Below, piece after piece: positions 1 through 64,000 of a stretch of DNA of 64,000 nucleotides (position 1 is its first letter; every line of letters begins with the position of its first letter). The position numbers and the translations under genes were made by a program. Where the stretch lies: the IMG/VR virus record IMGVR_UViG_3300031813_000003, positions 32,001 through 96,000 of that record, one strand, 5' to 3'. The DNA comes from a virus. Taxonomy: Duplodnaviria > Caudoviricetes. The notes beneath the pieces were generated by a model that had not been told where the DNA came from, made no database searches, and saw only the letters and a program-made list of their open reading frames with translations.

Positions 1-35
1 TAACAATAAAAATTTATAAAGGAGAAAAAATTAAA

Positions 36-1451
36 ATGGCCGATTCAGTATTACTTGAAAAATGGACTGAACTAATTGACACAGATAAAGCACCTGCTGT
101 TCAATCCAGAGAAAACATGGCACAACTTCTTGAGAACCAAGAAGGGTATCTAAATGAAACAGCTACTGCACAAGCTGACGTTGCTCAGTATACACCAATT
201 TTGGTTCCAGCAGTTCGCCGTATCTTCCCTAACCTACTAGCAAATGAGATCGTAGGTGTACAACCTCTTAAACAACCTACTGGTTATGTATATGCACTAC
301 GTTACCTATATGGTGATGGCGCAGGTATCAACGCAGTTGACCGTGGAACCTTTAACCGTGACTTGACCGGTGCCCCTGCTGTATTCATGACTGTTGGTGT
401 TCTTTTTGCCGACATTACTCAAACTCCAACCGTATCTGGTTCAGTTGTGTTCACTTCTGGCGCACCTTCTGCTACTGGTACTGTTAACTACACTGAAGCA
501 GGACGTTGCTTAGTAACTTTTGCATCTGCTTCTGGCGCACAACTAGCAGTTACTCCAGGTGTTTCCGCAATCGGAGCAGGTATTAATACTACTGTTGTTG
601 CTGGTTTCGCAAACGAAGTTGGATACTCTCTAATCTTCAAAAACTGGACCGGTCCAATGACCACAGCAGTTGGTGAAACACTTGGTGCTTCAATCAAGAA
701 TATGCAGCTAAAGATTGAACGTGCTCAAGTACAAGTTCAGACCAGACGTTTGAAAGCTGAGTACACCCTTGAAATGGCGCAAGACTTAAAGAACATTCAT
801 GGACTAGATGCTGAGAAAGAACTTATCAACATCATGGAATATGAAATTGGTGCAGAACTTGACCGTGAATTAGTTGACCTAATTAACGCAAAAGCAACTG
901 TAACACCAGCATGGAACTACGGTTCTGTGAACGTTGCTAACGGAACAGCTGACGGTCGTTGGGAAGCTGAAAAAATCCGTACCCTCTACAATCGTCTTCT
1001 TCGTGAAGCAAATCAAGTAGCTCTAACTACTCGTAGAGGTTCCGCTAACTTCATTATTGCATCTTCTAACGTATGTGCTGCACTTGAAACTCTTTCTGGT
1101 TTCCTTTACGCAGCTGTGCCAGGAACTGTAAAACCAACCATTGGTGTTGCTAAAGTTGGCACTCTAGATGCTCGTTTCACTGTATACATGGATACATTTG
1201 CATACACTGACTACATCACACTTGGATACAAAGGCGCAGGATACGACAACGGTATCATCTACTGCCCATATATTCCACTACAAATGCAGAAAGTTATTGA
1301 CCCTGTTACTTTCCAGCCTAAGATTGGTTTCATGACTCGTGATGCAATTGCTGGAACTCTATATGGAACTCAGAACTACTACAGAACTTTTGCAGTTAAC
1401 TTCGGTTCCTCTTCCTTCGGTGGTGGTTATACCCTTGGAGTAACTTGGTAA
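36..1451 (+). CDS. gp23: Major capsid protein (T4 gp23 family)
   Basis: LLENQ, VRRIFPNLLANEIVGVQP..PTG, RRLKAEYTLEMAQDLKNIHGLDAE.EL, YCPYIPL, FQPKIGFMTR motifs; YLNE|T prohead-protease-type site; AAGGAG RBS. Confidence 0.98.
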   Translation: MADSVLLEKWTELIDTDKAPAVQSRENMAQLLENQEGYLNETATAQADVAQYTPILVPAVRRIFPNLLANEIVGVQPLKQPTGYVYALRYLYGDGAGINAVDRGTFNRDLTGAPAVFMTVGVLFADITQTPTVSGSVVFTSGAPSATGTVNYTEAGRCLVTFASASGAQLAVTPGVSAIGAGINTTVVAGFANEVGYSLIFKNWTGPMTTAVGETLGASIKNMQLKIERAQVQVQTRRLKAEYTLEMAQDLKNIHGLDAEKELINIMEYEIGAELDRELVDLINAKATVTPAWNYGSVNVANGTADGRWEAEKIRTLYNRLLREANQVALTTRRGSANFIIASSNVCAALETLSGFLYAAVPGTVKPTIGVAKVGTLDARFTVYMDTFAYTDYITLGYKGAGYDNGIIYCPYIPLQMQKVIDPVTFQPKIGFMTRDAIAGTLYGTQNYYRTFAVNFGSSSFGGGYTLGVTW

Positions 1452-1492
1452 TCCAATAACAACTTGATAAGATAATTATCAATACAAATGAG

Positions 1493-1522
1493 AGGGAGTT
1501 AGAGAAATCTAACTCCCTTTTT
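1493..1522 (+). terminator. Intrinsic terminator after gp23
   Basis: AGGGAGTTAGA-GAAA-TCTAACTCCCT followed by T run. Confidence 0.9.
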
Positions 1523-1524
1523 AA

Positions 1525-1568
1525 TTGACAAATATAAATACCCGTAGTAAAATGTTTTTTTATAAATA
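1525..1568 (+). promoter_or_regulatory. Overlapping sigma70-type promoter and T4-type late promoters
   Basis: TTGACA-17-TAAAAT (1525-1553); TATAAATA at 1533 and 1561. Confidence 0.6.
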
Positions 1569-1814
1569 GAAGTGTGTAGGAATTACAAAAGAGGATAATA
1601 TGAATTTAAACAAAAAAAGTGATGTATTCAAGAAGTTAGCTAAAATGAAAGGCAACGCAGATGGTGGTGAGCGTTTACCTTCCATTCCCCTTGGTAGAAC
1701 CTTCAAAGGTACTATAAAGGATAAACGTGACAATCCTAAACATAAAAAAGGATTATCGAAGATTAAACGAACTAATGAACTAACAAACTAATAAATTTGT
1801 TTGGAGGTTCATAT

Positions 1815-2279
1815 ATGAATTGTGATACATGTGTTAAAGACATCGTGGAATGCCATGAATGTGAAGAATTTGAGATGTATGTTGAAAATAATACAGATTC
1901 AAAAAAATTAAAAGAAATTAGAAGATTTCTTATAAAAGAAAAAATCCCTACTGATAATTCTATATCAGGTAAAATTGCTGACTTCTTGGTATCAAAAGTT
2001 GGTACAATGTCTTGTTTTTACTTTTTTATGCTATTATCAACTATCCCTGTTATATTCCCCGAAACAATGACGGTAATTGGTTATATATCATCAGGGTATC
2101 TACAATTAATTTTATTACCATTGATTATGGTTTCAACCAATAGAACTGATATGATCAGGGTACAAAAAGCTGAACGTGAATGGAAGATTCATCTTGTCAC
2201 TGATAGAATTGAAGAATTGGCAGAAGAAAGATTTGAAATGCTCTTTACCCAAGTAATGGGGTTGAAGAATATAAATTGA
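1815..2279 (+). CDS. DUF1003-like membrane protein with N-terminal Cys cluster
   Basis: KIADFLVSKVGTMSCFYFF...ISSGYLQLILLPLIMV resembles DUF1003; GGAGG precedes ATG 1815. Confidence 0.55.
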   Translation: MNCDTCVKDIVECHECEEFEMYVENNTDSKKLKEIRRFLIKEKIPTDNSISGKIADFLVSKVGTMSCFYFFMLLSTIPVIFPETMTVIGYISSGYLQLILLPLIMVSTNRTDMIRVQKAEREWKIHLVTDRIEELAEERFEMLFTQVMGLKNIN

Positions 2280-2304
2280 CTTTCAATTCATTTTAAGGTA
2301 CAAT
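2276..2304 (+). promoter_or_regulatory. sigma70-type promoter for HU gene
   Basis: TTGACT-17-TACAAT. Confidence 0.65.
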
Positions 2305-2349
2305 GAAAATAACCTTAAATTTGTAATTAACTAACTAAAGGAAATCATT

Positions 2350-2616
2350 ATGAAATCAACGATTGAAGATATTGCAAAGCAGTTCAATATTACTAAAAAA
2401 CTAGCGAAAGCTGTTGTACATTCGGTTGTACATTCTTTTGCGGTAACCTTGGTAACCGAGGGCGAATTGAAGCTTGCTGAGATTGGAACTATACGTGTAG
2501 AAACTAAACAAGAACGTAATGGAAGCAATCCTAGGACAGGATTACCAATCGTAATCAAAGAACATAAAGTTTTGAAACTTATCCCTACTGCTGCAATAAA
2601 AAACGCAATTCAGTAA
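2350..2616 (+). CDS. hup: HU/IHF-family DNA-binding protein
   Basis: 88 aa, IGTIRV..KQERNGSNPRTG.PIVI...KVLKLIP...IKNAI matches the HU arm motif. Confidence 0.9.
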   Translation: MKSTIEDIAKQFNITKKLAKAVVHSVVHSFAVTLVTEGELKLAEIGTIRVETKQERNGSNPRTGLPIVIKEHKVLKLIPTAAIKNAIQ

Positions 2617-2629
2617 TAACGAGGAATTG

Positions 2630-2815
2630 ATGAAAGTGAAAATTGTGTATGATCCATTTGAATGTGAGTACATAGCTTTTATAGAGAGTCTAGCTTCCTT
2701 CTCAGGATATGGTAAAACTGAGAAGGAAGCTATTATTGACTTTTTACATCAATGTGAAAATAACCCAAATTTCAATAAACCTATCATTAAATCACTTCTA
2801 AATAACATCCAATGA
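2630..2815 (+). CDS. HicB-like antitoxin N-terminal-domain protein
   Basis: YIAFIESLASFSGYGKTEKEAI resembles HicB 'Y.A..P.L.G....G.T.EEA'. Confidence 0.55.
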   Translation: MKVKIVYDPFECEYIAFIESLASFSGYGKTEKEAIIDFLHQCENNPNFNKPIIKSLLNNIQ

Positions 2816-3231
2816 TATTAGACTACAATAAACTATACCATTTTAGATATAAAGCTACACTTGAAGGGAAAATTCATGTATATGATAAAGTTCCAATCAT
2901 ATTCATATTAGACATTAGACCTACAAATATCTTAGCAGTTAACTTTCACTGGATTCCTTATAGGGTTAGACGTAAATTTTTTGATGATGTTAGAAATATA
3001 ATGTCAAACACTGAAAAAATTCATAAAAGAATTGAACGTGTAAGACTGACATATAAATTACTCCAACAACCTGAATACCGTATTGGTTTGCAAGGTATAA
3101 GAATGTACTATACAAAGAATATGACTTCAGTTAAAGTTATCCCTGAAGCAAGCTGGAATCTTGTATTTGGTTATGGTATCAAAGAATTTAGAATGCGTAA
3201 AGTTTATAAGTACCGAGATTATAAAGATTAA
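2812..3231 (+). CDS. gp2: DNA end protector protein (T4 gp2-like)
   Basis: YHFRY.A......YDKVPIIFIL.....LAVNFHWIP...R motif. Confidence 0.65.
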   Translation: MILDYNKLYHFRYKATLEGKIHVYDKVPIIFILDIRPTNILAVNFHWIPYRVRRKFFDDVRNIMSNTEKIHKRIERVRLTYKLLQQPEYRIGLQGIRMYYTKNMTSVKVIPEASWNLVFGYGIKEFRMRKVYKYRDYKD

Positions 3232-3726
3232 TTATCCTTATAAATACAAATAAAAGGATAATTTTAGTCATGGATGATATATATACAAGTTGTGGTATAA
3301 AAGCGTTACTAGTTGTATGTACATATGCGGATAAAGATGGATTTTGTTTTTATCCAAGCGGTCCTTGTAAAATAGGCAAAGAACGTAGAATAGTTGCTGA
3401 AATTTGGGAAACAGATGAAGATAAAATAGTTGAGTGTATTGGAACATCACAATATGCTAATTCTAAAAAGGAATAAATTAATGGAAGAGTTAGTATTTGA
3501 GCCTGGATGGTTACAGCGTCAAGTAGAAGCAGCATCTAAAGAAGTTGATTCGTGGACTAATAAACAAAGAGAAAGAATCTTCTGTTATAATGAACATACA
3601 TGGATGCATCCTACATATCCAAAAGAGAATATGCAAGTATTAACTTGTAAGTATTGTGAGAGGGAAATGATTCGTTTCTCTTGGGGCGAATCTTTTGTAA
3701 TGGTCAAACGAGGGAGGGAAGGACAA

Positions 3727-4180
3727 TGGATGTAGGATCAAAAGCAAGTTACCCTGCTGGAGCGTTATCCAACTTTACCGCAAACACATTTGTATTTGAT
3801 AATGTGTTATGTAAATCTATGGAGGGTCTACTTCAGTCATGGAAGTTTAAATCTCCTGAAATGCAAGCAGAGATTTGTACCTACATTGGATTTGGTGCAA
3901 AGAAAGCAGGAGCTAAGAAAAACTGGCAAGAGAGTCAAACTCTCTGGTGGAAAGGGGTAGGTATACCTAGAAAGTCTGATGCCTACCAGAAGCTAATTAC
4001 AGCTGCTTATGATGCTATGTTTGAGCAATCTGCTGGATTAGGAATGCATTAAGAGCCGCAGGTAAAGATGCAGTCTTTACACATTCAATAGGGCGTAGCA
4101 AAGAAGCTGAAACAGTTTTAACTGAAAGGGAATTCTGTTCACAGCTAATGAGACTAAAAAGGAAATTATATGAAAGTTAA
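3727..4180 (+). pseudogene. NADAR-family protein (T4 gp30.3-like), frameshifted near 4037-4040
   Basis: MDVGSKASYPAGALSNF...SMEGLLQS.KF; C-terminus RNALRAAGKDAVFTHSIGRSKEAETVLTEREFCSQL lies in the -1 frame, ending TAA 4180. Confidence 0.75.
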
Positions 4181-4443
4181 AGATATGATAAACTCTTTTA
4201 AAGATTTGGTGGTAAACATTAAATTAGCATTTCAACTAGTTAAACCTAGGAAGAAACCTCCCGTTGGACATTAAATGAAGTATAGCGTATATGATAAGTT
4301 ACCTCCGCAGGGTATTCCTGTCTATGTGTGGGATATATTCCACACCAAACCATATTCAGCATATAGAAAGGGAGACTTCTGGTTTACAGAAGCACCCGAA
4401 AATAGACTAGTAGAATGTATATCACATTGGGAACCATTAGAAA

Positions 4444-4899
4444 ATGAAAATTAAATTATTAGTTATACTATGTTTTATATTATTCATAGTACAATCAGCG
4501 TTGGGTGATACAATCCCAAATCAAATCACAACTTCTCCTACAGATGTAATAACAACTGAAGGATTCTCTCCTGCTATAGTTGGTTCCCTAGGAGCATTTT
4601 ATCCTAATGGAAAATATAAACTATTCAGTGCGGGTATTAATTTTGGAACCAATTATACATTTAAAGCAGATAAAAATGCGAATGTGAATTCTTTAGGATT
4701 ACTTATTGGCCCTCAATCAAGTTTAGTGAATGGCAATTCAGAAACAGTACTTAATGTAATGTTGTATTTAGATTTATTCAAAACAGCAAAGGCAGGATCA
4801 TGGGGAGTTGGCATCGGGGATGAATTTTGGAAATCAGCTGTTGGCTTTCAAAAACCAACAGCTGATACAGTATTCATATTACTTGGGTACAAGTTCTGA
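4444..4899 (+). CDS. Exported protein, possible outer-membrane beta-barrel
   Basis: Signal-peptide-like N-terminus, alternating beta-strand pattern, C-terminal FILLGYKF. Confidence 0.45.
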   Translation: MKIKLLVILCFILFIVQSALGDTIPNQITTSPTDVITTEGFSPAIVGSLGAFYPNGKYKLFSAGINFGTNYTFKADKNANVNSLGLLIGPQSSLVNGNSETVLNVMLYLDLFKTAKAGSWGVGIGDEFWKSAVGFQKPTADTVFILLGYKF

Positions 4900-5403
4900 T
4901 TTCTCTTCTACAAGTTCTCTTGCTAAATCATCGGACATATCTTTAGTATCATCAGGGATGGGACTTTCTCCCTGCTTGGATAATTTTTGTGATATCCAAG
5001 CAGGAAAAGTTATATTATGAATACCATTAGCAACACCATCAGTCATTCCCCCTGTATGATATTTTTGTGATAGAACCAGACAATTTCTGATATCATCTAC
5101 ACTTGTTATTGGTGTGTTTGTTAGTAACTTTCCATAACCATATGGATCAAATGTTTCACAGAATTCTTTCAGCTTATCAAAATCAACATCATCTGCCAAA
5201 CACCACTCTGCACCAAAGTGGTGTACCTGAAGGTCTTCTGTACTACCATCAACCCAACATTTATAATGACCATCTTTTTTCAGTCTAGCAATAGATCGTT
5301 GAAATTCTCTGGATGCTTTTCTTTCTTCATGCCCAGGAACAACTACAATCTCTGTTAGTGTTCGTTTCATAACATGCGCTTCTACTTCAGTTTCATCATT
5401 CAT
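4879..5403 (-). CDS. HNH-like protein, late-expressed
   Basis: CWVDGSTEDLQVHH...NCLVLSQKYH...GIH; TATAAATA on the minus strand at 5441-5448. Confidence 0.5.
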   Translation of the reverse strand: MNDETEVEAHVMKRTLTEIVVVPGHEERKASREFQRSIARLKKDGHYKCWVDGSTEDLQVHHFGAEWCLADDVDFDKLKEFCETFDPYGYGKLLTNTPITSVDDIRNCLVLSQKYHTGGMTDGVANGIHNITFPAWISQKLSKQGESPIPDDTKDMSDDLARELVEEKSELVPK

Positions 5404-5729
5404 ATAAAATACTCCTATAAATATCGTTGTATCTATTGAGTATTTATAAACATTGGAATAAACTAATAAAGGAACATAATGGCAAAGATAATTAACAATC
5501 TAAATATTGAGTTTGAAACAACATTAGGATTAAATGAAGCAGAAATGAGAGCATTGAATGCTCTCACTGTATATGGTGATGAAGAATTCCTCAAATTCTT
5601 TTATACTCACTTAGGAAAATACTATCTTCAAAAACATGAAACTGGATTGAAGCAATTATTCGATTCAATACGAAAAATCATACCACAAGAACTTTCAAAA
5701 ATAGATACTATAAGGAAGACATTGAGTAA

Positions 5730-6239
5730 ATGAACAATATAAAATATATGAAGTATATTTTCAAACACAAGTATCATGTAGCAAAGGAATGTTTTAAACT
5801 AGGGATGTACTGGCGAGGACTAACCCACGATCTATCAAAATTCTTACCTTTTGAATGGAATGCATATAAGAATTTTTTCTACGGTGAGTATAGAGCATAT
5901 TCAGAATTCGGGGCAGGGATCAAATATGAATTTGATTGTTGGTCTATTTCAAAAGAAGGTGTGAAAGAATCTTTCGACTATGCTTGGCTAAATCATATTC
6001 ATAAAAACAAACACCATTGGCAATATTGGGTTTTAAGATATGATGACGGTTCCAAAATTCCCCTATCTATGCCCGATAAATATATTAAAGAAATGGTTTG
6101 TGATTGGGTAGGTGCTGGAATTGCTATCACAGGGAAACGTGAAGCTGATAAATGGTATGAAACTAATAAAGACAAGATGCAATTACATGATACAACCAGA
6201 GTGAAAGTAGAAACTTTACTAAAGAAATTGTTTAAATAA
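5730..6239 (+). CDS. DUF5662-like HD-domain protein
   Basis: HKYHV...HDLSKF...AWLNHIHKNKHHWQYW...MP..YIKEMVCDW. Confidence 0.75.
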   Translation: MNNIKYMKYIFKHKYHVAKECFKLGMYWRGLTHDLSKFLPFEWNAYKNFFYGEYRAYSEFGAGIKYEFDCWSISKEGVKESFDYAWLNHIHKNKHHWQYWVLRYDDGSKIPLSMPDKYIKEMVCDWVGAGIAITGKREADKWYETNKDKMQLHDTTRVKVETLLKKLFK

Positions 6240-6253
6240 GGAAATAATAACGA

Positions 6254-7000
6254 ATGAAAATAATTCCATATGTTTTTGTACATGATCAAAATATTGTATT
6301 AGCCTATGAAAGAACTAGAAAACTTTCTAAAATATTTAATGAATACTACTATGTTTTTCTTGGTAATAATCCAGTATATGAAATAAAAAATAAAAAGAAT
6401 GTTATTGTAGCTAGACAACTAGAATACAATATTGAAGAATATCCCAAACTTGTCACCTTCACAGGGTGGTATGCTCTCCATATGAATAAACTATTAAAAT
6501 CAGATTACTCTATGTTTCTTGAATATGATGTTGTATTACATCCTAGATTTAGTTCAATAGTACTAGATTCTATTAAACATTCAAAAGAAAAAGATGTGTT
6601 CTCATTTATCCCTGTAGCAAAAGACTTCCTATTCTATGAGTACCTTCTTCCTATTATAGATAATAAAGAAAATTTTTCATCTGATAGAGAAATCTATATA
6701 GATAATGGGGGTAAAGAACAATGGATGGGAAGCTCAAATTCAATTTGGAAAACTGAAGTTGTTATAGATTTTATAGAATGGTTTATGTTGCGTTGTGGAG
6801 CTATACTAAACTATGACACTATTGGTCATATAGTTGAACGTGCATTAACAATGTATTGTATTGAAAATAGGATCAATTATAGATTTATATCTGGAGTTCT
6901 TCAGCATGAATATCTTGATTCTCATCAGACACAATCTGTTTATAATGGTGGGATTCAAAAAAACTATAAAGACCATATTAATAGGTTGGCACAGTCATGA
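6254..7000 (+). CDS. Putative glycosyltransferase (GT-A-like)
   Basis: FLEYDV (DxD-like), GHIVER, H...DSH; first gene of a coupled glycan operon. Confidence 0.45.
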   Translation: MKIIPYVFVHDQNIVLAYERTRKLSKIFNEYYYVFLGNNPVYEIKNKKNVIVARQLEYNIEEYPKLVTFTGWYALHMNKLLKSDYSMFLEYDVVLHPRFSSIVLDSIKHSKEKDVFSFIPVAKDFLFYEYLLPIIDNKENFSSDREIYIDNGGKEQWMGSSNSIWKTEVVIDFIEWFMLRCGAILNYDTIGHIVERALTMYCIENRINYRFISGVLQHEYLDSHQTQSVYNGGIQKNYKDHINRLAQS

Positions 7001-7740
7001 TATATAATAGTTATAATAAATTTCACCTAGGAGATAACACATACCATTTGCATCTTCTTAGAAAATTATGTGATGTAAATGGAGGAATATATAATCATTA
7101 TGTACTTGATCAGTATATTCCAGAACTAAGGCAACAGATCATAGGATATGAAAATAAGATCAATTTGTATGGAATTGATAGTTGCCCTATATTTGCACAA
7201 AATAGTTGGATAGCAACTGATGGATTTTTTTATAATGACCCTGAGTTCTTTAATTATAACGAAATGTATATCAGATTTTTTGATTACTACTGTTCACGAA
7301 TAGGAGTACCAAATCCTTGTACAGATGTAGTATTTGAATATGAAGAAATAAAACTAAGAAATGATCTCATGAGTGGTGGGTATGACATTTTACTAGTAAA
7401 CTCCATTGCACATTCAGGACAATTTGATTGCGGAGATCATGAAATGTTGAATTTGGCAAATCAACTATCAAGTAAATATTCAATAATTACCACACAAAAA
7501 TTGGGTGATTATCCTTGTACTAGAGATTTGAAATATAGTCTAGTTGATATTGCTGCATTGGCAATAAATTGTAAATATCTAGTTTCTATATTTACCTCAC
7601 CTTTTGTTATGTCTATCAATAAATGGAGCAATTTTGAAAAAGTATTTACACTAGATAAATTTAATTCATATAGACTACCAAACTTTTTTAGAGTACAATC
7701 TCCACAGAATTTTGATATTATAACTAGGGAACTTTTATGA
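6997..7740 (+). CDS. Putative glycosyltransferase (GT-B, heptosyltransferase-like)
   Basis: N-terminal HLGD, YDILLVNS..HSGQ, SLVDIAAL..CKYLVSIFTSP. Confidence 0.45.
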   Translation: MIYNSYNKFHLGDNTYHLHLLRKLCDVNGGIYNHYVLDQYIPELRQQIIGYENKINLYGIDSCPIFAQNSWIATDGFFYNDPEFFNYNEMYIRFFDYYCSRIGVPNPCTDVVFEYEEIKLRNDLMSGGYDILLVNSIAHSGQFDCGDHEMLNLANQLSSKYSIITTQKLGDYPCTRDLKYSLVDIAALAINCKYLVSIFTSPFVMSINKWSNFEKVFTLDKFNSYRLPNFFRVQSPQNFDIITRELL

Positions 7741-8525
7741 CATTCAAATTGAATATAGAAAATCAACATAGAGGATTTTTCTCTCTTATGTCTGATGTAT
7801 ATTATTTCGAAAAGAAACATCTCAAACCGGAAGATGAAATATATGTTAGTGTAACTGGATCATTATACCATCAACATAATATGTTTGATTTATATTTTGA
7901 TCAAACACCAATACAACACTATAACCAGATTCATACTGTAAGGAATCCTGGAGAATGTGGAATTGAATATCTTGTCACTTCAAGTAACTATTATACAGAA
8001 GAAGGAGCAAATATTTTACGTGAATTAGTTCCTATTATACAGCATAGATTTATAGTCAAGAAACACATTCAAGAAAAGATTGATGATTTTAAAATCACTA
8101 ACTTCAAAGGAAATATATTTGGTATTCAGAAACGTGGGACTGATATGTATACAATAGGACATGGACAAACAGCAAGTGAAATGAGATCACTTGACACTTA
8201 TAAAAGAATCATAGAAGACAATTTGACTAAATATGATAAATGTTTTCTTATGACTGATGAACAGTTTACAGTTGATATTTTAAAGAATACTTTTGGTGAT
8301 AAAATTTGTAGCTATGATTCTTTGAGAAGTCATACTGATAGAAGTGTACATTTTCAGTTTCAACATAATCCTAGGATAGGAGAAGATGTTTTAATTGAGA
8401 CAATACTTTTAGGTAGTTGTGATAAATTATTCGCAACATTATCTAATATACCTGTATTTGCAATAGCATACAATAATAATTTTAACTATGAATTTATTGA
8501 CATAGGAAGGAAGTATATACATTGA
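7737..8525 (+). CDS. NodZ/FUT8-like fucosyltransferase
   Basis: RGFFS; GIQKRGTD (HxRxTD-like), FLMTDE, GEDVLIETILLGSCD....SN. Confidence 0.7.
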   Translation: MTFKLNIENQHRGFFSLMSDVYYFEKKHLKPEDEIYVSVTGSLYHQHNMFDLYFDQTPIQHYNQIHTVRNPGECGIEYLVTSSNYYTEEGANILRELVPIIQHRFIVKKHIQEKIDDFKITNFKGNIFGIQKRGTDMYTIGHGQTASEMRSLDTYKRIIEDNLTKYDKCFLMTDEQFTVDILKNTFGDKICSYDSLRSHTDRSVHFQFQHNPRIGEDVLIETILLGSCDKLFATLSNIPVFAIAYNNNFNYEFIDIGRKYIH

Positions 8526-9175
8526 TACCAAATCACCACTTAACCGAAGATGGACACATTCAACAAACTGTGATTGACTACGAAGCACAATCAAAAATAT
8601 ACGGAGTTGAATACAATGGAAAATATAATGCGCCTATGTATGATAATAATCTATCTCTATTGAGGTTAGGGTTTGTTGCTGGAGTCTTGGGTAGATATCC
8701 AAAATCTATACTTGATATTGGATATGGAAACGGAGATTTTTTATTTCAATGCGCCAAGAAGATTGATCTTTGTTTTGGATATGATATTTCAGAATATCCT
8801 ACACCTAAAGGAGTTACTAAAATAACTTCAATTGATTCTTGTAAAGCTGAAGTTGTTACCTTTTGGGATTCATTGGAACATATAGAAGACCTTTCATTTG
8901 TTAAAGATTTAAAATGTGAGTATGTAATTATTTCATGCCCTATGAGTCATTGGAATTTTTTTGATACAACAGAGAAAGCAGATAATTGGCTTTTAAATCA
9001 TAGACATTATAGACCCAATGAACATCTACATTACTTTGATGATATGTCATTAACTATATTCATGAATATGAATGGATTCGATTATATTTGTGATAATAAT
9101 TTAGAGGATTTAATTCGTATCCCAGGTGATGATAGACAAAACATCTTAACAGCTGCATTTAAAAAAAGAAAATAA
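8522..9175 (+). CDS. Class I SAM-dependent methyltransferase
   Basis: ILDIGYGNGDF, GYDIS, VVTFWDSLEHI, PNEHLHYF. Confidence 0.85.
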   Translation: MIPNHHLTEDGHIQQTVIDYEAQSKIYGVEYNGKYNAPMYDNNLSLLRLGFVAGVLGRYPKSILDIGYGNGDFLFQCAKKIDLCFGYDISEYPTPKGVTKITSIDSCKAEVVTFWDSLEHIEDLSFVKDLKCEYVIISCPMSHWNFFDTTEKADNWLLNHRHYRPNEHLHYFDDMSLTIFMNMNGFDYICDNNLEDLIRIPGDDRQNILTAAFKKRK

Positions 9176-9176
9176 A

Positions 9177-9240
9177 TTGACATTAAATCTCCTCTGTGGT
9201 AAGGTTAATCATAATCTAAACCAACCCACAAAGGAGATTT
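9177..9240 (+). promoter_or_regulatory. Early promoter whose spacer is complementary to the downstream RBS
   Basis: TTGACA-17-TAAGGT; AAATCTCCTCTGTGG (9185-9199) vs CCACAAAGGAGATTT (9226-9240). Confidence 0.8.
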
Positions 9241-9244
9241 CAAA

Positions 9245-9418
9245 ATGACCGTGTACCTCAAGTTTGACACTTCCAAAGAATCCGAAAAATCCGCCAAACA
9301 GTTCTACTTCACTGACGGTGCTGATTGTATGTCCAAGAAGAACTTTACATACAAGCAAGCTCTTGAGCAAGAAAAATTCCTCAAGTCCCTTGGGTTCACC
9401 ATTGAAGACCACTCCTAA
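9245..9418 (+). CDS. Small early protein (57 aa, below the ORF-track cutoff)
   Basis: AAGGAG RBS and ATG right after the promoter; MTVYLKFDTSKESEKSAKQF... Confidence 0.65.
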   Translation: MTVYLKFDTSKESEKSAKQFYFTDGADCMSKKNFTYKQALEQEKFLKSLGFTIEDHS

Positions 9419-10041
9419 TGTACTACGTTCATCTTCATGGTTACCTCTATCTGGTATATAAACAATACTGTATAGATGTGACCTCACTGGAATTCAACTA
9501 AACTATAACGGAGCTTGACATGACTAAACAACAAATGGCTGATGTTGAACGGTGTATAGTTGAAAACTTCAAAGAAGGAATACTTTCCAAAAACGAACTT
9601 CATGCTTACATATTGGGTATGCGGTCATTCGCACATGCAACAACTGGCAACATGAGTGAAATATATGGTATACTTCAACACTACCTGAACAACTTCGATG
9701 AACTGTACCGATTCTATACTACTTATTCATTCCCGAAGGAGAGATAAATGGAACCATATCAGACTAAATTCTCCTATGATGAAAAAGTTTACTATGCCCT
9801 GAAGGATAAAAATTCCAATGAATATCTTCAAGATTTTTATAGGGATGGGGTATGGATTCCATATAATACACATACTCTGGTTTATGCATGGAAAGAAGAA
9901 TCGAAGGAAAAACTATTCAAGAGAGAATTGATCACAGAAGAAGTTATGAAAAATTACATCGTAGTCAAGGTTGTAGAGAGGAAAGTAATAGAATACAACT
10001 TTAGTGAAGCATAACATACACCATACAAAGGAGATTTAAAG

Positions 10042-10070
10042 TTGACTTTGAAAGGTTTTTGTGTTATCTT
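10042..10070 (+). promoter_or_regulatory. sigma70-type early promoter
   Basis: TTGACT-17-TATCTT with TG extension. Confidence 0.6.
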
Positions 10071-10362
10071 TTAATTAACATTATTGAAAAGGATTTACTT
10101 AAATGCAAGTAAAAATATCAACGATAATTGATATTCCTGATGGAATGCTGTTACCAGGGTATGAGTATGGTTCAGCATGTGAATATATACATGATAATCT
10201 CACCAATTATGTTACCTGCGCTCATTTTAAAGATGCAATGAAATGGCGTGTAAAAGCTATGGGCGTAGAATCTTCGACTGAATACCTCATCTATAAATCA
10301 CATCATGATTTTGGTGAAATAAGTAAAAAATTAAAATGGTCATATGAACAACTGGAGAATGA

Positions 10363-10668
10363 ATGAAACAAATTAAAATTGAAAGAATTAAAAAAGAAAA
10401 CGTAAAAACCATCATCAATGAAATTCCATTTACTGCATTTTGGGGGTGTACTTTTAGAAAAGCAGATGGAACTATCCGTAGAATTAACTGTAACAAATCA
10501 ATTTCAAAAGGTCTTAAGAATCCTAGGGTTCCAAAAGTTCTAACGGATAATAACTTCATCAATGTTTATGATGTAAATGCTGCAAATGGAAAGGGTGGTT
10601 ACCGTATGGTAAACATTAATACCATAGCTGATATTCGTAGCAATGGTAAATTATACATTGTTGTCTAA
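10363..10668 (+). CDS. SH3-barrel/WYL_2 (DUF2693)-like protein, paralogue 1
   Basis: F.CTFRKADGTIRRINC...INVYDV...GYRMVNINTI, shared with 53780 and 54396. Confidence 0.55.
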   Translation: MKQIKIERIKKENVKTIINEIPFTAFWGCTFRKADGTIRRINCNKSISKGLKNPRVPKVLTDNNFINVYDVNAANGKGGYRMVNINTIADIRSNGKLYIVV

Positions 10669-10684
10669 GTAAAAATTGAATCAA

Positions 10685-10721
10685 ACAGAGAGGGCAATGG
10701 ATTGTCTATTGCCCTCTCTGT
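10685..10721 (+). terminator. Strong hairpin (terminator or processing signal)
   Basis: ACAGAGAGGGCAATGGA-TTG-TCTATTGCCCTCTCTGT; no T tail. Confidence 0.6.
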
Positions 10722-10736
10722 GCTAGGAGAAAAATA

Positions 10737-11720
10737 TTGATTTCTTACTCAAAAACAGAACTACTTAACATTTTAGAAGCACACGAAAAGATAAACGGAA
10801 CCTTACCAACAAGAAGAGTACTAAGAAAATCTGGTCTGTCTGAAGGACCATTTATAAGAGTATTCGGAAGCTTTAGTGCAGCAAAAGAGTATTATAACCA
10901 AAGCAAACTAAGTGTTCAGCTTGATGATATCTGGATTAAAAAATCAGACATAGTTCAATTCTATCCTACCACTCTTGTCATACCTGATGCCCACGTATCT
11001 CCTGATCAAGATAACTCCAGATTTGTCATACTAAATAAACTAATTCTGGATAGAAAGCCTGATTATATCATCTTCATGGGTGACTTCGTTACCTTGGAAA
11101 GTCTGTCTAATTGGGACTTGAATAAAGCTGGTGTAATGGAAGGACGTAGATATCAAATGGATATCGAAGCAGGGCAACAAGCTCTGGAACTTACATTAAA
11201 AAATGTTAAACAAACTTATAGTCCTACTATCATCTACCTCCACGGTAATCATGAGACAAGGCTAGATCGTTATGTTGAAAGTAAACCAGAACTGAAAGAT
11301 CATCTTGACCTTAACAAAGATTTAAACCTGAAAGGTTATGGCGTTGATGTTATTGTGCAGTATCGTGAATACTACACCATTGAAGGAACACAGTTTACCC
11401 ACTCACCTATGAATGCAGCAAACCAAGCACTGTCTGGAAAGTTTGCAATTCATAGAGCATCAGAAATGACACAGAACAGTTTAGTATTTGCCCACTCACA
11501 TAGAAAAGAATATGTTAACTTCTATCGTCATGGGTCTGATGATATCGTTCAGGTTATGATGTGTGGGGCTTTCTTCGAACATACTGACTCCTACGCACAC
11601 GGCGGGCTTAATGCCTACTGGAGGGGCTGTATGCTCCTTAATCACTGGAAAAAAGGAAGGTTCGATGCTGAAGAATTCTCCCTTGAGAGGATGAAACAAA
11701 TATATGGATTATCATTATAA
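10737..11720 (+). CDS. Calcineurin-like metallophosphoesterase with N-terminal HTH-like repeat
   Basis: PDAH, MGDF, GNHE, THS, AHSH motifs; N-terminal 'FIRVFGSFSAAKE' repeat. Confidence 0.85.
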   Translation: MISYSKTELLNILEAHEKINGTLPTRRVLRKSGLSEGPFIRVFGSFSAAKEYYNQSKLSVQLDDIWIKKSDIVQFYPTTLVIPDAHVSPDQDNSRFVILNKLILDRKPDYIIFMGDFVTLESLSNWDLNKAGVMEGRRYQMDIEAGQQALELTLKNVKQTYSPTIIYLHGNHETRLDRYVESKPELKDHLDLNKDLNLKGYGVDVIVQYREYYTIEGTQFTHSPMNAANQALSGKFAIHRASEMTQNSLVFAHSHRKEYVNFYRHGSDDIVQVMMCGAFFEHTDSYAHGGLNAYWRGCMLLNHWKKGRFDAEEFSLERMKQIYGLSL

Positions 11721-11994
11721 TAAACTAACACCAGCTGAAGCTGAACGTTTAGCAATTCTATCAGAAGAGTGTGGGGAAGTTATTCAAATAATTGGTAAAA
11801 TACTTCGTCATGGATACAAAAGCTCACACCCTGAGGGTGGACCTACAAATAGGAAATTACTTGCTTTTGAAATTGGTGATGTAATAACGGCTGTATTAAT
11901 GATGACCGAAATAGAAGATATTAATAATAATATTATAGATGAACGTGTGGAGTATAAATTAGAAAAAATAAAAAAATATTTACACCATCAATAG
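11704..11994 (+). CDS. MazG-like NTP pyrophosphohydrolase
   Basis: LSEECGEVIQIIGKILRHG...LAFEIGDV. Confidence 0.85.
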   Translation: MDYHYNKLTPAEAERLAILSEECGEVIQIIGKILRHGYKSSHPEGGPTNRKLLAFEIGDVITAVLMMTEIEDINNNIIDERVEYKLEKIKKYLHHQ

Positions 11995-11998
11995 ATAC

Positions 11999-12033
11999 AA
12001 AGAGGGTAATCATTCAATTGGTTACCCTCTTTT
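11999..12033 (+). terminator. Intrinsic terminator
   Basis: AAAGAGGGTAATCA...TGGTTACCCTCTTTT. Confidence 0.8.
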
Positions 12034-12040
12034 CGTTTCA

Positions 12041-12048
12041 TATAAATA
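12041..12048 (+). promoter_or_regulatory. T4-type late promoter for the lysis and internal-protein operon
   Basis: Exact TATAAATA just after a terminator, 27 nt before the holin ATG; gp55 is encoded in the window. Confidence 0.75.
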
Positions 12049-12075
12049 ACTATAAAATAATAAAAGGAATTTATA

Positions 12076-12375
12076 ATGAATCTATTAACATTTTTCAAAA
12101 AGTATGGTGTATTGCTTGCTAGTTGTGGTCTTGGGTTGTTCTTCGTTCCTGATATTGAAACACTCCAAGTGACTCTATTTAGATTTGGTATTATTTCAGC
12201 AATTATGCTTCTTTGGTTGAATATCATTGGTCTAAATAAAGATACTGGTATATTTCCAGATGTTGATCTAAAAGAACTTTTTGACAAAGCTTGTGAATCT
12301 GGTATAGGGGCTGGAATTGCACTATTCGGATTATTAATTATGTTATCAACAATAATTTTCTGTATATCAAAGTAA
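12076..12375 (+). CDS. Putative holin
   Basis: 99 aa, three hydrophobic segments, directly upstream of the lytic transglycosylase. Confidence 0.6.
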   Translation: MNLLTFFKKYGVLLASCGLGLFFVPDIETLQVTLFRFGIISAIMLLWLNIIGLNKDTGIFPDVDLKELFDKACESGIGAGIALFGLLIMLSTIIFCISK

Positions 12376-12377
12376 GT

Positions 12378-13016
12378 ATGAAAATTTTAGTAATATTGAT
12401 CTTACTATTACTAATCCCATTTTCTGTTCCTGGGGATGATATGTTAGTACGATCCAAACCTTACATAGTTATTCTAAAATCAATTTTCAATCAATATTGG
12501 CCTAATGTAGATTGTAAGTATATAGCAGCTGGTCAGGTTGAACAGGAGTCTGATTGGAATCCCAAAGCACATCTTCATACTAAGAGAGAAGATGGTTATG
12601 GGTTGACACAGATAACAGTTACTCCTAGGTTCAATAACTTCAAAAATGCTGTTGATCTAAAACCACTGAAGTCATGGCACTGGAAGAATGATAAGTATAA
12701 TCCAACATATCAATTGACTTTTCTTGTCCTAGAAGACCGATCAAATTTCAATATGGTAGGGCATCTTCTGAAAGGTGATGCAGAGATATGGAAAGGTGTT
12801 CTTGTATCATATAACGCAGGATATGGAAGGCTGGAACGTAGGCATCAATACGCAGTTGCAAAAGGATTACCTCATGACTGCTGGACAGGTGGATTAGAAC
12901 TAGCACATGGAAGAACTGAAGATACAAAACTTTATGGGGAAACTCTCTGGAAGACAGTGAATGCTTACCCTGTATTAATATTCAAGAAAGCTGAAAAATA
13001 CAAAGGTGAATTATGA
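12378..13016 (+). CDS. Lytic transglycosylase (SLT) endolysin with N-terminal signal/SAR
   Basis: GQVEQES.WNP.A, GYGLTQIT, SYNAGYG. Confidence 0.85.
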   Translation: MKILVILILLLLIPFSVPGDDMLVRSKPYIVILKSIFNQYWPNVDCKYIAAGQVEQESDWNPKAHLHTKREDGYGLTQITVTPRFNNFKNAVDLKPLKSWHWKNDKYNPTYQLTFLVLEDRSNFNMVGHLLKGDAEIWKGVLVSYNAGYGRLERRHQYAVAKGLPHDCWTGGLELAHGRTEDTKLYGETLWKTVNAYPVLIFKKAEKYKGEL

Positions 13017-13369
13017 GATACATGTCATTCAATCAATATCTAACAGAAATGTCAACACATATTGGAGATGTTGAATTTAGATTCTCTAATCACTTTTCTG
13101 ATAGGGTGAAAGAACGCTCAGTCATTACCCCTGATGATTTGAATACTTTATTAGCTAATATTAGAAAGAAGTTAACTGATCTACCGGCTGTTGGTGAATT
13201 CCTTTTCTATTCTAAGAGACTTGCCCAAGGGGTTATTGCAGCATGGGACTCATTTAGAAATCGAATAAGTCTCATTACTTTCCTGCCAAAAAATAAACAT
13301 TTCGCAAAGCCTGGGACTGAAACTGTGGTTCTTGAATCTATTACATATCAAATAATCTATATAGACTAA
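13013..13369 (+). CDS. Putative head-internal protein, BECR/RelE-like nuclease fold
   Basis: Leader MSFNQYLTE|; FSNHFSDRVKER...ISLITF. Confidence 0.45.
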   Translation: MRYMSFNQYLTEMSTHIGDVEFRFSNHFSDRVKERSVITPDDLNTLLANIRKKLTDLPAVGEFLFYSKRLAQGVIAAWDSFRNRISLITFLPKNKHFAKPGTETVVLESITYQIIYID

Positions 13370-13377
13370 GGACTCCA

Positions 13378-13923
13378 ATGTTATCCTTTAAACAGTTTAT
13401 AACTGAAGATGCTGATGTAGATACTCAACTCAAAAAACTAGGGCTTAGAAGGGGTGGTATGGGGTTTCCAGTGGGTAAAGTGATTGGTGGTTGTGTGTAC
13501 CTTCACAAACAATATGAGAATGAACTTCCACAAGATTTCTTAGCCAATGCCAAATCAAAACTCCCTAAAGGATTTCACTACGACACATTGAAGTTCGATC
13601 CTAAATCAAAGTCAATCACATTCTTCAGGGTAGATGATTTCGATACTAATCATGAACCAATCATTGATGAATATGTTACTGTTAAGCCTAATTCTGACGG
13701 TGTTAAAGTTGTTACTGATGGAAACACAGTTTATCACCATAAATGGCAATGGGTAGGCCCTGACTATAAAGGGTTTGATGTTGAGAAGAACAAAGCTAGA
13801 AGTGCAAAATGGTATGGGTTGACGGATGCTGATATCGGCCAGGAGAAATATAAATGTAAGATTGGTAAGAATAGTTTCTGGCAACAGCATGTTGTTGATA
13901 AATTTCTAAAGGATGATGAATGA
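13378..13923 (+). CDS. Putative head-internal protein resembling the accessory domain of the phosphorothioation-associated methyltransferase
   Basis: Leader MLSFKQFITE|; GKVIGGCVYLHK, ITFF..DDFDT..EP, VYHHKWQWV..DY.GFDV. Confidence 0.5.
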   Translation: MLSFKQFITEDADVDTQLKKLGLRRGGMGFPVGKVIGGCVYLHKQYENELPQDFLANAKSKLPKGFHYDTLKFDPKSKSITFFRVDDFDTNHEPIIDEYVTVKPNSDGVKVVTDGNTVYHHKWQWVGPDYKGFDVEKNKARSAKWYGLTDADIGQEKYKCKIGKNSFWQQHVVDKFLKDDE

Positions 13924-14600
13924 AACTAAAATCATTTACACAATTCATAACTGAGGCTATAACATCACCTACTGACAACCCAAAATTCACAAAATGGTTT
14001 GGTAGTTCTAAAGTTGTAGATGATCAGGGCAATCCATTGGTTGTATATCATGGGACTGCTAAAGAGTTTACTGCTTTTATGTCAGATGATAATCAGAAAA
14101 CTTTTGGTTCTAGATATAGTGGAATGAAAGGATCATTCTTTACAAGTCGCCCAGGTGAAGCAAATCACTATGCAGAACAATCAAGAATCTGGAAAGGTGG
14201 AAATGAACAAGTTCTCCCTGTGTTTCTTAAAATAGAAAATCCTTATATCAGAAAAGGTGGTAAATTCCCAACTCAATGGTTTGATAGTAATTGGGAAGAT
14301 ATTCAAAGAAAGTGTGAATCAAGAGGATATGATGGAATTATTATAACAGGCGGAACTCCTGAGATACCTAGGACTATTTACATCACATTTGAACCTATCC
14401 AAGTGAAATCTGCTATTGGTAATAATGGAAACTTTGATCCATCTAATCCACATATTACCGAAGATAAAAAGATAAATACTATTAATGAATCTTCTAACGA
14501 TTGTAAATATTTTCGTAAAGATACAGAAACCTGTTCTATCAAGAAAAACAAGACATGTAAATATATAGATGACCAAGGAGATTGTAAAGACTATGAGTAA
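13920..14600 (+). CDS. Putative head-internal ADP-ribosyltransferase (ART-PolyVal-like)
   Basis: Leader MKLKSFTQFITE|; FTKWFGSSKVVD..GNPLVVYHGT, FFT, VLPVFLKIENP, GYDGII, QVKSAIGNNGNFD. Confidence 0.75.
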   Translation: MKLKSFTQFITEAITSPTDNPKFTKWFGSSKVVDDQGNPLVVYHGTAKEFTAFMSDDNQKTFGSRYSGMKGSFFTSRPGEANHYAEQSRIWKGGNEQVLPVFLKIENPYIRKGGKFPTQWFDSNWEDIQRKCESRGYDGIIITGGTPEIPRTIYITFEPIQVKSAIGNNGNFDPSNPHITEDKKINTINESSNDCKYFRKDTETCSIKKNKTCKYIDDQGDCKDYE

Positions 14601-15135
14601 GTTTGAAAAATATCTATTAAGTGAAATGGCAACTCCAGATGAACAAGCAATTGCCCAAGCAACTTCAAGAAATACAGGTGCAGTTGGAGCCAAAGCTATT
14701 GTTCCTAGGATGGTAAGACAATATGCAAATAAGAATAAAGATGTAATCCTAGACTTTGGTGCAGGAAAAGCAGCTGCACATACATTGGCTCTTAGAGAAG
14801 AAGGATATAATGTTACAGCATATGACTTTTCACAATCAGAGTTTCATGATCCTACTGCGTTGAATAAGAAATACACTCTAGTATTTGCTTCTAATGTACT
14901 AAACGTCCAAGGGTCAGAAGATATGCTTATGAATGATACTTTAAGACCTATATATAAGGTTCTTCGTCCAGGTGGTAGATTCATTGGTAATCTTCCTTCT
15001 AGCCCTCTTAAAGGTATGTATAAGGGTCTTACTTATAAAGAGTGTGTTGCTCTATTACAGAGTAAACTTGAAGAAGTATTCTCAAGTGTAAAGAGATTAG
15101 AAGGATCAACTCCTGTATGGATGTGTATCAAATGA
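14593..15135 (+). CDS. Putative head-internal SAM-dependent methyltransferase
   Basis: Leader MSKFEKYLLSE|; ILDFGAGK, VTAYDF, VFASNVLNV, VLRPGG. Confidence 0.8.
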   Translation: MSKFEKYLLSEMATPDEQAIAQATSRNTGAVGAKAIVPRMVRQYANKNKDVILDFGAGKAAAHTLALREEGYNVTAYDFSQSEFHDPTALNKKYTLVFASNVLNVQGSEDMLMNDTLRPIYKVLRPGGRFIGNLPSSPLKGMYKGLTYKECVALLQSKLEEVFSSVKRLEGSTPVWMCIK

Positions 15136-15279
15136 GATGCCCAACATGTGGATATAAGAAAACTTCAGTTAGAATGTCTCCTGGGTTCACTCATTTAGTA
15201 ATAGAAGAATGCCCTGATTGTGATACTGTGTATATGATGGATAAAAACATAACAAAAATTTTATTTCAAAGGGATGATC

Positions 15280-15540
15280 ATGACAAATATTCTAAACACA
15301 ATTGAAAAACTATCAGAAGCATATGAAACTTTTGATATTGAAGTTAATGGGAAACTGAAACAGGGTGTTCATAAGAACTATCTTAAAGTTCTAGATGAAA
15401 AAGGTGTTAAATATAAAATTATACCTAAAGATGCCTCTATTCCCAAATCAAAAACTCAACCAGTATCTTCAAAAACTTGGAAATGTAGACGTTGCGGTAA
15501 AATGGTTTCTGATAAAAATCCATGTAGATGTTATGATTAG
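15280..15540 (+). CDS. Small Zn-ribbon protein, possibly head-internal
   Basis: IEKLSE|A leader-like end; CRRC...CRC. Confidence 0.4.
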   Translation: MTNILNTIEKLSEAYETFDIEVNGKLKQGVHKNYLKVLDEKGVKYKIIPKDASIPKSKTQPVSSKTWKCRRCGKMVSDKNPCRCYD

Positions 15541-15575
15541 TTCGTATAGTACGCACTATAACAATCATAAAATAC

Positions 15576-15609
15576 AAAATGCACCAGACCAAAATCTGGT
15601 GCATTTTTT
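15576..15609 (+). terminator. Intrinsic terminator closing the lysis/internal-protein operon
   Basis: AAAATGCACCAGA-CCAAAA-TCTGGTGCATTTTTT. Confidence 0.85.
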
Positions 15610-15851
15610 GTGTCATAAATAAATATAAAAACTAACAGGAGAAACGAAATGGCAATAGAATTTTTAGAAGTAGATATCAATTATAAAACTCTATCTGATG
15701 CTTTGAATAAAAGTAAAGCTAATGAAATTGTTATAATTACATCTGATAATAAATGTTTACTGATCAATGGAACTGCAAAACCATATTCAGGTATCACAGC
15801 ACAAATGGCTAGGAAACTAGCTAAATAAAATACTACAACTGGAGAAGTAAA

Positions 15852-16037
15852 ATGGCATACACTGAATATCTAACAAAATACAAAACTAAAAGAACTGAGG
15901 TTAATGTTTTTTTGTCAGGAAAGAATACAATGTTAACAGGCAAGATATCAGATTTTGATGATACTTGCATTATACTAGATGAATGTTTAATTTTTAGAAT
16001 AAATATAATTTCTATTACACCACAAAAGAAAAGCTAA
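15852..16037 (+). CDS. hfq: Hfq-like Sm-fold protein
   Basis: YL...KTKRTEVNVFLSG..MLTGKISDFDDTCIIL...LIFRINIISITP parallels Hfq FL..[32 protein letters not shown]...MVYKHAISTVVP. Confidence 0.7.
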   Translation: MAYTEYLTKYKTKRTEVNVFLSGKNTMLTGKISDFDDTCIILDECLIFRINIISITPQKKS

Positions 16038-16039
16038 TT

Positions 16040-16591
16040 ATGATTACAACTGGACTATCACTATCAGAGTTTAGAAAGAATGTTTCAGACTTGGCTAGAC
16101 CAAATAGATTTGAGGTTCAAATTACTCCTCCATCTGCGTTTGACTCATATACTGATGGTCAATTCAAGATGTTATCTTGGCTTGCAGAATCAGCACAAAT
16201 TCCTTCTAGGACACAAGGTGAAATTCCAATTAAATTTCATGGAATGGAATTAAAACTCCCAGGAGACTATGCTAAAGAAAATCTTACTATTGGATTTATA
16301 AATTCATATGGTTGGGAAGGAAGATCATTCTTCGATTCATGGATGGAATATATTCAATATATCAATGACGATAACTCAAGAAATTCTGCATATGATATGA
16401 TAGTAGATTCACAAATTGTTATTAATCAACTAGGAAGAACCATGAATGATATATTAGCTTCATATATATACTATAATGTGTTTCCTACTAGTTTATCAGC
16501 AATAGATTTGAACATGTCTGAAAACGATTCTATTGAAAAATTTACAGTAACTTTTTCATATTCTCATGTAGTACCATATGAGGCTACCTAA
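16040..16591 (+). CDS. gp19: Tail tube protein (gp19-like)
   Basis: DLARPNRFEV, AQIPS...GEIPIKFHG.ELKLPGD, IEKFTVTFSY. Confidence 0.8.
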   Translation: MITTGLSLSEFRKNVSDLARPNRFEVQITPPSAFDSYTDGQFKMLSWLAESAQIPSRTQGEIPIKFHGMELKLPGDYAKENLTIGFINSYGWEGRSFFDSWMEYIQYINDDNSRNSAYDMIVDSQIVINQLGRTMNDILASYIYYNVFPTSLSAIDLNMSENDSIEKFTVTFSYSHVVPYEAT

Positions 16592-17271
16592 TGGCTAGAC
16601 GATCATTGATAGTTCCACATAAATCAACATTTAATCCATTGACAAATGTTTTGAATGACTCTGAGGATAATGGGGTATTTCCATATAATCTTCAGGATGA
16701 ACCAAATCCAATAGATTCATCTACAATGTTTCATGTCAATTATTTGAAACAACAGTTCAGTGATCTTGCTAGACCAAATCAATTTAAGATTATGATTGTT
16801 CCCCCTGAACCACTCAAATCAGATTGGGATATGACTAATGGAAACTTGATGGTATTGGCTAAATCAACTAAAATCCCTAGTATGACTGTTAAAGATTATA
16901 TGTATCAAAGAGCAGGGCAGAAATTATATATACCTACAGGTGAAGTTGAACACGGAGATGCTTCAATAACATTCTATAATGATTCCGATTTTAGTCTTAG
17001 AACTATGTTCAATCGTTGGATGAGATTGGGATTACATAATTGGGAATATAATATAGGATCAATCCCTAAATTGGCATTGGATGGGATGGTTATGATTTAC
17101 CATTATGACTATAGTTTAAAACCAGTATATGCGGTTAAGCTTATGAATGCTTGGCCCAAGCATGTATCTGAAATTGAGTTAAGCCAGGATACAGAAAATA
17201 CAGCTGAAGAATTTACTGTTGAGTTTAACTATAGTTATCAGGAAATTTATAAAAATATAGGGGATCAGTGA
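16591..17271 (+). CDS. Second tube-fold protein (gp19/gp54-like)
   Basis: DLARPNQFKI, NAWPKHVSEIELSQDTENTAEEFTVEFNY. Confidence 0.75.
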   Translation: MARRSLIVPHKSTFNPLTNVLNDSEDNGVFPYNLQDEPNPIDSSTMFHVNYLKQQFSDLARPNQFKIMIVPPEPLKSDWDMTNGNLMVLAKSTKIPSMTVKDYMYQRAGQKLYIPTGEVEHGDASITFYNDSDFSLRTMFNRWMRLGLHNWEYNIGSIPKLALDGMVMIYHYDYSLKPVYAVKLMNAWPKHVSEIELSQDTENTAEEFTVEFNYSYQEIYKNIGDQ

Positions 17272-17888
17272 TGAGTGATACAACTTCATATCTACATTGG
17301 TTAAATGCAGATTGGATAAAAGAGAATTCATCCATTGGTGATAATCAGGGTCTTCCATTTACAGATAGATTTGTGTGTTTACTAAATGCACCTAAAGGAA
17401 ATCTAAGAAAAAATGGTTGGCTTGAGCTTCAGGTAATGTCGGTTGAATTGCCAAGTTTCAACATTGAACCATCAGAATTAGAATTAAATGGTGCCAGGAG
17501 ATTCTATTTTACTAAGAGGGGTGATACAGAACTTAGTATTACCTTCCTAGAAACGCCAGATTTGCTTCTCAGGAGGTTTTTTTACTCATGGATGCAGTTG
17601 GCTATTGATGTGAGTGATAATGGCGTTACAAGAGGGTATATGAGCGATTATATGCCTATTCCTTCTGAGTTTGTAATCTTCCCTGTTGACTTCAACGGAA
17701 CCGCTAGATATGCAGACCGATTTGTTAACGTATTTCCATATGATATATCAAGCATCAGTTATAATTTCGCCCAGGCTGGAGAATTATTAAAGACTACAGT
17801 TAAGTTTAAATATATGTATCACTACTTAACATCTATAATGGATTCTACACCATATCATGATTCAGAAACCCCAGGAATGGGAAACTAA
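17268..17888 (+). CDS. Third tube-fold protein (gp54-like tube initiator)
   Basis: SVELPS, LSITFLE, RRFFYSWM, NVFPYDISSISY...TVKFKY. Confidence 0.65.
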   Translation: MMSDTTSYLHWLNADWIKENSSIGDNQGLPFTDRFVCLLNAPKGNLRKNGWLELQVMSVELPSFNIEPSELELNGARRFYFTKRGDTELSITFLETPDLLLRRFFYSWMQLAIDVSDNGVTRGYMSDYMPIPSEFVIFPVDFNGTARYADRFVNVFPYDISSISYNFAQAGELLKTTVKFKYMYHYLTSIMDSTPYHDSETPGMGN

Positions 17889-17906
17889 CCAATAAAGGAA
17901 AATAAA

Positions 17907-18617
17907 ATGCTACCAGATATCAGTTCAGAAAACTCTTTCATCAAAACTAAATTACCTTCTACCAAATCAATTGGAGTTTGTGGATGGTTTGTTAAAGAAG
18001 AAAAAGACCTTCTATTTGCACTTGAAGTTGATGAAAACTCAGAAAATACAAAAATTACACATATCATAAATCTTCTAAGAGAATGTGTAGATGATAAGAA
18101 TAAATTTAAAACTTTATCAGAAAATGATTTAATCAAAGTTGCAATTGAAGCTAGAAAATTATCAAAGGGTGATACTATAGAATATAATTATACTTGCCCT
18201 AAATGTGGCAACAAATTCTTTGATGAAGTGAATATAACCAAAGAACAAGTTGTTAAATTCTTTGATGTTACTCCTTTAGTTGTAAATGATAAAATGACGG
18301 TAACATTTAAAGATTTAGATTGGGTAAGAGTTGAGGAACTTTATAAAACAGCTGATAGTGAATCAAAATTTGCTTTCAAATTAATCATCAATTCTATTGA
18401 TTCGATCACATATAAGGGAACAACTCATACAGAATTTACCCCTGATGAAGTTGAGGTATTTATTGGTCAACTAAAATCAAATGATATGAAAATTATAACT
18501 GATGGTTATGAACAAAGACTTTCATCTTGTAGCCTAGAAAGAAAAGTTAAATGTGTAAAATGTAAAGAAGAAATTGATATCAATTTCGGAGATTTTCTAA
18601 GTTTTTTAGTTTTATAA
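17907..18617 (+). CDS. gp26: Baseplate hub assembly protein (gp26-like)
   Basis: KLPST......FVKEEKDLL.A, ARKLSKGD.I...YTCPKC, C-terminal CVKC...FLSF. Confidence 0.8.
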   Translation: MLPDISSENSFIKTKLPSTKSIGVCGWFVKEEKDLLFALEVDENSENTKITHIINLLRECVDDKNKFKTLSENDLIKVAIEARKLSKGDTIEYNYTCPKCGNKFFDEVNITKEQVVKFFDVTPLVVNDKMTVTFKDLDWVRVEELYKTADSESKFAFKLIINSIDSITYKGTTHTEFTPDEVEVFIGQLKSNDMKIITDGYEQRLSSCSLERKVKCVKCKEEIDINFGDFLSFLVL

Positions 18618-18796
18618 TCTTTGATCAAAGCATATCTACTATCTACACAATGATTCATACAATGAAGAAAGAGGGTGGATATGATATAGATGAAATTTAT
18701 AAAATGTATCCCTTTGAGATGGATATATTCCATTCATTATGTATCAAAGATATAAAAGATAGAATAGAAGCTAAAAAAGCAGCAGCAAGAGGATAA
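18602..18796 (+). CDS. gp51: gp51-like small ORF in the -1 frame of gp26 (ATG 18650 or frameshift extension)
   Basis: GYDIDEIYKMYPFEMDIF resembles gp51-like 'YSLTEIENMMPWERDIY'; frame open from slippery T TTT TTA at 18602. Confidence 0.7.
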   Translation, partial: FFSFIIFDQSISTIYTMIHTMKKEGGYDIDEIYKMYPFEMDIFHSLCIKDIKDRIEAKKAAARG

Positions 18797-18798
18797 CA

Positions 18799-21486
18799 AT
18801 GGCTATTAAAACACCGGCAGAAAAATATAAGCAATTAGTCAAGATATTCATAAGAAGAATGTCTAAAGACGTTGATAACATTAAACACAGTGTTGCTGGT
18901 GTATATGCTAGGTCTGCTATATCTATTCTCATGGCATCTGATTTAGAAACAATCAAAGACACAAAGAAAAATATGGACCTGATAGTTTCTGAGTACAAAA
19001 GATATAAATCTTCTGAAGTAACATCAACTAAAGATATTGTTAATAACTCAAAATATCTAAATCAAGAATATAAAAGAATAAATCTTGAGCTATCTGCTAC
19101 TAAAGCTAAAAGAAGAAAAATAAGATTGAAAGCTGAACTAGCTGATATAAAACAAAAGAGAATTGATAATGTAAATTCAATAAGGGATATTAAAAATAAA
19201 TTTAAAATATCAGATGATATTATCAATAAAGTATCAGGATTTTTAAAATCACAAAATGGTGTTAAGATAAATGATAATTATATTAGACTAACTGATATTC
19301 AAAATATTGACTCTGTATCAAGAAGAAAAGATTTACTAAAAAAAGGAGCTTTGGGTGGATTAGCAGCATTAACAAAAAGCTCTATTCCTTTGTTAATACC
19401 AAGAGGAATTAAAGGTATTAAAGAAGGATGGAAAAATTTTAATAACAATAGTAAATCAGGGAAAGCATCTTTACTCGGTGCTGGTTTATTAGGAGGACTA
19501 GGAATTTTAGCAGGAAGCCCTGCTGCTATGATGGGGGCTGCATATCTAAAAGGTAAATCAAATGAGCATCTTCAAAAGAAAAATGATTTTTCTGAACAGA
19601 TAAAAAGAATAAATTCTAACATTTTAAGGGAACAGTTAAATCACAAACGTGATCCTTCAAGGACTGCTAGTAAAACAAATTCATTTGAAGAAGCTTTAAT
19701 TCAATCTCTTGAGAAATCACATCCAGGGATCAGAAAAGAATTACGTCCAGCACTTCGTGGTCATAAACATGGAGGAACATTTCAAACAATTGGGCCTACT
19801 AGAATAGGAAATCATGATATAGCTGGAGAAGCAGGACCAGAAACTATAAAGATTATACCAAAAGGAAAAGACCCTGTAGTTACTAGCATTGAGAAGACAA
19901 ATAGTATTCTTAATGATATGAGACATTCACAAGAAGAATCAGCTATTAAGGTAGGTCTTGCTAATAAAGATAAAAACGAAAAGTTAGATGTAAAAGCTAC
20001 ATCAAATGTTTTTGGTTCTGCTATCACTAAAAATACAAAAGGCGAGACTGGTCTTTTAACTACACTTCTTGAAGCTGAATTTTTAACACCAATATTGGCA
20101 CCGTTAATTACTAGTGTAGCAAATGTAGCAAAACCATTATTATTAAAAAGTGTTAGTATGGCAGGGCGAGGATTACTTAGAGGAGCAGGTATTGGTGCTG
20201 CTGGATCAGCCGCTTATTTTGGAGTTACTGATGCTATTAAAGCGGTTAAAACAGGTAAATCAACATCAAATGATTATGCTAGAAAATTAGGATTTGTTAA
20301 ATCTAAAGAAGATATTGATAGTGGTACTGATTCAAGATCAAAATGGAATCCTTTATCCTGGGCTGGAAGAGGTATAGATACTTTGGCGGAAGGTGCTGCT
20401 AAATTATCTGTTATTATCACTGAAGATAAATCAAAAACAACTGCTGATTTATTAACAAAGGCTGATGAAAATAAAACTCTAATGGAGAAGATGAATTCCA
20501 TTTGGAGTGATCCAAGCAAATCACCACTTCAAAAATTAGGTGGAATGTTTTCATCAACAATGAATTCTATTGGTAGTGGAATTAAAAATATATTTCCACA
20601 TAAACCAGCAGAATTTGATGTATCAAAACTAAAGAATGGTGTAGGTTCTGTTGCGGAAAAATATGAATCAGGTGGAAGAGGAGCAGGAACTATATCATCA
20701 GGGTCAGGAGATTTTGGAGGTAAGTCATATGGAACTTTTCAATTATCATCAAAATCAGGAACTCTAAATTCATTTTTAAAACAATCACCATATGCTAAAG
20801 AATTTAATGGACTTCAGCCAGGATCAACTGAATTTGATTCTAAATGGAAAGATTTAGCTAAGAATGATCCTGGATTTGGCAAAGCTCAACACGATTATAT
20901 AGCACAAACTCATGCTGCGCCACAGATGGATAAGTTAAAAAAATTAGGTTTAGATACTAATAGTAAAGCATTACAAGAAATGGCTTTCTCTACTGGAACT
21001 CAATATGGTCCTGATTCTAACATTATTGAAGAAGCTATCAAAGCATCAGGGAAAGACCCATCCAAACTATCAACTAAAGAAGTTATTGATATAGTTCAGG
21101 ATTACAAAGCATCTACTGTTGGTAGTAAGTTTAAATCATCTAGCCCTAGTGTTCAAGCAGGAGTTGCACGTAGACATGGTGTTGATGAAAAATCTGACTT
21201 AATGCAGATAGCAGATTATGAAGCTAAAGTTAAACCAAAAAATGTACAAGAAGGATCAATTAAAAATATTAAAGGTAATGCTACTAATGGATCAGAAGGT
21301 AGTAATCTTACAAACAAAGAGACTGCAACTGATGCTTTTGCTAATGCTAATGCAGCTAAAGGAACTCAGGCAGCTATAAATAATACCGTTCTAGGAGGGT
21401 CAACACCCACTCCTCCATCACCAACACCTAATATTTTTACAGGAGATCAAATAAGTTATGCTACTAGATTAGCAAAATCTTATTAA
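18799..21486 (+). CDS. Tape measure/hub protein (gp29-like) with C-terminal lysozyme-like domain
   Basis: 895 aa, helical Gly/Ala/Lys-rich, AGEAGPE motif, AEKYESGGRG.GTIS.G.GD.GGKSYGTFQL; position between gp26/51 and gp48. Confidence 0.75.
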   Translation: MAIKTPAEKYKQLVKIFIRRMSKDVDNIKHSVAGVYARSAISILMASDLETIKDTKKNMDLIVSEYKRYKSSEVTSTKDIVNNSKYLNQEYKRINLELSATKAKRRKIRLKAELADIKQKRIDNVNSIRDIKNKFKISDDIINKVSGFLKSQNGVKINDNYIRLTDIQNIDSVSRRKDLLKKGALGGLAALTKSSIPLLIPRGIKGIKEGWKNFNNNSKSGKASLLGAGLLGGLGILAGSPAAMMGAAYLKGKSNEHLQKKNDFSEQIKRINSNILREQLNHKRDPSRTASKTNSFEEALIQSLEKSHPGIRKELRPALRGHKHGGTFQTIGPTRIGNHDIAGEAGPETIKIIPKGKDPVVTSIEKTNSILNDMRHSQEESAIKVGLANKDKNEKLDVKATSNVFGSAITKNTKGETGLLTTLLEAEFLTPILAPLITSVANVAKPLLLKSVSMAGRGLLRGAGIGAAGSAAYFGVTDAIKAVKTGKSTSNDYARKLGFVKSKEDIDSGTDSRSKWNPLSWAGRGIDTLAEGAAKLSVIITEDKSKTTADLLTKADENKTLMEKMNSIWSDPSKSPLQKLGGMFSSTMNSIGSGIKNIFPHKPAEFDVSKLKNGVGSVAEKYESGGRGAGTISSGSGDFGGKSYGTFQLSSKSGTLNSFLKQSPYAKEFNGLQPGSTEFDSKWKDLAKNDPGFGKAQHDYIAQTHAAPQMDKLKKLGLDTNSKALQEMAFSTGTQYGPDSNIIEEAIKASGKDPSKLSTKEVIDIVQDYKASTVGSKFKSSSPSVQAGVARRHGVDEKSDLMQIADYEAKVKPKNVQEGSIKNIKGNATNGSEGSNLTNKETATDAFANANAAKGTQAAINNTVLGGSTPTPPSPTPNIFTGDQISYATRLAKSY

Positions 21487-21495
21487 GATATAATT

Positions 21496-22200
21496 ATGGG
21501 TATACTTCAATTTCCATCAAAATTTGCTAATAATATGCCTTGGGTACATTTGCAAGCATTTACATATGCATTCCCAACTCCTGATACTACTATTTTAAGT
21601 AAGATAAATCCTAAAACAGCAACAGGGGATATTATTGCTCTATATATGCCTGGGGAATTTACTGAATCTGCTGAAGCTTCCTGGGGATTAGAAGAAACAA
21701 TGAGATCAAGTGGGAATTGGGGAGCATGGGCAACAGCAAATGCAGCTGCTGCTCTTGATGCTACCGGTGCTGGTGCTAAAGTACTTGCTACAGCAAAAGC
21801 AACTGCAGGTAGATTGCCATTTCCAACAGATGTTGCAATATTTCAGTATATAAGTCCTTTAAGTTTTTCTTTGAACTTTAATATGATTCCTTTTGATAAA
21901 GAAGAAGGTGATGCTATTGTATCTATATGTCAAACATTTAAGAAATTACAAGCACCTAAAGTAGATGGTTCACTTGAGAATGTTTTATTAAAATTTCCAG
22001 CAATATGGGATATACAATTTGTTGGTATTAATGGTGTAGCATATAATATAGATAGCAAATATGAAAATATGGCATTAACTCATTGCTCAGTATCTTATAT
22101 ATCAGGGACTGAAGGTGCATCAGTGTATGCAGATAAAAATCCTACCCAGGTTAAGTTAAGTTTAACTTTTCAAGGTATACAAAAATTCTTTTTACAGTAA
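21496..22200 (+). CDS. gp48: Baseplate tail-tube cap (gp48-like)
   Basis: LQFP, IALYMP, FSLNFNMIP...EEG.AIV.IC..FK, ALTHCSVSY, PTQVKLSLTF. Confidence 0.7.
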   Translation: MGILQFPSKFANNMPWVHLQAFTYAFPTPDTTILSKINPKTATGDIIALYMPGEFTESAEASWGLEETMRSSGNWGAWATANAAAALDATGAGAKVLATAKATAGRLPFPTDVAIFQYISPLSFSLNFNMIPFDKEEGDAIVSICQTFKKLQAPKVDGSLENVLLKFPAIWDIQFVGINGVAYNIDSKYENMALTHCSVSYISGTEGASVYADKNPTQVKLSLTFQGIQKFFLQ

Positions 22201-22212
22201 TAGGATCATATC

Positions 22213-22716
22213 ATGGCAGATTTTTCTTATTTTGATCAGTTCCCTGATATGGAGATTGATTTAACAGCGTATTTACAATCAATAACTTTATCAGGGTCTG
22301 TATATACATTTAGTAACTTACAACCAGTTGTTACAACTATTAGTAATATGTTCACAAAATTGGATATAGTATTTGACTATCAAAAGAATGTTGACCTTAT
22401 TCTTAACTATCAGATAGCTGATGATGAATTTATTGAGACTGTATCTTATAATACATATGGATCAACTGATTATTGGTGGATAATAGCATTATTCAATAAC
22501 ATTAAAGAACCATTTAATGATTGGCCGTTATCACATTCAGAAGTAGTACAAGTTGCAACAAATATGTTTAACAACGAAAGAAAATATAGTTATAATACTT
22601 ATCTTGATTTAGTATCAGCAAACAATGAATTAAAAAGAAATATTATACTTCCAAAAAATGATGTTGTTAGTGATATCATTTGGGATTATCGTCAAGCTAT
22701 TCTAGGTAACCAATGA
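22213..22716 (+). CDS. gp53: Baseplate wedge protein (gp53-like)
   Basis: SYFDQFP, VSYNTYGSTDYWWIIALFNNI..PFNDWPLS. Confidence 0.85.
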   Translation: MADFSYFDQFPDMEIDLTAYLQSITLSGSVYTFSNLQPVVTTISNMFTKLDIVFDYQKNVDLILNYQIADDEFIETVSYNTYGSTDYWWIIALFNNIKEPFNDWPLSHSEVVQVATNMFNNERKYSYNTYLDLVSANNELKRNIILPKNDVVSDIIWDYRQAILGNQ

Positions 22717-23960
22717 GCAATAATAAAACAGTTGAAATAGTCAAAATTAGAAAAGTTACAATCAAAGGATATAAGATTGAAACTTCCTTTATTACAAATA
22801 TAGAAATATACGAGTCAATAACTCAACCTGGGATAACAGGATTTATTGATATCAAAGACTATCAAGCTTTACAGGAAGTAGGAAATATTTTTGCTGATGA
22901 TGATATCATTATCACTATTGGAGTTGATGGTGATGAAACTAATGAGTTAAATCTAAAATTTAAAATATTCACAAATGAAGGGTCAAGACAATTAGCACTA
23001 AACACATATGACTTTTTAAGATTAGGATTTTGTTCCCCCTGGTTGATTGATGGTCTAACTGTATTAATGTCTAAACCATATGAGAATAAATTTGTATCAG
23101 AAATCGTCCAAGATTTGCTTGTATCCTGTGGTGCAACTATAGGGTATATAGAACCTACCAAAACTAAATTGGAGAACTTTGTAAGCCCTCTATGGACTCC
23201 ATATCATACAATAAAACATCTACTAGGATACGCAATCAACAATTCTAAAGTTGGAGGGTATCTTTGTTGGACTGATTTAAAAACTGGAAAGGTAAATGTA
23301 ACTACATTAGATTATATGTTAAAAGGTACGTTAGGTAAGTATGTTGATCCTTATGGATTCCAAGTTAACCCAGGAAATATGAGATATAGTGGTAGAGTTA
23401 AAAGTATGTCTATTGAAAATTCATATGACACAATTCGTATGATCAATACTGGTATACCAACAACCAAGTATTATGCTTTTAATTATGATACTTCTAAAGT
23501 CATATCATCTAAAAACACAATGAGTGATGATAAACAAACTAGATTAGGGGCAAAATTTCCTATAACATCAAAATATAAAGATAAAAAATATATAACCACA
23601 AAATTTACTTCTCTTTTTCCTGAAACTGCCGAATCGATAGCATCAGATGATACAAAACTTACTGATTTAATTGAAGGTATTGAAAGTAATAAATATTCAA
23701 TGTTAATGACAGATGCTATTAAGATCAATATTGAATCCCTAGGTGAAACAAATAGAAGAGTTGGATGGTTAGCTCAATTATCATATCCTTCTGTTGGTGT
23801 TAATTCAGGGGATAAATCAGGAAACAAACAGTTAAAAGGATTATATCTTATAAGAGAAATAAAACATACATTCTCTTTATATAATGATTATAATCAATAC
23901 ATCACTTTGGTATCTGATGGTTATAAAGATTCACCTCTAGACCTCATACCATTAAAATAA
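22713..23960 (+). CDS. gp27: Baseplate hub protein (gp27-like)
   Basis: IEIYESI..P.ITG.I.I.D; LKGLYLIREIKHTF; synteny between gp53 and gp5. Confidence 0.65.
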   Translation: MSNNKTVEIVKIRKVTIKGYKIETSFITNIEIYESITQPGITGFIDIKDYQALQEVGNIFADDDIIITIGVDGDETNELNLKFKIFTNEGSRQLALNTYDFLRLGFCSPWLIDGLTVLMSKPYENKFVSEIVQDLLVSCGATIGYIEPTKTKLENFVSPLWTPYHTIKHLLGYAINNSKVGGYLCWTDLKTGKVNVTTLDYMLKGTLGKYVDPYGFQVNPGNMRYSGRVKSMSIENSYDTIRMINTGIPTTKYYAFNYDTSKVISSKNTMSDDKQTRLGAKFPITSKYKDKKYITTKFTSLFPETAESIASDDTKLTDLIEGIESNKYSMLMTDAIKINIESLGETNRRVGWLAQLSYPSVGVNSGDKSGNKQLKGLYLIREIKHTFSLYNDYNQYITLVSDGYKDSPLDLIPLK

Positions 23961-23970
23961 GGAAATATTA

Positions 23971-24264
23971 ATGCAAGGGCATGAACTTGGTTTAAATACA
24001 GAAACTTCACTAGATGGAATTTTTATTGCCCAAGTGATAGATAATAATGATCCTAAAGCACTAGAGCGTGTTAGGGTAAGGGTAATCGGTGTTCACAATA
24101 TGGAGAATGAAGATATTAAAAATTCTGTATGGTCAAATCATATAGCCGCATCCAAAAGTAACTCAGGTGAAATTCCTGATGTAAATGATTTTCTTTATGT
24201 TACTTTTATTCAGGGTAATCCTGGGCATTGCTGTTGGTTAGGATGGTGTAGGAGTATTAAATAA
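23971..24264 (+). CDS. gp5 N-terminal OB-fold domain (stand-alone)
   Basis: VIDNNDP..LERVRVRVIGVH...W...P.V.D..YV.F. Confidence 0.8.
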   Translation: MQGHELGLNTETSLDGIFIAQVIDNNDPKALERVRVRVIGVHNMENEDIKNSVWSNHIAASKSNSGEIPDVNDFLYVTFIQGNPGHCCWLGWCRSIK

Positions 24265-25193
24265 TGGCAGATACATTTTATGATAGAATACCTGGGCAAT
24301 CATCAACATCTAAGTATATTCAGGTAAACAAAACTAACACTGATGGTTCATATAAAACAGATAATTCTGTTCTTTCAGGAACACCTTCAGATAAAATAAT
24401 CACACCAAATCTAAAATCAGATACACAAACTACAGTATCATTTGTAACAAATCCATTAGCTAAACTATTGGGATTTGTTTCTTCTTTGATACCTTCAAAA
24501 AATAGTACTAAAGTTTCTGAACCTGCTCCAACAGATAACAAAGCACAATATGGAAAAATTCAAGTAAAAGAAAGTAAAGCAGGATTTGTTACTATTACAG
24601 ATGATACTCCTGGGAATGTAAGATATATAAATCTTCATCCTAGTGGTACATATAATTCAATGTTAAATAATGGCGATTATCAAACAAAGACAACTGGTGA
24701 TAAACAGGAGATTACTGATGGTAATTGGAATATAATTACCAGTAAAGACAAAGTTGAAATTGTGGTAGGGGAATCTAAAATTGAAATACGAAAAAACTTA
24801 CAATCAAACATTAATGGTGATTCTAACTTTAATACCAATGGAGTACAAAACTCTGTTGTATATGGTGATGTATCCAACGATTACAAGAGTTCATATAATG
24901 GAAAGATTTCAAATGACTACAATGAAAGTGTTGGAGGCAACAAAACTGAAAAAACTTCAGGGAATTTAATAGAAACTATAAATGGTAATCACAAAGAAAC
25001 TATATCAGGATCATTAACATTAACTGTAGTTGGTAATATAAACATTGTGTGCGGAGGCAACGCACATATAATGTCATCAGGGGATACAAATATTAGTTCT
25101 AATGGAAGTATTAATGTATCAAGTACTGGAATTTGTAAATTAGAATCAGCAAGTAGTGTAGTATTATCAGCACCCTCAATTCAACTAGGATAA
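24264..25193 (+). CDS. gp5 C-terminal beta-helix spike
   Basis: ESKAG....DDTPG..R.I...HPSGTY and many V/I-x-G-N/D 8-mer repeats. Confidence 0.8.
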   Translation: MADTFYDRIPGQSSTSKYIQVNKTNTDGSYKTDNSVLSGTPSDKIITPNLKSDTQTTVSFVTNPLAKLLGFVSSLIPSKNSTKVSEPAPTDNKAQYGKIQVKESKAGFVTITDDTPGNVRYINLHPSGTYNSMLNNGDYQTKTTGDKQEITDGNWNIITSKDKVEIVVGESKIEIRKNLQSNINGDSNFNTNGVQNSVVYGDVSNDYKSSYNGKISNDYNESVGGNKTEKTSGNLIETINGNHKETISGSLTLTVVGNINIVCGGNAHIMSSGDTNISSNGSINVSSTGICKLESASSVVLSAPSIQLG

Positions 25194-25196
25194 AGA

Positions 25197-25982
25197 ATGA
25201 ATACAGATATTTTTAAGTCAAATATTAACATTATACCAAAAAGCTCTTCTGATATTAATATAATATTTTCTATAGCTTATTCTGAGTATCAAGCAGATGT
25301 TGTAATATTAAATACATTAAGTATTGGTAGTGTTATCCTTCAGAATGCTATATCTTCTGCTATATTAATGTTAAATGATGAAGTGTATGGGACTATTATC
25401 AAAGGATTGAGTGCTTTAAATGCAATAAAGAAACTTATACCAAATCCAGTGGTATCCAAAATGGATAAAGAAATTGGTATTGTAGGTGATATACTAGCAG
25501 CACAATGTACTGATTATATGAATTCACTTCCCGAAGAACTATTCAATATACTCCAAGATATACAATATCTACTTGAAACTGATATAACTATAAATTTAGG
25601 TGGCTTAACTGATAAGATTGTAAAAAGTATCATTGCAATGAAAAATGATGCCTTAATAGAGGTACTTGGAAGTGATACTTTTAATACTATAATTTCACCA
25701 TTAATTGTTTATAATGATTTTTTGATAGATAATGATATAATGGTATTAGTAAATAGATTAGATAGACTAGAAAGATGTATGACGAAGCCTGGGATTGCTA
25801 ATGTTCCTAAATCATATTTTATTGAACCCACAAGTAAGAAATTGTATTCTGTATATTTTAGGAATCTTTTTATGATGGATTACTCTGGAGGAATTGATAT
25901 TAGAGATTTGGGATCAACTTCAAAAAGTAAATCACAAATCTCTAATCTAATAAGTTCTCTTAACAATTTTAGATTGACTTAA
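25197..25982 (+). CDS. Hypothetical protein ending the baseplate operon
   Basis: 261 aa ORF coupled to gp5; no recognised motif. Confidence 0.5.
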   Translation: MNTDIFKSNINIIPKSSSDINIIFSIAYSEYQADVVILNTLSIGSVILQNAISSAILMLNDEVYGTIIKGLSALNAIKKLIPNPVVSKMDKEIGIVGDILAAQCTDYMNSLPEELFNILQDIQYLLETDITINLGGLTDKIVKSIIAMKNDALIEVLGSDTFNTIISPLIVYNDFLIDNDIMVLVNRLDRLERCMTKPGIANVPKSYFIEPTSKKLYSVYFRNLFMMDYSGGIDIRDLGSTSKSKSQISNLISSLNNFRLT

Positions 25983-26419
25983 CGCCCATTAATGAATTTT
26001 AGATATTCTATATAAGTTTTAACTTCCCATTTCTTTTCAGTTAGTGCGGCAATAACTGATTTTATATAGTTAACTACTTCCTGAACTGTACAGGTTAAAT
26101 TATATATATCCACATACCCAGGATCACTAGTAATGAATAGATCATATTCAGTTTTAGTAGTCAATTTCCTAGGAGATTCTATATCATAAAATTCATATAA
26201 TTCTCTATAATGTTTAATTCTCTTTGCTTCATATCCTCGCAATAGCGTATCCCATTCACATTTGATATTGATCCATTTTGAAAGACTCATGGTTATGTTG
26301 AAAGCTGAATCAAGTTTTTGTTTATCCCAAAAACAATCTGCCTTTGATTCCGCTTTCAACATATTATATCTTTCATATATAATCTCAAGTTTTGCTTTAC
26401 TATCAATCTTTTCTGCCAT
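25979..26419 (-). CDS. uvsY: Recombination mediator UvsY
   Basis: 146 aa helical, KLTTKTEYDLFITSDP...K.WEVK..IEYLKFING; next to uvsW as in T4. Confidence 0.7.
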   Translation of the reverse strand: MAEKIDSKAKLEIIYERYNMLKAESKADCFWDKQKLDSAFNITMSLSKWINIKCEWDTLLRGYEAKRIKHYRELYEFYDIESPRKLTTKTEYDLFITSDPGYVDIYNLTCTVQEVVNYIKSVIAALTEKKWEVKTYIEYLKFINGR

Positions 26420-26428
26420 ATATCTCCT

Positions 26429-26650
26429 TTATCTTTTTACTTCTATTTTCTTATCAGCTGGTGCAAAAATTCCTTTTACTATTGCTCCCGCAAGGATAAC
26501 TGCTGGAATAAGTTGTGTTGCGATAATCAAACTTAAGATACCAAATGCACCATAAGTGATTAGATTCTCATTACCCTGATATTCAACAGCAAACATAACC
26601 ATAAGTGCTAAGGTTGCAATAATTCCGATTACATAAAAATTGATTTTCAT
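26429..26650 (-). CDS. Small two-TM membrane protein
   Basis: GAFGILSLIIATQLIPAVILAGAIVKGIF; AAGGA RBS. Confidence 0.7.
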   Translation of the reverse strand: MKINFYVIGIIATLALMVMFAVEYQGNENLITYGAFGILSLIIATQLIPAVILAGAIVKGIFAPADKKIEVKR

Positions 26651-26698
26651 TTTGCTACCATCCTTTTAAACTTCATTTAACTTCTATACCAAGGATGT

Positions 26699-26806
26699 AG
26701 CATTTTATATGCCAATTTATTATATATGTATTTTCAACTACTTATACACAAAATATTTTAACTTGATGATTTGATTATACATACATGTATATTTAATCCA
26801 TACATG
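26699..26806 (-). promoter_or_regulatory. sigma54 (-24/-12) promoter with IHF-like site and upstream inverted repeat
   Basis: Minus strand TTGGCATATAAAATGCT (26715-26699); TTTCAACTACTTA (26732-26744); CATGTAT-N9-ATACATG (26784-26806). Confidence 0.6.
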
Positions 26807-26992
26807 CAATAATAACGATAACTATCATGACAAACCAAAAAAGTTTATCATCATTCATATTTTTACCCTCCATTATTTTTTGATTTCATGATATCCATAT
26901 TTAGCTCAATTTCTCAGATAAATATGGATATGATCCAGAGGACTCAAATACATCCAGGATAAATCTTACCCTGCTCCAGAGGGGCGTTTTTC

Positions 26993-27022
26993 ATTATACA
27001 CCCGCTTTTGGGGTTTTGTCAA
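26993..27022 (-). promoter_or_regulatory. Consensus sigma70 promoter facing uvsY
   Basis: Minus strand TTGACA-18-TATAAT. Confidence 0.7.
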
Positions 27023-27053
27023 GTTTAATTCAAAATAAATTAAGGAACGAATC

Positions 27054-29615
27054 ATGGAAAGACCTAAAGACATAATAATACACAGAAAAGACCATGCAAC
27101 AGTTACAATAGAATGTAATCATATCATTACAGGGGAGCTAAGTCAATTTTTCTCATCTTTTGCCCTCAACTATAAATTCTCCCCTATGTATAAAAATAAA
27201 TTGTGGGATGGCAAGATTCGATTCTTTTCAGCTGCTACCAATGAGTTACCTATTGGCCTAGTGGAAAAACTTTACGAATTCTCTAGGCTAGGGAATTATA
27301 CAATCCAGTGTAACTACAAACGATTCAATGAAGTAACCAGAGAAGATTTTAAAAAGTTTGTGGATTCCCTTGGGATTCCATTCCCCCTCAGGGATTACCA
27401 ACTGGAAGCAGCATATCAATGTGTCTGTAAAAAGAACCTGAACGTCCATGCTGCTACCTCCTGTCATAAAGCAGGAGATACTGTTATGATGTCTACTGGT
27501 ATTTGGAAAAATATTGAAGATATTAAAATTGGAGAGTATGTCATAGGTATGGATGGTACTCCTAAAATGGTTTTAAAAATATTTTCAGGTAAAGACGATC
27601 TTTATTCAATAAAACCAAAAAACAATAGACCTGAAATAACAGTAACAAAAGAGCATATACTTCCAATAAAAAGATCAGATTATAATAAAAAATATAGTAA
27701 AACAAAAGGAAATAAAGACTACATAGAATATATTTCAGTTGATGATTATATTAAAAAAGATAACTATTATAAACATATATCTAATATTTTTTATAATAAA
27801 AATGTTATTGAGTTTGGTGATGATCCAAATACAAAGTTAACACCATATTTTATTGGTTTATATCTAGGAGATGGTAGCACTCATTCTTGTCAGATAACAA
27901 ACAAGGATAAAGAATGTGTACAGGAAATATACTATCAAGCTTCATTGGTGAATTGTGAAGTAAAAACTGATGATAATCTTCATTATGATATTTTAGGATG
28001 TTCTGGTGTTAAAGGAGTTGTAAGTAGCAATAGAAATATAATTTTTAGAGAATTTGATATACTAGGTATATGTTTTTCTAGTAATAAAGATAAACATATA
28101 AAATACGTAGATAGGTTCATACCAGAGTGTATTTTTAATTCATCTATTGACTTTAGACTAGAAGTTTTATCAGGATTGATAGATAGTGATGGTCATTTGG
28201 CTAATGGTTCTGGTTATGAATTAACATTTAAATCCAAACAGTTAAGAGATGACATTCAAAGATTAGCAATATCATTAGGATTTGTATGTTCTACTAATAC
28301 AAAACATAATAAAAAATATAATAGAGATTACTATAAAGTTTTAATAATGGGAGATGTATATAAAATACCAGTCAGGATAGAAAGAAAAAAAGCAAAAAAT
28401 ATAGTAAGAGTAAGAGATCAGTATAGAAGTAATTTTGATGTGGAATATAAAGGGTATGATAATTTTTATGGTATGGAAGTAGAAGATCATCATTATATTA
28501 CTAATGGTGGAATGATAACACATAATAGCGGTAAATCTTTGATTATATATGTAGTGGTACGCTTCATGGTTTATATGAAGCTTAAAACCGTTATTATATG
28601 CCCTGCGACACAATTAGTGGAACAGATGTTTGGTGACTTCATTTCATATGGTTGGCAAGCTGAAAGATTCTGTCATAGGGTATACGGCGATCAGGAAAAA
28701 TTCTTTGATGCCCCTGTCACCATAGCATGTTGGCAATCTCTGATCTCAACCAAGGTACGAAAGAAGAACCCATACGAGAGTTTCGACTGCATCCTAGTAG
28801 ATGAGGCACACAATGCTAAAGCTAAATCCATATCTGATCTTAGTAAGGTATGTATCAATGCTCAATATCGTTTCGGATTCTCAGGAACATACCCTGAAGC
28901 ATCTGTTGCCGATTGGTATTCAATAGTGGGAAGCTTTGGCCCAATCCAAACTTTCACTACTTATAAAAAACTTGAAGAAGAAGGACACATCACACCACTA
29001 AAAATATACAATGTAATTTTAAAATATGATAGAGAATTCAAATTAGCTTTATATAACGAATGTTCTAAAGACTATAATGCGCAAAATGATAAGATTCATA
29101 ATCATGAAAGTAGGAATAGATTCATTCTTAAAATGGTTCAAAATCTAAAAGAAAATTGTCTAATATTATTTACAAAGAAAGAAGCCCACGGTTATGGTAT
29201 ATTTGAACTATTCGATAATGAATTAAAAGACAAAACTATCATATATATTGATGGTGATGTTAGTGTTGAGGATCGTGAGAAAGCTAGAAAACTTATGGGA
29301 GAAAAAAATAATGTAGTAATGTTGGCAACCTATGCCCTCATGTCAACAGGGATCAATATCCCAAATCTTCATTCTATCATTTTTGCATCATCTTATAAGA
29401 GTAAAACAAAAGTTCTTCAATCAATTGGGAGGTCTTTGAGACTACATTCCAGCAAGAAATATGCAAAACTATTTGATATTGTTGATGATTGTTCATTTCA
29501 AGACAGGGTAAACAAAATAAAGTTCATAAATTACTCTATGGAACATTATAAGGAGCGTAGTCAATTTTACTCAGATGAAGGTTGGGATGTTAAAACCATC
29601 AAGTATGATATCTAA
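27054..29615 (+). CDS. uvsW: UvsW SF2 helicase with intein
   Basis: WDGKIR.F, LRDYQ, Walker A AATS/SGKS split by intein, VDEAH, GFSGT, STGINIPNLH, LQSIGR.LR. Confidence 0.95.
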   Translation: MERPKDIIIHRKDHATVTIECNHIITGELSQFFSSFALNYKFSPMYKNKLWDGKIRFFSAATNELPIGLVEKLYEFSRLGNYTIQCNYKRFNEVTREDFKKFVDSLGIPFPLRDYQLEAAYQCVCKKNLNVHAATSCHKAGDTVMMSTGIWKNIEDIKIGEYVIGMDGTPKMVLKIFSGKDDLYSIKPKNNRPEITVTKEHILPIKRSDYNKKYSKTKGNKDYIEYISVDDYIKKDNYYKHISNIFYNKNVIEFGDDPNTKLTPYFIGLYLGDGSTHSCQITNKDKECVQEIYYQASLVNCEVKTDDNLHYDILGCSGVKGVVSSNRNIIFREFDILGICFSSNKDKHIKYVDRFIPECIFNSSIDFRLEVLSGLIDSDGHLANGSGYELTFKSKQLRDDIQRLAISLGFVCSTNTKHNKKYNRDYYKVLIMGDVYKIPVRIERKKAKNIVRVRDQYRSNFDVEYKGYDNFYGMEVEDHHYITNGGMITHNSGKSLIIYVVVRFMVYMKLKTVIICPATQLVEQMFGDFISYGWQAERFCHRVYGDQEKFFDAPVTIACWQSLISTKVRKKNPYESFDCILVDEAHNAKAKSISDLSKVCINAQYRFGFSGTYPEASVADWYSIVGSFGPIQTFTTYKKLEEEGHITPLKIYNVILKYDREFKLALYNECSKDYNAQNDKIHNHESRNRFILKMVQNLKENCLILFTKKEAHGYGIFELFDNELKDKTIIYIDGDVSVEDREKARKLMGEKNNVVMLATYALMSTGINIPNLHSIIFASSYKSKTKVLQSIGRSLRLHSSKKYAKLFDIVDDCSFQDRVNKIKFINYSMEHYKERSQFYSDEGWDVKTIKYDI
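27462..28526 (+). mobile_element. Intein (355 aa) with LAGLIDADG homing endonuclease
   Basis: Starts CHKAGD, block B VTKEH, PYFIGLYLGDG and LSGLIDSDG, ends THN followed by Ser. Confidence 0.95.
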
Positions 29616-29635
29616 CTGAAATCATATGAATTTTG

Positions 29636-29672
29636 AAATGGGAGAGTAATTAAATTTTGCTCTCCCATTTTT
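29636..29672 (+). terminator. Intrinsic terminator after uvsW
   Basis: AAATGGGAGAGTAA...TTGCTCTCCCATTTTT. Confidence 0.85.
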
Positions 29673-29675
29673 ATA

Positions 29676-29705
29676 TTGACAATAAAATCAAAGCTGTGGT
29701 ATATT
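29676..29705 (+). promoter_or_regulatory. Early promoter
   Basis: TTGACA-18-TATATT with TG extension. Confidence 0.65.
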
Positions 29706-30447
29706 CAAATCCGTAGTGACCATCAAAGGGGGAAATCCAGATGAAAATATTAAATATCGAATTCAAAGCATCTGCTAAAAAATCCTCAAATGAATACAAA
29801 CCTGTTGTTGTTAAAATTACCACATATCTGAACGAATGGGTTCCAACTGAACCTATCATCAAAAAAGAAACTACGATCATTGGTCAAACATCTGATCCTT
29901 ACGAATATGCGAAGGATATAAATTCTCCTACACATGGTAAATTTGGTAAATACCGTGGACTGGTATTTACCAATAAAGAAGATGCAATTGTACATGCAAC
30001 ACCATTTGCTGAAGAACAAGAGTTACATTATAAAAAAATATATAGCAAAGGAGTTTAAAATGTCAGTTCAGTCTGTGATCAGTGAGTGGGTCAAGAGTAA
30101 CAGCAAACGTGATCTTTGTAACATAGTGAGGGCGAATCGGGCCAAACTTCGTTGGGTTGCCCTTGTTTTAGGTGTACTTTACATTTTCCTGCGTTAACAA
30201 CTAAATCACAAAGGAGAAGATTATGAACCAGGAACTGAAATTACAGGTACATACTTTTTACAGAGCAAGAAATGGTAAAGAAGTATATATTCATATGTAC
30301 AATGACACTGCATTCTTAGGTAGATTATTTTATGACAAGAATGGTAAGATATACCGTGAAAACGGAATGATTGTAAGAGGAACTAATCCTATGGTAGAAG
30401 ACCTTGTTGCTGAAATATCTTACTGGTAATTAACAATAAAGGAGAAG

Positions 30448-30709
30448 ATTAAAATAAGAAAATGTCCATACTGTGGTTCTAAGAACCACAATGAAATGAT
30501 AGAGCATCCATATCCCTACATCAAACTAACCAATCATTCAGGATATCAGGAAGCTGATGTGTGAGTGTGGTTAATACTTCTTCTATGAATTACGATCCAC
30601 TAAAGATATCGGATTGGGTGATACCTGTATATTATACTGCCAGAGCTACAAACAGGGACATTATCATTACAGATTTTCAGATCATCAAATTATTTTGAAA
30701 AAGATTTGA
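30448..30709 (+). pseudogene. Decayed small Zn-finger gene
   Basis: AAGGAG followed by ATT (no ATG) KIRKCPYCGSKN..., then a frame change and internal TAA (KLMCECG*YFFYE...). Confidence 0.4.
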
Positions 30710-30716
30710 AAATAAA

Positions 30717-30745
30717 TTGACAATTAAATCAGGGTGAGGTATATT
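30717..30745 (+). promoter_or_regulatory. Early promoter for SF1 helicase
   Basis: TTGACA-17-TATATT; CACAAAGGAG RBS before ATG 30789. Confidence 0.7.
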
Positions 30746-30788
30746 GAATTACAAGTTGAGCACAAATCAAAACACAAAGGAGCTAAAC

Positions 30789-32273
30789 ATGTCGAAATCA
30801 ACCTTCAAACCTTCTCCCCAACAGCAAGCCCTCTTCAACTGGATTCTTACTGGCAAGGGTTCCTGTGTTCTGGAAGCGGTTGCAGGTTCTGGCAAAACTA
30901 CCACTCTGGTAGAAGCTCTGAAGCTGATGGAAGGTACGATCTTTTTCGGTGCATACAACAAGAAGATTGCTGAAGAGATTAAAGAGAGAGCAGGGGAGAA
31001 AGCGGGTCTGAATGCCTCTACCTTTCATGCAGCTGGGTTGAATGCTTGGAAAAAGATTGCACGTAGCTGCCAGATTGATGCTAATAAATGCCGCAACATC
31101 TATCGTGAAAACTACGCCGATCCTAACTTCTTCAAACTTGAGACTCCGGTACTCAACCTCGTTTCCTACGCTAAACAGGCAGCTATTGGTGCAGTATGCT
31201 CTGCTGCTGATGATTCTGTCTGGTATGATCTGGTTGAACATTTTAACATCGATTGCCTTGGAAGGGATGAAGAAGTTGTCGATATCGCCAAAAAGATTCT
31301 TGGGCTTTCTGTAGCTTTGGATACCAAGATCATCGATTTCGATGACATGATCTATTGCCCCTTGGTTCACAAGGTGAAAGTAACTGAGTACGATTGGGTC
31401 TTGATTGACGAGGCTCAGGATACCAACGCAAGCCGCAGGGCATTAGCACTGCTGATGCTGAAGAGGGGTGGACGCTTAATCGCAGTAGGTGATAGAAAAC
31501 AGATGATCTATGGTTTCACTGGTTGCGACTCAGATTCTATGGATCAGATCAAAAACGCAGTCAATGCAATTGAACTACCTTTAACTGTTACCTACCGTTG
31601 CCCGAAAGCAGTAGTAAAGGAAGCACAGAAGTATGTATCCCATATCACTGCACACGAATCTGCCCCTGAAGGAACAGTAACTACCTTGGTTGGTGAAATC
31701 ACCAAGAGTGCAAAGCCTGGGGATGCTATTCTTTGCCGCTTCAATGCTCCTTTGATCGAAATGGTATATTCCTTTATCGCTGATGGTATCCCTGCAAAGG
31801 TTGAAGGAAGGGAAATTGGTTCTTCCATGAAAACCCTTCTTCGTAGGTATAAATCCAAAACCTTTTCGGTTCTCATTGATCGTCTGAATGAGTACCGTGA
31901 TCGTGAGTCTGCAAAACTTCGCATCAAAGAAAAAGAGTCTCAGGCAGTTGCAATTGAAGACAAGGTTAACTGCCTTAAAGTTATCATTACAAGGGTAGAG
32001 AAGCTTGATCCTAAAACTTCTGATCCTGTCACCAGAACCTGTGATGAGATTGATGCAATCTTCTCTGATAATATCGATGGTAAATGTGTCATCCTCTCAA
32101 CCATCCACAAAAGTAAGGGGCGGGAATTTGACAGGGTGTTTTGGCTCCAATCTGGCACCTCCAAATGGGCAAGGATGGATTGGGAAAAAGAAACCGAAAT
32201 CAACCTTTGCTATGTAGCTGTTACTAGGGCAAAGAAAGACCTCATTCTTGTTCCAATGCCAAAGAAGCAGTAG
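30789..32273 (+). CDS. UvrD/Rep-like SF1 helicase
   Basis: AVAGSGKTTT, STFH, LIDEAQD, VGD..Q.IYGF.G, TYRCP, STIHKSKGREF, YVAVTRAK. Confidence 0.93.
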   Translation: MSKSTFKPSPQQQALFNWILTGKGSCVLEAVAGSGKTTTLVEALKLMEGTIFFGAYNKKIAEEIKERAGEKAGLNASTFHAAGLNAWKKIARSCQIDANKCRNIYRENYADPNFFKLETPVLNLVSYAKQAAIGAVCSAADDSVWYDLVEHFNIDCLGRDEEVVDIAKKILGLSVALDTKIIDFDDMIYCPLVHKVKVTEYDWVLIDEAQDTNASRRALALLMLKRGGRLIAVGDRKQMIYGFTGCDSDSMDQIKNAVNAIELPLTVTYRCPKAVVKEAQKYVSHITAHESAPEGTVTTLVGEITKSAKPGDAILCRFNAPLIEMVYSFIADGIPAKVEGREIGSSMKTLLRRYKSKTFSVLIDRLNEYRDRESAKLRIKEKESQAVAIEDKVNCLKVIITRVEKLDPKTSDPVTRTCDEIDAIFSDNIDGKCVILSTIHKSKGREFDRVFWLQSGTSKWARMDWEKETEINLCYVAVTRAKKDLILVPMPKKQ

Positions 32274-32943
32274 TTTTGGTGGTGAATAATCTACCAAGTA
32301 TAAACCCCTCTGGTTGTTGATCTGGTATGCATGTTAAATTGATGGTTCCATTGTTGTACATCTTTTTACCATGCATACCGTTCTTGTTGCCTAGTTTAGT
32401 TTCACTCTTTCTTTGAAGCTGTTCCGGTGATAAATTTCTTTGAGCATATGATAACTTAGCTTTTGATTCACTTGTATGTTTATTTCCTTCTTTACCTCTC
32501 TTAGCTAGAGAGCATTTTTCACGAACCATGTCATCTTGCATAATAGAGGTCATTATTAACTTATGATTAATACGTTCATCATCAGTCCATTGTCTACCTT
32601 TGCACCCTCCCAATTTGAGAGTAATTTGGGCTTTATGTTTATCTGATATGTGTTTACCTTTTTGAGAAGGTGGTTTACTTCCGCCTAAAGTTATGTTATA
32701 AGTATCATTGCGATCAATAAACCATTGATCCACAATTTGAGCTTCAATCTCAAGCATATGTGATTCCTCTAAACAATAATGTAAAGTTATACGTTTGAAA
32801 TTTTTGGTTCCATATTTTTTGATAGCTCTTTTTAAAAGTTTACCTGATCCTAGATAACTGTCATTTTTAATGTTAGATGAATGAACACCAACATATATTT
32901 TGTTATTGATAATATTGGTGGTAAGATAAACGATGTGATACAT
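32242..32943 (-). mobile_element. Free-standing GIY-YIG homing endonuclease (Seg-like) with NUMOD3-type repeats
   Basis: IVYLTTN..N.KIYVGVH....YLGSG; KHTSESKAKLS; minus-strand TATAAATA at 33039-33046. Confidence 0.88.
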
Positions 32944-34606
32944 TGGCAGTCTCCCATAACTAATATGATTTGAATGAGGACAGTAGTTTCCTGACTATTG
33001 GTGATATGTTCTCAGCATTCACCTAACTCATTTAATAGTATTTATACAAAATAAAAGGAACCTCTAATGACTCACATAGATGAGAAGCGATTTAATGAGC
33101 TTAATGAAGCAGGGTTGATGTTCAAACTGATTTGGATTGAAAATGGTAAAGAGGAATATTTCTTTACTGGAACTTCTGAACAGTTTGCTGATTGTTACTT
33201 CTCCAATGTTGATTATGAAAATGTGATTGATTTTGCTGAAGAGAATGAATGTATTGTATTGGAGTACACCCCTGAAGAACATGTTGAATTCCTCAGAGTA
33301 CATGGAAAGAGGTTGGGTTTGATATGAGTAGACTATTTCTTCTCTTAGAGAAAGACCTTGATTTATTTGGGGATTCTCCTACCGTTTGGGAACCCAAAGG
33401 ATATACAGATGATGTTGAGGTTGCTATCCTTTGGAACCGATCCGCAACTAGGGATCATGATCGAAATTACAACACTCTTAATCGTATAGAGAAAGGGGAT
33501 ATTAGATGAATAAGAACTATGGAACCAACAATAGTAGGGCATACAACGAAGGAGAATGCCCTGTAGCCCTAGAAGTCGATGGGAGGCATACATGGGTATT
33601 CAAAAGAGAGGTTGGACGGTGTGTAACCGAATATGAATGCTCTGTGTGTGGTGCAATCCACACCATCAACAGTTCAGATTGAGGAGAATATGAAAGATAA
33701 TATAGATATTGCAAAATGGATAGGTTGGGATGATTCAATTCTAGTTCCTAGCTTTCATAAATGGATAAGTCCTGGTTTTGTACCAACTGATATTGAATGT
33801 TTGGAGTTGTTTGTAATTCTAATCAAACGAAACCTACATTTTCATATGTATTATGAAGGTTTTTACACGTTTGTTATAGTACATAAAGATGGAACTTGTA
33901 ATATAGGGCAAGGAAATACAATATCACTGTCAATCTTAACGTCAATCTTTGATCTTATAGATCAACAAGTTAAGTAAATATTTACTAATATTTTGTCTAT
34001 ATTAAAATTAATAAAGGAATTAAGAATGAGAATCAAAGGATAAATTATGAATGATAATATGATAGGAGGTCTAATACTCTTGCTTAGTGGACTTTATCTA
34101 ACAGGAAGGTGTATAGATATGGATATTAGAGGTAAAGATGCTAGTGGATGGGCCATTATAGCATTCTTTCTTATCGTTGGCGCATGTAACAAACTATAAA
34201 GGAGATTAACCAATGTCTAAAATGAAAAAACTAATTGAAGCAAAAGAAGTAGAATTTATTCAAGCTTGTGACAAACCTAAAGCTAAAACCAATGCGCCTA
34301 CTCCTGAGTCTGTGGTAGTTACTGTTGCATACTCTAGAGTAGATGGGACTTATGGGATTGCTGTTAAGCTTCCTGGGGATCAACCAGTTCCCAAGGTTGG
34401 TAAAGCAATTGCACTTAGGAACATGACCACAACCAACTTTACCAATCCCAATGCAGTTGATAACTCTGATTTGATTTTTGAATTTTTCAAGGTCAAAAGC
34501 GGTAGTAAGAAATCATTTACTCCTGACGTGAGGGATCGTATCCGTTATATCTTTGGGGATAATATTGTTGCAATGCTTCAGGATTAATCTCTTAAGTTAT
34601 GAATAA

Positions 34607-34667
34607 AACAAAAAGGTCTTTGTCATTTCATTAAAATTTGACAAAGACCTTTTTGTTATGATACAAT
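34607..34667 (+). promoter_or_regulatory. 19-bp perfect inverted repeat overlapping the gp55 promoter
   Basis: AACAAAAAGGTCTTTGTCA / TGACAAAGACCTTTTTGTT; TTGACA(34638)-18-TACAAT. Confidence 0.7.
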
Positions 34668-34694
34668 GAATTATCTTAGTTTGTAGGAGAACGA

Positions 34695-35165
34695 ATGGAA
34701 ATAAATGAAACAGAAGTGCCAGAAAAGAAGAAAAGAGTTTTTCGTCAAAAAGATTCCCCCCATTATGTTGATAATAAATTGTTTGCTGCCGAACTTACAA
34801 CATGGATTGTATCAAATAAAGATAATGGCAAGAGGATTAATTGGACAGAAATGCCTAGGTACGTTGCTGAATGCCTGATGAAGATCGTAGACCACTTTGG
34901 GTTACAATCTTGCTGGCGCTCATATACTTACTTAGATGAGATGAAATCTGAAGCTATTATAAATCTGGTTAAGGGTATCCATAACTACAACATCAACTTC
35001 TCCCCTAATGCTTTTGCATATGCATCAGAAATCGTAAGAAAATCCTTTCTGTTTGTTCTTGAAAAAGAAAAGGCCCAGGCAGCAATCCGCAATGAAACTG
35101 TTAGTCGTAGTTCAATCTACAATTACAACAATATCAATCTCCATGATGAAGAGGAACACGAATGA
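34695..35165 (+). CDS. gp55: Late-transcription sigma factor
   Basis: HYVDNK.F, YVAECLMKI, W.SYTYLDEM.SEA, NAFAY.S.I...SF...LEKEK. Confidence 0.9.
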   Translation: MEINETEVPEKKKRVFRQKDSPHYVDNKLFAAELTTWIVSNKDNGKRINWTEMPRYVAECLMKIVDHFGLQSCWRSYTYLDEMKSEAIINLVKGIHNYNINFSPNAFAYASEIVRKSFLFVLEKEKAQAAIRNETVSRSSIYNYNNINLHDEEEHE

Positions 35166-35235
35166 AAATAACAAAAATGATGAAATATATTGATCCAAAT
35201 AATTTTAACCAATTTTAAAAGTTGGAGTAATTTTA

Positions 35236-36354
35236 ATGAAACCGATAATAGCTGTATTCACTGACCCACATTTTGGAAATAAGGGTCATGATTTGAAAGT
35301 GTTTGAGCAACAAATGCTGTTCTTTGAACAGCAATTCTTTCCATACATACTAAAACACGATATAAAGTTTGTTGTATGTTGTGGAGATTTTTATCACGAT
35401 AGAAATAAAATTGATTGGTATATTCAAAACGAACTAAAACGAAGATTTTTTCAATGGTTTGATGATAATGATGTAGAACTTCATACTTTAGTTGGTAACC
35501 ATGATACTTATTATAAATCTACTTTAGACCAAAATTCACTTTCAGAAACTACAAAGTTCTTTACTAATGTTCATGCTTATGTCAATCCAACTAGGGTAAC
35601 CTATGCACCATATACAATTGGGTTCAACCCTTGGATACTTGACAATAAGAATCCAAACCTAACTGAAAGAGTTGATATTCTCCTGGGGCATTTTGACGTA
35701 GTTGGATTCCCAATGATGAAAGGAATCACATCTAAGGATGGTCTAAATCCGAAAGACCTTGCTAAGTATAAATTGGTTCTCTCGGGGCATTATCACATTC
35801 ACCATATCCAAGACAACTTTCATATGGTTGGGAGTCCATTTCAGCTCTCTTGGAATGATTTTAATGAACCAAAGGGATTCTTAGTCCTTGATAACAATTT
35901 CAATTATGAATACATCCAGAACCAGACAACACCACAGTTCATTAAGATTTACTATGACGAGGGCAACATAGAAGTTCTAGGGTTAGATTATGATGATGAA
36001 CCTATCCCTATGTCAAAAGAAAAATCATTAGAAGTTGCTAGTAACAATTACTGTAGGTTGTTTACTAGAAAGGTTGATGATCAAATGAAACTTGAGTTAT
36101 ACCACACAAGTTTACTTGCTGTATCATGTGATGATTATAAAATTGACATTGTGAGTCTTCAGGATACTGTAGAAGATTTTGATTCAACTGAATTTGATGC
36201 TAAGTTTGAAGAAGGAGAATCAACTTTACAATTGATTATCAGCTGTCTTGAAGGTATGACCTTTGAGCCTGGAATCGATAAGGATTTGTTAATAGAATTA
36301 AGTAAAACTGAGTATAAGACTGCATACAATGAAGTTTTGTCTATAGGAGAATAA
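35236..36354 (+). CDS. gp47: Recombination endonuclease subunit (Mre11/SbcD)
   Basis: TDPHFG, GDFYHDR, GNHDTYYK, GHF, SGHYH, GSP.QL.WND. Confidence 0.93.
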   Translation: MKPIIAVFTDPHFGNKGHDLKVFEQQMLFFEQQFFPYILKHDIKFVVCCGDFYHDRNKIDWYIQNELKRRFFQWFDDNDVELHTLVGNHDTYYKSTLDQNSLSETTKFFTNVHAYVNPTRVTYAPYTIGFNPWILDNKNPNLTERVDILLGHFDVVGFPMMKGITSKDGLNPKDLAKYKLVLSGHYHIHHIQDNFHMVGSPFQLSWNDFNEPKGFLVLDNNFNYEYIQNQTTPQFIKIYYDEGNIEVLGLDYDDEPIPMSKEKSLEVASNNYCRLFTRKVDDQMKLELYHTSLLAVSCDDYKIDIVSLQDTVEDFDSTEFDAKFEEGESTLQLIISCLEGMTFEPGIDKDLLIELSKTEYKTAYNEVLSIGE

Positions 36355-36538
36355 GAATGACATCTAGAAGGGATGAATGGGAGTATGAAGCATTCAAAGA
36401 AATGGCAGCAAGGTATTTTGATGCTGATGAAGAAAAGGCAACAAATGCATTTGTATTCTATAAAATAGCAATTTCAACAATGAGTGTTCCAACCCTAGAA
36501 GATATGAAATGGGCTAGAAAAAAGTTAGGATTGATTTA

Positions 36539-38254
36539 ATGATTGAGTTTCAAAAACTAAAATTTAAAAATGTTCTTAGTTATGGAAATAATTTCACTAC
36601 TATAGAATTCAAGGAAGGTATCAATCGATACTTTGGCGTGAATGGATCAGGGAAGTCAACTCCACATCTAGATGCCTTAACCTTTGTCCTCTTTGGCAAA
36701 CCATATAGAGATATCAATAAAAGTCAGTTGATCAATTCAAAGAACAAGAAGAATCTTGAAGTATATCTCACATTCATGAAACAAGATGATTTCTTTAGGA
36801 TTGAAAGAGGAATTAAACCTGATTTCTTCAGGATATACAAGAATGATCAATTAGTCCCTGTATCATCTACTGTCAGAGGATACCAAGATATCCTAGAAGA
36901 AGATATCCTTCAGTTTGACGAAAACATTTATAATCAAGTTACTGTCAAGTCCCTCACAAAGAACATGTCATTCATGACATTGAAGAAAGCAGATAAACGT
37001 AAGGTAATTGAGAATCTTTTTGATATTGAAGTATTTTCAATCATTGGAAAGAATCTTAAAACAAAGATTGATGCTACTGAACTAGAGATAAAAGCAATCA
37101 ATAAAGATATCGAAAACACAAATCTTTTAATCATTCAAGAACAATCTAACCTAGAGAAATTGACTAATTTGAAGCGTAGAATAGAATCTGAAACTAATCA
37201 AAACATCCAATTATACAAAGATGAAATCAAAGAACTGGAAGCAACAAATGCTAAATACGTTATAGGATTGGGAATTATAGCAAAGAAAAAAGATCAGAAA
37301 ACGGCAAAACTTCAGGAGATTTCTACCCTCAAAGGATTTATAAACAAATCATTAGCTGCCAAAGCAACAGCAGAGGCACTGATAGAAATGAATGGGAAGA
37401 AAGTCAAGTTTCTGACAAATACTTGTGGGGAATGCCCCAAGATCAAAGAACTTATGAATGATTCTGAATTGGAAGAAGCATATAAGTTTTTAGAAGGGTA
37501 TAATAAAATTTCAGAAGTTAGACAGGAAGAGTTAAAAAACCTTGATACTGATTTAAATAAGATCAATGAGATTCTATCAAATGAAAGATTTGTTACAGAG
37601 AATCTAGCTAAAAACAAAAGAAGAATTATTGAACTTATGACGGCAATCAATAAAAGTTCTGAGTCTGTAATTGAAATCGATGAATCAAAATTGAAAGAAT
37701 ACAACTCAAAATTGATTGTATTGAAATCAGCTTTCAATACAAAATTTAACACAAAAACACATTTATCTTTACTTAGAGGATTGTGTTCTGATGATGGAAT
37801 CAAGACATTTATCATCAAAAAGTATCTTCCAACAATAAACAAAATACTTAATACATACCTGACAAAATTTCAAACAGACATTGTTTTCAACTTTGATGTT
37901 GAGTTTAATGAAGTAGTTCTTACTAAGTATAAAGAGGATTATACTTACGAATCATTTAGCCAAGGGCAAAAGAAACGTATTGACTTAGCAGTTATGTTTG
38001 CGTTTATAAAGTTTGCGCAGATGAAGAATAAAAAATCTGATACCAATCTTCTGATTATGGATGAAGTATTAACTTCCTTAGATCAACAAGGGACTGAAAG
38101 TGTTATGCAAGTTCTATCAGATTATAGGGATAAGAATAACAAATGTATCATCACTATAAATCACCTTACAGATATGAATCAAGAGTTTTTTGATTATAGC
38201 TATAAAGTAACATTAGAAAAAGGATTTTCAAAAATAACAGAGGAACAATCATGA
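36539..38254 (+). CDS. gp46: Recombination ATPase subunit (Rad50/SbcC)
   Basis: KNVLSYGN, GVNGSGKST, zinc hook CGEC, FSQGQKKRIDLA, LIMDE. Confidence 0.95.
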   Translation: MIEFQKLKFKNVLSYGNNFTTIEFKEGINRYFGVNGSGKSTPHLDALTFVLFGKPYRDINKSQLINSKNKKNLEVYLTFMKQDDFFRIERGIKPDFFRIYKNDQLVPVSSTVRGYQDILEEDILQFDENIYNQVTVKSLTKNMSFMTLKKADKRKVIENLFDIEVFSIIGKNLKTKIDATELEIKAINKDIENTNLLIIQEQSNLEKLTNLKRRIESETNQNIQLYKDEIKELEATNAKYVIGLGIIAKKKDQKTAKLQEISTLKGFINKSLAAKATAEALIEMNGKKVKFLTNTCGECPKIKELMNDSELEEAYKFLEGYNKISEVRQEELKNLDTDLNKINEILSNERFVTENLAKNKRRIIELMTAINKSSESVIEIDESKLKEYNSKLIVLKSAFNTKFNTKTHLSLLRGLCSDDGIKTFIIKKYLPTINKILNTYLTKFQTDIVFNFDVEFNEVVLTKYKEDYTYESFSQGQKKRIDLAVMFAFIKFAQMKNKKSDTNLLIMDEVLTSLDQQGTESVMQVLSDYRDKNNKCIITINHLTDMNQEFFDYSYKVTLEKGFSKITEEQS

Positions 38255-38926
38255 CAGAACTTGATGTAAAATTATTGAACTATAATCTAATAACTGATAT
38301 TCAAAAATTAGTAATTGAGCATTATGGTAAAAATTATAACACTATAATCACGAAATCAGATACAATATATGCGTTAAGCACACCAACTTTTATTTTAAGT
38401 TATGATATAGAAAATTCACATTTCTTTTTGTCATTTAAAGTGGGACAAACAGGAAAAGATGTTGCTACTGATGTTAGAATTATTATGTTAGTTTTGGATA
38501 TTACTGAATTTTCTATGATGGAAGATTCTCATTATGACATAGAAAGTAAATCTTTAGTCTTTGGAAAAGAAGCTTTAGAATCTAAACATAAAGATGTTTT
38601 AAAATCAACAGGCAAAACTAAATGTCCAATGTGTAATAGAATATTTACAAATGAATATATGACCCCTGCTGGAATTTGTAAAGTATGTGATAGTCTAAAA
38701 GATAAGATTATTTGGAATTAAATGAAGAACATATTAGAAAAAATTTCAAAAGAAACAGGGGTATCTATTCATACAATAAAAGAAATGTGTGATGAAATAT
38801 CTAATACTTTATTATATGAAGGTTGTAAAAAAGATGAGCCTAGATTTCTTCAGTATCTTATCCGTAGATTGAGAAAAAGACTGAAGATTGAAGAATCAAA
38901 AACTTATCAAACTTTTAAACAATTTT

Positions 38927-39172
38927 TCAATATGTAAAACATTCTGGTAAATTGCCAGTAATTGACAATTCACCTTTTTTGTGATATATTAATAGATAAC
39001 CATCATCAGTCAAAAACCTTCCTTCAATGATGATATTCCCAAGGTGAACTTCCATATGATCAGAAGCACAAAGCAAGGCTATATTACTAGGGTTGTTATT
39101 TCCGCCCTGTGACCTAGATTGTATGTGGTGTCGATGATGTGCAGCTTTGCCGCAAATTTCACAAGTTTTCAT
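38927..39172 (-). CDS. Small HNH endonuclease
   Basis: CEICG...HRHHIQSRSQGG.N...NIALLCASDH.EVH. Confidence 0.8.
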   Translation of the reverse strand: MKTCEICGKAAHHRHHIQSRSQGGNNNPSNIALLCASDHMEVHLGNIIIEGRFLTDDGYLLIYHKKGELSITGNLPECFTY

Positions 39173-39197
39173 GCAAGTATTTAGGAGACAACAAAGT

Positions 39198-40412
39198 ATG
39201 GCAAAAGTAACAGAAAAAGAACTACAAGAACTAAAGTTTAAATTAGAAAATGGAATTAAGCTTACCAAAATGGAGAAGAAAACTCTAAAAGATAACTCCC
39301 AGGAGGAAAAAGAAAAAAAGAAAGCAATGTCTTTTGGTCAAAGGTTAATGCACGTTACAGGATCAGAATATGCGCAGCTTATGGGAGACGATCAACCAGA
39401 TAAGTACCCTATTAGGGATTGGATTAACACAGGAAACTATCTATTTAATGCACAAATTGCTGGTAGTCCGTTTAGGGGATGCCCATCTGGTAGAGTTTGG
39501 CAACTAGCAGGACTAAACTCTGTTGGTAAAACATTCTTGATGTTAGAGACAGTAAAGAATGCCCAGGCACTTGGATACTTCTTTGTTCTTTTCGAAACTG
39601 AAATGGCTAACAACTCTAAAGAAGATTTAAAGAGTAGAGGAATTAATACCGAGAATATGCTTTTTGTTCCTTGTCCCACTGTAGCAGAACTTAACACTCA
39701 AATGATTAATATCCTTGATGAAATCACACCAAATGATAAAGTAATTATTGGAGTTGACTCAATTGGTAATATTAGTACTACTAAAGAACTAGGAGATAAA
39801 ACTTCTGGTAATGATGCTAGAGACTTTACCAAACAAACAGAATTACGTGCATTATTCCGAACTGTTACACTTAAAGCTGGTATTAAGAATGTGCCTATCA
39901 TTGTAATTAACCATGTATATTCACAAATTATGGGATTTGGTGGTAATATTATCTCTGGTGGAGAAGGGAGTCTTTATAATTCATCCATTATTAGTAGCTT
40001 CACAAAGGCCCAGGTAAAGGGAACAGCTAAAGATAATAAAGAAGATACAGTTGCTGCTAGAATCACTAGTACCAATGTAAAATGTAGAACTGCAAAAGAG
40101 AAAACTAAGATTCAATTTAATATCGACTTTGAAAGTGGATTGACTCCATATTCAGGATTATTTGAATGGTGTTATGAGGATGAAGCAATTTTTATAAAAG
40201 AGAAAAACTCTTATAAAATTGATCCTATCAAAATACCACAACTCGCTCATAAAAAAGATGATCTAATTACAAAAGCTAAAATGACTCCTGCTTTTTGGGA
40301 AGATTTTCTAAAAAATGGATTGGCTAAATACATGGAAACTAAATTCCAATATCAATCTTCAACTGAAGGACTTTCAGTTGAAGAGGAAGAAGAACTAGAA
40401 GGAGAAGTTTAA
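39198..40412 (+). CDS. uvsX: RecA-like recombinase UvsX
   Basis: INTGNY.FNA.I.G, G...VGKTF, VDSIGN, VINHVY, ISGGEG..YNSS. Confidence 0.93.
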   Translation: MAKVTEKELQELKFKLENGIKLTKMEKKTLKDNSQEEKEKKKAMSFGQRLMHVTGSEYAQLMGDDQPDKYPIRDWINTGNYLFNAQIAGSPFRGCPSGRVWQLAGLNSVGKTFLMLETVKNAQALGYFFVLFETEMANNSKEDLKSRGINTENMLFVPCPTVAELNTQMINILDEITPNDKVIIGVDSIGNISTTKELGDKTSGNDARDFTKQTELRALFRTVTLKAGIKNVPIIVINHVYSQIMGFGGNIISGGEGSLYNSSIISSFTKAQVKGTAKDNKEDTVAARITSTNVKCRTAKEKTKIQFNIDFESGLTPYSGLFEWCYEDEAIFIKEKNSYKIDPIKIPQLAHKKDDLITKAKMTPAFWEDFLKNGLAKYMETKFQYQSSTEGLSVEEEEELEGEV

Positions 40413-40687
40413 TGGCAGAACGAATTCAAGAATTAGATATTGAAAGTAAAGAATATGCAAATGAAATGAATAAATTACGCCTAGCTGCTGCTAAAAAAGA
40501 TCAGGCTATAGCTAGAAAGGCATCTAAACAACGTAGAGCATTAGAAGTGATAGAAACTCTTAAAAAGGTTTTGGACTTGGAAGGAGGGGCTGGAATCCCC
40601 TGGGATGAAAGAAAAATAGTTGTTAATAAATTGATTGAATTTATCAAATCGCTAAAAGTACAATAATATAAGGTATATAACCTAAAC

Positions 40688-40722
40688 AAAAGGACTTTAC
40701 AAATATGTAAAGTCCTTTTTGT
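40688..40722 (+). terminator. Intrinsic terminator
   Basis: AAAAGGACTTTACA-AATA-TGTAAAGTCCTTTTT. Confidence 0.85.
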
Positions 40723-40742
40723 ATTTTTAGTCAAAATAAAAA

Positions 40743-40771
40743 TTGACTTGAAAATGGACTCATGTTAAGGT
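40743..40771 (+). promoter_or_regulatory. Early promoter opening the large accessory island
   Basis: TTGACT-17-TAAGGT; CACAAAGGAGATTT RBS. Confidence 0.7.
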
Positions 40772-41652
40772 TAAACATAATCAATCACAAAGGAGATTTC
40801 AGTATGTCGATTGTTGAAAAAATAGAAATCCTAAAAATTTCTTCATGTGTTATGAACAGTAGCAAAGAACTATGTGTTGCTGATGCTATCAAATTTCAGG
40901 CCCAAGGAAATGACAACCTTGCAATCAACCGGCTTGAAAAAGCTGCACAATATACCTGGGGTTTCTATCGCCCTACTAACTGGTAATAACTAAACAATAA
41001 AGGAGATTATATGAAAACGTCTGTTAAGTTTGGTACTAGTTATGAGCAAATGAGGAACGCTGTTACTGTTACTCTAGTGACGCTAGTATCCGAAAGAAAC
41101 ATCAATTCGGTTGATCTCCCTGCAGCAATTACGGCAGTTACTGAAGCTTTTGATAGGGCTGATGGTAATGCTGGTAATGGTGGATCACCTTGGGCAACTG
41201 CTACCCAAGGGGTTTGGATGGCGAAAGCAAATATCGATACCAGTGAATTCTACCTCTGGAGGCAAGTAATATGAAAACCAGACCTATCCCTACCAAGCAT
41301 TACAGAAAAGATGACATAGACTCTGCTATCAACAACCGTTGCCTCAAGACAGGGGAAACCCATATCTGGAACTATGACCCTGAAAACGAAAGGCAATATA
41401 AGTGTGCATGTGGATGTACCCTTGAAAAGTAAATTCAAAGACATAGATCAGCAAAGGGTATATAATTCTTTCTTTCATATGTCTAATGAAGATGTGGAGA
41501 AAGTTGTACTCAGACATGGTACATCACTGGATTATGCTTTTACTATGGGATATTTAGAAACTCCATTAGAAGGAATTCATAGATATCTCAAAACTTCGGC
41601 TTGCTATGCTGTATACTCCGCAGGGAAAGATCGAAAAAAGATTGATAATAAA

Positions 41653-41681
41653 TTGACAAACAAATGATTATCCTGTAGGAT
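41653..41681 (+). promoter_or_regulatory. Early promoter for PARP
   Basis: TTGACA-17-TAGGAT. Confidence 0.65.
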
Positions 41682-41713
41682 CATCTTAAATTATACTTCT
41701 ATGGAGATTGCAC

Positions 41714-42916
41714 ATGTCTACCGTTCGTTCTGCAAAGCTCATCTTCGTTTCTGACGATAATCATAATAAATTCTACAACATGAACGATGATGGTTCGACA
41801 ATTCATGTTGAGTATGGTAGGGTCGGTGCAACATGTCAGACTGCATCATATCCTTCATCTAACTGGACAAAACTTCTCAACTCCAAGACCAAAAAAGGAT
41901 ATAAGGATGTAACCCATCTGTTCACTGAAGCAGTTTCATCTGCTACGGTATCCTTCCATGATATCTCTGACAAATTCGTTTCTGATCTGATCAGAAAGTT
42001 AGAATCCTACACCACAGGTCAGGTCAAGGAAAACTACCTTGTAACTGCTGATTCCGTAACTGAAAAACAGATCAGGGAAGCTCAGTCCCTTCTGAATGCA
42101 CTCTCTGGTGTTAAAAACAATAGGGAACTGAATCAAGTTCTTCTTGAAATCTTTTCAACAATTCCTAGGAAGATGAAGAAAGTTCAAGATCATCTTTACA
42201 GTGAATCCGAAACTTTCAAATACTCAATCGTAGAGAAGATCGTTTCTGAAGAACAGGACTTGCTGGATGCAATGAGTCAACAGGTCAAGCAAGTTGAACT
42301 GGTTGCTGAAAACAAGGATGACAAACTGACCTTGCTTGATGCAATGGGATTGGAAATCTGCAGCATCGATGTTAAAGATGAGCAGATTGTAAAATCTAAG
42401 CTTGCTAATCTTCGTGATAACTACATCAGGGCATTCAAAGTCAGGAACAAGAAGACCCAAGCAAAGTTCGACAAGTACCTTGGTGCAGCTGCTAACAAGA
42501 AATGCGAACTGTTCTGGCATGGTTCCAGAAATGAGAACTGGTTACCGATCCTTCAGACAGGGTTGGTTCTACGTCCTACTAATGCCGTGATCTCTGGTAA
42601 AATGTTTGGATACGGAACGTACTTCGCAGACAAGGCTCAGAAATCGTGGGGTTATACGTCAGCTAGAGGGTCTTATTGGGCAAGGGGCAATGCGTCAGAG
42701 GCTTACATGGCACTTTTCGATGTACACCTTGGAAACCAACTTCATATCAAGCGTCATGAAAGCTGGTGTTCTTCTCTGGATCGTAATAAATTGAGGGCAA
42801 GGGGAAATTATGACTCCCTATTTGCTGAGGGTGGAATCGATCTAAGAAATAATGAGTACATTGTATACGAAGAAGAACAGAGTACAATTTCTTATATAGT
42901 TCAAATGAAAGGATAA
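41714..42916 (+). CDS. WGR-domain PARP-family ADP-ribosyltransferase
   Basis: NHNKFY...EYGRVG...KTKKGY (WGR); FSTIP helical domain; FWHGSR, GKMFGYGTYFA..AQKS.GY, NEYIVY (H-Y-E triad). Confidence 0.92.
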   Translation: MSTVRSAKLIFVSDDNHNKFYNMNDDGSTIHVEYGRVGATCQTASYPSSNWTKLLNSKTKKGYKDVTHLFTEAVSSATVSFHDISDKFVSDLIRKLESYTTGQVKENYLVTADSVTEKQIREAQSLLNALSGVKNNRELNQVLLEIFSTIPRKMKKVQDHLYSESETFKYSIVEKIVSEEQDLLDAMSQQVKQVELVAENKDDKLTLLDAMGLEICSIDVKDEQIVKSKLANLRDNYIRAFKVRNKKTQAKFDKYLGAAANKKCELFWHGSRNENWLPILQTGLVLRPTNAVISGKMFGYGTYFADKAQKSWGYTSARGSYWARGNASEAYMALFDVHLGNQLHIKRHESWCSSLDRNKLRARGNYDSLFAEGGIDLRNNEYIVYEEEQSTISYIVQMKG

Positions 42917-42917
42917 A

Positions 42918-43118
42918 ATGATGCTAACAGAAGAGGAAGCTAAAACATAGAAATGCCCACATTATAGATATGGTACAAATTCAGGATGGGGATATGCTAT
43001 ATATGAATATAGTAATTGTATTGCATCTGATTGTATAATGTGGGAATTTAATTATACTTCACCTATTAATGGATTTTGTGGATTAGTTAATACAGGGCTT
43101 ACTAAGGATAACATATGA
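42918..43118 (+). pseudogene. Small Cys-rich phage gene with in-frame TAG at 42948
   Basis: MLTEEEAKT*KCP...CIASDCIMW...GFCGL; distal TGA overlaps next ATG. Confidence 0.6.
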
Positions 43119-43623
43119 AACTAGATAGAGTATTACCTAACATTGGCAGAAAAGTTACTGTCAATAGTCACATAGTTATGGGGAATGGTTCTGTGTTGAA
43201 AAATCTATATGATGATGAAGAGGAATGTGAAATCATACGATTGACTACTGCTGGGCTGGTTCTGTTAGAAGATATAAAAGGAAGAACTTATTCTATCCCT
43301 GCTAGATATTGTGATCTAATCGAACCTGAAGGTGATGATGGGAACTGGATTCATGACCCTGATATGGGAGCAAGAGGCTAAGTGAACAATTTCTTAATAG
43401 GGTATATTGCGGGTGCAGTTATTACAGGGTTAATCTTCATGTTTACAACAGGTAAATAAAATGTCAATACAAATTTTCAAACCAAGTAGCTGTAGACCAG
43501 AGACACCACTTGAAAATTGGTTATCATTTATCTTGTTTGCCTTGCTCATGGTTGGTGTAATGTACGGAATCATTCATGTTTTGGACTGTGCATCAACTCA
43601 TTCAATTTTGTAGTTCTTTTTAA

Positions 43624-43652
43624 TTGACAGTTAAATCGTCTTGATGTAAAGT
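43624..43652 (+). promoter_or_regulatory. Early promoter
   Basis: TTGACA-17-TAAAGT; AGGAG before ATG 43693. Confidence 0.65.
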
Positions 43653-45580
43653 GTACCTATAGTTGATCACTAAACAACATAGGAGATTCCCCATGTCGAA
43701 AGAACTGCCTTACTGCGAAACCTATGCCGTTGTTTCCTCTTCTGACTACAAGGACGGTTTCACCTACGATACCTACAATATTGAAACCGAAATCAGGAAT
43801 GCTGCTGGTGGAACCTTCAGAACTGACTATGATCTGCAATCCTCTTTCAGGATCAGTAGCAGGTTCTCCACTCCCTACGCAGGGGAACTGAGAGCATTCA
43901 AACATGGTGCTTTTAGCCTTCACGATCTGGAATCTGCTACTAAGGTCATGCGTAAGGCAGAGGCAAAACTAATCAAGATGCAGGAGAAATTCGGTAACGT
44001 TACCTCTGTGACCGAAAACATCATTCGGTATCTTCAGGCTACAGGTTGCAAAGAAGTCAGGATTGCTGATCCTGAAGCTACTAACTTCCCAGGATGGGAT
44101 AACATCAATCCTCTCTCTGTCAAGACCGATCTTCAAGAGATCAGGTATGCATTGAGAAGGATCGAAAACAAAGCAAGGAAGCTTCATCCTTATGAAGGTG
44201 ATAAAAATGACTAACAATTCCATTGTAAAACGGTATTTCACCAAACTGGATAAGAGTAGATTTCCAGAGTGTAATAACGAGGAATATCTGGAAGTCGTTA
44301 AACATCCTCTTGGGTTCTATGTGTCCCAAGGATATATGGAAATCACTAAAATTGATACTACTGGCACATACTACAAGTGGATTCCGATTGTCGAAGCTAA
44401 ACAAAAACTTAACAAGGGAGATCAAGAGTGAAGAATGCTAAACTGTTCAAAGATGGGGATATTTTTATCAAGTCAATGGAAGAATTGATTAAAAGATACC
44501 AGAAAGCAATTGAGCTTGGTATTTCTAAATCTTCATATGAAGACTCTAAAGGTATGCAGTGTCTTCTTTGTAATCCTATTAATGCTGCACATAATAGAGA
44601 TCACTATATCAATGAATGTCCTGACGCTAATCCTGATGAAGATTATGATATTGCATGTAAACTTCTAGGTTGCCCTTGGATTGTGATTCTTGGAATGACT
44701 TGTCATGAGTTTTCTGATATGCGTAATATGTACAGTAATATATACCATAATTGTGATCCTGATATTATGAAAAATAGGATTCGTCAGATCAGGAACTGGA
44801 TTAAGATTTACAAAGCACATATGGAGTCCCTCAAAGAAAAATAAATGATATATTATCATATAGGCTAAAGGAATAACTAAAATGGATGTTTATTGTAGCT
44901 GTGGTAAATATATGGGTGTTATCCTTGCTGGTAGCAATCTAAGAAAGGAATTTGGTGTTATTTGTAATGAATGTCACTATGAATTTATTTCTATGAAGCG
45001 TGAGAAGAATAGCATTAAAAGACCGCATTCATCATATGATAAAGATAAGCCATTTGGTGATATCTTTAATGATATTTTCGGAAAAGGAAAATAATCATGG
45101 TCTGGAGTAAAGATTTAGTATATATCACAAGAGGAAATTACATGGCATTGTTCACTACACCTTGCAATCAAAATGAATGCCTGTATCAACTTACAGCTTA
45201 TTGTATGCAGAATTATAGAAATACAACACCCAATTCACCAACATGTGAAAATTTAATAAAGGCTAAGGATAAAGTAAATGACTAAAAATGAAGAAACACT
45301 TGTAACAATTCTATTAATCCCACTTTTTATGATAGGTACATTGAAAATTGTTGTCCCTACCGTTCAATCAATCTGGATGATGCTTGTCTATCCAACAACC
45401 CATTACCCTCTGTCAACTGGTGTAGTTCTATTCACTTCCATTGCAGCTGGCCTACTTAAATACAAATTAGAAGATGAAAATCAAGATTTAAAACATACGA
45501 TTTCCTTTGCGGTTTGATTTTATGCAATGTTAGGCATCTGTTGGGTATTTGCATACGTCTACACTTTTTTCATTTAAAAA

Positions 45581-45635
45581 TTGACTTGTAATCTCCTTTG
45601 TGTTAAGGTTGAATCAAATCAAACCCAAAGGAGTT
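45581..45635 (+). promoter_or_regulatory. Early promoter with anti-SD spacer
   Basis: TTGACT-17-TAAGGT; CTCCTTTGTGTT vs AACCCAAAGGAG. Confidence 0.75.
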
Positions 45636-45640
45636 TTCAT

Positions 45641-45943
45641 ATGAGTAGTATATTTGAAATAGACATCTTGGTTGAAAATGAATTCATTTCTGATCAAGAA
45701 GAACTTGCACATTGGTTGTTAGGGCAAAACAAACCTGTGATTCTCTCTGCTGAATCATCAATGGTTGATGTAGTGATGTTGATTCCTGGGATGTTCAAAT
45801 CTAGAACTGATGCAAGGAAGAACGGTTGGGAAGGGAAAGAAATCCCCAATGGAATGTCTGATTGGGTTGTTGGAAAGAAAAAGTGGAGAATCTGGATTTT
45901 TAAACCAATGAAAATGAACCCGAAAGAATCGGGAGGGAGATAA
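45641..45943 (+). CDS. S4-like RNA-binding protein (TyrRS C-terminal-like)
   Basis: MVDVV....GMFKSRTDARKNG...VGKKK. Confidence 0.5.
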   Translation: MSSIFEIDILVENEFISDQEELAHWLLGQNKPVILSAESSMVDVVMLIPGMFKSRTDARKNGWEGKEIPNGMSDWVVGKKKWRIWIFKPMKMNPKESGGR

Positions 45944-46327
45944 GATGATTAGATATTTGTATATGTTGTTTGCTCTTTTAACTGCTATTGTAGGTTACCA
46001 TATTCATAATAGTATTTTCTGGTCTATTGTGGATTATATTTTTTGTCCGTTTGTTATTGGTAAATGGTTTGTTTACCATGAAATTACACTATCAATCATC
46101 AAATCTACATTTATGTGGTTCTTTGTATAAATGATTGAGATAGTTCATACAGTAGAAACAAAAGTTTTCATTTGTCCTATCTGCGGTAGAAAAGATGCTG
46201 AAATATATCATAGAAACACCGCATATCATGATTACTGGAGAAATGTTGCGGTTGCTTGTGAATACTGTCAGAGAGAAGAATATGAGTACTATGCGGATTT
46301 GTGGGCTGATTACTATGGAGGGTTATT

Positions 46328-46828
46328 ATGAAAAACTTAGTCCTGAAAGCTATCCAGTTTGCATCCGAAAAACACGAAGGGCAGTTTAGGAAATTTGATA
46401 ACTCTCCTTATGTAGGTCACCCTCTTGCAGTAAGTTATATTGTCGCTAGTTTCAAGAAGTCAAAGCATCTAAATGAGATTCTAGCGGCATGTTTACTCCA
46501 TGATACACTAGAGGATACAGATACTAATTTCGTGGAACTAGCAACCGAATTTAGCCCTCTGGTTGCGTCTCTGGTGCTTGAGTTGACCTCTGATAACGAT
46601 GCAATTACAATAATGGGCAAATGTGACTATCTGAAGACTAAGATGGTTGGAATCTCCTCATATGCTCTGATTATCAAACTTGCCGATAGACTCCATAATG
46701 TTTCTGATCACCCTACGCAGAAAACCATTGATGATACCAAGTCGATCCTAGATCATTTGGAAAAGAAACGTAAATTAACCAAAACTCACAAAGAACTTAT
46801 CAAAGAAATAAGAAATAAATTGACGTAA
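46328..46828 (+). CDS. (p)ppGpp hydrolase-type HD protein (Mesh1/SAH)
   Basis: A..KHEGQ.RK....PY..HP..V, ACLLHDTLEDT, LIIKLADRLHN. Confidence 0.9.
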   Translation: MKNLVLKAIQFASEKHEGQFRKFDNSPYVGHPLAVSYIVASFKKSKHLNEILAACLLHDTLEDTDTNFVELATEFSPLVASLVLELTSDNDAITIMGKCDYLKTKMVGISSYALIIKLADRLHNVSDHPTQKTIDDTKSILDHLEKKRKLTKTHKELIKEIRNKLT

Positions 46829-46883
46829 AATGATCTTTGGGTTATAGTCGTTTTGTAGCTAACGAAATCACGAAGGAGATCAT
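46820..46883 (+). promoter_or_regulatory. Early promoter with partial anti-SD spacer
   Basis: TTGACG-17-TATAGT; ATGATCTTT vs GGAGATCAT plus inner TCGTT/AACGA. Confidence 0.65.
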
Positions 46884-47068
46884 ATGTTACTTCAAGAAGG
46901 TAAGAAATACATCAATTGTTTCAACGATGAAATCACTGTTACTCTTACCCATCCTGAATCCAATTTCCCCTTCACTGGTTCTGACTTTTGCCGTTACATG
47001 GCAGATGGACGTTACATCGAAGATATCGGTAGACCTGTCAATGATCTTGATCTGAAGGAGATTCTGTA

Positions 47069-47391
47069 ATGGCGATCAAATCTTTTGAAGAACTGAATGA
47101 ATCGTCACAGATCGTATATGGAATTGCTTATACAGGGAATGATGGTAATCTCAAATGGTATATGGATAGTACCATTTATAGAGGGTTGGTAATATCTGGT
47201 CTATAACAACTTTTATAAACATAGAAGATGCTGGAGTTGTTTTTAAATCACTTCAATTTCAGAAATATCCTAAAAAAGTAGGAACTAAAAATACCATTTT
47301 TGGTGGAACCAAAGATGTGTATGAAATGTCACTTAGGTATCCAAATGCAAAGATTGTAAAATTTAAAATATCCAATATTGAGGTAGTGTAA
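47069..47391 (+). pseudogene. Frameshifted hypothetical gene
   Basis: Starts at TAATG overlap, frame changes near 47178-47183 (TATAGAGGG), second half ends at TAATG overlap with the next gene. Confidence 0.5.
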
Positions 47392-47962
47392 TGCCTGAAG
47401 TGAAATGCTACAAGATCAGAAATAAAGATGGTCTTTACTCCACAGGGACAACTTCCCCTAGATGGTATAAAAATGGAAAGACTTGGAGTACTAGAGCAGC
47501 TATCATGTCACACCTGACACAGTTTGTTTCCAGTAACGGTAAGTATATCGAAAAGACATACAAAGATACTGATGAAATTGTAGAGTTTGTTGTATCTACA
47601 GTTGAAGGGTCTTCTATGAATGTTAGGGATGAACTTCTTAGACTTCAAACCAATAAACAGAAGAAAGAATTGGTACATCAAGAACAAAGGGCTAAATATC
47701 AGATTCAAGCTGCTGAACAAGCATTGAAGTATGCCCAAGATAAATTAACCAAACTCAAAGGAGATTCAAAATGATTACCGAATACACCAATTACATCACC
47801 TTCTTTACTGGTGCGTACCTGATGTTCCTGGCTTTTTGTATGGAAACTAAAAATTTTGGGTCAAGTATAATTTTCAAAATTATACCATTTGTCCTAGGAG
47901 TTGGATGCTGGGGAGTTGCCGCAAAACTTTTTAACCTCATTTAATACCCAAGGAGGATTTAC

Positions 47963-49081
47963 ATGTTAGAAGTTCAGAAATACTTAAAAGCTGCTCATAC
48001 CTTTGAAATGCTTACTGCAGAGTATGGTATCAAGGTTAATCGTCATATTGAATACCCTATGGCAATACTTAATTATGATCAGATTGAATCTCCTAAGATG
48101 GAACTGATTGTGCGTGAATGCCGTGGACTAGTTCTGGATACCAATACCTTCGAAATCGTAGCAGGGTGTATGCCTCGTTTCTTCAACATGGGCGAAGCTC
48201 TGGAGATCACCAATGACTTCGTGTGGGATGATAAAATGACCATGAGAACCAAGGAAGATGGTTCTATCATCACCTACTTCTGGAATCCTTATGCTAAAGC
48301 TTGGACTGTAAAAACTAGAGGTTCTTGGGCTGATATGCCTATCGGTGAGAACCTTCCTCGTTGGGATGAACTAGTACTTTCCTTGCTTCCAGAACTTCCT
48401 TACGGTGAATGTTTTGATACCGCATGTTCTTATGTGTTTGAGCTTTGCACTGAATTCAATCAGGTAGTGCGGCTTTACCCTGAACCCAAACTTTTTCTTT
48501 TGACTATTATCATTAATGTTAATAATGAAGAATTTGTGGATGGAGGGATCACTTGGTGTGCAAATGCAAAGGGATTGGAACGTCCTGCGCTTATAAACCT
48601 GAAAGATGAAGCAGCTGTTCGTGCTTATATCCAGACCCTAGAAGAGACTGATGGGACTGCTGAAGGTCTGGTTCTTCGTGACCGTAACAATCTGAGAATG
48701 AAGGTGAAATCTTCTACTTACCTTGCTTATTCTCGTTTGGGTAACAATGGCAATATTTCGTCTGACAAGAATTTGGTTCCGTTGATCTTGGCTAACGAAC
48801 AGGACGAAGCAATTGCTATCTATCCCAGGATCAAGGAAAGAGTTTATGAACTGGAAATGGTCATCAACGATCTTTTCAATGATCTTAGCTGTGTTTGGCA
48901 TAAGTGTCATCTAATCGAAGATCAGAAAGAATTTGCTCTTACTGTTATAAAGGAATTCAAGTCACCATTCTCCAGCATCCTATTCACTTTGAAGAAGAAT
49001 GGGTTGATCCACAATTATGTTGAACTGGAGAAGGAGTTCAGACTGAACGGAAATTTACTACTGAAGGTTATTGAGGGCTAA
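47963..49081 (+). CDS. rnlA: RNA ligase 1 (T4 RnlA-like)
   Basis: LNYDQI, RECRGLVL, PRFFN.GE, KEDGS, YVFEL, AEGLV, MKVKS..Y. Confidence 0.9.
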   Translation: MLEVQKYLKAAHTFEMLTAEYGIKVNRHIEYPMAILNYDQIESPKMELIVRECRGLVLDTNTFEIVAGCMPRFFNMGEALEITNDFVWDDKMTMRTKEDGSIITYFWNPYAKAWTVKTRGSWADMPIGENLPRWDELVLSLLPELPYGECFDTACSYVFELCTEFNQVVRLYPEPKLFLLTIIINVNNEEFVDGGITWCANAKGLERPALINLKDEAAVRAYIQTLEETDGTAEGLVLRDRNNLRMKVKSSTYLAYSRLGNNGNISSDKNLVPLILANEQDEAIAIYPRIKERVYELEMVINDLFNDLSCVWHKCHLIEDQKEFALTVIKEFKSPFSSILFTLKKNGLIHNYVELEKEFRLNGNLLLKVIEG

Positions 49082-49548
49082 ATGATTAGTATGACGTTTG
49101 TTGTTATTGCTGCGCTAATAGTATGGTTTGTTATTGGTGCTGTAACTTTTTGGTATATGGAAACAAGGGCATGTAGTAGAGATATTGGCATTGAGACATT
49201 GCCTTTAATGTTTGCGGTATCTTGCTGCGGTTTTATTGCATTCTTATATGCTGTTGGATATACCTGTTACTATAAATTTGAAGGTATGGTAATATTCAAA
49301 GCCAAAAAGAGGAAAGAATGAATTCAACCATGATATTGCTGCTGATTGTAGGATGGTTTGTTGTAGGAGCATATACTTTCATCCATTGGCAAACCAGAGT
49401 TGAAAAGAAAGATTTGCTGCTGTCTGATTTTGGTATTACTCTAGGATTTGGATTACTAGGGTTGATTTCAGTAATTATATATTTTTTTACTATTCACCCA
49501 ATTACTCTTTCAGAAATTGGAAAAAAGGTAATAATTAAAGCAAAATAA
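49082..49548 (+). repeat. Two tandem paralogous small membrane-protein genes
   Basis: IVWFVIGAVTFWYMETR / VGWFVVGAYTFIHWQTR; both contain VI.KAK near the end. Confidence 0.6.
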
Positions 49549-49549
49549 A

Positions 49550-49609
49550 TTGACAAACAAATCTCCTTTGTGGTACAGTTGATTTATCAATTGAACACAA
49601 AGGAGATTT
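49550..49609 (+). promoter_or_regulatory. Early promoter with anti-SD spacer (cca)
   Basis: TTGACA-18-TACAGT; perfect 14-bp AAATCTCCTTTGTG / CACAAAGGAGATTT plus inner CAGTTGA/TCAATTG. Confidence 0.8.
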
Positions 49610-49610
49610 C

Positions 49611-50822
49611 ATGTTTAAAAGCCTCGCACATAAAACTTACGCAGTTGGGGGAAGCATTCGCAACGAATTTCTTGGGCTTGAAGCAAAAGACCTTGATTTC
49701 GTTGTTGCCGAAACGTCAGTTGCCGAATTTGAAGCTATCTTTCCTGATGTTGAGAAAGTGGGTAACAACTTTCCGGTTTACCTTCTTCCTGATTTCACTG
49801 GAGAAAAACACGAAGTAGCCCTTGCAAGGGTGGAAACTTCTACTGGTGATTCATATCAGGATTTCAACTTCGTTGCTGGTGTGACGATTGAAGAAGACCT
49901 TGGGCGCAGAGACTTCACCATCAACAGTATGGCACGTAATGTTGTTACTGGTGAACTGGTCGACCCACACAACGGTCAGAAAGACCTGAAGCTTGGGCTG
50001 ATCCGTACCATCAACAAGAATGCCTTTATAGACGATTCTCTGAGGATTCTCAGGGGTGTTCGTTTCGCAAATGAATTTGGTATGGTTATCGAATTTGATA
50101 CATTCAACCAGATGAAAGCTGCCAAACATCTGCTGAAAGCAATCCCTTCTGAGAGGGTAATAGCTGAACTGGAAAAAAACTACAAAAGAAGTGAGAAACC
50201 TTCCAGATTCTTCAAACTCTTGAAAGAAATGGATGCACTTCAGATTCATTTCAAACCTCTGTATGTCATGACCAAAGTAACCGCAGGACCTAATCAGTTC
50301 CATAATGGCAAGACTGCATTTGAACACGCAATGGATGCATTCGACTACGCTAAAAAACATGGTTACAGCTTCGATGTTGCCCTCGCAGGACTGTTCCACG
50401 ATACTGGTAAAGGTGTTACTAAGAAGTCGATCCTTCCTCACCACTATGGGCATGAAGTCATGTCTTACCTGATCAATAAACAGTTTGTCAAGCAACACCG
50501 TTTCACCAAGAAACAGGAAGAATTGATAGTGACTTTCGCAAGGCAACACATGTACTTTCATCTGTTGGAGAAGATCAAGACCCCTGTGAAACTGGTAAGG
50601 TTCTACAAGAAGATCAGGAAACATGCTGCTGATATCATACTAGCTGCAAACACTGATCATGAACTGACTCCCGAAAAGCTAGTGATCCTTGATCGTCTGG
50701 AAAGGACTTTCAAAGAAACTGTGATAGAAGTTCCCAAGGAAATCCTGAAGAAAGGTGGAGATCATGTTGTGACTTTTGTTGAGAACCAGTATGCTCAAAA
50801 GTACAAGGAGCTTTCCAGATGA
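49611..50822 (+). CDS. cca: tRNA nucleotidyltransferase (CCA-adding class II) with HD domain
   Basis: VGGSIR...G...KDLDFVV, EDLGRRDFTINSMA, DDSLRILRGVRF, LFHDTGKG. Confidence 0.93.
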   Translation: MFKSLAHKTYAVGGSIRNEFLGLEAKDLDFVVAETSVAEFEAIFPDVEKVGNNFPVYLLPDFTGEKHEVALARVETSTGDSYQDFNFVAGVTIEEDLGRRDFTINSMARNVVTGELVDPHNGQKDLKLGLIRTINKNAFIDDSLRILRGVRFANEFGMVIEFDTFNQMKAAKHLLKAIPSERVIAELEKNYKRSEKPSRFFKLLKEMDALQIHFKPLYVMTKVTAGPNQFHNGKTAFEHAMDAFDYAKKHGYSFDVALAGLFHDTGKGVTKKSILPHHYGHEVMSYLINKQFVKQHRFTKKQEELIVTFARQHMYFHLLEKIKTPVKLVRFYKKIRKHAADIILAANTDHELTPEKLVILDRLERTFKETVIEVPKEILKKGGDHVVTFVENQYAQKYKELSR

Positions 50823-51107
50823 TAGGCATTCAACGTGAGCATGTGAAAGAACGTATTGCCAGATATCGTGAACAATTCCCCGATGATCCTAGGGAAGATT
50901 GGGTCATCGGGGAAGCACTTGGTATGATGCATGATTCAAAGAACACATACTGGACAGATTTTCATTGTTCTTTATGTGATAAAAGATGGACTGAGGATGG
51001 GAGTAAATAACATATAGTCACAGGGTCACCATGATAAATATCCTATCATAAATTATAAATCTGATATAGAATTTATAAAATGTGTAATGTTATAACGGAG
51101 TATAACA

Positions 51108-52094
51108 ATGAAAGAACTAGTAGAACAAAATAGAATTCTAATGATTACTACGGGTTCGCAAGTATATGGGGCCAGCACTCCTGAATCAGATCAGGATTTT
51201 AGCGGAATCTTTATTGCACCAAAGAGATACTACTTAGGGCTAGATAAAGTAGAAGAAGTTGATCTATCAATTGTTTCCAAATTAGAAAGCGGTAGAAATG
51301 ATAAGGATGCTATCGACTCCAAATACTATGAACTTCGTAAATTCATGCGCCTAGCTATGGAAAATAACCCTAACATTCTGGATCAGTTGTTCACCCCTGC
51401 TAATCAAGTTGTGTTTACCAATAGCTTTGGTGATCTAATACTGAAGAATGCACAGCTGTTCCCTCATAAGGGATTAAAAGACAAGTACCTTGGATATGCA
51501 TTCAGCCAGAAACATAAGATGATTATCAAAGTTGATAACTATGATGGTCTTAAAGATGCTTATGATTGGTTACACGAACAATGTGGTATTGTTGATGGTG
51601 GTCTTCTTGTTGAAGATTTCCATAATGGCAGGAAGCACAAACGTCTTCTTACCGAATTCAGGGATACTGCACCAAGTTGTTTCAAGTATGACCATCATAA
51701 TGTAACAATTGGTGATCTAAGTATTTCCATCAAAGACAGTATTTACAAAACTTGGATGAAAGTGCGGGATCGTTTAAGCAAGGTTGGTAACCGTGAAGAA
51801 CTTTACACCAAATACGGTTACGATACCAAATTCGGTATGCACCTTGTCAGACTGATGTTGGAGGGTAAAGAACTGTTGTTGACAGGGAAGCTAGAATACC
51901 CTTTAAAAGACCGTCAGATGCTCTTAGATATACGCAGTGGTAAATGGGCGAAGGAAGATATCGTTTCTTACTCTGAACAGCTAGAAAGCGAATTAGCTAC
52001 CCTTGCTGAAAGTTCTGATCTGCCTAGCAAGCCTAGGTACAAAGAAATCGAAGAACTTTTGATTTCGATGGTTGAAGAATGGTGGGTAAGATAA
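51108..52094 (+). CDS. Pol-beta superfamily nucleotidyltransferase (RlaP/YcgL, T4 NrdC.11-like)
   Basis: GSQVYG..TPESDQD..GIF, NNPNIL, YGYDTKFGMHLVRL, LLDIRSG. Confidence 0.85.
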   Translation: MKELVEQNRILMITTGSQVYGASTPESDQDFSGIFIAPKRYYLGLDKVEEVDLSIVSKLESGRNDKDAIDSKYYELRKFMRLAMENNPNILDQLFTPANQVVFTNSFGDLILKNAQLFPHKGLKDKYLGYAFSQKHKMIIKVDNYDGLKDAYDWLHEQCGIVDGGLLVEDFHNGRKHKRLLTEFRDTAPSCFKYDHHNVTIGDLSISIKDSIYKTWMKVRDRLSKVGNREELYTKYGYDTKFGMHLVRLMLEGKELLLTGKLEYPLKDRQMLLDIRSGKWAKEDIVSYSEQLESELATLAESSDLPSKPRYKEIEELLISMVEEWWVR

Positions 52095-52108
52095 ATTAAA
52101 TTTTTAAA

Positions 52109-52167
52109 TTGACAAATAAATCCTCCTTTGATAGAGTTGTTTCGTAGCTCAAATCAAAGGAGGATTT
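52109..52167 (+). promoter_or_regulatory. Early promoter with anti-SD spacer
   Basis: TTGACA-17-TAGAGT; perfect 15-bp AAATCCTCCTTTGAT / ATCAAAGGAGGATTT. Confidence 0.8.
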
Positions 52168-53701
52168 TTCATGAGGAAAGCAACCGAGGTAAGTACTATC
52201 AAGACTCTGGTTGATGATACTGAAGTCAACCTTTACTCTAAGAAGCAATCTGATCGTTTTTACTCCCATATCAAAGAAAGACCTGATTCACAAACCAAAG
52301 TTGTCAAACAGGAATCTGATGGTATAATTGTCCTTCATCATTTCTTTCGTTACGAAAAAGGTTGGTTAGGTTACGTCCTTCTGCTTGGCCCACTTGGGGG
52401 AGAGAAGACCCTCCATGACGTATATGTATGGGAAACGCAGAAAGGTGAATTGTTTCTATCCAGAAAATAACATCCCAAGGAGGGAATATGTCAGTCTTAA
52501 ATTTCGCTCATAAAGTTGCGGTTCTTCGTGAAAGTATCAATCAAGGTTACGAAAGTCTTTCTGAGTTTGAAGCTCAATATCACTCTGAATGCGCCATGTT
52601 TGGTGATGCAGGGCCAGGACAATATCTCACTATCCAAAGTATCAAAGAGGATATCAAAAAAGAAGAAGAGGTTCTTATATCTCTCATGAACACCCCTATC
52701 GGGAAAGCACTCAAAGCTTTCGAACAACGTAAGCATGAAGCGTATATAGCAACCCTCACTGATGATGATCTCATTCCATTTTAAAGGAGTATTCTATAAT
52801 GAATATATATGTAAAGATTGGAACACACTCATTGGAATGTGTGAAGGTTTGTAGGAAACGTAATCTTCCTAAGAGTGGCGAAATCATAGCGATAAAGAAA
52901 CTTCATCATGGGGCAAAAGAAGAGAAGATCAGGATAGAATCTGTGAATAGCGCAGGTTTCTATTTTGCATCATACTAAAGGAATATTACATGGATAAGTT
53001 AGAAAAAATAATGCGGTTCAGATGTGAAGGATGTGATTATTTTGGTGTTACTGTCGATGGTATCAAACAAAATGGTTGGTGCTATATGTTTGGTGATTTT
53101 ATGATGAACTGCAAACAGTACTCATATACTATGACCGCAGAACATACACATCATGCATTGACAGGGGAATAGATGGAAGACTTAATACTTAAATTCACTC
53201 TAGATGATCCGAAACCAGAACCAGATAACTGTAAAGGATTGTACTTCAGGGGCTATAATAACTTCTATTCTCAAGGGATAAATGTACATCGTAAACAAGG
53301 TGTTAAGTTCCTGAAGAGAAAGTCTTGCCCTGGATGTAAGTATTGTAGTTGGTATTATGATCAGATGAATGAAATGCTTCAATCCGATTGTGTACTTTTG
53401 CCTGAGATAGAACATGGGGCTTTATATTCTATTCGTGTAATTAATGAATCAAGAGATTGGGAAACTGGATATATTGATCAATATGATTTTGAGTTTTATG
53501 AAGTCGAGGAGAATTAATGAAAGTCGGAGATACAGTTAAAATAATTCAAAGTCGATATATTACAGAATTGAAGAATAGAGTTCACCCTGTAAAAGGTGTG
53601 GTTACTAGGATAGATGGTATGTATATATATGTAAAACCTCATAGGTGTGATTGGGAGCTTGAGGCATACCCAAATGAATTACGAATGTTTTAAAATAAAA
53701 A

Positions 53702-53730
53702 TTGACATAAAAATGATCTTTTGCTATAGT
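53702..53730 (+). promoter_or_regulatory. Early promoter
   Basis: TTGACA-17-TATAGT with TG extension. Confidence 0.7.
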
Positions 53731-53779
53731 TGATTTACGAACTGAGGCGAAACAACTTAACCCACAGAGGAGATTTACC

Positions 53780-54073
53780 ATGAGCAAAGCAACCAAGACC
53801 ATCACTTCCGCAGACGTTTCCTCCATCATCAAGACCATTCCGAATGGTCACATGTTCACCGCAACCTTCGTTAAGGCAAACGGCGAAACTCGCAAGATGA
53901 ATTGCCGCACTGGTGTGGTGAAATACCTCAACCCGAATCCTTCGAGGGTCAAAGCACCGAATCCTTCGCATCTGGTAACCGTCTACGATGTCAAGAGCAA
54001 AGGTTACCGCACGATCAACTGCACTACGGTCACCAAGATCGTTGCTGAGAAACGGGTCTTCGCAGTAGCGTAA
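53780..54073 (+). CDS. SH3-barrel/WYL_2-like protein, paralogue 2
   Basis: FTATFVKANGETRKMNCRTGV.KYLNPNPSR...VTVYDV..KGYRTIN. Confidence 0.6.
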   Translation: MSKATKTITSADVSSIIKTIPNGHMFTATFVKANGETRKMNCRTGVVKYLNPNPSRVKAPNPSHLVTVYDVKSKGYRTINCTTVTKIVAEKRVFAVA

Positions 54074-54085
54074 TCAACAATTTTA

Positions 54086-54156
54086 TATGAGGTAATTAGG
54101 ATATGGTTTAAGATGCCTGTGAAAAGGTTGGAAGAAACCGTCCTAATTACCTCATA
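54086..54156. repeat. 16-bp perfect inverted repeat with extended stem
   Basis: TATGAGGTAATTAGGA ... TCCTAATTACCTCATA plus TGGTTT/AAACCG. Confidence 0.85.
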
Positions 54157-54395
54157 GTTTATTAAATTGACAACATCCAACTTATATGATAAAAGGATAT
54201 GTTATGTATAAAGAATTATGTTTTATATTAGTTTTTATTAATTTGGGTGTTGCTGTGTTTAATGCAGCTATTTCCTACTACTTTAGACCAACATGCAAAG
54301 TTTCAATCTACTGTGCCAGATTTTCGTTTCTGTATGGAATTGGATGTTTGGTGTATTACTCGGCTAAGGGTTATCTCAACTAAAGGAGATTCTGT

Positions 54396-54704
54396 ATGAA
54401 AAAGGCAAAGAAATCGTCAAGAGAACAGGTAATCACCCCAGGAGATATCCATACTCTACTTTCTATCATACCCAAAGGTCACACTTTTAGTGTCCTCTTC
54501 ACCAAGAAGGATGGGCAAGCTAGACTGATGGATTGCCGTATGGGTGTGAAGGCATACCTCAATCCGAATCCTTCAAGGCCCAAACCAGCAATGCCTGAAA
54601 ACATAGTGACTGTGTTCGATATGCAGAAAAAAGCATATCGCCACATCAATATCGATACGACAATCACTATCAAAGCCGAAGGGTCTACTTTCTATGTCCG
54701 GTAA
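54396..54704 (+). CDS. SH3-barrel/WYL_2-like protein, paralogue 3
   Basis: FSVLFTKKDGQARLMDCRMGVKAYLNPNPSR...VTVFDM..KAYRHIN. Confidence 0.6.
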   Translation: MKKAKKSSREQVITPGDIHTLLSIIPKGHTFSVLFTKKDGQARLMDCRMGVKAYLNPNPSRPKPAMPENIVTVFDMQKKAYRHINIDTTITIKAEGSTFYVR

Positions 54705-54884
54705 AATATACTTCAGACCTAATTCCAGTGAACGTGATCCGCATAGATGTTATTGTGGATCATGTAAAAAGTACTTTAACCCATACACAGCACCTAAATA
54801 TCAAAATTACACAGGTATTCCTGATACATTTCAATGCCCTTTGTGTGGGCATATTGGTGAAGTTGACAGAGATTATTAAAAGCC

Positions 54885-55060
54885 ATGCTAGGCTTGCTAC
54901 CTAGCTAGTGGGGATGACACCCCATGATCGAAGCGGAGTAGCTACCGCAAAAAACAGGGTAGAGGTCAACCTTAGACTCCTGATAGCAGTAGGGTCAGAG
55001 TAGGAACGGTGGAGGGAAGTTATGTGACTATCCCCATGAAGCTGTCCAACTCCTGCTGAA
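54885..55060 (+). ncRNA. Candidate structured ncRNA, family not recognised
   Basis: GC-rich intergenic stretch with five consecutive hairpins; strand assumed from flanking genes. Confidence 0.55.
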
Positions 55061-55088
55061 GTTAAATCTAAATCAAAAGGAAGCAAAA

Positions 55089-55808
55089 TTGGAACCTCTT
55101 ACTGTATTTTTATTGATCTTTGTTTTTGCTGCTAGTACTGTTGCTTCAATAAGGTATACAAGTTGTTTTGAACTATTTATGGTGTGCGTCATTGGAACTA
55201 TGTTCATGGTAATGGTATCATTTATTGATGATTCTTCACACATAGACCATGAATTGCTTGATCATAAAGTAATAGAAACACCAACAGAGATAATTGTAGT
55301 GACTCCTTCAAGGAATTTCACTTTCAAATCAATTGAAGATAGGTCTGCTCTGACTGCAAAAAGATTTTTCATCAGGAAGTACAAGAATGCTTGGGGAATA
55401 GATATAGACCAAACATTAGTTTGGTTATAAAGGAGATTTTAAATGGATACCATTACTATTTCGTTTTTGCTTACAATAATATTATTTGTTTGTGGGATAG
55501 TATTAATAAAAAAGTATAATGAAGATGATTTAGGTGCAATTCTTATGCTGATAGGAATTATTATAGGAACTATTGCAATTGTATGGTCTTTTAACAAAGA
55601 ATATCCTACGACAAATATACCTGTGCAGGTTTTAATTTTTGATCACAAAAGTAAACTTCTTGTAGAGGTTAATGATAATGTTGAATCACCTTTTGAATTT
55701 ACTAAGCTAGAAGATAGAAGTATGTTCCAAGCTAAACGATTCTATATTCAAAACTATAATAACTATTGGGGAATGGAAATGACACCTAAACTCAAATGGG
55801 AGAAATAA
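55089..55808 (+). repeat. Two tandem paralogous membrane-anchored protein genes
   Basis: FTFKSIEDRSALTAKRFFIRKYKNAWG / FEFTKLEDRSMFQAKRFYIQNYNNYWG after two TM helices. Confidence 0.65.
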
Positions 55809-55809
55809 A

Positions 55810-56205
55810 ATGTCTAAACTGATTATAGTAAGAGGGTTGCCTGGGTCTGGTAAGTCAACCGTAGCAAAGTCTTTCGGTCTGTTCCATGTGGAAGCTGACA
55901 TGTTCTTCATGCACGATGGTGTGTATGATTGGGACGCTGGAAGAGTATCTAAAGCACATCGTTGGTGTGCTGATATGGTACGGACTGCAATGATTAATGG
56001 ATCAGATGTTGCGGTATCTAATACCTTCACTCAGAAGTGGGAACTTCAGAACTACATCGAAATCGCATCACAGTACAACTACGATGTAAGGGTGATCCGT
56101 TGTATTGCTGATTTTGGTAATGTTCATTCTGTCCCTGCCGAAGCACTTGCCAAAATGAAAGCAAGGTTTGAAGACTACGAGGGCGAAGAGATTTATGTTC
56201 CTTAA
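55810..56205 (+). CDS. P-loop kinase (AAA_33, polynucleotide-kinase-like)
   Basis: RGLPGSGKST, EAD.FF, AH.WC, VSNTFT..WE, NVHSVP. Confidence 0.85.
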   Translation: MSKLIIVRGLPGSGKSTVAKSFGLFHVEADMFFMHDGVYDWDAGRVSKAHRWCADMVRTAMINGSDVAVSNTFTQKWELQNYIEIASQYNYDVRVIRCIADFGNVHSVPAEALAKMKARFEDYEGEEIYVP

Positions 56206-56530
56206 TGTCGATACGTTTCTGTTGATCCTATGGGTACATTTCATAGCTGACTTCGTACTACAATCCTCCCAAATGGCTCAAAACAAGTCCACAAGCGTCA
56301 AATGGCTTTCGATCCATGTGGTGACCTACACTTTGCCATTGCTCCTATTTGGATGGAAATTTGCGCTTCTAAATGGTATTGCGCATTGGTGCGTTGACTT
56401 CGTTACCTCCAAATATACCAAACGTCTTTGGGAAGCTAAAGAGGTACACTATTTTTTCGTTGTCATTGGGTTAGATCAGGTTATTCATATGTCATTTTTG
56501 TATGGTAGTTATAACCAATTCTTAAAATAA
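56195..56530 (+). CDS. DUF3307 membrane protein
   Basis: HFIADFVLQ, H...Y, HWCVD, GLDQVIH. Confidence 0.8.
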   Translation: MFLNVDTFLLILWVHFIADFVLQSSQMAQNKSTSVKWLSIHVVTYTLPLLLFGWKFALLNGIAHWCVDFVTSKYTKRLWEAKEVHYFFVVIGLDQVIHMSFLYGSYNQFLK

Positions 56531-57301
56531 AGGGATATTAAATGTTTACAAGATTTGAAATTGTATCTGATATAAAATTTTTTGGAGTTAAACTTATTAC
56601 TGTTGATGGAATACCAGTTGCAGGATTGCAACTTGTTCATGATGATTTGAACAATGATGCTATTGTATGGAAAACATTAGGAGAAACAGTTAAAATTAAG
56701 AATAGAACTGAATCGAATGGACGTAACTGGAAGTGTAAAGTTATTGAAATTTCTCCTTATAGTGTCATAAATTATCGTGAAGTAGAATAGGAGAGTAAAA
56801 TGAGTAGTATTACAGTATTTACAGAACATGGTGTTGAATATCGTCAAGAGTATGAAGCATCTTTGATTTCAATTGAACAAGATAATGTTAAACTAAGTGA
56901 AATCAGAATCATAAATGGTAAATTTCATACAGTAGCTTATGTTGAAAAAGTTAGAAAGAAGTGGTATAAACCACAAGTATACCGAATTTGCTGGTTACCA
57001 TTCAAAAATAGGCAGTCTTATATCAATGAGCAAACAGTTGAAGAGGTCAATATTCTTATTGCTGGTATGGCAGAACTTAAACTAGGGCTAGAAACATGGC
57101 AGAATGAAATTGAAGAATGGAAAGCAAGACAGGCTGATCATATCAAAGACCTTGGGTTAGGAATGCACAATTTTCAAAATTCATTTGATAATAGAGAAGA
57201 AAAAATCGAAGTTCTTGAAAAGAATATTCGAACTCTTGATAAGAAAATCAAGGACTTGAGTATTGTTGTTCCTCGTACCAGATAAAAATTTTGATTAAAA
57301 T

Positions 57302-57360
57302 TTGACAAACCGATCTCCTTCATGATAGGGTAGATTATCCTTTCATGAAGGAGATTTTTA
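57302..57360 (+). promoter_or_regulatory. Promoter-spacer hairpin followed by T-rich tract
   Basis: TTGACA-18-TAGGGT; ATCTCCTTCATGA / TCATGAAGGAGAT then TTTTATTT. Confidence 0.7.
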
Positions 57361-57373
57361 TTTACGGAGATTT

Positions 57374-57640
57374 ATGAATATTCCAGATTTAATTAACGGT
57401 AGTTTTGAGTTGTGTGGTGGATTGCTTTGTTGGTTTAATGTCAAAAAGCTTTTAATAGAGAAAGAAATCAAAGGTGTTTATTGGCCTATCCAAGGATTCT
57501 TCTCTGCCTGGGGTCTTTTTAACATTTTCTTTTATAGTAATTTACAACAATGGTCTTCTTTCCTTGGTGGAATCTTCATGGTTATAGCTAACATCACTTG
57601 GGTTGTGTTGGCTTGGTATTATACTAAAGCTAACCAATAA
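57374..57640 (+). CDS. Three-TM PQ-loop/SemiSWEET-like membrane protein
   Basis: NVKKL...KEIKGV.W....F..WG..N..FY; three TM helices. Confidence 0.5.
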   Translation: MNIPDLINGSFELCGGLLCWFNVKKLLIEKEIKGVYWPIQGFFSAWGLFNIFFYSNLQQWSSFLGGIFMVIANITWVVLAWYYTKANQ

Positions 57641-58343
57641 TTAGTTGCCAATTTTTACATTTTCCACTCATTATCTTTCGGTTCAATGTTAAAGATTTAC
57701 TAAAGGTTTGCCAAGCATACCCATTTTCTTTACACCATTCTTGTATGTTAGAGAAATTTGTAAAATGAATCACTATATCATCTGCTGTTATGATTTTGTA
57801 ATCTTTTTGCCGAGCTCTCCTTAAATTGATTGACATTTGTTTTCTACTCTCATCACTTTTATAAAATTCTTTTATTCCATCTGATTGTCTCTTACGTTTT
57901 TCATCAGATGCTTTTTTACCATAGTTTGGATTTTTTGTCGGGTCTTTATATAATGCTTTTTTACTTTGTGATATAAGTTTTCTAGTTTCTGGAGAATTTA
58001 CTCTAACATAAGCATTATTTTTGGCTAACCAAATAGAATATGTTTCAGGATCATTGAAATTTATTCTATTACCTCCACTACCACCAATACACATATTATA
58101 TGTATCTTTACGATCAACAAACCATTGATCTACAATTTGAGTTTCCAACTCATATGCATGATCAACATCAAGACAATAATGAAGTATTTGGTATGTGAAC
58201 TTATCTTTACCATATTTTTTAACAGCTAATGATAATAGTTTACCAGAACCAATATAACCATCGTTTAGATTATAAGTAGAATGAACACCGATATACATTT
58301 TTAAATTGACAATGTTTGTAGTTAGATATACAATATGATACAT
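57630..58343 (-). mobile_element. Second free-standing GIY-YIG homing endonuclease
   Basis: IVYLTTN.VN.KMYIGVHST....DGYIGSG; NPNYGKK.S.E.RK; late-promoter variant GATAAATA at 58371-58378 (minus). Confidence 0.88.
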
Positions 58344-58446
58344 AATAAGTTACCTCTATAGTTTTATTAGTATTTATCTAAAATAGGATGGAACCTTTTA
58401 TATTACGGATAAACTATAGAAATAATTAAACTAAAGGAGAAATGAA

Positions 58447-59118
58447 TTGAACAAACTAATGAAGTCCCTAGAGGAACTAATAGAACTTAAAGCAGATAAT
58501 CAAGATTTAAAAAAAGAACTTTCCTCACTTCTAAAAATGTTGAAGGTTGGATTTGAATCTACCACAAAGGGAATGGAAAAAATCCCCAAACTATATGCAA
58601 CCAATGATACTGAAAAGATCATGGCATTCTATAACTCTTTCGGTAACCAAATAAACGCCATGAAACTATCAGGGAACTTTGAAAAGTTTGCTGAATTCCT
58701 ACGCATCACCTATGGGATAAATATCTCGTTCACTTCAGAAACTGCACCAAACATTCATTACATCAAGAAACCAAAGAAACTTCAGAAGTTTCAAGACCTG
58801 TTCAACCGTTATTTCCTTGAAGAAGCACCAAGGTCTGCTGCTGAAGCAGTAACTAAAATTCTCAATTCTCTGGATAAATTAACCAAAGAAAATATCTCAG
58901 AGAATGATACAATTAAAGAAACTCTCAAGGGTATTATCGAAGCACAGAATGAACATTCTCCTGCGACTGTTAAGACTATGGACAAGATTCTTACTTCAGC
59001 TAGGATCAAATCTCTTAGTGTTGAAGATGTAGCAAATGATGCAGAAGAAAAGCTAAACCTACAGCAGCAAGGGATTGACCTTGTACTCAAGGAGAACTCA
59101 ACAGACAAAGAGGACTAA
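58447..59118 (+). CDS. Hypothetical helical protein
   Basis: 223 aa ORF with AAGGAG RBS; no recognised motif. Confidence 0.5.
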   Translation: MNKLMKSLEELIELKADNQDLKKELSSLLKMLKVGFESTTKGMEKIPKLYATNDTEKIMAFYNSFGNQINAMKLSGNFEKFAEFLRITYGINISFTSETAPNIHYIKKPKKLQKFQDLFNRYFLEEAPRSAAEAVTKILNSLDKLTKENISENDTIKETLKGIIEAQNEHSPATVKTMDKILTSARIKSLSVEDVANDAEEKLNLQQQGIDLVLKENSTDKED

Positions 59119-59425
59119 TTATGGAATGGTGGAACGATCTTAATGTAAAAAAGATGTACGCAGTAGGGCAATCATTTGACGGTAAATCAATTGATGGTGA
59201 TCAAGTTGGTTGTTGGATGATGGAAGGTATTTTTGAAACTGAACAAGAAGCAATCAAACATTGTACTAAAGATGATTGGTTTGTTGTACCAGTTCCTGTT
59301 GGAATGCTTACTGGTTATGCTATCCCTGATGGAATGTTTTGGCCCAATCTTCAGAGTAAAGAAGAAGGATTAGAAAGAATTAGATTATTTAGGTTAGGGT
59401 TATTAGATGAAGAGGAAGGTTCAGG

Positions 59426-60814
59426 TTGTTAATAGATAACATTTTTGTTTCGCTGATAGCATCAAATGATTTTTTTACTGTTGTATTTCCTCACTTAGAT
59501 GAAAGATATTTTGGAGAAACACACCACTCTAAACTCTTCACCAAAATTAAAGAATACAATCTAAAGTATAACAAAATCCCTAAAATATCTGATTTGAAGC
59601 TTCTGGTTGAAATGGATAACAATATTTCAGAATCAGATTCTGATGATATATATAATTATCTTGATAGTTTGAAAAAAGTAGAGCGAGTAACTGATGAAAA
59701 ACTACTGATAAAAGAAACTGAAAGTTATGTTCAACAAAGGGCATTAGAACTATCAGTATTAGCAGCTGTCGATATAATCCAAGACCCCAAAAAATCAAAT
59801 GGTGAAATTGAAGATGTAATTAAATCTGCCTTAGCAATTGAGTTTGAAGTGAAGATAGGGCATGATTATTTTTCTCCTGAAGATGTTAAAGCTAGGATGA
59901 ATTCATATCTAGAAGATGAAATGAAAATTCCATTAGATATTGAATTGATGAATACTGCAATGGGTGGTGGATTGGTTAGAAAATCACTATTCATTTTATT
60001 GGCTAATACAAACGTAGGTAAAACTGTTTGGTTATGCCACATTGCGTCAAGTTTAATTAGATCAGGCAAAAACGTTTTATTTGTTTCAGCTGAAATGGGA
60101 TTTGAAGAGATTGGTAAAAGAGTTGACTGTAATATGCTGTCAATTGATATAAATAATCTTTCAAACACTCTTGATAAAACATTATATAAAAACAAAATAA
60201 CAGAGGCTTTTCAAAAGACACATGGTAATCTGATTATTAAAGAATACCCTGCTGGTGCTGCAAATGCAAAACATCTAAGAAACCTTTTGAATGAAATCAA
60301 AACTAAAAAAGGATATCTACCAGATGTTCTGATTCTTGACCATTTAACTCTTTTTGCTTCATTTCGACTTCCAGCATCACAAACAGGGACACATACATAT
60401 GTTATGTGTGTAGCCGAGGAAATAAGGGCTATAGCCAAAGAATACGGCATAGTAATACTAACAGCGGCTCAGTTCAATAGAGGGGCTAAAACCAAGGGTG
60501 TTGACGCTGGAAACGAGGATGTTGGATTAGGTTATGGTATATCTCAGACAGCAGATTGGTCTGGTACTATAGCACAAACACCTGAATTGAAAGAACAGAA
60601 TAAATATCTACTAAAAGTGGCAAAAACTAGATTCGGTTCTAACAACGAATCATATTACACAATCGGAATTGATTACAATCATATGAGATTAATAAATCTT
60701 GATGCAGCTGATCAAGAGATTCCGATTCATTTGAAGGATAAATTAAAACAAATAAAAGACAAAAAAGTTGAAAAAGAAGAATCAAATCTATTTGATGAAT
60801 TCGATTTTGGCTAA
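59426..60814 (+). CDS. gp41: Replicative DnaB-like helicase
   Basis: IGHDYF, GGL.RK, ANTNVGKT, SAEM, LIIKEYP, ILDHL, TAAQFNR, KTRFG. Confidence 0.95.
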   Translation: MLIDNIFVSLIASNDFFTVVFPHLDERYFGETHHSKLFTKIKEYNLKYNKIPKISDLKLLVEMDNNISESDSDDIYNYLDSLKKVERVTDEKLLIKETESYVQQRALELSVLAAVDIIQDPKKSNGEIEDVIKSALAIEFEVKIGHDYFSPEDVKARMNSYLEDEMKIPLDIELMNTAMGGGLVRKSLFILLANTNVGKTVWLCHIASSLIRSGKNVLFVSAEMGFEEIGKRVDCNMLSIDINNLSNTLDKTLYKNKITEAFQKTHGNLIIKEYPAGAANAKHLRNLLNEIKTKKGYLPDVLILDHLTLFASFRLPASQTGTHTYVMCVAEEIRAIAKEYGIVILTAAQFNRGAKTKGVDAGNEDVGLGYGISQTADWSGTIAQTPELKEQNKYLLKVAKTRFGSNNESYYTIGIDYNHMRLINLDAADQEIPIHLKDKLKQIKDKKVEKEESNLFDEFDFG

Positions 60815-60996
60815 GAAAGGAAATCTATGATCTTAACTCTATGCAAGAAATGCGGTAAGTTCCTACCAGAGGGTGAAACTCTTTACCCTGTGACTATTGA
60901 CGAAGGAAATGGTTTGGTGAGTCATATGGATGTATGTCAGAGTTGTTACTGTATCATTCAGAATGATAATGATTCAAAACTTCTGTTGGAGAATGC

Positions 60997-62034
60997 ATGA
61001 TTCTACCAAGATTAGCAGCAAAATATGGTCATAAAAAAATAATGATCACTAGTTCAGATTCAACAGGATGTGGATTGATGAGGGCTGAATACCCTTATCG
61101 ATTCTTGAAAGATAGTTTTGAATGGTGTGAATACTCTTCAGGATTTCCTAGTAGTGATCCTAGAATATATGAAGCAGATATTGTCTGGTTACAACGTCCA
61201 TTACATGAATTTTTCTTAACATATATTCCTGAAATGCAGAAGCAAGGCAAACATGTGATCATTGATCTTGATGATACCCTTTGGCATATCCCTGCATCCA
61301 ATCTAGCACATGTGCATTACCCTACTAAAATATTAAAAAAGGTTGATGCTGTATTTAATTTAGCAAGTTGTTTAACAACTTCAACAGTTCCTTTACGGGA
61401 ATTATTGGTAGAACGTTTCAAAAAAGAAACTTTTATTTTACCAAATCATCTTATTCAAGATGAAATATTCATTCAAGGAAATAAACCTAAGAATGATAAA
61501 ATTAAGATTGGCTGGGCTGGAAGTTATACTCATGCTGGTGATTTTAATCATCATATTGCTAATGCACTAAGGTCTTTACCAAAAGATAAAGTTGAAATAT
61601 ATTGTATGGGTTATATGCCCAATGGATTTGGATCATTTGCAACTGCATTACCGTGGATAGAAACAACACAATTTCATAGAACTTTCAGAGAGCAGAATTG
61701 GGATATTGGTATCATGGTTGCGGATAACAATATGTTCAATACATGTAAGAGTAATTTGAAATTTCTTGAATATGGCGCAACTAAAACTGCAGTTGTCGGA
61801 CATTCTGTTTATCCTTATGCAAATACTGTAAATCATGGTGTAAATGGGTTTTTAGTACAAAAAGATAAAACAGATTGGAAAGAGTATCTCAATACTCTCG
61901 TTGAAAATGAATCTCTTAGACTTCAAATGGCGGAAAATGCTTATTTTGATGTTAAAAGAAACTTCACATATGAAGAGAATTATGAAAATTTAGAACAACG
62001 CTACCTAGATATATTTGAGTATCTAGGAGTATAA
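60997..62034 (+). CDS. GT-B glycosyltransferase (GT4-like)
   Basis: DSTGCG.MR..YP, IDLDD, IGWAGS.TH.GD, FN.CKSNLKFLEY, HGVNGFLV. Confidence 0.85.
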   Translation: MILPRLAAKYGHKKIMITSSDSTGCGLMRAEYPYRFLKDSFEWCEYSSGFPSSDPRIYEADIVWLQRPLHEFFLTYIPEMQKQGKHVIIDLDDTLWHIPASNLAHVHYPTKILKKVDAVFNLASCLTTSTVPLRELLVERFKKETFILPNHLIQDEIFIQGNKPKNDKIKIGWAGSYTHAGDFNHHIANALRSLPKDKVEIYCMGYMPNGFGSFATALPWIETTQFHRTFREQNWDIGIMVADNNMFNTCKSNLKFLEYGATKTAVVGHSVYPYANTVNHGVNGFLVQKDKTDWKEYLNTLVENESLRLQMAENAYFDVKRNFTYEENYENLEQRYLDIFEYLGV

Positions 62035-62047
62035 AAAGGAGAAATGA

Positions 62048-62707
62048 ATGAAAGTAAATCTAACAGATATCAATTTTATTTTGGATCAAAGTACTTCTAT
62101 GAGACTTATAGAAAGTTCTACCATTAGTGGATTCAATGAATTCCTAAAATCACAACAAGAAGCAGATGGGGAAGCTAATTTTACCTTAGCCAAATTCGAT
62201 AGTCTATATGAAATTGTATATGATGCGGTAAACGTAAAGGACGTTCAACCACTCTCAACTAAAACTTTTACCCCAAGGGGAATGACTGCTCTACTTGATG
62301 CTATTGGTAGAACAATTGATGCAACTGGTCAACGTCTTGCTGCAATGGCGGAAGAAGATCGTCCTGAGAAGGTTATCTTTGTTATCTTGACTGATGGTGA
62401 AGAAAACATGAGTAAAGAATACACCAAAGAAAGAATCAGTGAAATGATCAAACATCAAACTGAAACTTACTCATGGGACTTTGTATTCCTTGCTGCTAAT
62501 CAAGATGCTATCCAAGCTGGTATGCAGTATGGGTTTCAAGCTTGCAATAGTATGACCTTTGCTGCAAATGCTAATGGTAATTCTAGGGTATACTCTTCTA
62601 TGTCAGATAAAATGACAATGTATCGTTCATGCTCTGTAGAGGCAAAGTGTGCTGGTGGATTCTTTGATGATGCAGACCGTGAAGCGCAAAAGCAAGCAGG
62701 AGCTTAA
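62048..62707 (+). CDS. von Willebrand factor A domain protein
   Basis: LDQSTSM MIDAS, PRGMTALLDAIG, ILTDGEEN.S.EY, FVFLAANQDA. Confidence 0.9.
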   Translation: MKVNLTDINFILDQSTSMRLIESSTISGFNEFLKSQQEADGEANFTLAKFDSLYEIVYDAVNVKDVQPLSTKTFTPRGMTALLDAIGRTIDATGQRLAAMAEEDRPEKVIFVILTDGEENMSKEYTKERISEMIKHQTETYSWDFVFLAANQDAIQAGMQYGFQACNSMTFAANANGNSRVYSSMSDKMTMYRSCSVEAKCAGGFFDDADREAQKQAGA

Positions 62708-62715
62708 TCTATTAC

Positions 62716-62744
62716 AAAGGCTAGGGAGAATATCCCTAGCCTTT
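62716..62744 (+). terminator. Hairpin/terminator
   Basis: AAAGGCTAGGGA-GAATA-TCCCTAGCCTTT. Confidence 0.75.
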
Positions 62745-62761
62745 CACCTAAAGGTAACTAA

Positions 62762-63697
62762 ATGATTTTATTCGATTTATCATATTTCGCACATCGTATT
62801 GTGCATCCAAACAAAGATCAGATCATTGAAAATCCTAATTTCTTTGCCCACTTGATCACCATGCAGATTCTGCGATTCTCTAAAATGCTAGGGGCATCCA
62901 AACAGAATAAATTTGTTATATGTTTAGATTCTAAAACATGGAGAAAGGAATATTACGAAACTAATAAAGTTAAGTTTCCTGAACTAGTGAATGAGACGTA
63001 TAAGGGACGTAGAGTAAAGGATGATACTATTCCCTGGGATACTATTCAAGAGACAATCAATATCATAGGAACTGCGTTTAAATTAGCTAGTGATTTTTAT
63101 GTTGTTAAAGCTTCAGGGGCTGAAGCTGATGATGTTATTGCAGTATTAACCAAAAAATTTAAAAATAAAGAAACTATCTTTATTCTTTCTCCAGACAAAG
63201 ACTTCATTCAACTTCAAGACGATAATGTTTATATTTTTGATCCATTGAAGAATGCCTTTAAGCCTACTCAGGATATCGACTATTTTATGAAGATTCACCT
63301 TATGATTGGTGATAAATCTGATAATATTCCAGCAATTAGATCAAGATTAGGTGAGAAAACTGCTGTTAAGATATTGAAAGATTTAGATAATTTATTAGCA
63401 ACTGATCCTACTATGCGAGAAAAATATGAGTTCAATAAGAATTTAATTGACTTTTCTATGATTCCATCGTATATTGAATCTAACATATTGGAAGAATATG
63501 AAACCCAAAGTTTCAATTATAATCCAAGTAACCTAATGAAACTGTTTATGAAGTATGGCATGGCTAAAATCTCCGAAGATGTTGGTTCTTTCAAGCTGGC
63601 CGAATCTGAAGTCAAAACACCTACCAATCAATTTTTCATAGACAGTAAAAAGAATGAGGAATTCTCTAGGTACACTCTAGAAGAATTTTTCAATTAA
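62762..63697 (+). CDS. rnh: T4 RNase H-type 5'-3' exonuclease
   Basis: WRK.YY...YKG.R, AEADDVI, SPDKDF.QL, GDKSDNIP. Confidence 0.93.
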   Translation: MILFDLSYFAHRIVHPNKDQIIENPNFFAHLITMQILRFSKMLGASKQNKFVICLDSKTWRKEYYETNKVKFPELVNETYKGRRVKDDTIPWDTIQETINIIGTAFKLASDFYVVKASGAEADDVIAVLTKKFKNKETIFILSPDKDFIQLQDDNVYIFDPLKNAFKPTQDIDYFMKIHLMIGDKSDNIPAIRSRLGEKTAVKILKDLDNLLATDPTMREKYEFNKNLIDFSMIPSYIESNILEEYETQSFNYNPSNLMKLFMKYGMAKISEDVGSFKLAESEVKTPTNQFFIDSKKNEEFSRYTLEEFFN

Positions 63698-64000
63698 TCA
63701 CTATTAGAATCAAAGGATACCAAATGTCTAAAATCAATGAAACAATAACATTCACAAATGGAAATTATTTTTGTTCGTCAATTATTCGCCCTGATTGTCT
63801 TCGAAAAGGTGGCAACCAATGCTGCCTTTATTGTGATCTTGTGGAAAAATGTATCACCCTTAACAAAAGTAAAACTAAACCATGTTCAGCTTATATTGTA
63901 TCCACTGACGAATTCTGCCCATATAGTGTATGATAATTTTTACACCTAAACCAGCAGCACCTATGTCATATACAACTGATTGTATAAATTGTGAGGGTCA

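Follow-up and report, generated by a model that had tools for sequence, protein, structure and literature searches.

A block of small genes that encode unrelated predicted enzymes behind one shared type of N-terminal leader raises the question of whether an uncultivated phage loads these proteins into its capsid and injects them together with its DNA. The capsid targeting sequence (CTS) of T4 is the textbook route by which proteins are loaded for injection, and it has been discussed mostly for T-even coliphages and for small internal proteins; the T4 internal proteins IPI-IPIII and their CTS were reportedly the subject of work by Mullaney and Black in 1996. The phage considered here is T4-like, distant from T4 and has a genome of 216 kb, from which a stretch of 64,000 nucleotides (the window) was analysed. 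Our analyses indicate that four genes of the window (13022-15135), together with at least five others elsewhere in the genome, probably encode capsid-internal, ejected proteins of this distant T4-like phage. The known examples are the T4 internal proteins and Alt, and what is new here is a further set of the same kind. Those parts of the preliminary description of the locus that can be tested computationally are supported, apart from the fifth leader that it had listed. The features discussed below are collected in Table 1.

Table 1. Features of the cargo operon and related genes (window positions, except where L001 is named).
Feature	Position	Strand	Predicted leader	Remarks
gp23-type major capsid protein	36..1451	+		PHROG 138 E 2e-98
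T4-type late-promoter-like box TATAAATA	12041..12048	+		28 nt ahead of first (holin-like) gene
99-aa membrane protein, holin-like	12076..12375	+		three hydrophobic stretches, by sequence
212-aa SLT-type lytic transglycosylase, endolysin-like	12378..13016	+		Pfam SLT E 8e-5; PHROG 669
Cargo 1, 115 aa	13022..13369	+	MSFNQYLTE (13022-13048)	putative RNase domain
Cargo 2, 181 aa	13378..13923	+	MLSFKQFITE (13378-13407)	predicted accessory domain
Cargo 3, 226 aa	13920..14600	+	MKLKSFTQFITE (13920-13955)	predicted ART-PolyVal; Cys-rich C-terminal tail
Cargo 4, 180 aa	14593..15135	+	MSKFEKYLLSE (14593-14625)	predicted class I SAM methyltransferase
62-aa zinc-ribbon protein	15117..15305	+		leaderless; same operon as cargos; kept after methyltransferase gene in L003
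88-aa protein (...NTIEKLSE)	15274..15540	+		not accepted as CTS
Intrinsic terminator	15576..15607	+		hairpin then UUUUUU; dG -20.4 kcal/mol, z -7.5; closes operon
gp55-like late sigma factor homologue	34695..35165	+		tblastn of T4 gp55 vs genome
Peptidase_S77 gp21-type prohead protease	L001:18465-19154			adjoins scaffold and capsid genes

The open reading frames and translations of the window contain, as first described, four adjacent and unrelated small genes with leader-type N-termini of the common pattern aromatic-x-x-aromatic-[I/L]-x-Glu, and the neighbouring genes of this block abut or overlap by 4-8 nt. A strict form of the pattern, [SN]F.Q[FY][LI].E, is found 5 times in 431,944 six-frame residues, and all 5 matches are located 0-3 residues past the ATG that opens an open reading frame of 114-266 aa. 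When a looser N-terminal pattern was applied genome-wide, 12 matches were obtained versus 1 with a reversed-motif control, and at internal positions of the genome this pattern showed no excess (18 forward versus 27 reversed matches). The N-terminal leader pattern is thus not a product of chance. The set of tagged genes named at the outset was correct for the four window genes but incomplete, as at least five more are located outside this block, including a second cluster of four (genome 19590-22157) and a solo gene on the minus strand (genome 105741).

In the leaders of cargos 1-3 there is F at -7 and F or Y at -4 relative to the predicted cut, and the cargo 4 leader has one extra residue that places its aromatics at -8 and -5; its orthologue in L003 (MSKFEKYLAE) has the consensus spacing. 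The four leaders end in LTE, ITE, ITE, and LSE, viz. the [L/I]-x-Glu cleavage motif of gp21, and those of homologues end in INE, ILE, IAE, ICE, LLE, and similar triplets. Four unrelated cargo families, with homologues that are 37-79% identical, retain the leader, and it persists in homologues from other metagenomes whose bodies are just 37-54% identical. Among pairs of identical leader residues, 59 of 169 (35%) differ in codon, and the DNA upstream of the leaders shows a background level of identity (about 32%); together these observations point to selection at the protein level. In AF2 models the leader appears as a low-confidence helix lying outside the fold.

The proposal that these are T4-type leaders is borne out by a match at all four functionally mapped positions of the T4 CTS (MKTYQEFIAE), in which residues 4 and 7 serve targeting and residues 8 and 10 serve processing (PMC9026906), and by the presence of an S77 protease gene. 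The T4 leaders, read from NC_000866 and with a hyphen marking the cut, are MKTYQEFIAE-A for ipII and ipIII, MKTFKEF...ITE-A for ipI, MELITE- for Alt and MAKINELLRE- for gp24. The protease of our phage is recognized by PF03420 (E 4e-23) and PHROG 207 (E 6e-55), aligns with T4 gp21 at 29% identity, the GE.HP and GVS.RG motifs (His, Ser) being in register, and like gp21 carries an N-terminal LIE. The major capsid protein, about 32-35% identical to its T4 counterpart, reads ...QEGYLNE-TATAQ with a predicted maturation cut after Glu41 (nt 147-158), and BLASTP against T4 gp23 places GYLNE-T in register with the SFLTE-A cut site. The capsid protein would hence be trimmed, as initially suggested, at the same type of site (YLNE-T) in which the leaders end.

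Several further characteristics are shared with known systems. T4 IPI, IPII, and IPIII likewise have an N-terminal propeptide of 10-19 residues with aromatics three apart and an [I/L]-x-Glu end (PMC9026906, PMC3012670), although the preference here is S-F-x-Q-F and that in T4 is T-Y-Q-E-F. In both phages diverse and fast-changing cargo follows a constant tag, a gp21-type protease is encoded, and the genes are found beside a lysis gene (ipII and ipIII adjoin gene e; the cargo block adjoins the endolysin gene). The T4 internal proteins are, however, small basic proteins, whereas the present cargos, known from their genes, are recognizable enzymes of the polyvalent-protein toolkit. In phiKZ and SPN3US, inner-body proteins that are packaged and ejected are cut after Glu at a short motif by a gp21-like head protease, but the motif is A/S/G-x-E, the propeptides often exceed 100 residues, and processing is not uniform, whereas length and sequence here are T4-like. 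Conservation of internal-protein processing is not universal among giant phages (PMC5694885).

The cargo assignments differ in strength. Cargo 3 matches PF18760 well above threshold (E 2e-26, 93.7 bits versus a cut-off of 31.2 bits, profile positions 1-140 of 140), in agreement with its original reading as an ART-PolyVal ADP-ribosyltransferase. According to Iyer et al. (2017; PMC5512222), the active site of this clade consists of His, Tyr, and Asp on strands 1, 2, and 5, respectively. His44 and Asp138 of cargo 3 are invariant in 23 sequences. The aromatic position that precedes the invariant Phe74 holds F in cargo 3, whereas relatives have Y, F, H, or W; cargo 3 is read as a putative H-Y-D-clade (Tox-ART-HYD2-like) enzyme with Phe where Tyr would be expected. 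At least 10 of 119 small cargo 3 homologues bear the same type of leader, and others begin directly at the domain. T4 Alt is also an ADP-ribosyltransferase with a short N-terminal propeptide; it is made late, cut by gp21, and packaged, and after injection it modifies proteins of the host. The two fall into different clades, Alt into R-S-E (Alt/VIP2) and cargo 3 into H-Y-D ART-PolyVal (PMC5512222). No homologue of Alt was found in the genome by tblastn.

Cargo 4, described from the start as a SAM methyltransferase, exceeds the Pfam cut-offs for Methyltransf_23 (29.3 versus 27 bits) and Methyltransf_11 (23.1 versus 21.2 bits); among representatives of its family 11 carry strict leaders, and 37 of 150 are at least 600 aa long, reaching 4,518 aa. 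Cargo 2 had been taken for the accessory domain of this enzyme, and this predicted relationship holds: an HMM of the cargo 2 domain finds a match next to the methyltransferase domain in 17 of the 150 representatives of that enzyme family, and the domain resembles the C-terminal region of TIGR04096 (E 1e-3). The domain is also internal to ORFs of 1,600-3,900 aa on other viral contigs. Its leader is kept in 14 of 15 homologues. A cargo 2 homologue in the KVP40-like Vibrio phage nt-1 lacks a leader, and a neighbouring gene there starts MIEFLTE. The fold search suggested for each cargo gave candidate folds for cargo 1, as detailed below, but none for cargo 2, whose AF2 model (pLDDT 87) found no PDB fold match with Foldseek or VIA-align (best Z 3.9) and only rows of TM 0.40-0.43 in a protein atlas.

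For cargo 1, an upstream ATG at 13013 would add MRY to the leader, and homologues of 46-54% identity carry the leaders MKTFKQYINE, MQIKKFKQYILE, and MKRFKSFIAE. The top PDB folds for its AF2 model (pLDDT 72) are RelE, HigB, ParE, YoeB, T4 RegB, and CdiA-CT, at Z values of 5-6, a range that unrelated folds can reach. The BECR fold of phage RNases is described as combining an N-terminal helix that bears a His with 4-5 strands, a late one of which bears Ser/Thr (Iyer et al. 2017). The model has a helix (23-31) with the invariant His24 and a strand (81-87) with the invariant Thr86, conserved residues that are of the PBECR type. These likenesses lend modest support to a RelE/BECR-like fold and a putative RNase, in keeping with the original designation as a BECR-type nuclease. 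With E values up to 10 allowed, Pfam (PBECR included) matched none of four members of the cargo 1 family, and the sole weak profile match was PHROG 17629. No usable match came from searches of Pfam, NCBIfam, and PDB sequences with cargo 1, cargo 2 or two other tagged proteins of 270 and 184 aa.

The cargo genes lie in a tight operon flanked by lysis and tail-tube genes. The holin and endolysin read ahead of the cargos are consistent with three hydrophobic stretches in the first protein, which had no match in Pfam or PHROG, and with an SLT domain above the Pfam cut-off, a match to the PHROG 669 endolysin family (E 1e-11), and a hydrophobic N-terminus in the second. The terminator proposed at the far end is likewise recovered as a hairpin with a U-run. 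A late promoter had been called at 12041. The TATAAATA box is suitably placed, and 12 of its 26 plus-strand copies are intergenic in a genome that is about 10% intergenic, [T/C]ATAAATA being enriched in intergenic DNA; its copy count within the window is not above that of shuffled sequences, however, so that the late-promoter call is one of position. The gp55 homologue is 25% identical to T4 gp55 over 115 aa (tblastn, E 2e-5). The 88-aa protein had been assigned a fifth, weaker leader (IEKLSE), which we reject: it has L-S-E but lacks both aromatic positions and comparative support, and tblastn found no relative of the protein in the two complete relatives of the phage. In L006 a zinc ribbon comes after an internal leader-like ESKFELFLE.

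No match to the block was obtained when 50,697 phage records were searched with megablast, and the genomic contexts of the best protein matches were taken from IMG/VR loci. Polyvalent proteins, as described by Iyer et al. (2017; PMC5512222), contain the same families (viz. ART-PolyVal, BECR-like RNase, and methyltransferase with its accessory domain) and have the same predicted role as effectors delivered with DNA. Their domains are fused, whereas here they are encoded by separate small genes, each with its own predicted cleavable tag. That source notes solo versions near structural genes, and its available part says nothing of CTS-type tags on these. In line with what had been stated about fusion, we found the cargo domains inside giant polyvalent proteins (1,600-4,500 aa) of other phages; the window proteins have one domain each and 115-226 aa, and therefore are not polyvalent proteins, although the domains are common to both.

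The earlier suggestion that this phage splits the toolkit into separately tagged modules agrees with the distribution of the protease, since solo tagged forms go with S77 phages and fused forms do not. The comparison covered 20 viral records; many were fragments, and one (L034) was classed as leader-type by way of a neighbouring gene. S77 protease was found in 5 of the 10 leader-type records, among them both of the 2 complete ones, but in none of the 10 polyvalent-type or leaderless records, 4 of which have a completeness of at least 90% (one-sided hypergeometric 252/15504 = 0.016, kinship ignored). In the complete relatives G001 and G002, 11 and 7 ORFs are tagged, MKTYKEFIVE being among the leaders, and three complete S77-less phages gave no convincing tagged ORFs. 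The cargo set turns over fast between relatives. A match in Dickeya phage JA33 that seemed to align from residue 1 proved to be without a leader. Whether CTS tagging and polyvalent fusion are interchangeable ways to co-deliver effectors with DNA, domains moving between the formats according to whether a gp21-type protease and core are present, appears to us evenly poised. If true, a leader profile applied to genome sequences could reveal which proteins are injected throughout the T4 superfamily, uncultivated phages of lakes and seas included, and would expose many new host-takeover and anti-defence enzymes. A literature search that covered few subscription journals found no paper joining CTS tags to polyvalent-protein domains, which is weak evidence of novelty.

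The presence of a capsid tag on small enzymes makes it probable that the phage injects them with its DNA, and packaging, cleavage, retention, and ejection can be proposed by analogy with T4. The cargos would be made late, from a nine-gene operon extending from the TATAAATA box to the terminator, and their 9-12-residue leader would act like the T4 CTS, its two aromatics docking each cargo onto the prohead's scaffolding core. The gp21-type Peptidase_S77 protease would then cut at the [I/L]-x-Glu end of the leader, as the same protease would trim the capsid protein at YLNE-T, and the mature enzymes would remain inside the head until they pass into the cell together with the DNA. The enzymes delivered may comprise a putative RNase of RelE/BECR-like fold, an ADP-ribosyltransferase of the H-Y-D clade, and a SAM methyltransferase whose accessory domain has a gene of its own, and they could act on host targets ahead of any phage gene expression; late timing, docking, and targets are parts of the scheme that we infer. 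The S77-protease lineage would thus send single gene products, each with its own address tag, where other phages deliver giant polyvalent proteins.

It is unlikely that the leader targets the proteins and is cut as proposed but that they are assembly components of the prohead core, like gp67 and gp68, which are degraded or expelled before DNA packaging. T4 gp67 (MEGLIE-), gp68, and gp22 do bear similar N-terminal sites and are removed, yet the cargos appear to be enzyme domains (ART, methyltransferase, RNase-like) that recur in polyvalent proteins predicted to be injected (PMC5512222), they turn over rapidly between relatives unlike structural core proteins, and their nearest precedents in T4, the internal proteins and Alt, are both retained and later ejected. 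Marginally less probable again is a shared N-terminus that serves not the capsid but a modifying enzyme, a chaperone or enhanced translation initiation. A radical-SAM enzyme is indeed encoded elsewhere in the genome; against this, the tag agrees with the T4 CTS at all four mapped positions, ends in the site type of the capsid protein's own cut, and co-occurs with S77 protease (the sole enzyme checked), and its varied codon usage makes an mRNA-level signal unlikely. Very improbable, and largely refuted by the codon differences, the background-level upstream identity, and the retention of leaders on divergent bodies in other metagenomes, is a DNA-level repeat (a recombination cassette boundary or recent duplication) translated by chance, despite the adjacency of the tagged genes, the DNA similarity of the MKLKSF... 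leaders at genome 20751, 21405, and 21489, and a 31-aa mini-ORF bearing only a leader.

Capsid-internal, ejected enzymes remain the preferred reading, and the tag provides a sequence-only route to listing the probable injected effectors of uncultivated T4-like phages. It marks recognizable enzymes in a phage only about one-third identical to T4 and is conserved over hundreds of environmental homologues, some ART-PolyVal homologues beginning directly at the domain, and a link is drawn between such effectors and the polyvalent-protein toolkit. Short natural tags of this kind are candidates for loading cargo into T4-type capsids. Elsewhere in the genome there are weak short candidate leaders, MKLNE (genome 22154) and MINE (22623), a candidate leader MSKFLKFLEE (195957), and a ligase-like protein (6818) with the candidate DFKQTLTE.

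The tagged genes of this phage are best read as encoding enzymes that would be addressed to the head by a capsid targeting sequence (CTS), trimmed by the prohead protease, packaged in the head and ejected. The principle is that of the internal proteins and Alt of T4, found here in a distant lineage and with domains for which other phages use polyvalent fusions, i.e., giant multi-domain proteins. The mechanism is already known; what is new is the member set. The points added are the cargo identities, a split methyltransferase/accessory pair and a dichotomy between leader and fusion that goes with the S77 protease; our literature searches found no paper on this dichotomy.

The four tagged genes of the window abut or overlap within a nine-gene run, and their frames and leaders are as stated in the preliminary description, which had also correctly placed a terminator at the end of the run. 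A fifth, weaker leader proposed at 15274 is rejected, since IEKLSE offers L-x-E alone, without the aromatic positions. The CTS residues reported to matter most in T4 are 4 and 7 for targeting and 8 and 10 for processing (PMC9026906), and these four mapped positions are exactly those conserved here (viz. aromatic, aromatic, I/L, and Glu). In the T4 sequences used for comparison (NC_000866; a hyphen marks the cut), ipII and ipIII start MKTYQEFIAE-A, ipI MKTFKEF...ITE-A, Alt MELITE-, and gp24 MAKINELLRE-, and gp23 is cut at SFLTE-A. Within window 12378-13923, an endolysin-like gene lies directly 5' of the tagged block, and within T4 65416-66997, ipII and ipIII likewise lie directly beside the endolysin gene e.

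Features of the tagged genes, their signals and the head module (window coordinates unless L001, the locus just upstream, or genome is indicated)
Feature	Position	Strand	Details
Major capsid protein	36-1451		PHROG 138, E 2e-98
TATAAATA box	12041		28 nt before start of nine-gene run
Cargo 1 (RelE/BECR-like)	13022		leader MSFNQYLTE
Cargo 2 (accessory domain)	13378		leader MLSFKQFITE
Cargo 3 (ART)	13920		leader MKLKSFTQFITE
Cargo 4 (methyltransferase)	14593		leader MSKFEKYLLSE
Strong hairpin and U-run, end of nine-gene run	15576-15607		dG -20.4 kcal/mol, z -7.5
CATAAATA box	15614-15621		before gene after terminator
Head module	L001		portal, Peptidase_S77 protease, scaffold, then capsid gene
Peptidase_S77 (gp21-type) prohead protease	L001:18465-19154		
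Second tagged cluster	genome 19590-22157		leaders MSFKTFLKE, MKLLSFTQFLNE, MKLKSFRQHLIE, MKLKSFKRFLTE
31-aa mini-ORF, outside window	L001:9405-9500 (genome 21405-21500)		full leader MKLKSFRQMLSE and 19 residues
Lone tagged gene	genome 105741	minus	leader MKILNFKQFINE

The leader pattern is far from chance. The pattern [SN]F.Q[FY][LI].E has 5 matches in 431,944 six-frame residues, all located 0-3 residues past an ATG opening a frame of 114-266 aa, and a looser N-terminal pattern gives 12 matches against 1 for the reversed control, with no excess over that control at internal positions. The four genes of the window hold as a group but not as the full set, since further tagged genes are found elsewhere in the genome. 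Among nine leaders, 59 of the 169 identical-residue pairs use different codons and the DNA 5' of the leaders shows identity at background level; as judged from these sequences, the tag acts at the protein level. AF2 models it as a helix of low confidence that stands apart from the cargo fold. The 31-aa mini-ORF runs into the 5' end of the tagged gene that follows and resembles the remnant of a cargo gene that was lost or exchanged. By eye, a 313-aa protein outside the window (genome 6818-7759) is DNA-ligase-like (KIDG motif) and starts with a partial leader match, MGFIEFEDFKQTLTE, which may be chance or may mark a packaged ligase. A tagged 270-aa protein (L001:7936-8748; genome 19936-20748) and two relatives in G001, a complete related phage, show by-eye kinase-like motifs (Gly-rich loop, VAxK-like motif, DYG); database searches gave no support for protein-kinase likeness of the 270-aa protein.

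Three of the cargo assignments made in the preliminary description are borne out. Cargo 3 carries an ART-PolyVal domain (PF18760, 93.7 bits), in which His44 and Asp138 are invariant and Phe occupies the position where Tyr is expected, and cargo 4 is a class I SAM methyltransferase. The AF2 model of cargo 2 is confident and matched no known fold; of 150 cargo-4 family representatives, 17 are matched by its HMM, directly beside the methyltransferase domain, and there is also a weak match to TIGR04096, in the C-terminal part of that model. Cargo 2 is therefore an accessory domain of that methyltransferase. The fourth assignment, a BECR-type nuclease for cargo 1, is plausible: in the model, a helix that carries an invariant His comes before the strands, one of which has an invariant Thr, and the top PDB matches are nearly all RelE, HigB, ParE, YoeB, T4 RegB and CdiA-CT, but at Z 5-6 only and with no match to the Pfam PBECR models. 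The C-terminus of the ART is a Cys-rich tail (window 14502-14600; CKYFRKDTETC...C...DCKDYE), and a cargo-2 homologue from a different sample (P0014) has nearly the same tail at its own C-terminus; this tail could represent a further portable module or, as in T4 Alt, a site of C-terminal processing.

The source of the window, a single contig of 215,974 bp (window, bases 32001-96000), is a distant T4 relative, whose capsid protein shares at most about 36% identity with that of any deposited phage and 32% with T4 gp23. The prohead protease is 29% identical to T4 gp21, with the GE.HP and GVS.RG motifs in register and, likewise as in gp21, an L-I-E site at its N-terminus. The putative, leader-like cut site claimed for the capsid protein is upheld, because GYLNE-T aligns by BLASTP with SFLTE-A of T4 gp23, placing the same site type at the homologous position. 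Copies of the box [T/C]ATAAATA cluster between genes: intergenic DNA, about 10% of the genome, holds 12 of the 26 plus-strand copies of TATAAATA and 8 of the 9 copies of CATAAATA (the other is coding), while the motif count within the 64-kb window alone is unremarkable. The box precedes the scaffold gene, cluster 1, the window operon and the next gene; CATAAATA, which is probably another version of the late-promoter box, stands 20-50 nt upstream of gene starts, among them those of cluster 1 and of the first gene past the terminator. This placement and a gp55-like gene in the genome would fit, without proving, T4-type late transcription.

The tag is portable and is kept across all four mutually unrelated cargo families. 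Homologues of cargo 1 (46-54% identity) start MKTFKQYINE, MQIKKFKQYILE or MKRFKSFIAE, and the tag is present in 14 of 15 cargo-2 homologues (37-71% identity), 11 methyltransferase representatives and at least 10 of 119 small ART members, the others beginning directly at the domain. In IMG/VR, the cargo-2 domain has two main forms, a protein of 140-190 aa with a CTS-like leader or a domain internal to ORFs of 1,600-3,900 aa; a few ORFs of ~340-560 aa fit neither. Of the 150 representatives of the methyltransferase family, 37 are 600-4,518 aa long, and it was from proteins of this kind that ART-PolyVal was defined (PMC5512222). The S77 protease (PF03420) was found in 5 of 10 leader-type records, including both complete ones (this genome counted apart), and in 0 of 10 polyvalent or leaderless records, four of them with a completeness of 90% or more, in a small sample (20 records) with many fragments and relatedness not controlled. 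Whole-genome scans are in line with this: two complete S77 relatives have 11 and 7 tagged ORFs, among them one with the start MKTYKEFIVE, and no convincing tagged ORF was seen in three complete S77-less phages.

Cargo turns over fast between relatives: four tagged families of this phage, and no more, recur in the two complete relatives, and L003 and L006, loci of relatives, have other tagged genes at the syntenic position. A second leader flavour, [I/L]-R-x-[Y/W/L]-I-x-[I/L]-V-E, precedes ART-PolyVal and cargo-2 domains on other contigs (proteins P0040, P0051, P0099, P0105 and locus L010) and may serve as address tag in a different phage lineage. In relatives (L003:986-1432, L006:10426-10794, P0145), a conserved N-terminal module of ~65-75 aa, possibly an extended pro-region or the product of fusion with an upstream gene, precedes an internal leader-like motif (KESKFEQYLLE); what follows is a methyltransferase, a zinc ribbon or a small protein. 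In a 205-kb relative (L006:8001-9263), the cargo-2 gene lacks an ATG start, and a 255-aa ORF on the minus strand, by eye GIY-YIG homing-endonuclease-like, extends over its 3' end.

Follow-up and report, generated by a model that had tools for sequence, protein, structure and literature searches.

Within a 64,000-nt window, the whole stretch of DNA analysed here and part of a 216-kb virus record, two genes on either side of an ADP-ribosyltransferase (ART) gene encode a class I SAM-dependent methyltransferase and a ~140-aa domain that we call domX, each behind a short leader of the T4 internal-protein type. The reading that we favour, and consider probable though far from certain, is that the two make up a split, virion-packaged methyltransferase and domX module. 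Judged from sequence, the pair would be of the polyvalent-protein type, divided between separate genes and packaged for injection beside the ART.

Results

Four successive genes of a T4-type phage carry predicted capsid-targeting leaders

The phage genome encodes a gp23-type capsid protein (PF07068 Gp23, E 7e-99) and a prohead protease of the T4 gp21 type (PF03420 Peptidase_S77, E 2.5e-24). The capsid protein is ~37% identical to its best cultured relative, and a megablast search of the locus against cultured phages returned no match. The phage belongs, distantly, to the T4 superfamily.

The genes in question end a tightly packed run (12076-15135) with gene overlaps and short gaps. A box resembling a T4 late promoter, TATAAATA, lies upstream at 12041..12048 (plus strand), which is weak evidence and not significant alone because the window holds 9 matches against 10.4 expected. 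Four successive genes, starting at 13013, 13378, 13920 and 14593, encode separate proteins of 118-226 aa, each with a leader ending in I/L-x-E. The sequence-only reading had reported the second and fourth as leader-tagged genes flanking an ART gene; both open reading frames were located as described, their leaders are real and the ART gene does lie between them.

The first gene of the tagged run (13013..13369, plus strand) encodes a 118-aa protein of unknown function with the leader M..MSFNQYLTE; it matched no Pfam family and, weakly, a single PHROG (phrog_17629, E 1e-3). The domX protein (13378..13923, plus strand; 181 aa) consists of the 10-codon leader MLSFKQFITE (13378..13407, plus strand) and an alpha/beta domain of ~140 aa. 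This leader, in which residues 4 and 7 are aromatic and I8 and E10 follow, is a predicted capsid-targeting sequence with a gp21-type cleavage site, I-T-E. The third gene (13920..14600, plus strand; leader MKLKSFTQFITE) encodes an ART of the ART-PolyVal family (PF18760, E 2.2e-26, all 140 profile positions covered). Its C-terminal tail is rich in Cys, is common to the protein P0006 and has internal I-T-E and I-N-E sites ahead of it. The last gene (14593..15135, plus strand) encodes the 180-aa methyltransferase, whose N-terminus is the 11-codon leader MSKFEKYLLSE (14593..14625, plus strand) with the cleavage motif L-S-E. We preferred this start over an ATG at 14569 because AAGGAG stands 12 nt upstream of 14593 and homologues begin MSKFEKY.

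In T4, capsid-targeted proteins end their leaders in L/I-X-E, with positions 4 and 7 serving targeting and positions 8 and 10 serving processing (PMC9026906; see also PMC3012670). The leaders of the tagged genes, about 10 residues long, follow this rule. In its strict form the pattern was found on 10 open reading frames genome-wide, compared to 0-0.1 in shuffled genomes, and it occurs on unrelated proteins at several loci. Close homologues have leaders whereas distant or bacterial ones lack them, gain or absence being in line with phage type: MLSFKQFITE is kept in close homologues of the domX protein, while closer methyltransferase homologues carry MSKFEKYLLSE or leaders such as MKTYKQFITE and more distant ones start at the catalytic core. 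In the AlphaFold model of the domX protein residues 1-14 are disordered (pLDDT below 50). Processing of such leaders needs a gp21-type protease, and the S77 protease of the phage is the cognate enzyme.

The run thus resembles T4 IPI, IPII, IPIII and Alt in its short leaders (aromatics at 4 and 7, I/L at 8, E at 10, terminal L/I-X-E), in clustering diverse small proteins with an ADP-ribosyltransferase and in the presence of a cognate S77 protease. Unlike the T4 set, its cargo shows no relationship to IPI-III, it has a PolyVal-type ART in place of Alt, its phage lies very far from T4, and its packaging is predicted.

Homology of domX to the TIGR04096 accessory domain

As had been proposed from the sequence, the ~140-aa domain of the 13378 protein is a homologue of the accessory domain at the C-terminal end of TIGR04096, the DNA phosphorothioation-associated putative methyltransferase family. 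TIGR04096 was the sole NCBIfam match of the protein (E 1.3e-3; residues 31-142 align with positions 322-440 of the 478-position profile), with a whole-protein score of 17.6 bits, under the curated cut-off of 150 and compared to 586-595 bits for true members. Among 17 domX homologues 15 matched the family by hmmscan (best E 4.3e-7), and alignment of the domX profile with three bona fide members by hhalign gave 94.9% (E 4.5e-8, template columns 327-451). The AlphaFold model (pLDDT 89.2, pTM 0.83) matched ESM Atlas clusters labelled 'DNA phosphorothioation-associated putative methyltransferase' with TM 0.66-0.68 over 135-147 residues.

A search of PDB sequences with the domX profile gave nothing at E<=10, a Foldseek search of the PDB reached a best E of 0.28 with no solved relative, and structure searches detected no known RNA-binding fold. 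BFVD contained one real match, a 1232-aa viral protein; scans of domX proteins and homologues against Pfam, LPD families included, gave nothing relevant; and PADLOC models cover neither domX nor the methyltransferase nor TIGR04096. The 13378 protein matches PHROG 16075, of unknown function (E 3e-18), and domX occurs once in the phage genome. Its invariant residues H43, E93 and H120 imply that domX may itself catalyse a reaction and not act as an adaptor. Two more specific assignments, the G-K-x-I-G-G sequence as a Walker-type NTP-binding motif and the two His motifs as those of a 2H-phosphoesterase, were dropped as unsupported by motif spacing or fold searches.

Cultured phages with a domX homologue number 51, every one of them a Vibrio phage. 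Among these is KVP40, also T4-like, whose protein KVP40.0371 has an N-terminal domX (32-35% identity, E ~1e-13) and an N-terminus that likewise ends in I-x-E. Its gene lies in a run with a 'prohead protease inhibitor' gene, and a second such gene (inh) is nearby on the opposite strand. Unlike the 13378 protein, KVP40.0371 is 320 aa long, has a different C-terminal domain and is without a methyltransferase partner.

In bacteria, the association of TIGR04096 with phosphorothioation genes that the sequence-only reading mentioned was borne out, with SspC/SspD/SspA-like genes within 10 kb in 30 of 80 TIGR04096 loci. One protein that combines TIGR04096 with domX adjoins SspC (1027 bits), SspD (E 8.5e-113), SspA/DndA (E 1e-147) and an HNH gene. 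Bacterial TIGR04096 proteins contain an internal domX and often an extra copy; in many members this second domX (~200 bits) is much closer to the phage domX, and elsewhere it is a neighbouring gene instead. Split and fused states alternate next to bacterial TIGR04096 genes. The phage genome has no comparable neighbourhood of phosphorothioation genes, and a search of the whole genome found no SspD. We found no functional study of TIGR04096, under its accession or its full family name, in the literature searched.

The methyltransferase appears to be of a different subfamily

The 14593-15135 product, an ordinary class I SAM methyltransferase, matches Methyltransf_23 (E 9.3e-7; 29.2 bits, cut-off 27), and its family alignment has invariant D54, G56 and G58, an S100-N101-V102 motif, N133 and P135. 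The protein itself has no TIGR04096 match, nor does any of 36 family members; NCBIfam matches across the family were generic (CpaM, DVU_1556, weakly Erm, TehB). Comparison with TIGR04096 members by hhalign gave 54% (E 1.3e-4) over 72 columns round motifs I-II only. The enzyme therefore does not appear specifically TIGR04096-like, and the methyltransferase domain of TIGR04096 would represent a different subfamily. A few domX-fused proteins matched both local methyltransferase profiles. The DPPY/NPPY-type motif of DNA amino-methyltransferases is absent. Fold neighbours are small-molecule and rRNA methyltransferases, including RsmC and RlmG, and the model of a fused homologue matched many solved class I methyltransferases (E ~1e-6); these being generic class I enzymes, no substrate class can be derived from them. 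A tblastn search of cultured phage records revealed no homologue of the methyltransferase in any of them.

TIGR04096 resembles the window pair in having a class I methyltransferase at the N-terminus and a domX homologue at the C-terminus. It differs in being a single polypeptide of ~480 residues with a helical middle region, in being chromosomal, leaderless and located beside SspC/D/A-like genes, and apparently in its methyltransferase subfamily. Searched in six frames, the whole phage genome yielded TIGR04096 positions 322-437 only, so that the middle region (positions ~190-320) is missing, and a local profile of this region matched TIGR04096-type proteins only. The proposal that the two genes are halves of a TIGR04096 protein held in part: profile comparison upheld it for the accessory domain, and for the other half it held as far as the class I fold but apparently not for membership of the family.

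Methyltransferase and domX are frequently but not obligately paired

The halves do have fused counterparts; these form a sister family made up of phage and polyvalent proteins, not TIGR04096 proper. In at least 18 proteins, giant ones included, a methyltransferase of the window type (E<=1e-23) is directly joined to domX, in either order. For example, the window methyltransferase matches residues 1415-1582 of P0056 (E 7e-34) with domX following at 1609-1753, and residues 468-608 of P0035 (E 1.5e-28) with domX at 324-482. The expected co-occurrence elsewhere was also found: across 80 viral loci with a window-type methyltransferase, domX was fused to it at 4 and encoded by an adjacent gene at 3, the two-gene pairs lying in unrelated phages (L034, L041, L079). 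Three close relatives among the 80 keep the window gene order, and in one close relative domX is truncated while the methyltransferase is intact. At 70 of the 80 there was no domX within 10 kb.

In the model of a fused homologue both domains were confidently folded and joined by a disordered linker (residues 164-171); the pTM of 0.52 indicates that their mutual orientation is not fixed. Prediction of a complex between domX (residues 15-181) and the methyltransferase (residues 12-180), with alignments, scored 0.00, which carries no weight either way on binding.

domX is shuffled among many partner domains

The domX family comprises 1144 clusters (50% identity) at E<=1e-3, with proteins of up to ~5600 residues. 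It is mostly basic (median pI 9.15). Of 137 representatives 50 were short and mostly single-domain. Methyltransf_23 was the commonest partner, present in 20 of 66 mid-length representatives, and the association recurs in two settings, near Ssp-type genes in bacteria and within putative injected effector proteins in phages. Other partners include CCA-adding enzymes, NUDIX, GNAT, ART, Tpt1 and Zeta-type kinase domains. About 40 of 92 long matches were CCA-adding enzymes with an HD domain, and these fusions are also leader-bearing (MIKLKxLLxE). Further fusions join domX to Tpt1/KptA RNA 2'-phosphotransferase, the NFACT-R RNA-binding domain, NUDIX and Zeta/AAA_33-type kinases. Most domX contexts are unrelated to phosphorothioation. 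Since domX is joined to so many other enzymes, its link with the methyltransferase is frequent but not obligate.

Discussion

On the reading that we favour, the leader would draw each tagged protein into the prohead core, where the prohead protease would trim it after I/L-x-E, and the trimmed proteins would leave the head with the DNA in the manner of T4 IPI-III and Alt. In the cell domX may serve as a substrate-recognition or partner module for the methyltransferase; the pair would methylate a target of early infection, and the neighbouring ART would modify a different one. A nucleic acid would be the likeliest candidate for that target, given the Ssp-type genes close to the bacterial relatives and the mostly basic character of domX proteins.

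The delivery step could be disputed if the tagged proteins were cytoplasmic enzymes and their similar N-termini came from a common translation-initiation region or recent duplication. The lack of statistical enrichment of the upstream TATAAATA box is compatible with this, but such an origin would hardly follow the T4 rule position by position, place a leader on unrelated proteins at several loci, add or omit it in homologues by phage type and leave it disordered in the model, in a genome that encodes the cognate protease; we regard it as very improbable. Harder to set aside is the possibility that domX and the methyltransferase are independent effectors, acting alone on different targets, and that their fusions reflect free shuffling of modules in polyvalent proteins. 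The many other partners of domX, its numerous short single-domain representatives, its absence from most methyltransferase loci, the ART gene that intervenes in the window and the lack of a fixed interface in the fused model would all fit. Free shuffling accounts less readily for the methyltransferase being by far the commonest partner, for direct adjacency in both orders even within giant proteins, for two-gene pairs recurring in unrelated phages and for the same pairing, with internal and often extra domX, in bacterial TIGR04096 proteins, and we consider independent action unlikely, while giving it real weight.

Other explanations keep the pair together and differ over its target. domX might bind tRNA or RNA ends while the methyltransferase modifies RNA, as part of an injected kit for repairing tRNAs or shielding them from host anticodon nucleases, or for reprogramming translation. 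Fusions to RNA-end enzymes are many, the CCA-adding ones bear leaders, the family is basic, and RsmC, RlmG and weak Erm matches appear around the methyltransferase; on the other hand, the bacterial relatives are housed in DNA-modification loci, domX yielded no known RNA-binding fold, and the CCA-adding fusions may be one clade over-represented by a word-based search. We think an RNA target quite unlikely. The sequence-only reading had proposed counter-defence against Dnd/Ssp systems, in which DNA with or without phosphorothioate marks would be recognised by domX, and the relevant DNA or sensor would be marked or disabled by the methyltransferase. The homology of domX to the TIGR04096 accessory domain and the Ssp-like neighbours of bacterial TIGR04096 genes agree with it. 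The first Ssp system to be characterised came from a Vibrio, and the cultured phages with domX are all Vibrio phages. Against it stand a phage methyltransferase that appears not to be of the TIGR04096 type, lacks a DPPY/NPPY-type motif and has fold neighbours acting on small molecules and rRNA, the irrelevance of phosphorothioation to most domX contexts, and a family that has neither a function in the literature searched nor, like domX, a PADLOC model. This we judge improbable. To a broader version we accord a similarly low probability: domX would be a new fold that reads the state of the DNA backbone or phosphorothioate, and the pair would be shared between bacteria, as TIGR04096 near Ssp, and phages that inject a split copy against phosphorothioate-sensing immunity. 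Under such a view the phage pair might methylate the sensed mark or mark the incoming DNA.

The split and packaged module that we prefer has a close parallel in polyvalent proteins (Iyer et al. 2017, PMC5512222), where ART-PolyVal, methyltransferase and domX units occur in giants of 1000-5600 residues and a methyltransferase can be tied to a fixed partner domain, as in the DarB-type methylase-helicase dyad. In the window, units of these kinds are not joined in one giant chain, and every one has a gene and a leader to itself; unlike DarB, the methyltransferase is not of the N6-adenine type, and its partner is domX, not LPD36 or a helicase.

domX is a large, widespread and confidently folded family without a Pfam model, a solved relative or a known function, and the window offers both halves of the pair as small separate proteins, the easiest form in which to study binding and methylation. 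Should phosphorothioate-sensing immunity be the target, the pair would represent a new class of anti-defence and give the long-unannotated TIGR04096 its first function. As predicted from its genes, the locus would belong to a T4-superfamily phage that sends polyvalent-protein modules along the internal-protein leader route, and may thereby link two known strategies of delivery.

Leader-tagged genes of the phage

The window covers bases 32001-96000 of a 215,974-bp IMG/VR virus record that encodes a gp23-type major capsid protein (180-1367; E 7e-99), a gp24-like paralogue of it and a prohead serine protease of the T4 gp21 type (Peptidase_S77, E 2.5e-24). The capsid protein reaches only about 37% identity with its counterpart in any cultured T4-like phage, which makes the phage a deeply branching member of the T4 superfamily. 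Four closely spaced plus-strand genes begin with a leader, an N-terminal tag of about 10 residues: an unassigned 118-aa product (13013-13369; M..MSFNQYLTE), the 181-aa protein containing the domain we call domX (13378-13923; MLSFKQFITE), a 226-aa ART-PolyVal ADP-ribosyltransferase (ART; 13920-14600; PF18760, E 2.2e-26; MKLKSFTQFITE) and a 180-aa class I SAM methyltransferase (14593-15135; MSKFEKYLLSE). In T4, 10 residues are enough to target IPIII, with positions 4 and 7 serving targeting and 8 and 10 processing, and gp21 cleaves after L/I-X-E (PMC9026906, PMC3012670). All four leaders conform to these rules, and a strict leader pattern matched 10 ORFs in the phage genome versus 0-0.1 in shuffled genomes, bearing out the tags proposed in the sequence-only reading.

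Outside the window, four more genes of the whole genome carry the same leader type (genome positions 19590-19934, 19936-20748 and 21489-22157, plus strand; 105187-105741, minus strand), three of them upstream of the prohead protease gene. The 5' neighbours of the tagged run (10737-13016) encode a metallophosphoesterase whose N-terminus resembles an HNH repeat, a pyrophosphohydrolase of the MazG type, a small membrane protein and an SLT-type lysozyme (transglycosylase) with a hydrophobic N-terminus, and may form one late block of virion-associated genes together with the run. Just 3' of the run, three paralogous tail-tube-family genes stand in a row (16040-17888; phrog_45, E 5.5e-46 to 6.7e-19), a triple also found in a close relative (locus L008). 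The Cys-rich C-terminal tail of the ART (residues 182-226; 14463-14600) recurs at the C-terminal end of a domX protein on another contig (P0006). Because I-T-E and I-N-E motifs precede this tail, the prohead protease may cut it off, by analogy with T4 Alt, which is cut at both ends.

domX matches the TIGR04096 accessory domain

The sole NCBIfam match of the domX protein was TIGR04096, the phosphorothioation-associated putative methyltransferase family (E 1.3e-3; residues 31-142 against profile positions 322-440 of 478). The resemblance to its accessory domain suggested earlier held up: 15 of 17 homologues matched (best E 4.3e-7), and a profile of 46 diverse domX sequences aligned with three true TIGR04096 members (scores of 586-595 bits) at 94.9% probability (E 4.5e-8). 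The AlphaFold model was confident (pLDDT 89.2, pTM 0.83), with residues 1-14 disordered, and an ESM Atlas search returned a viral methyltransferase-bearing cluster (TM 0.74) and four clusters at TM 0.66-0.68, of which three bear the name 'DNA phosphorothioation-associated putative methyltransferase'. Exhaustive HMMER searching found 1144 domX clusters at E<=1e-3, in proteins ranging from 120-aa single domains to giants of about 5600 aa; the phage genome holds one copy. All 51 cultured-phage matches came from Vibrio phages. Among them, KVP40.0371 of phage KVP40 (locus L001, 3929-4891) has an extra, unassigned C-terminal domain of ~160 aa, and one gene of its run is a 'prohead protease inhibitor', another such gene (inh) being close by on the opposite strand.

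The methyltransferase is of generic class I type

The 14593-15135 product matched Methyltransf_23 (29.2 bits; cut-off 27). Its start is most likely 14593 rather than the ATG at 14569, because an AAGGAG box precedes it by 12 nt and homologues begin at MSKFEKY. Closer metagenomic homologues carry T4-type leaders (e.g. MKTYKQFITE), distant ones begin at the catalytic core, and none was found among cultured phages. The TIGR04096-specific identity proposed for this half found no support: none of 36 family members matched that model, their matches being generic (CpaM, DVU_1556, Erm, TehB), and hhalign against TIGR04096 members gave 54% (E 1.3e-4, 72 columns). The structural neighbours of a modelled fused homologue were likewise generic class I enzymes (E about 1e-6).

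Pairing of the methyltransferase with domX

About 67 of the 246 domX proteins collected contain a methyltransferase, and in at least 18 the window type (E<=1e-23) is joined directly to domX, in both orders. P0056 has the methyltransferase match at 1415-1582 (E 7e-34) and domX behind it at 1609-1753, and P0035 has domX at 324-482 followed by the match at 468-608 (E 1.5e-28). Other domX proteins carry a fused TIGR04096-type methyltransferase, and a few match both profiles. Methyltransf_23 was the top partner (20 of 66 mid-length representatives). By comparison with these fused counterparts, the two genes appear to be halves of one module, as had been suggested, with a methyltransferase that does not look specifically TIGR04096-like. 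In a close relative (L008 2569-5555; L010 3268-6251) the order domX-ART-methyltransferase is kept, a DUF723 homing-endonuclease gene is inserted on the opposite strand ahead of the methyltransferase, and domX has lost its N-terminal beta-sheet half.

Contigs of uncultured phages encode proteins of 640-990 aa that combine a CCA-adding enzyme with an HD domain (P0062-P0105). Many of these open with a leader, MIKLKxLLxE, followed by domX, which suggests packaging of tRNA-end repair enzymes into T4-like heads.

Weighing the alternatives

In a set of 80 IMG/VR loci containing the methyltransferase, domX lay within 10 kb in 10 (four one-ORF fusions, three neighbour-gene pairs in unrelated phages and three close relatives with the window order). 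The link is not obligate, because the other 70 loci lack domX and domX also occurs fused with further partners: CCA-adding enzyme plus HD, NUDIX, GNAT, ART-PolyVal, Tpt1, Zeta-type kinase, NFACT-R, RadC, MuF and portal domains. In the fused homologue's model the domains fold well individually with no fixed mutual orientation (pTM 0.52). That the two proteins act independently is nonetheless doubtful, given the recurrent fusions. The methyltransferase motifs (…ILDFGAGK…, …ASNVLNVQ…, …N.P.SP.K) are of the small-molecule, protein or RNA kind, not the DPPY/NPPY of DNA amino-methyltransferases. An RNA-directed role for the pair is quite unlikely.

Bacterial TIGR04096 proteins (loci L091-L170) contain an internal, degenerate domX copy, mapped as part of the TIGR04096 model, and many have a second, far better conserved domX at one end or as a neighbour gene, the latter seen in planctomycetes. 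The family name is deserved, because SspC/D/A-like genes lie within 10 kb of the TIGR04096 gene in 30 of 80 bacterial loci, usually as an SspD-SspC pair that is divergently oriented and sits about 1 kb upstream; P0023 (TIGR04096 plus domX) adjoins SspC (1027 bits), SspD (E 8.5e-113), SspA/DndA (E 1e-147) and an HNH gene. The phosphorothioation context is thus real for the bacterial family. PADLOC has no TIGR04096 model, the literature searched gave no published function for it, and the phage genome lacks SspD. The anti-Dnd/Ssp role put forward for the phage pair is also quite unlikely. The observations of the sequence-only reading are partly confirmed: its accessory-domain half and leaders stand, and its methyltransferase half does not go beyond a generic match. 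Its interpretation is partly supported.

The best-supported reading is that the locus is a methyltransferase-domX pair like those of the polyvalent effector proteins that virions deliver (PMC5512222, PMC9503650), here split into separate genes; the kind of module is the same, whereas in this phage each gene has its own T4-type leader. The leader would route each product into the head, where a gp21-type protease would probably trim it, and the products would then probably be ejected with the DNA beside the ADP-ribosyltransferase. Because the fusion recurs, we infer that domX would guide the methyltransferase. The system is a variant that combines T4 internal proteins with polyvalent effector modules, centred on a widespread uncharacterised domain.
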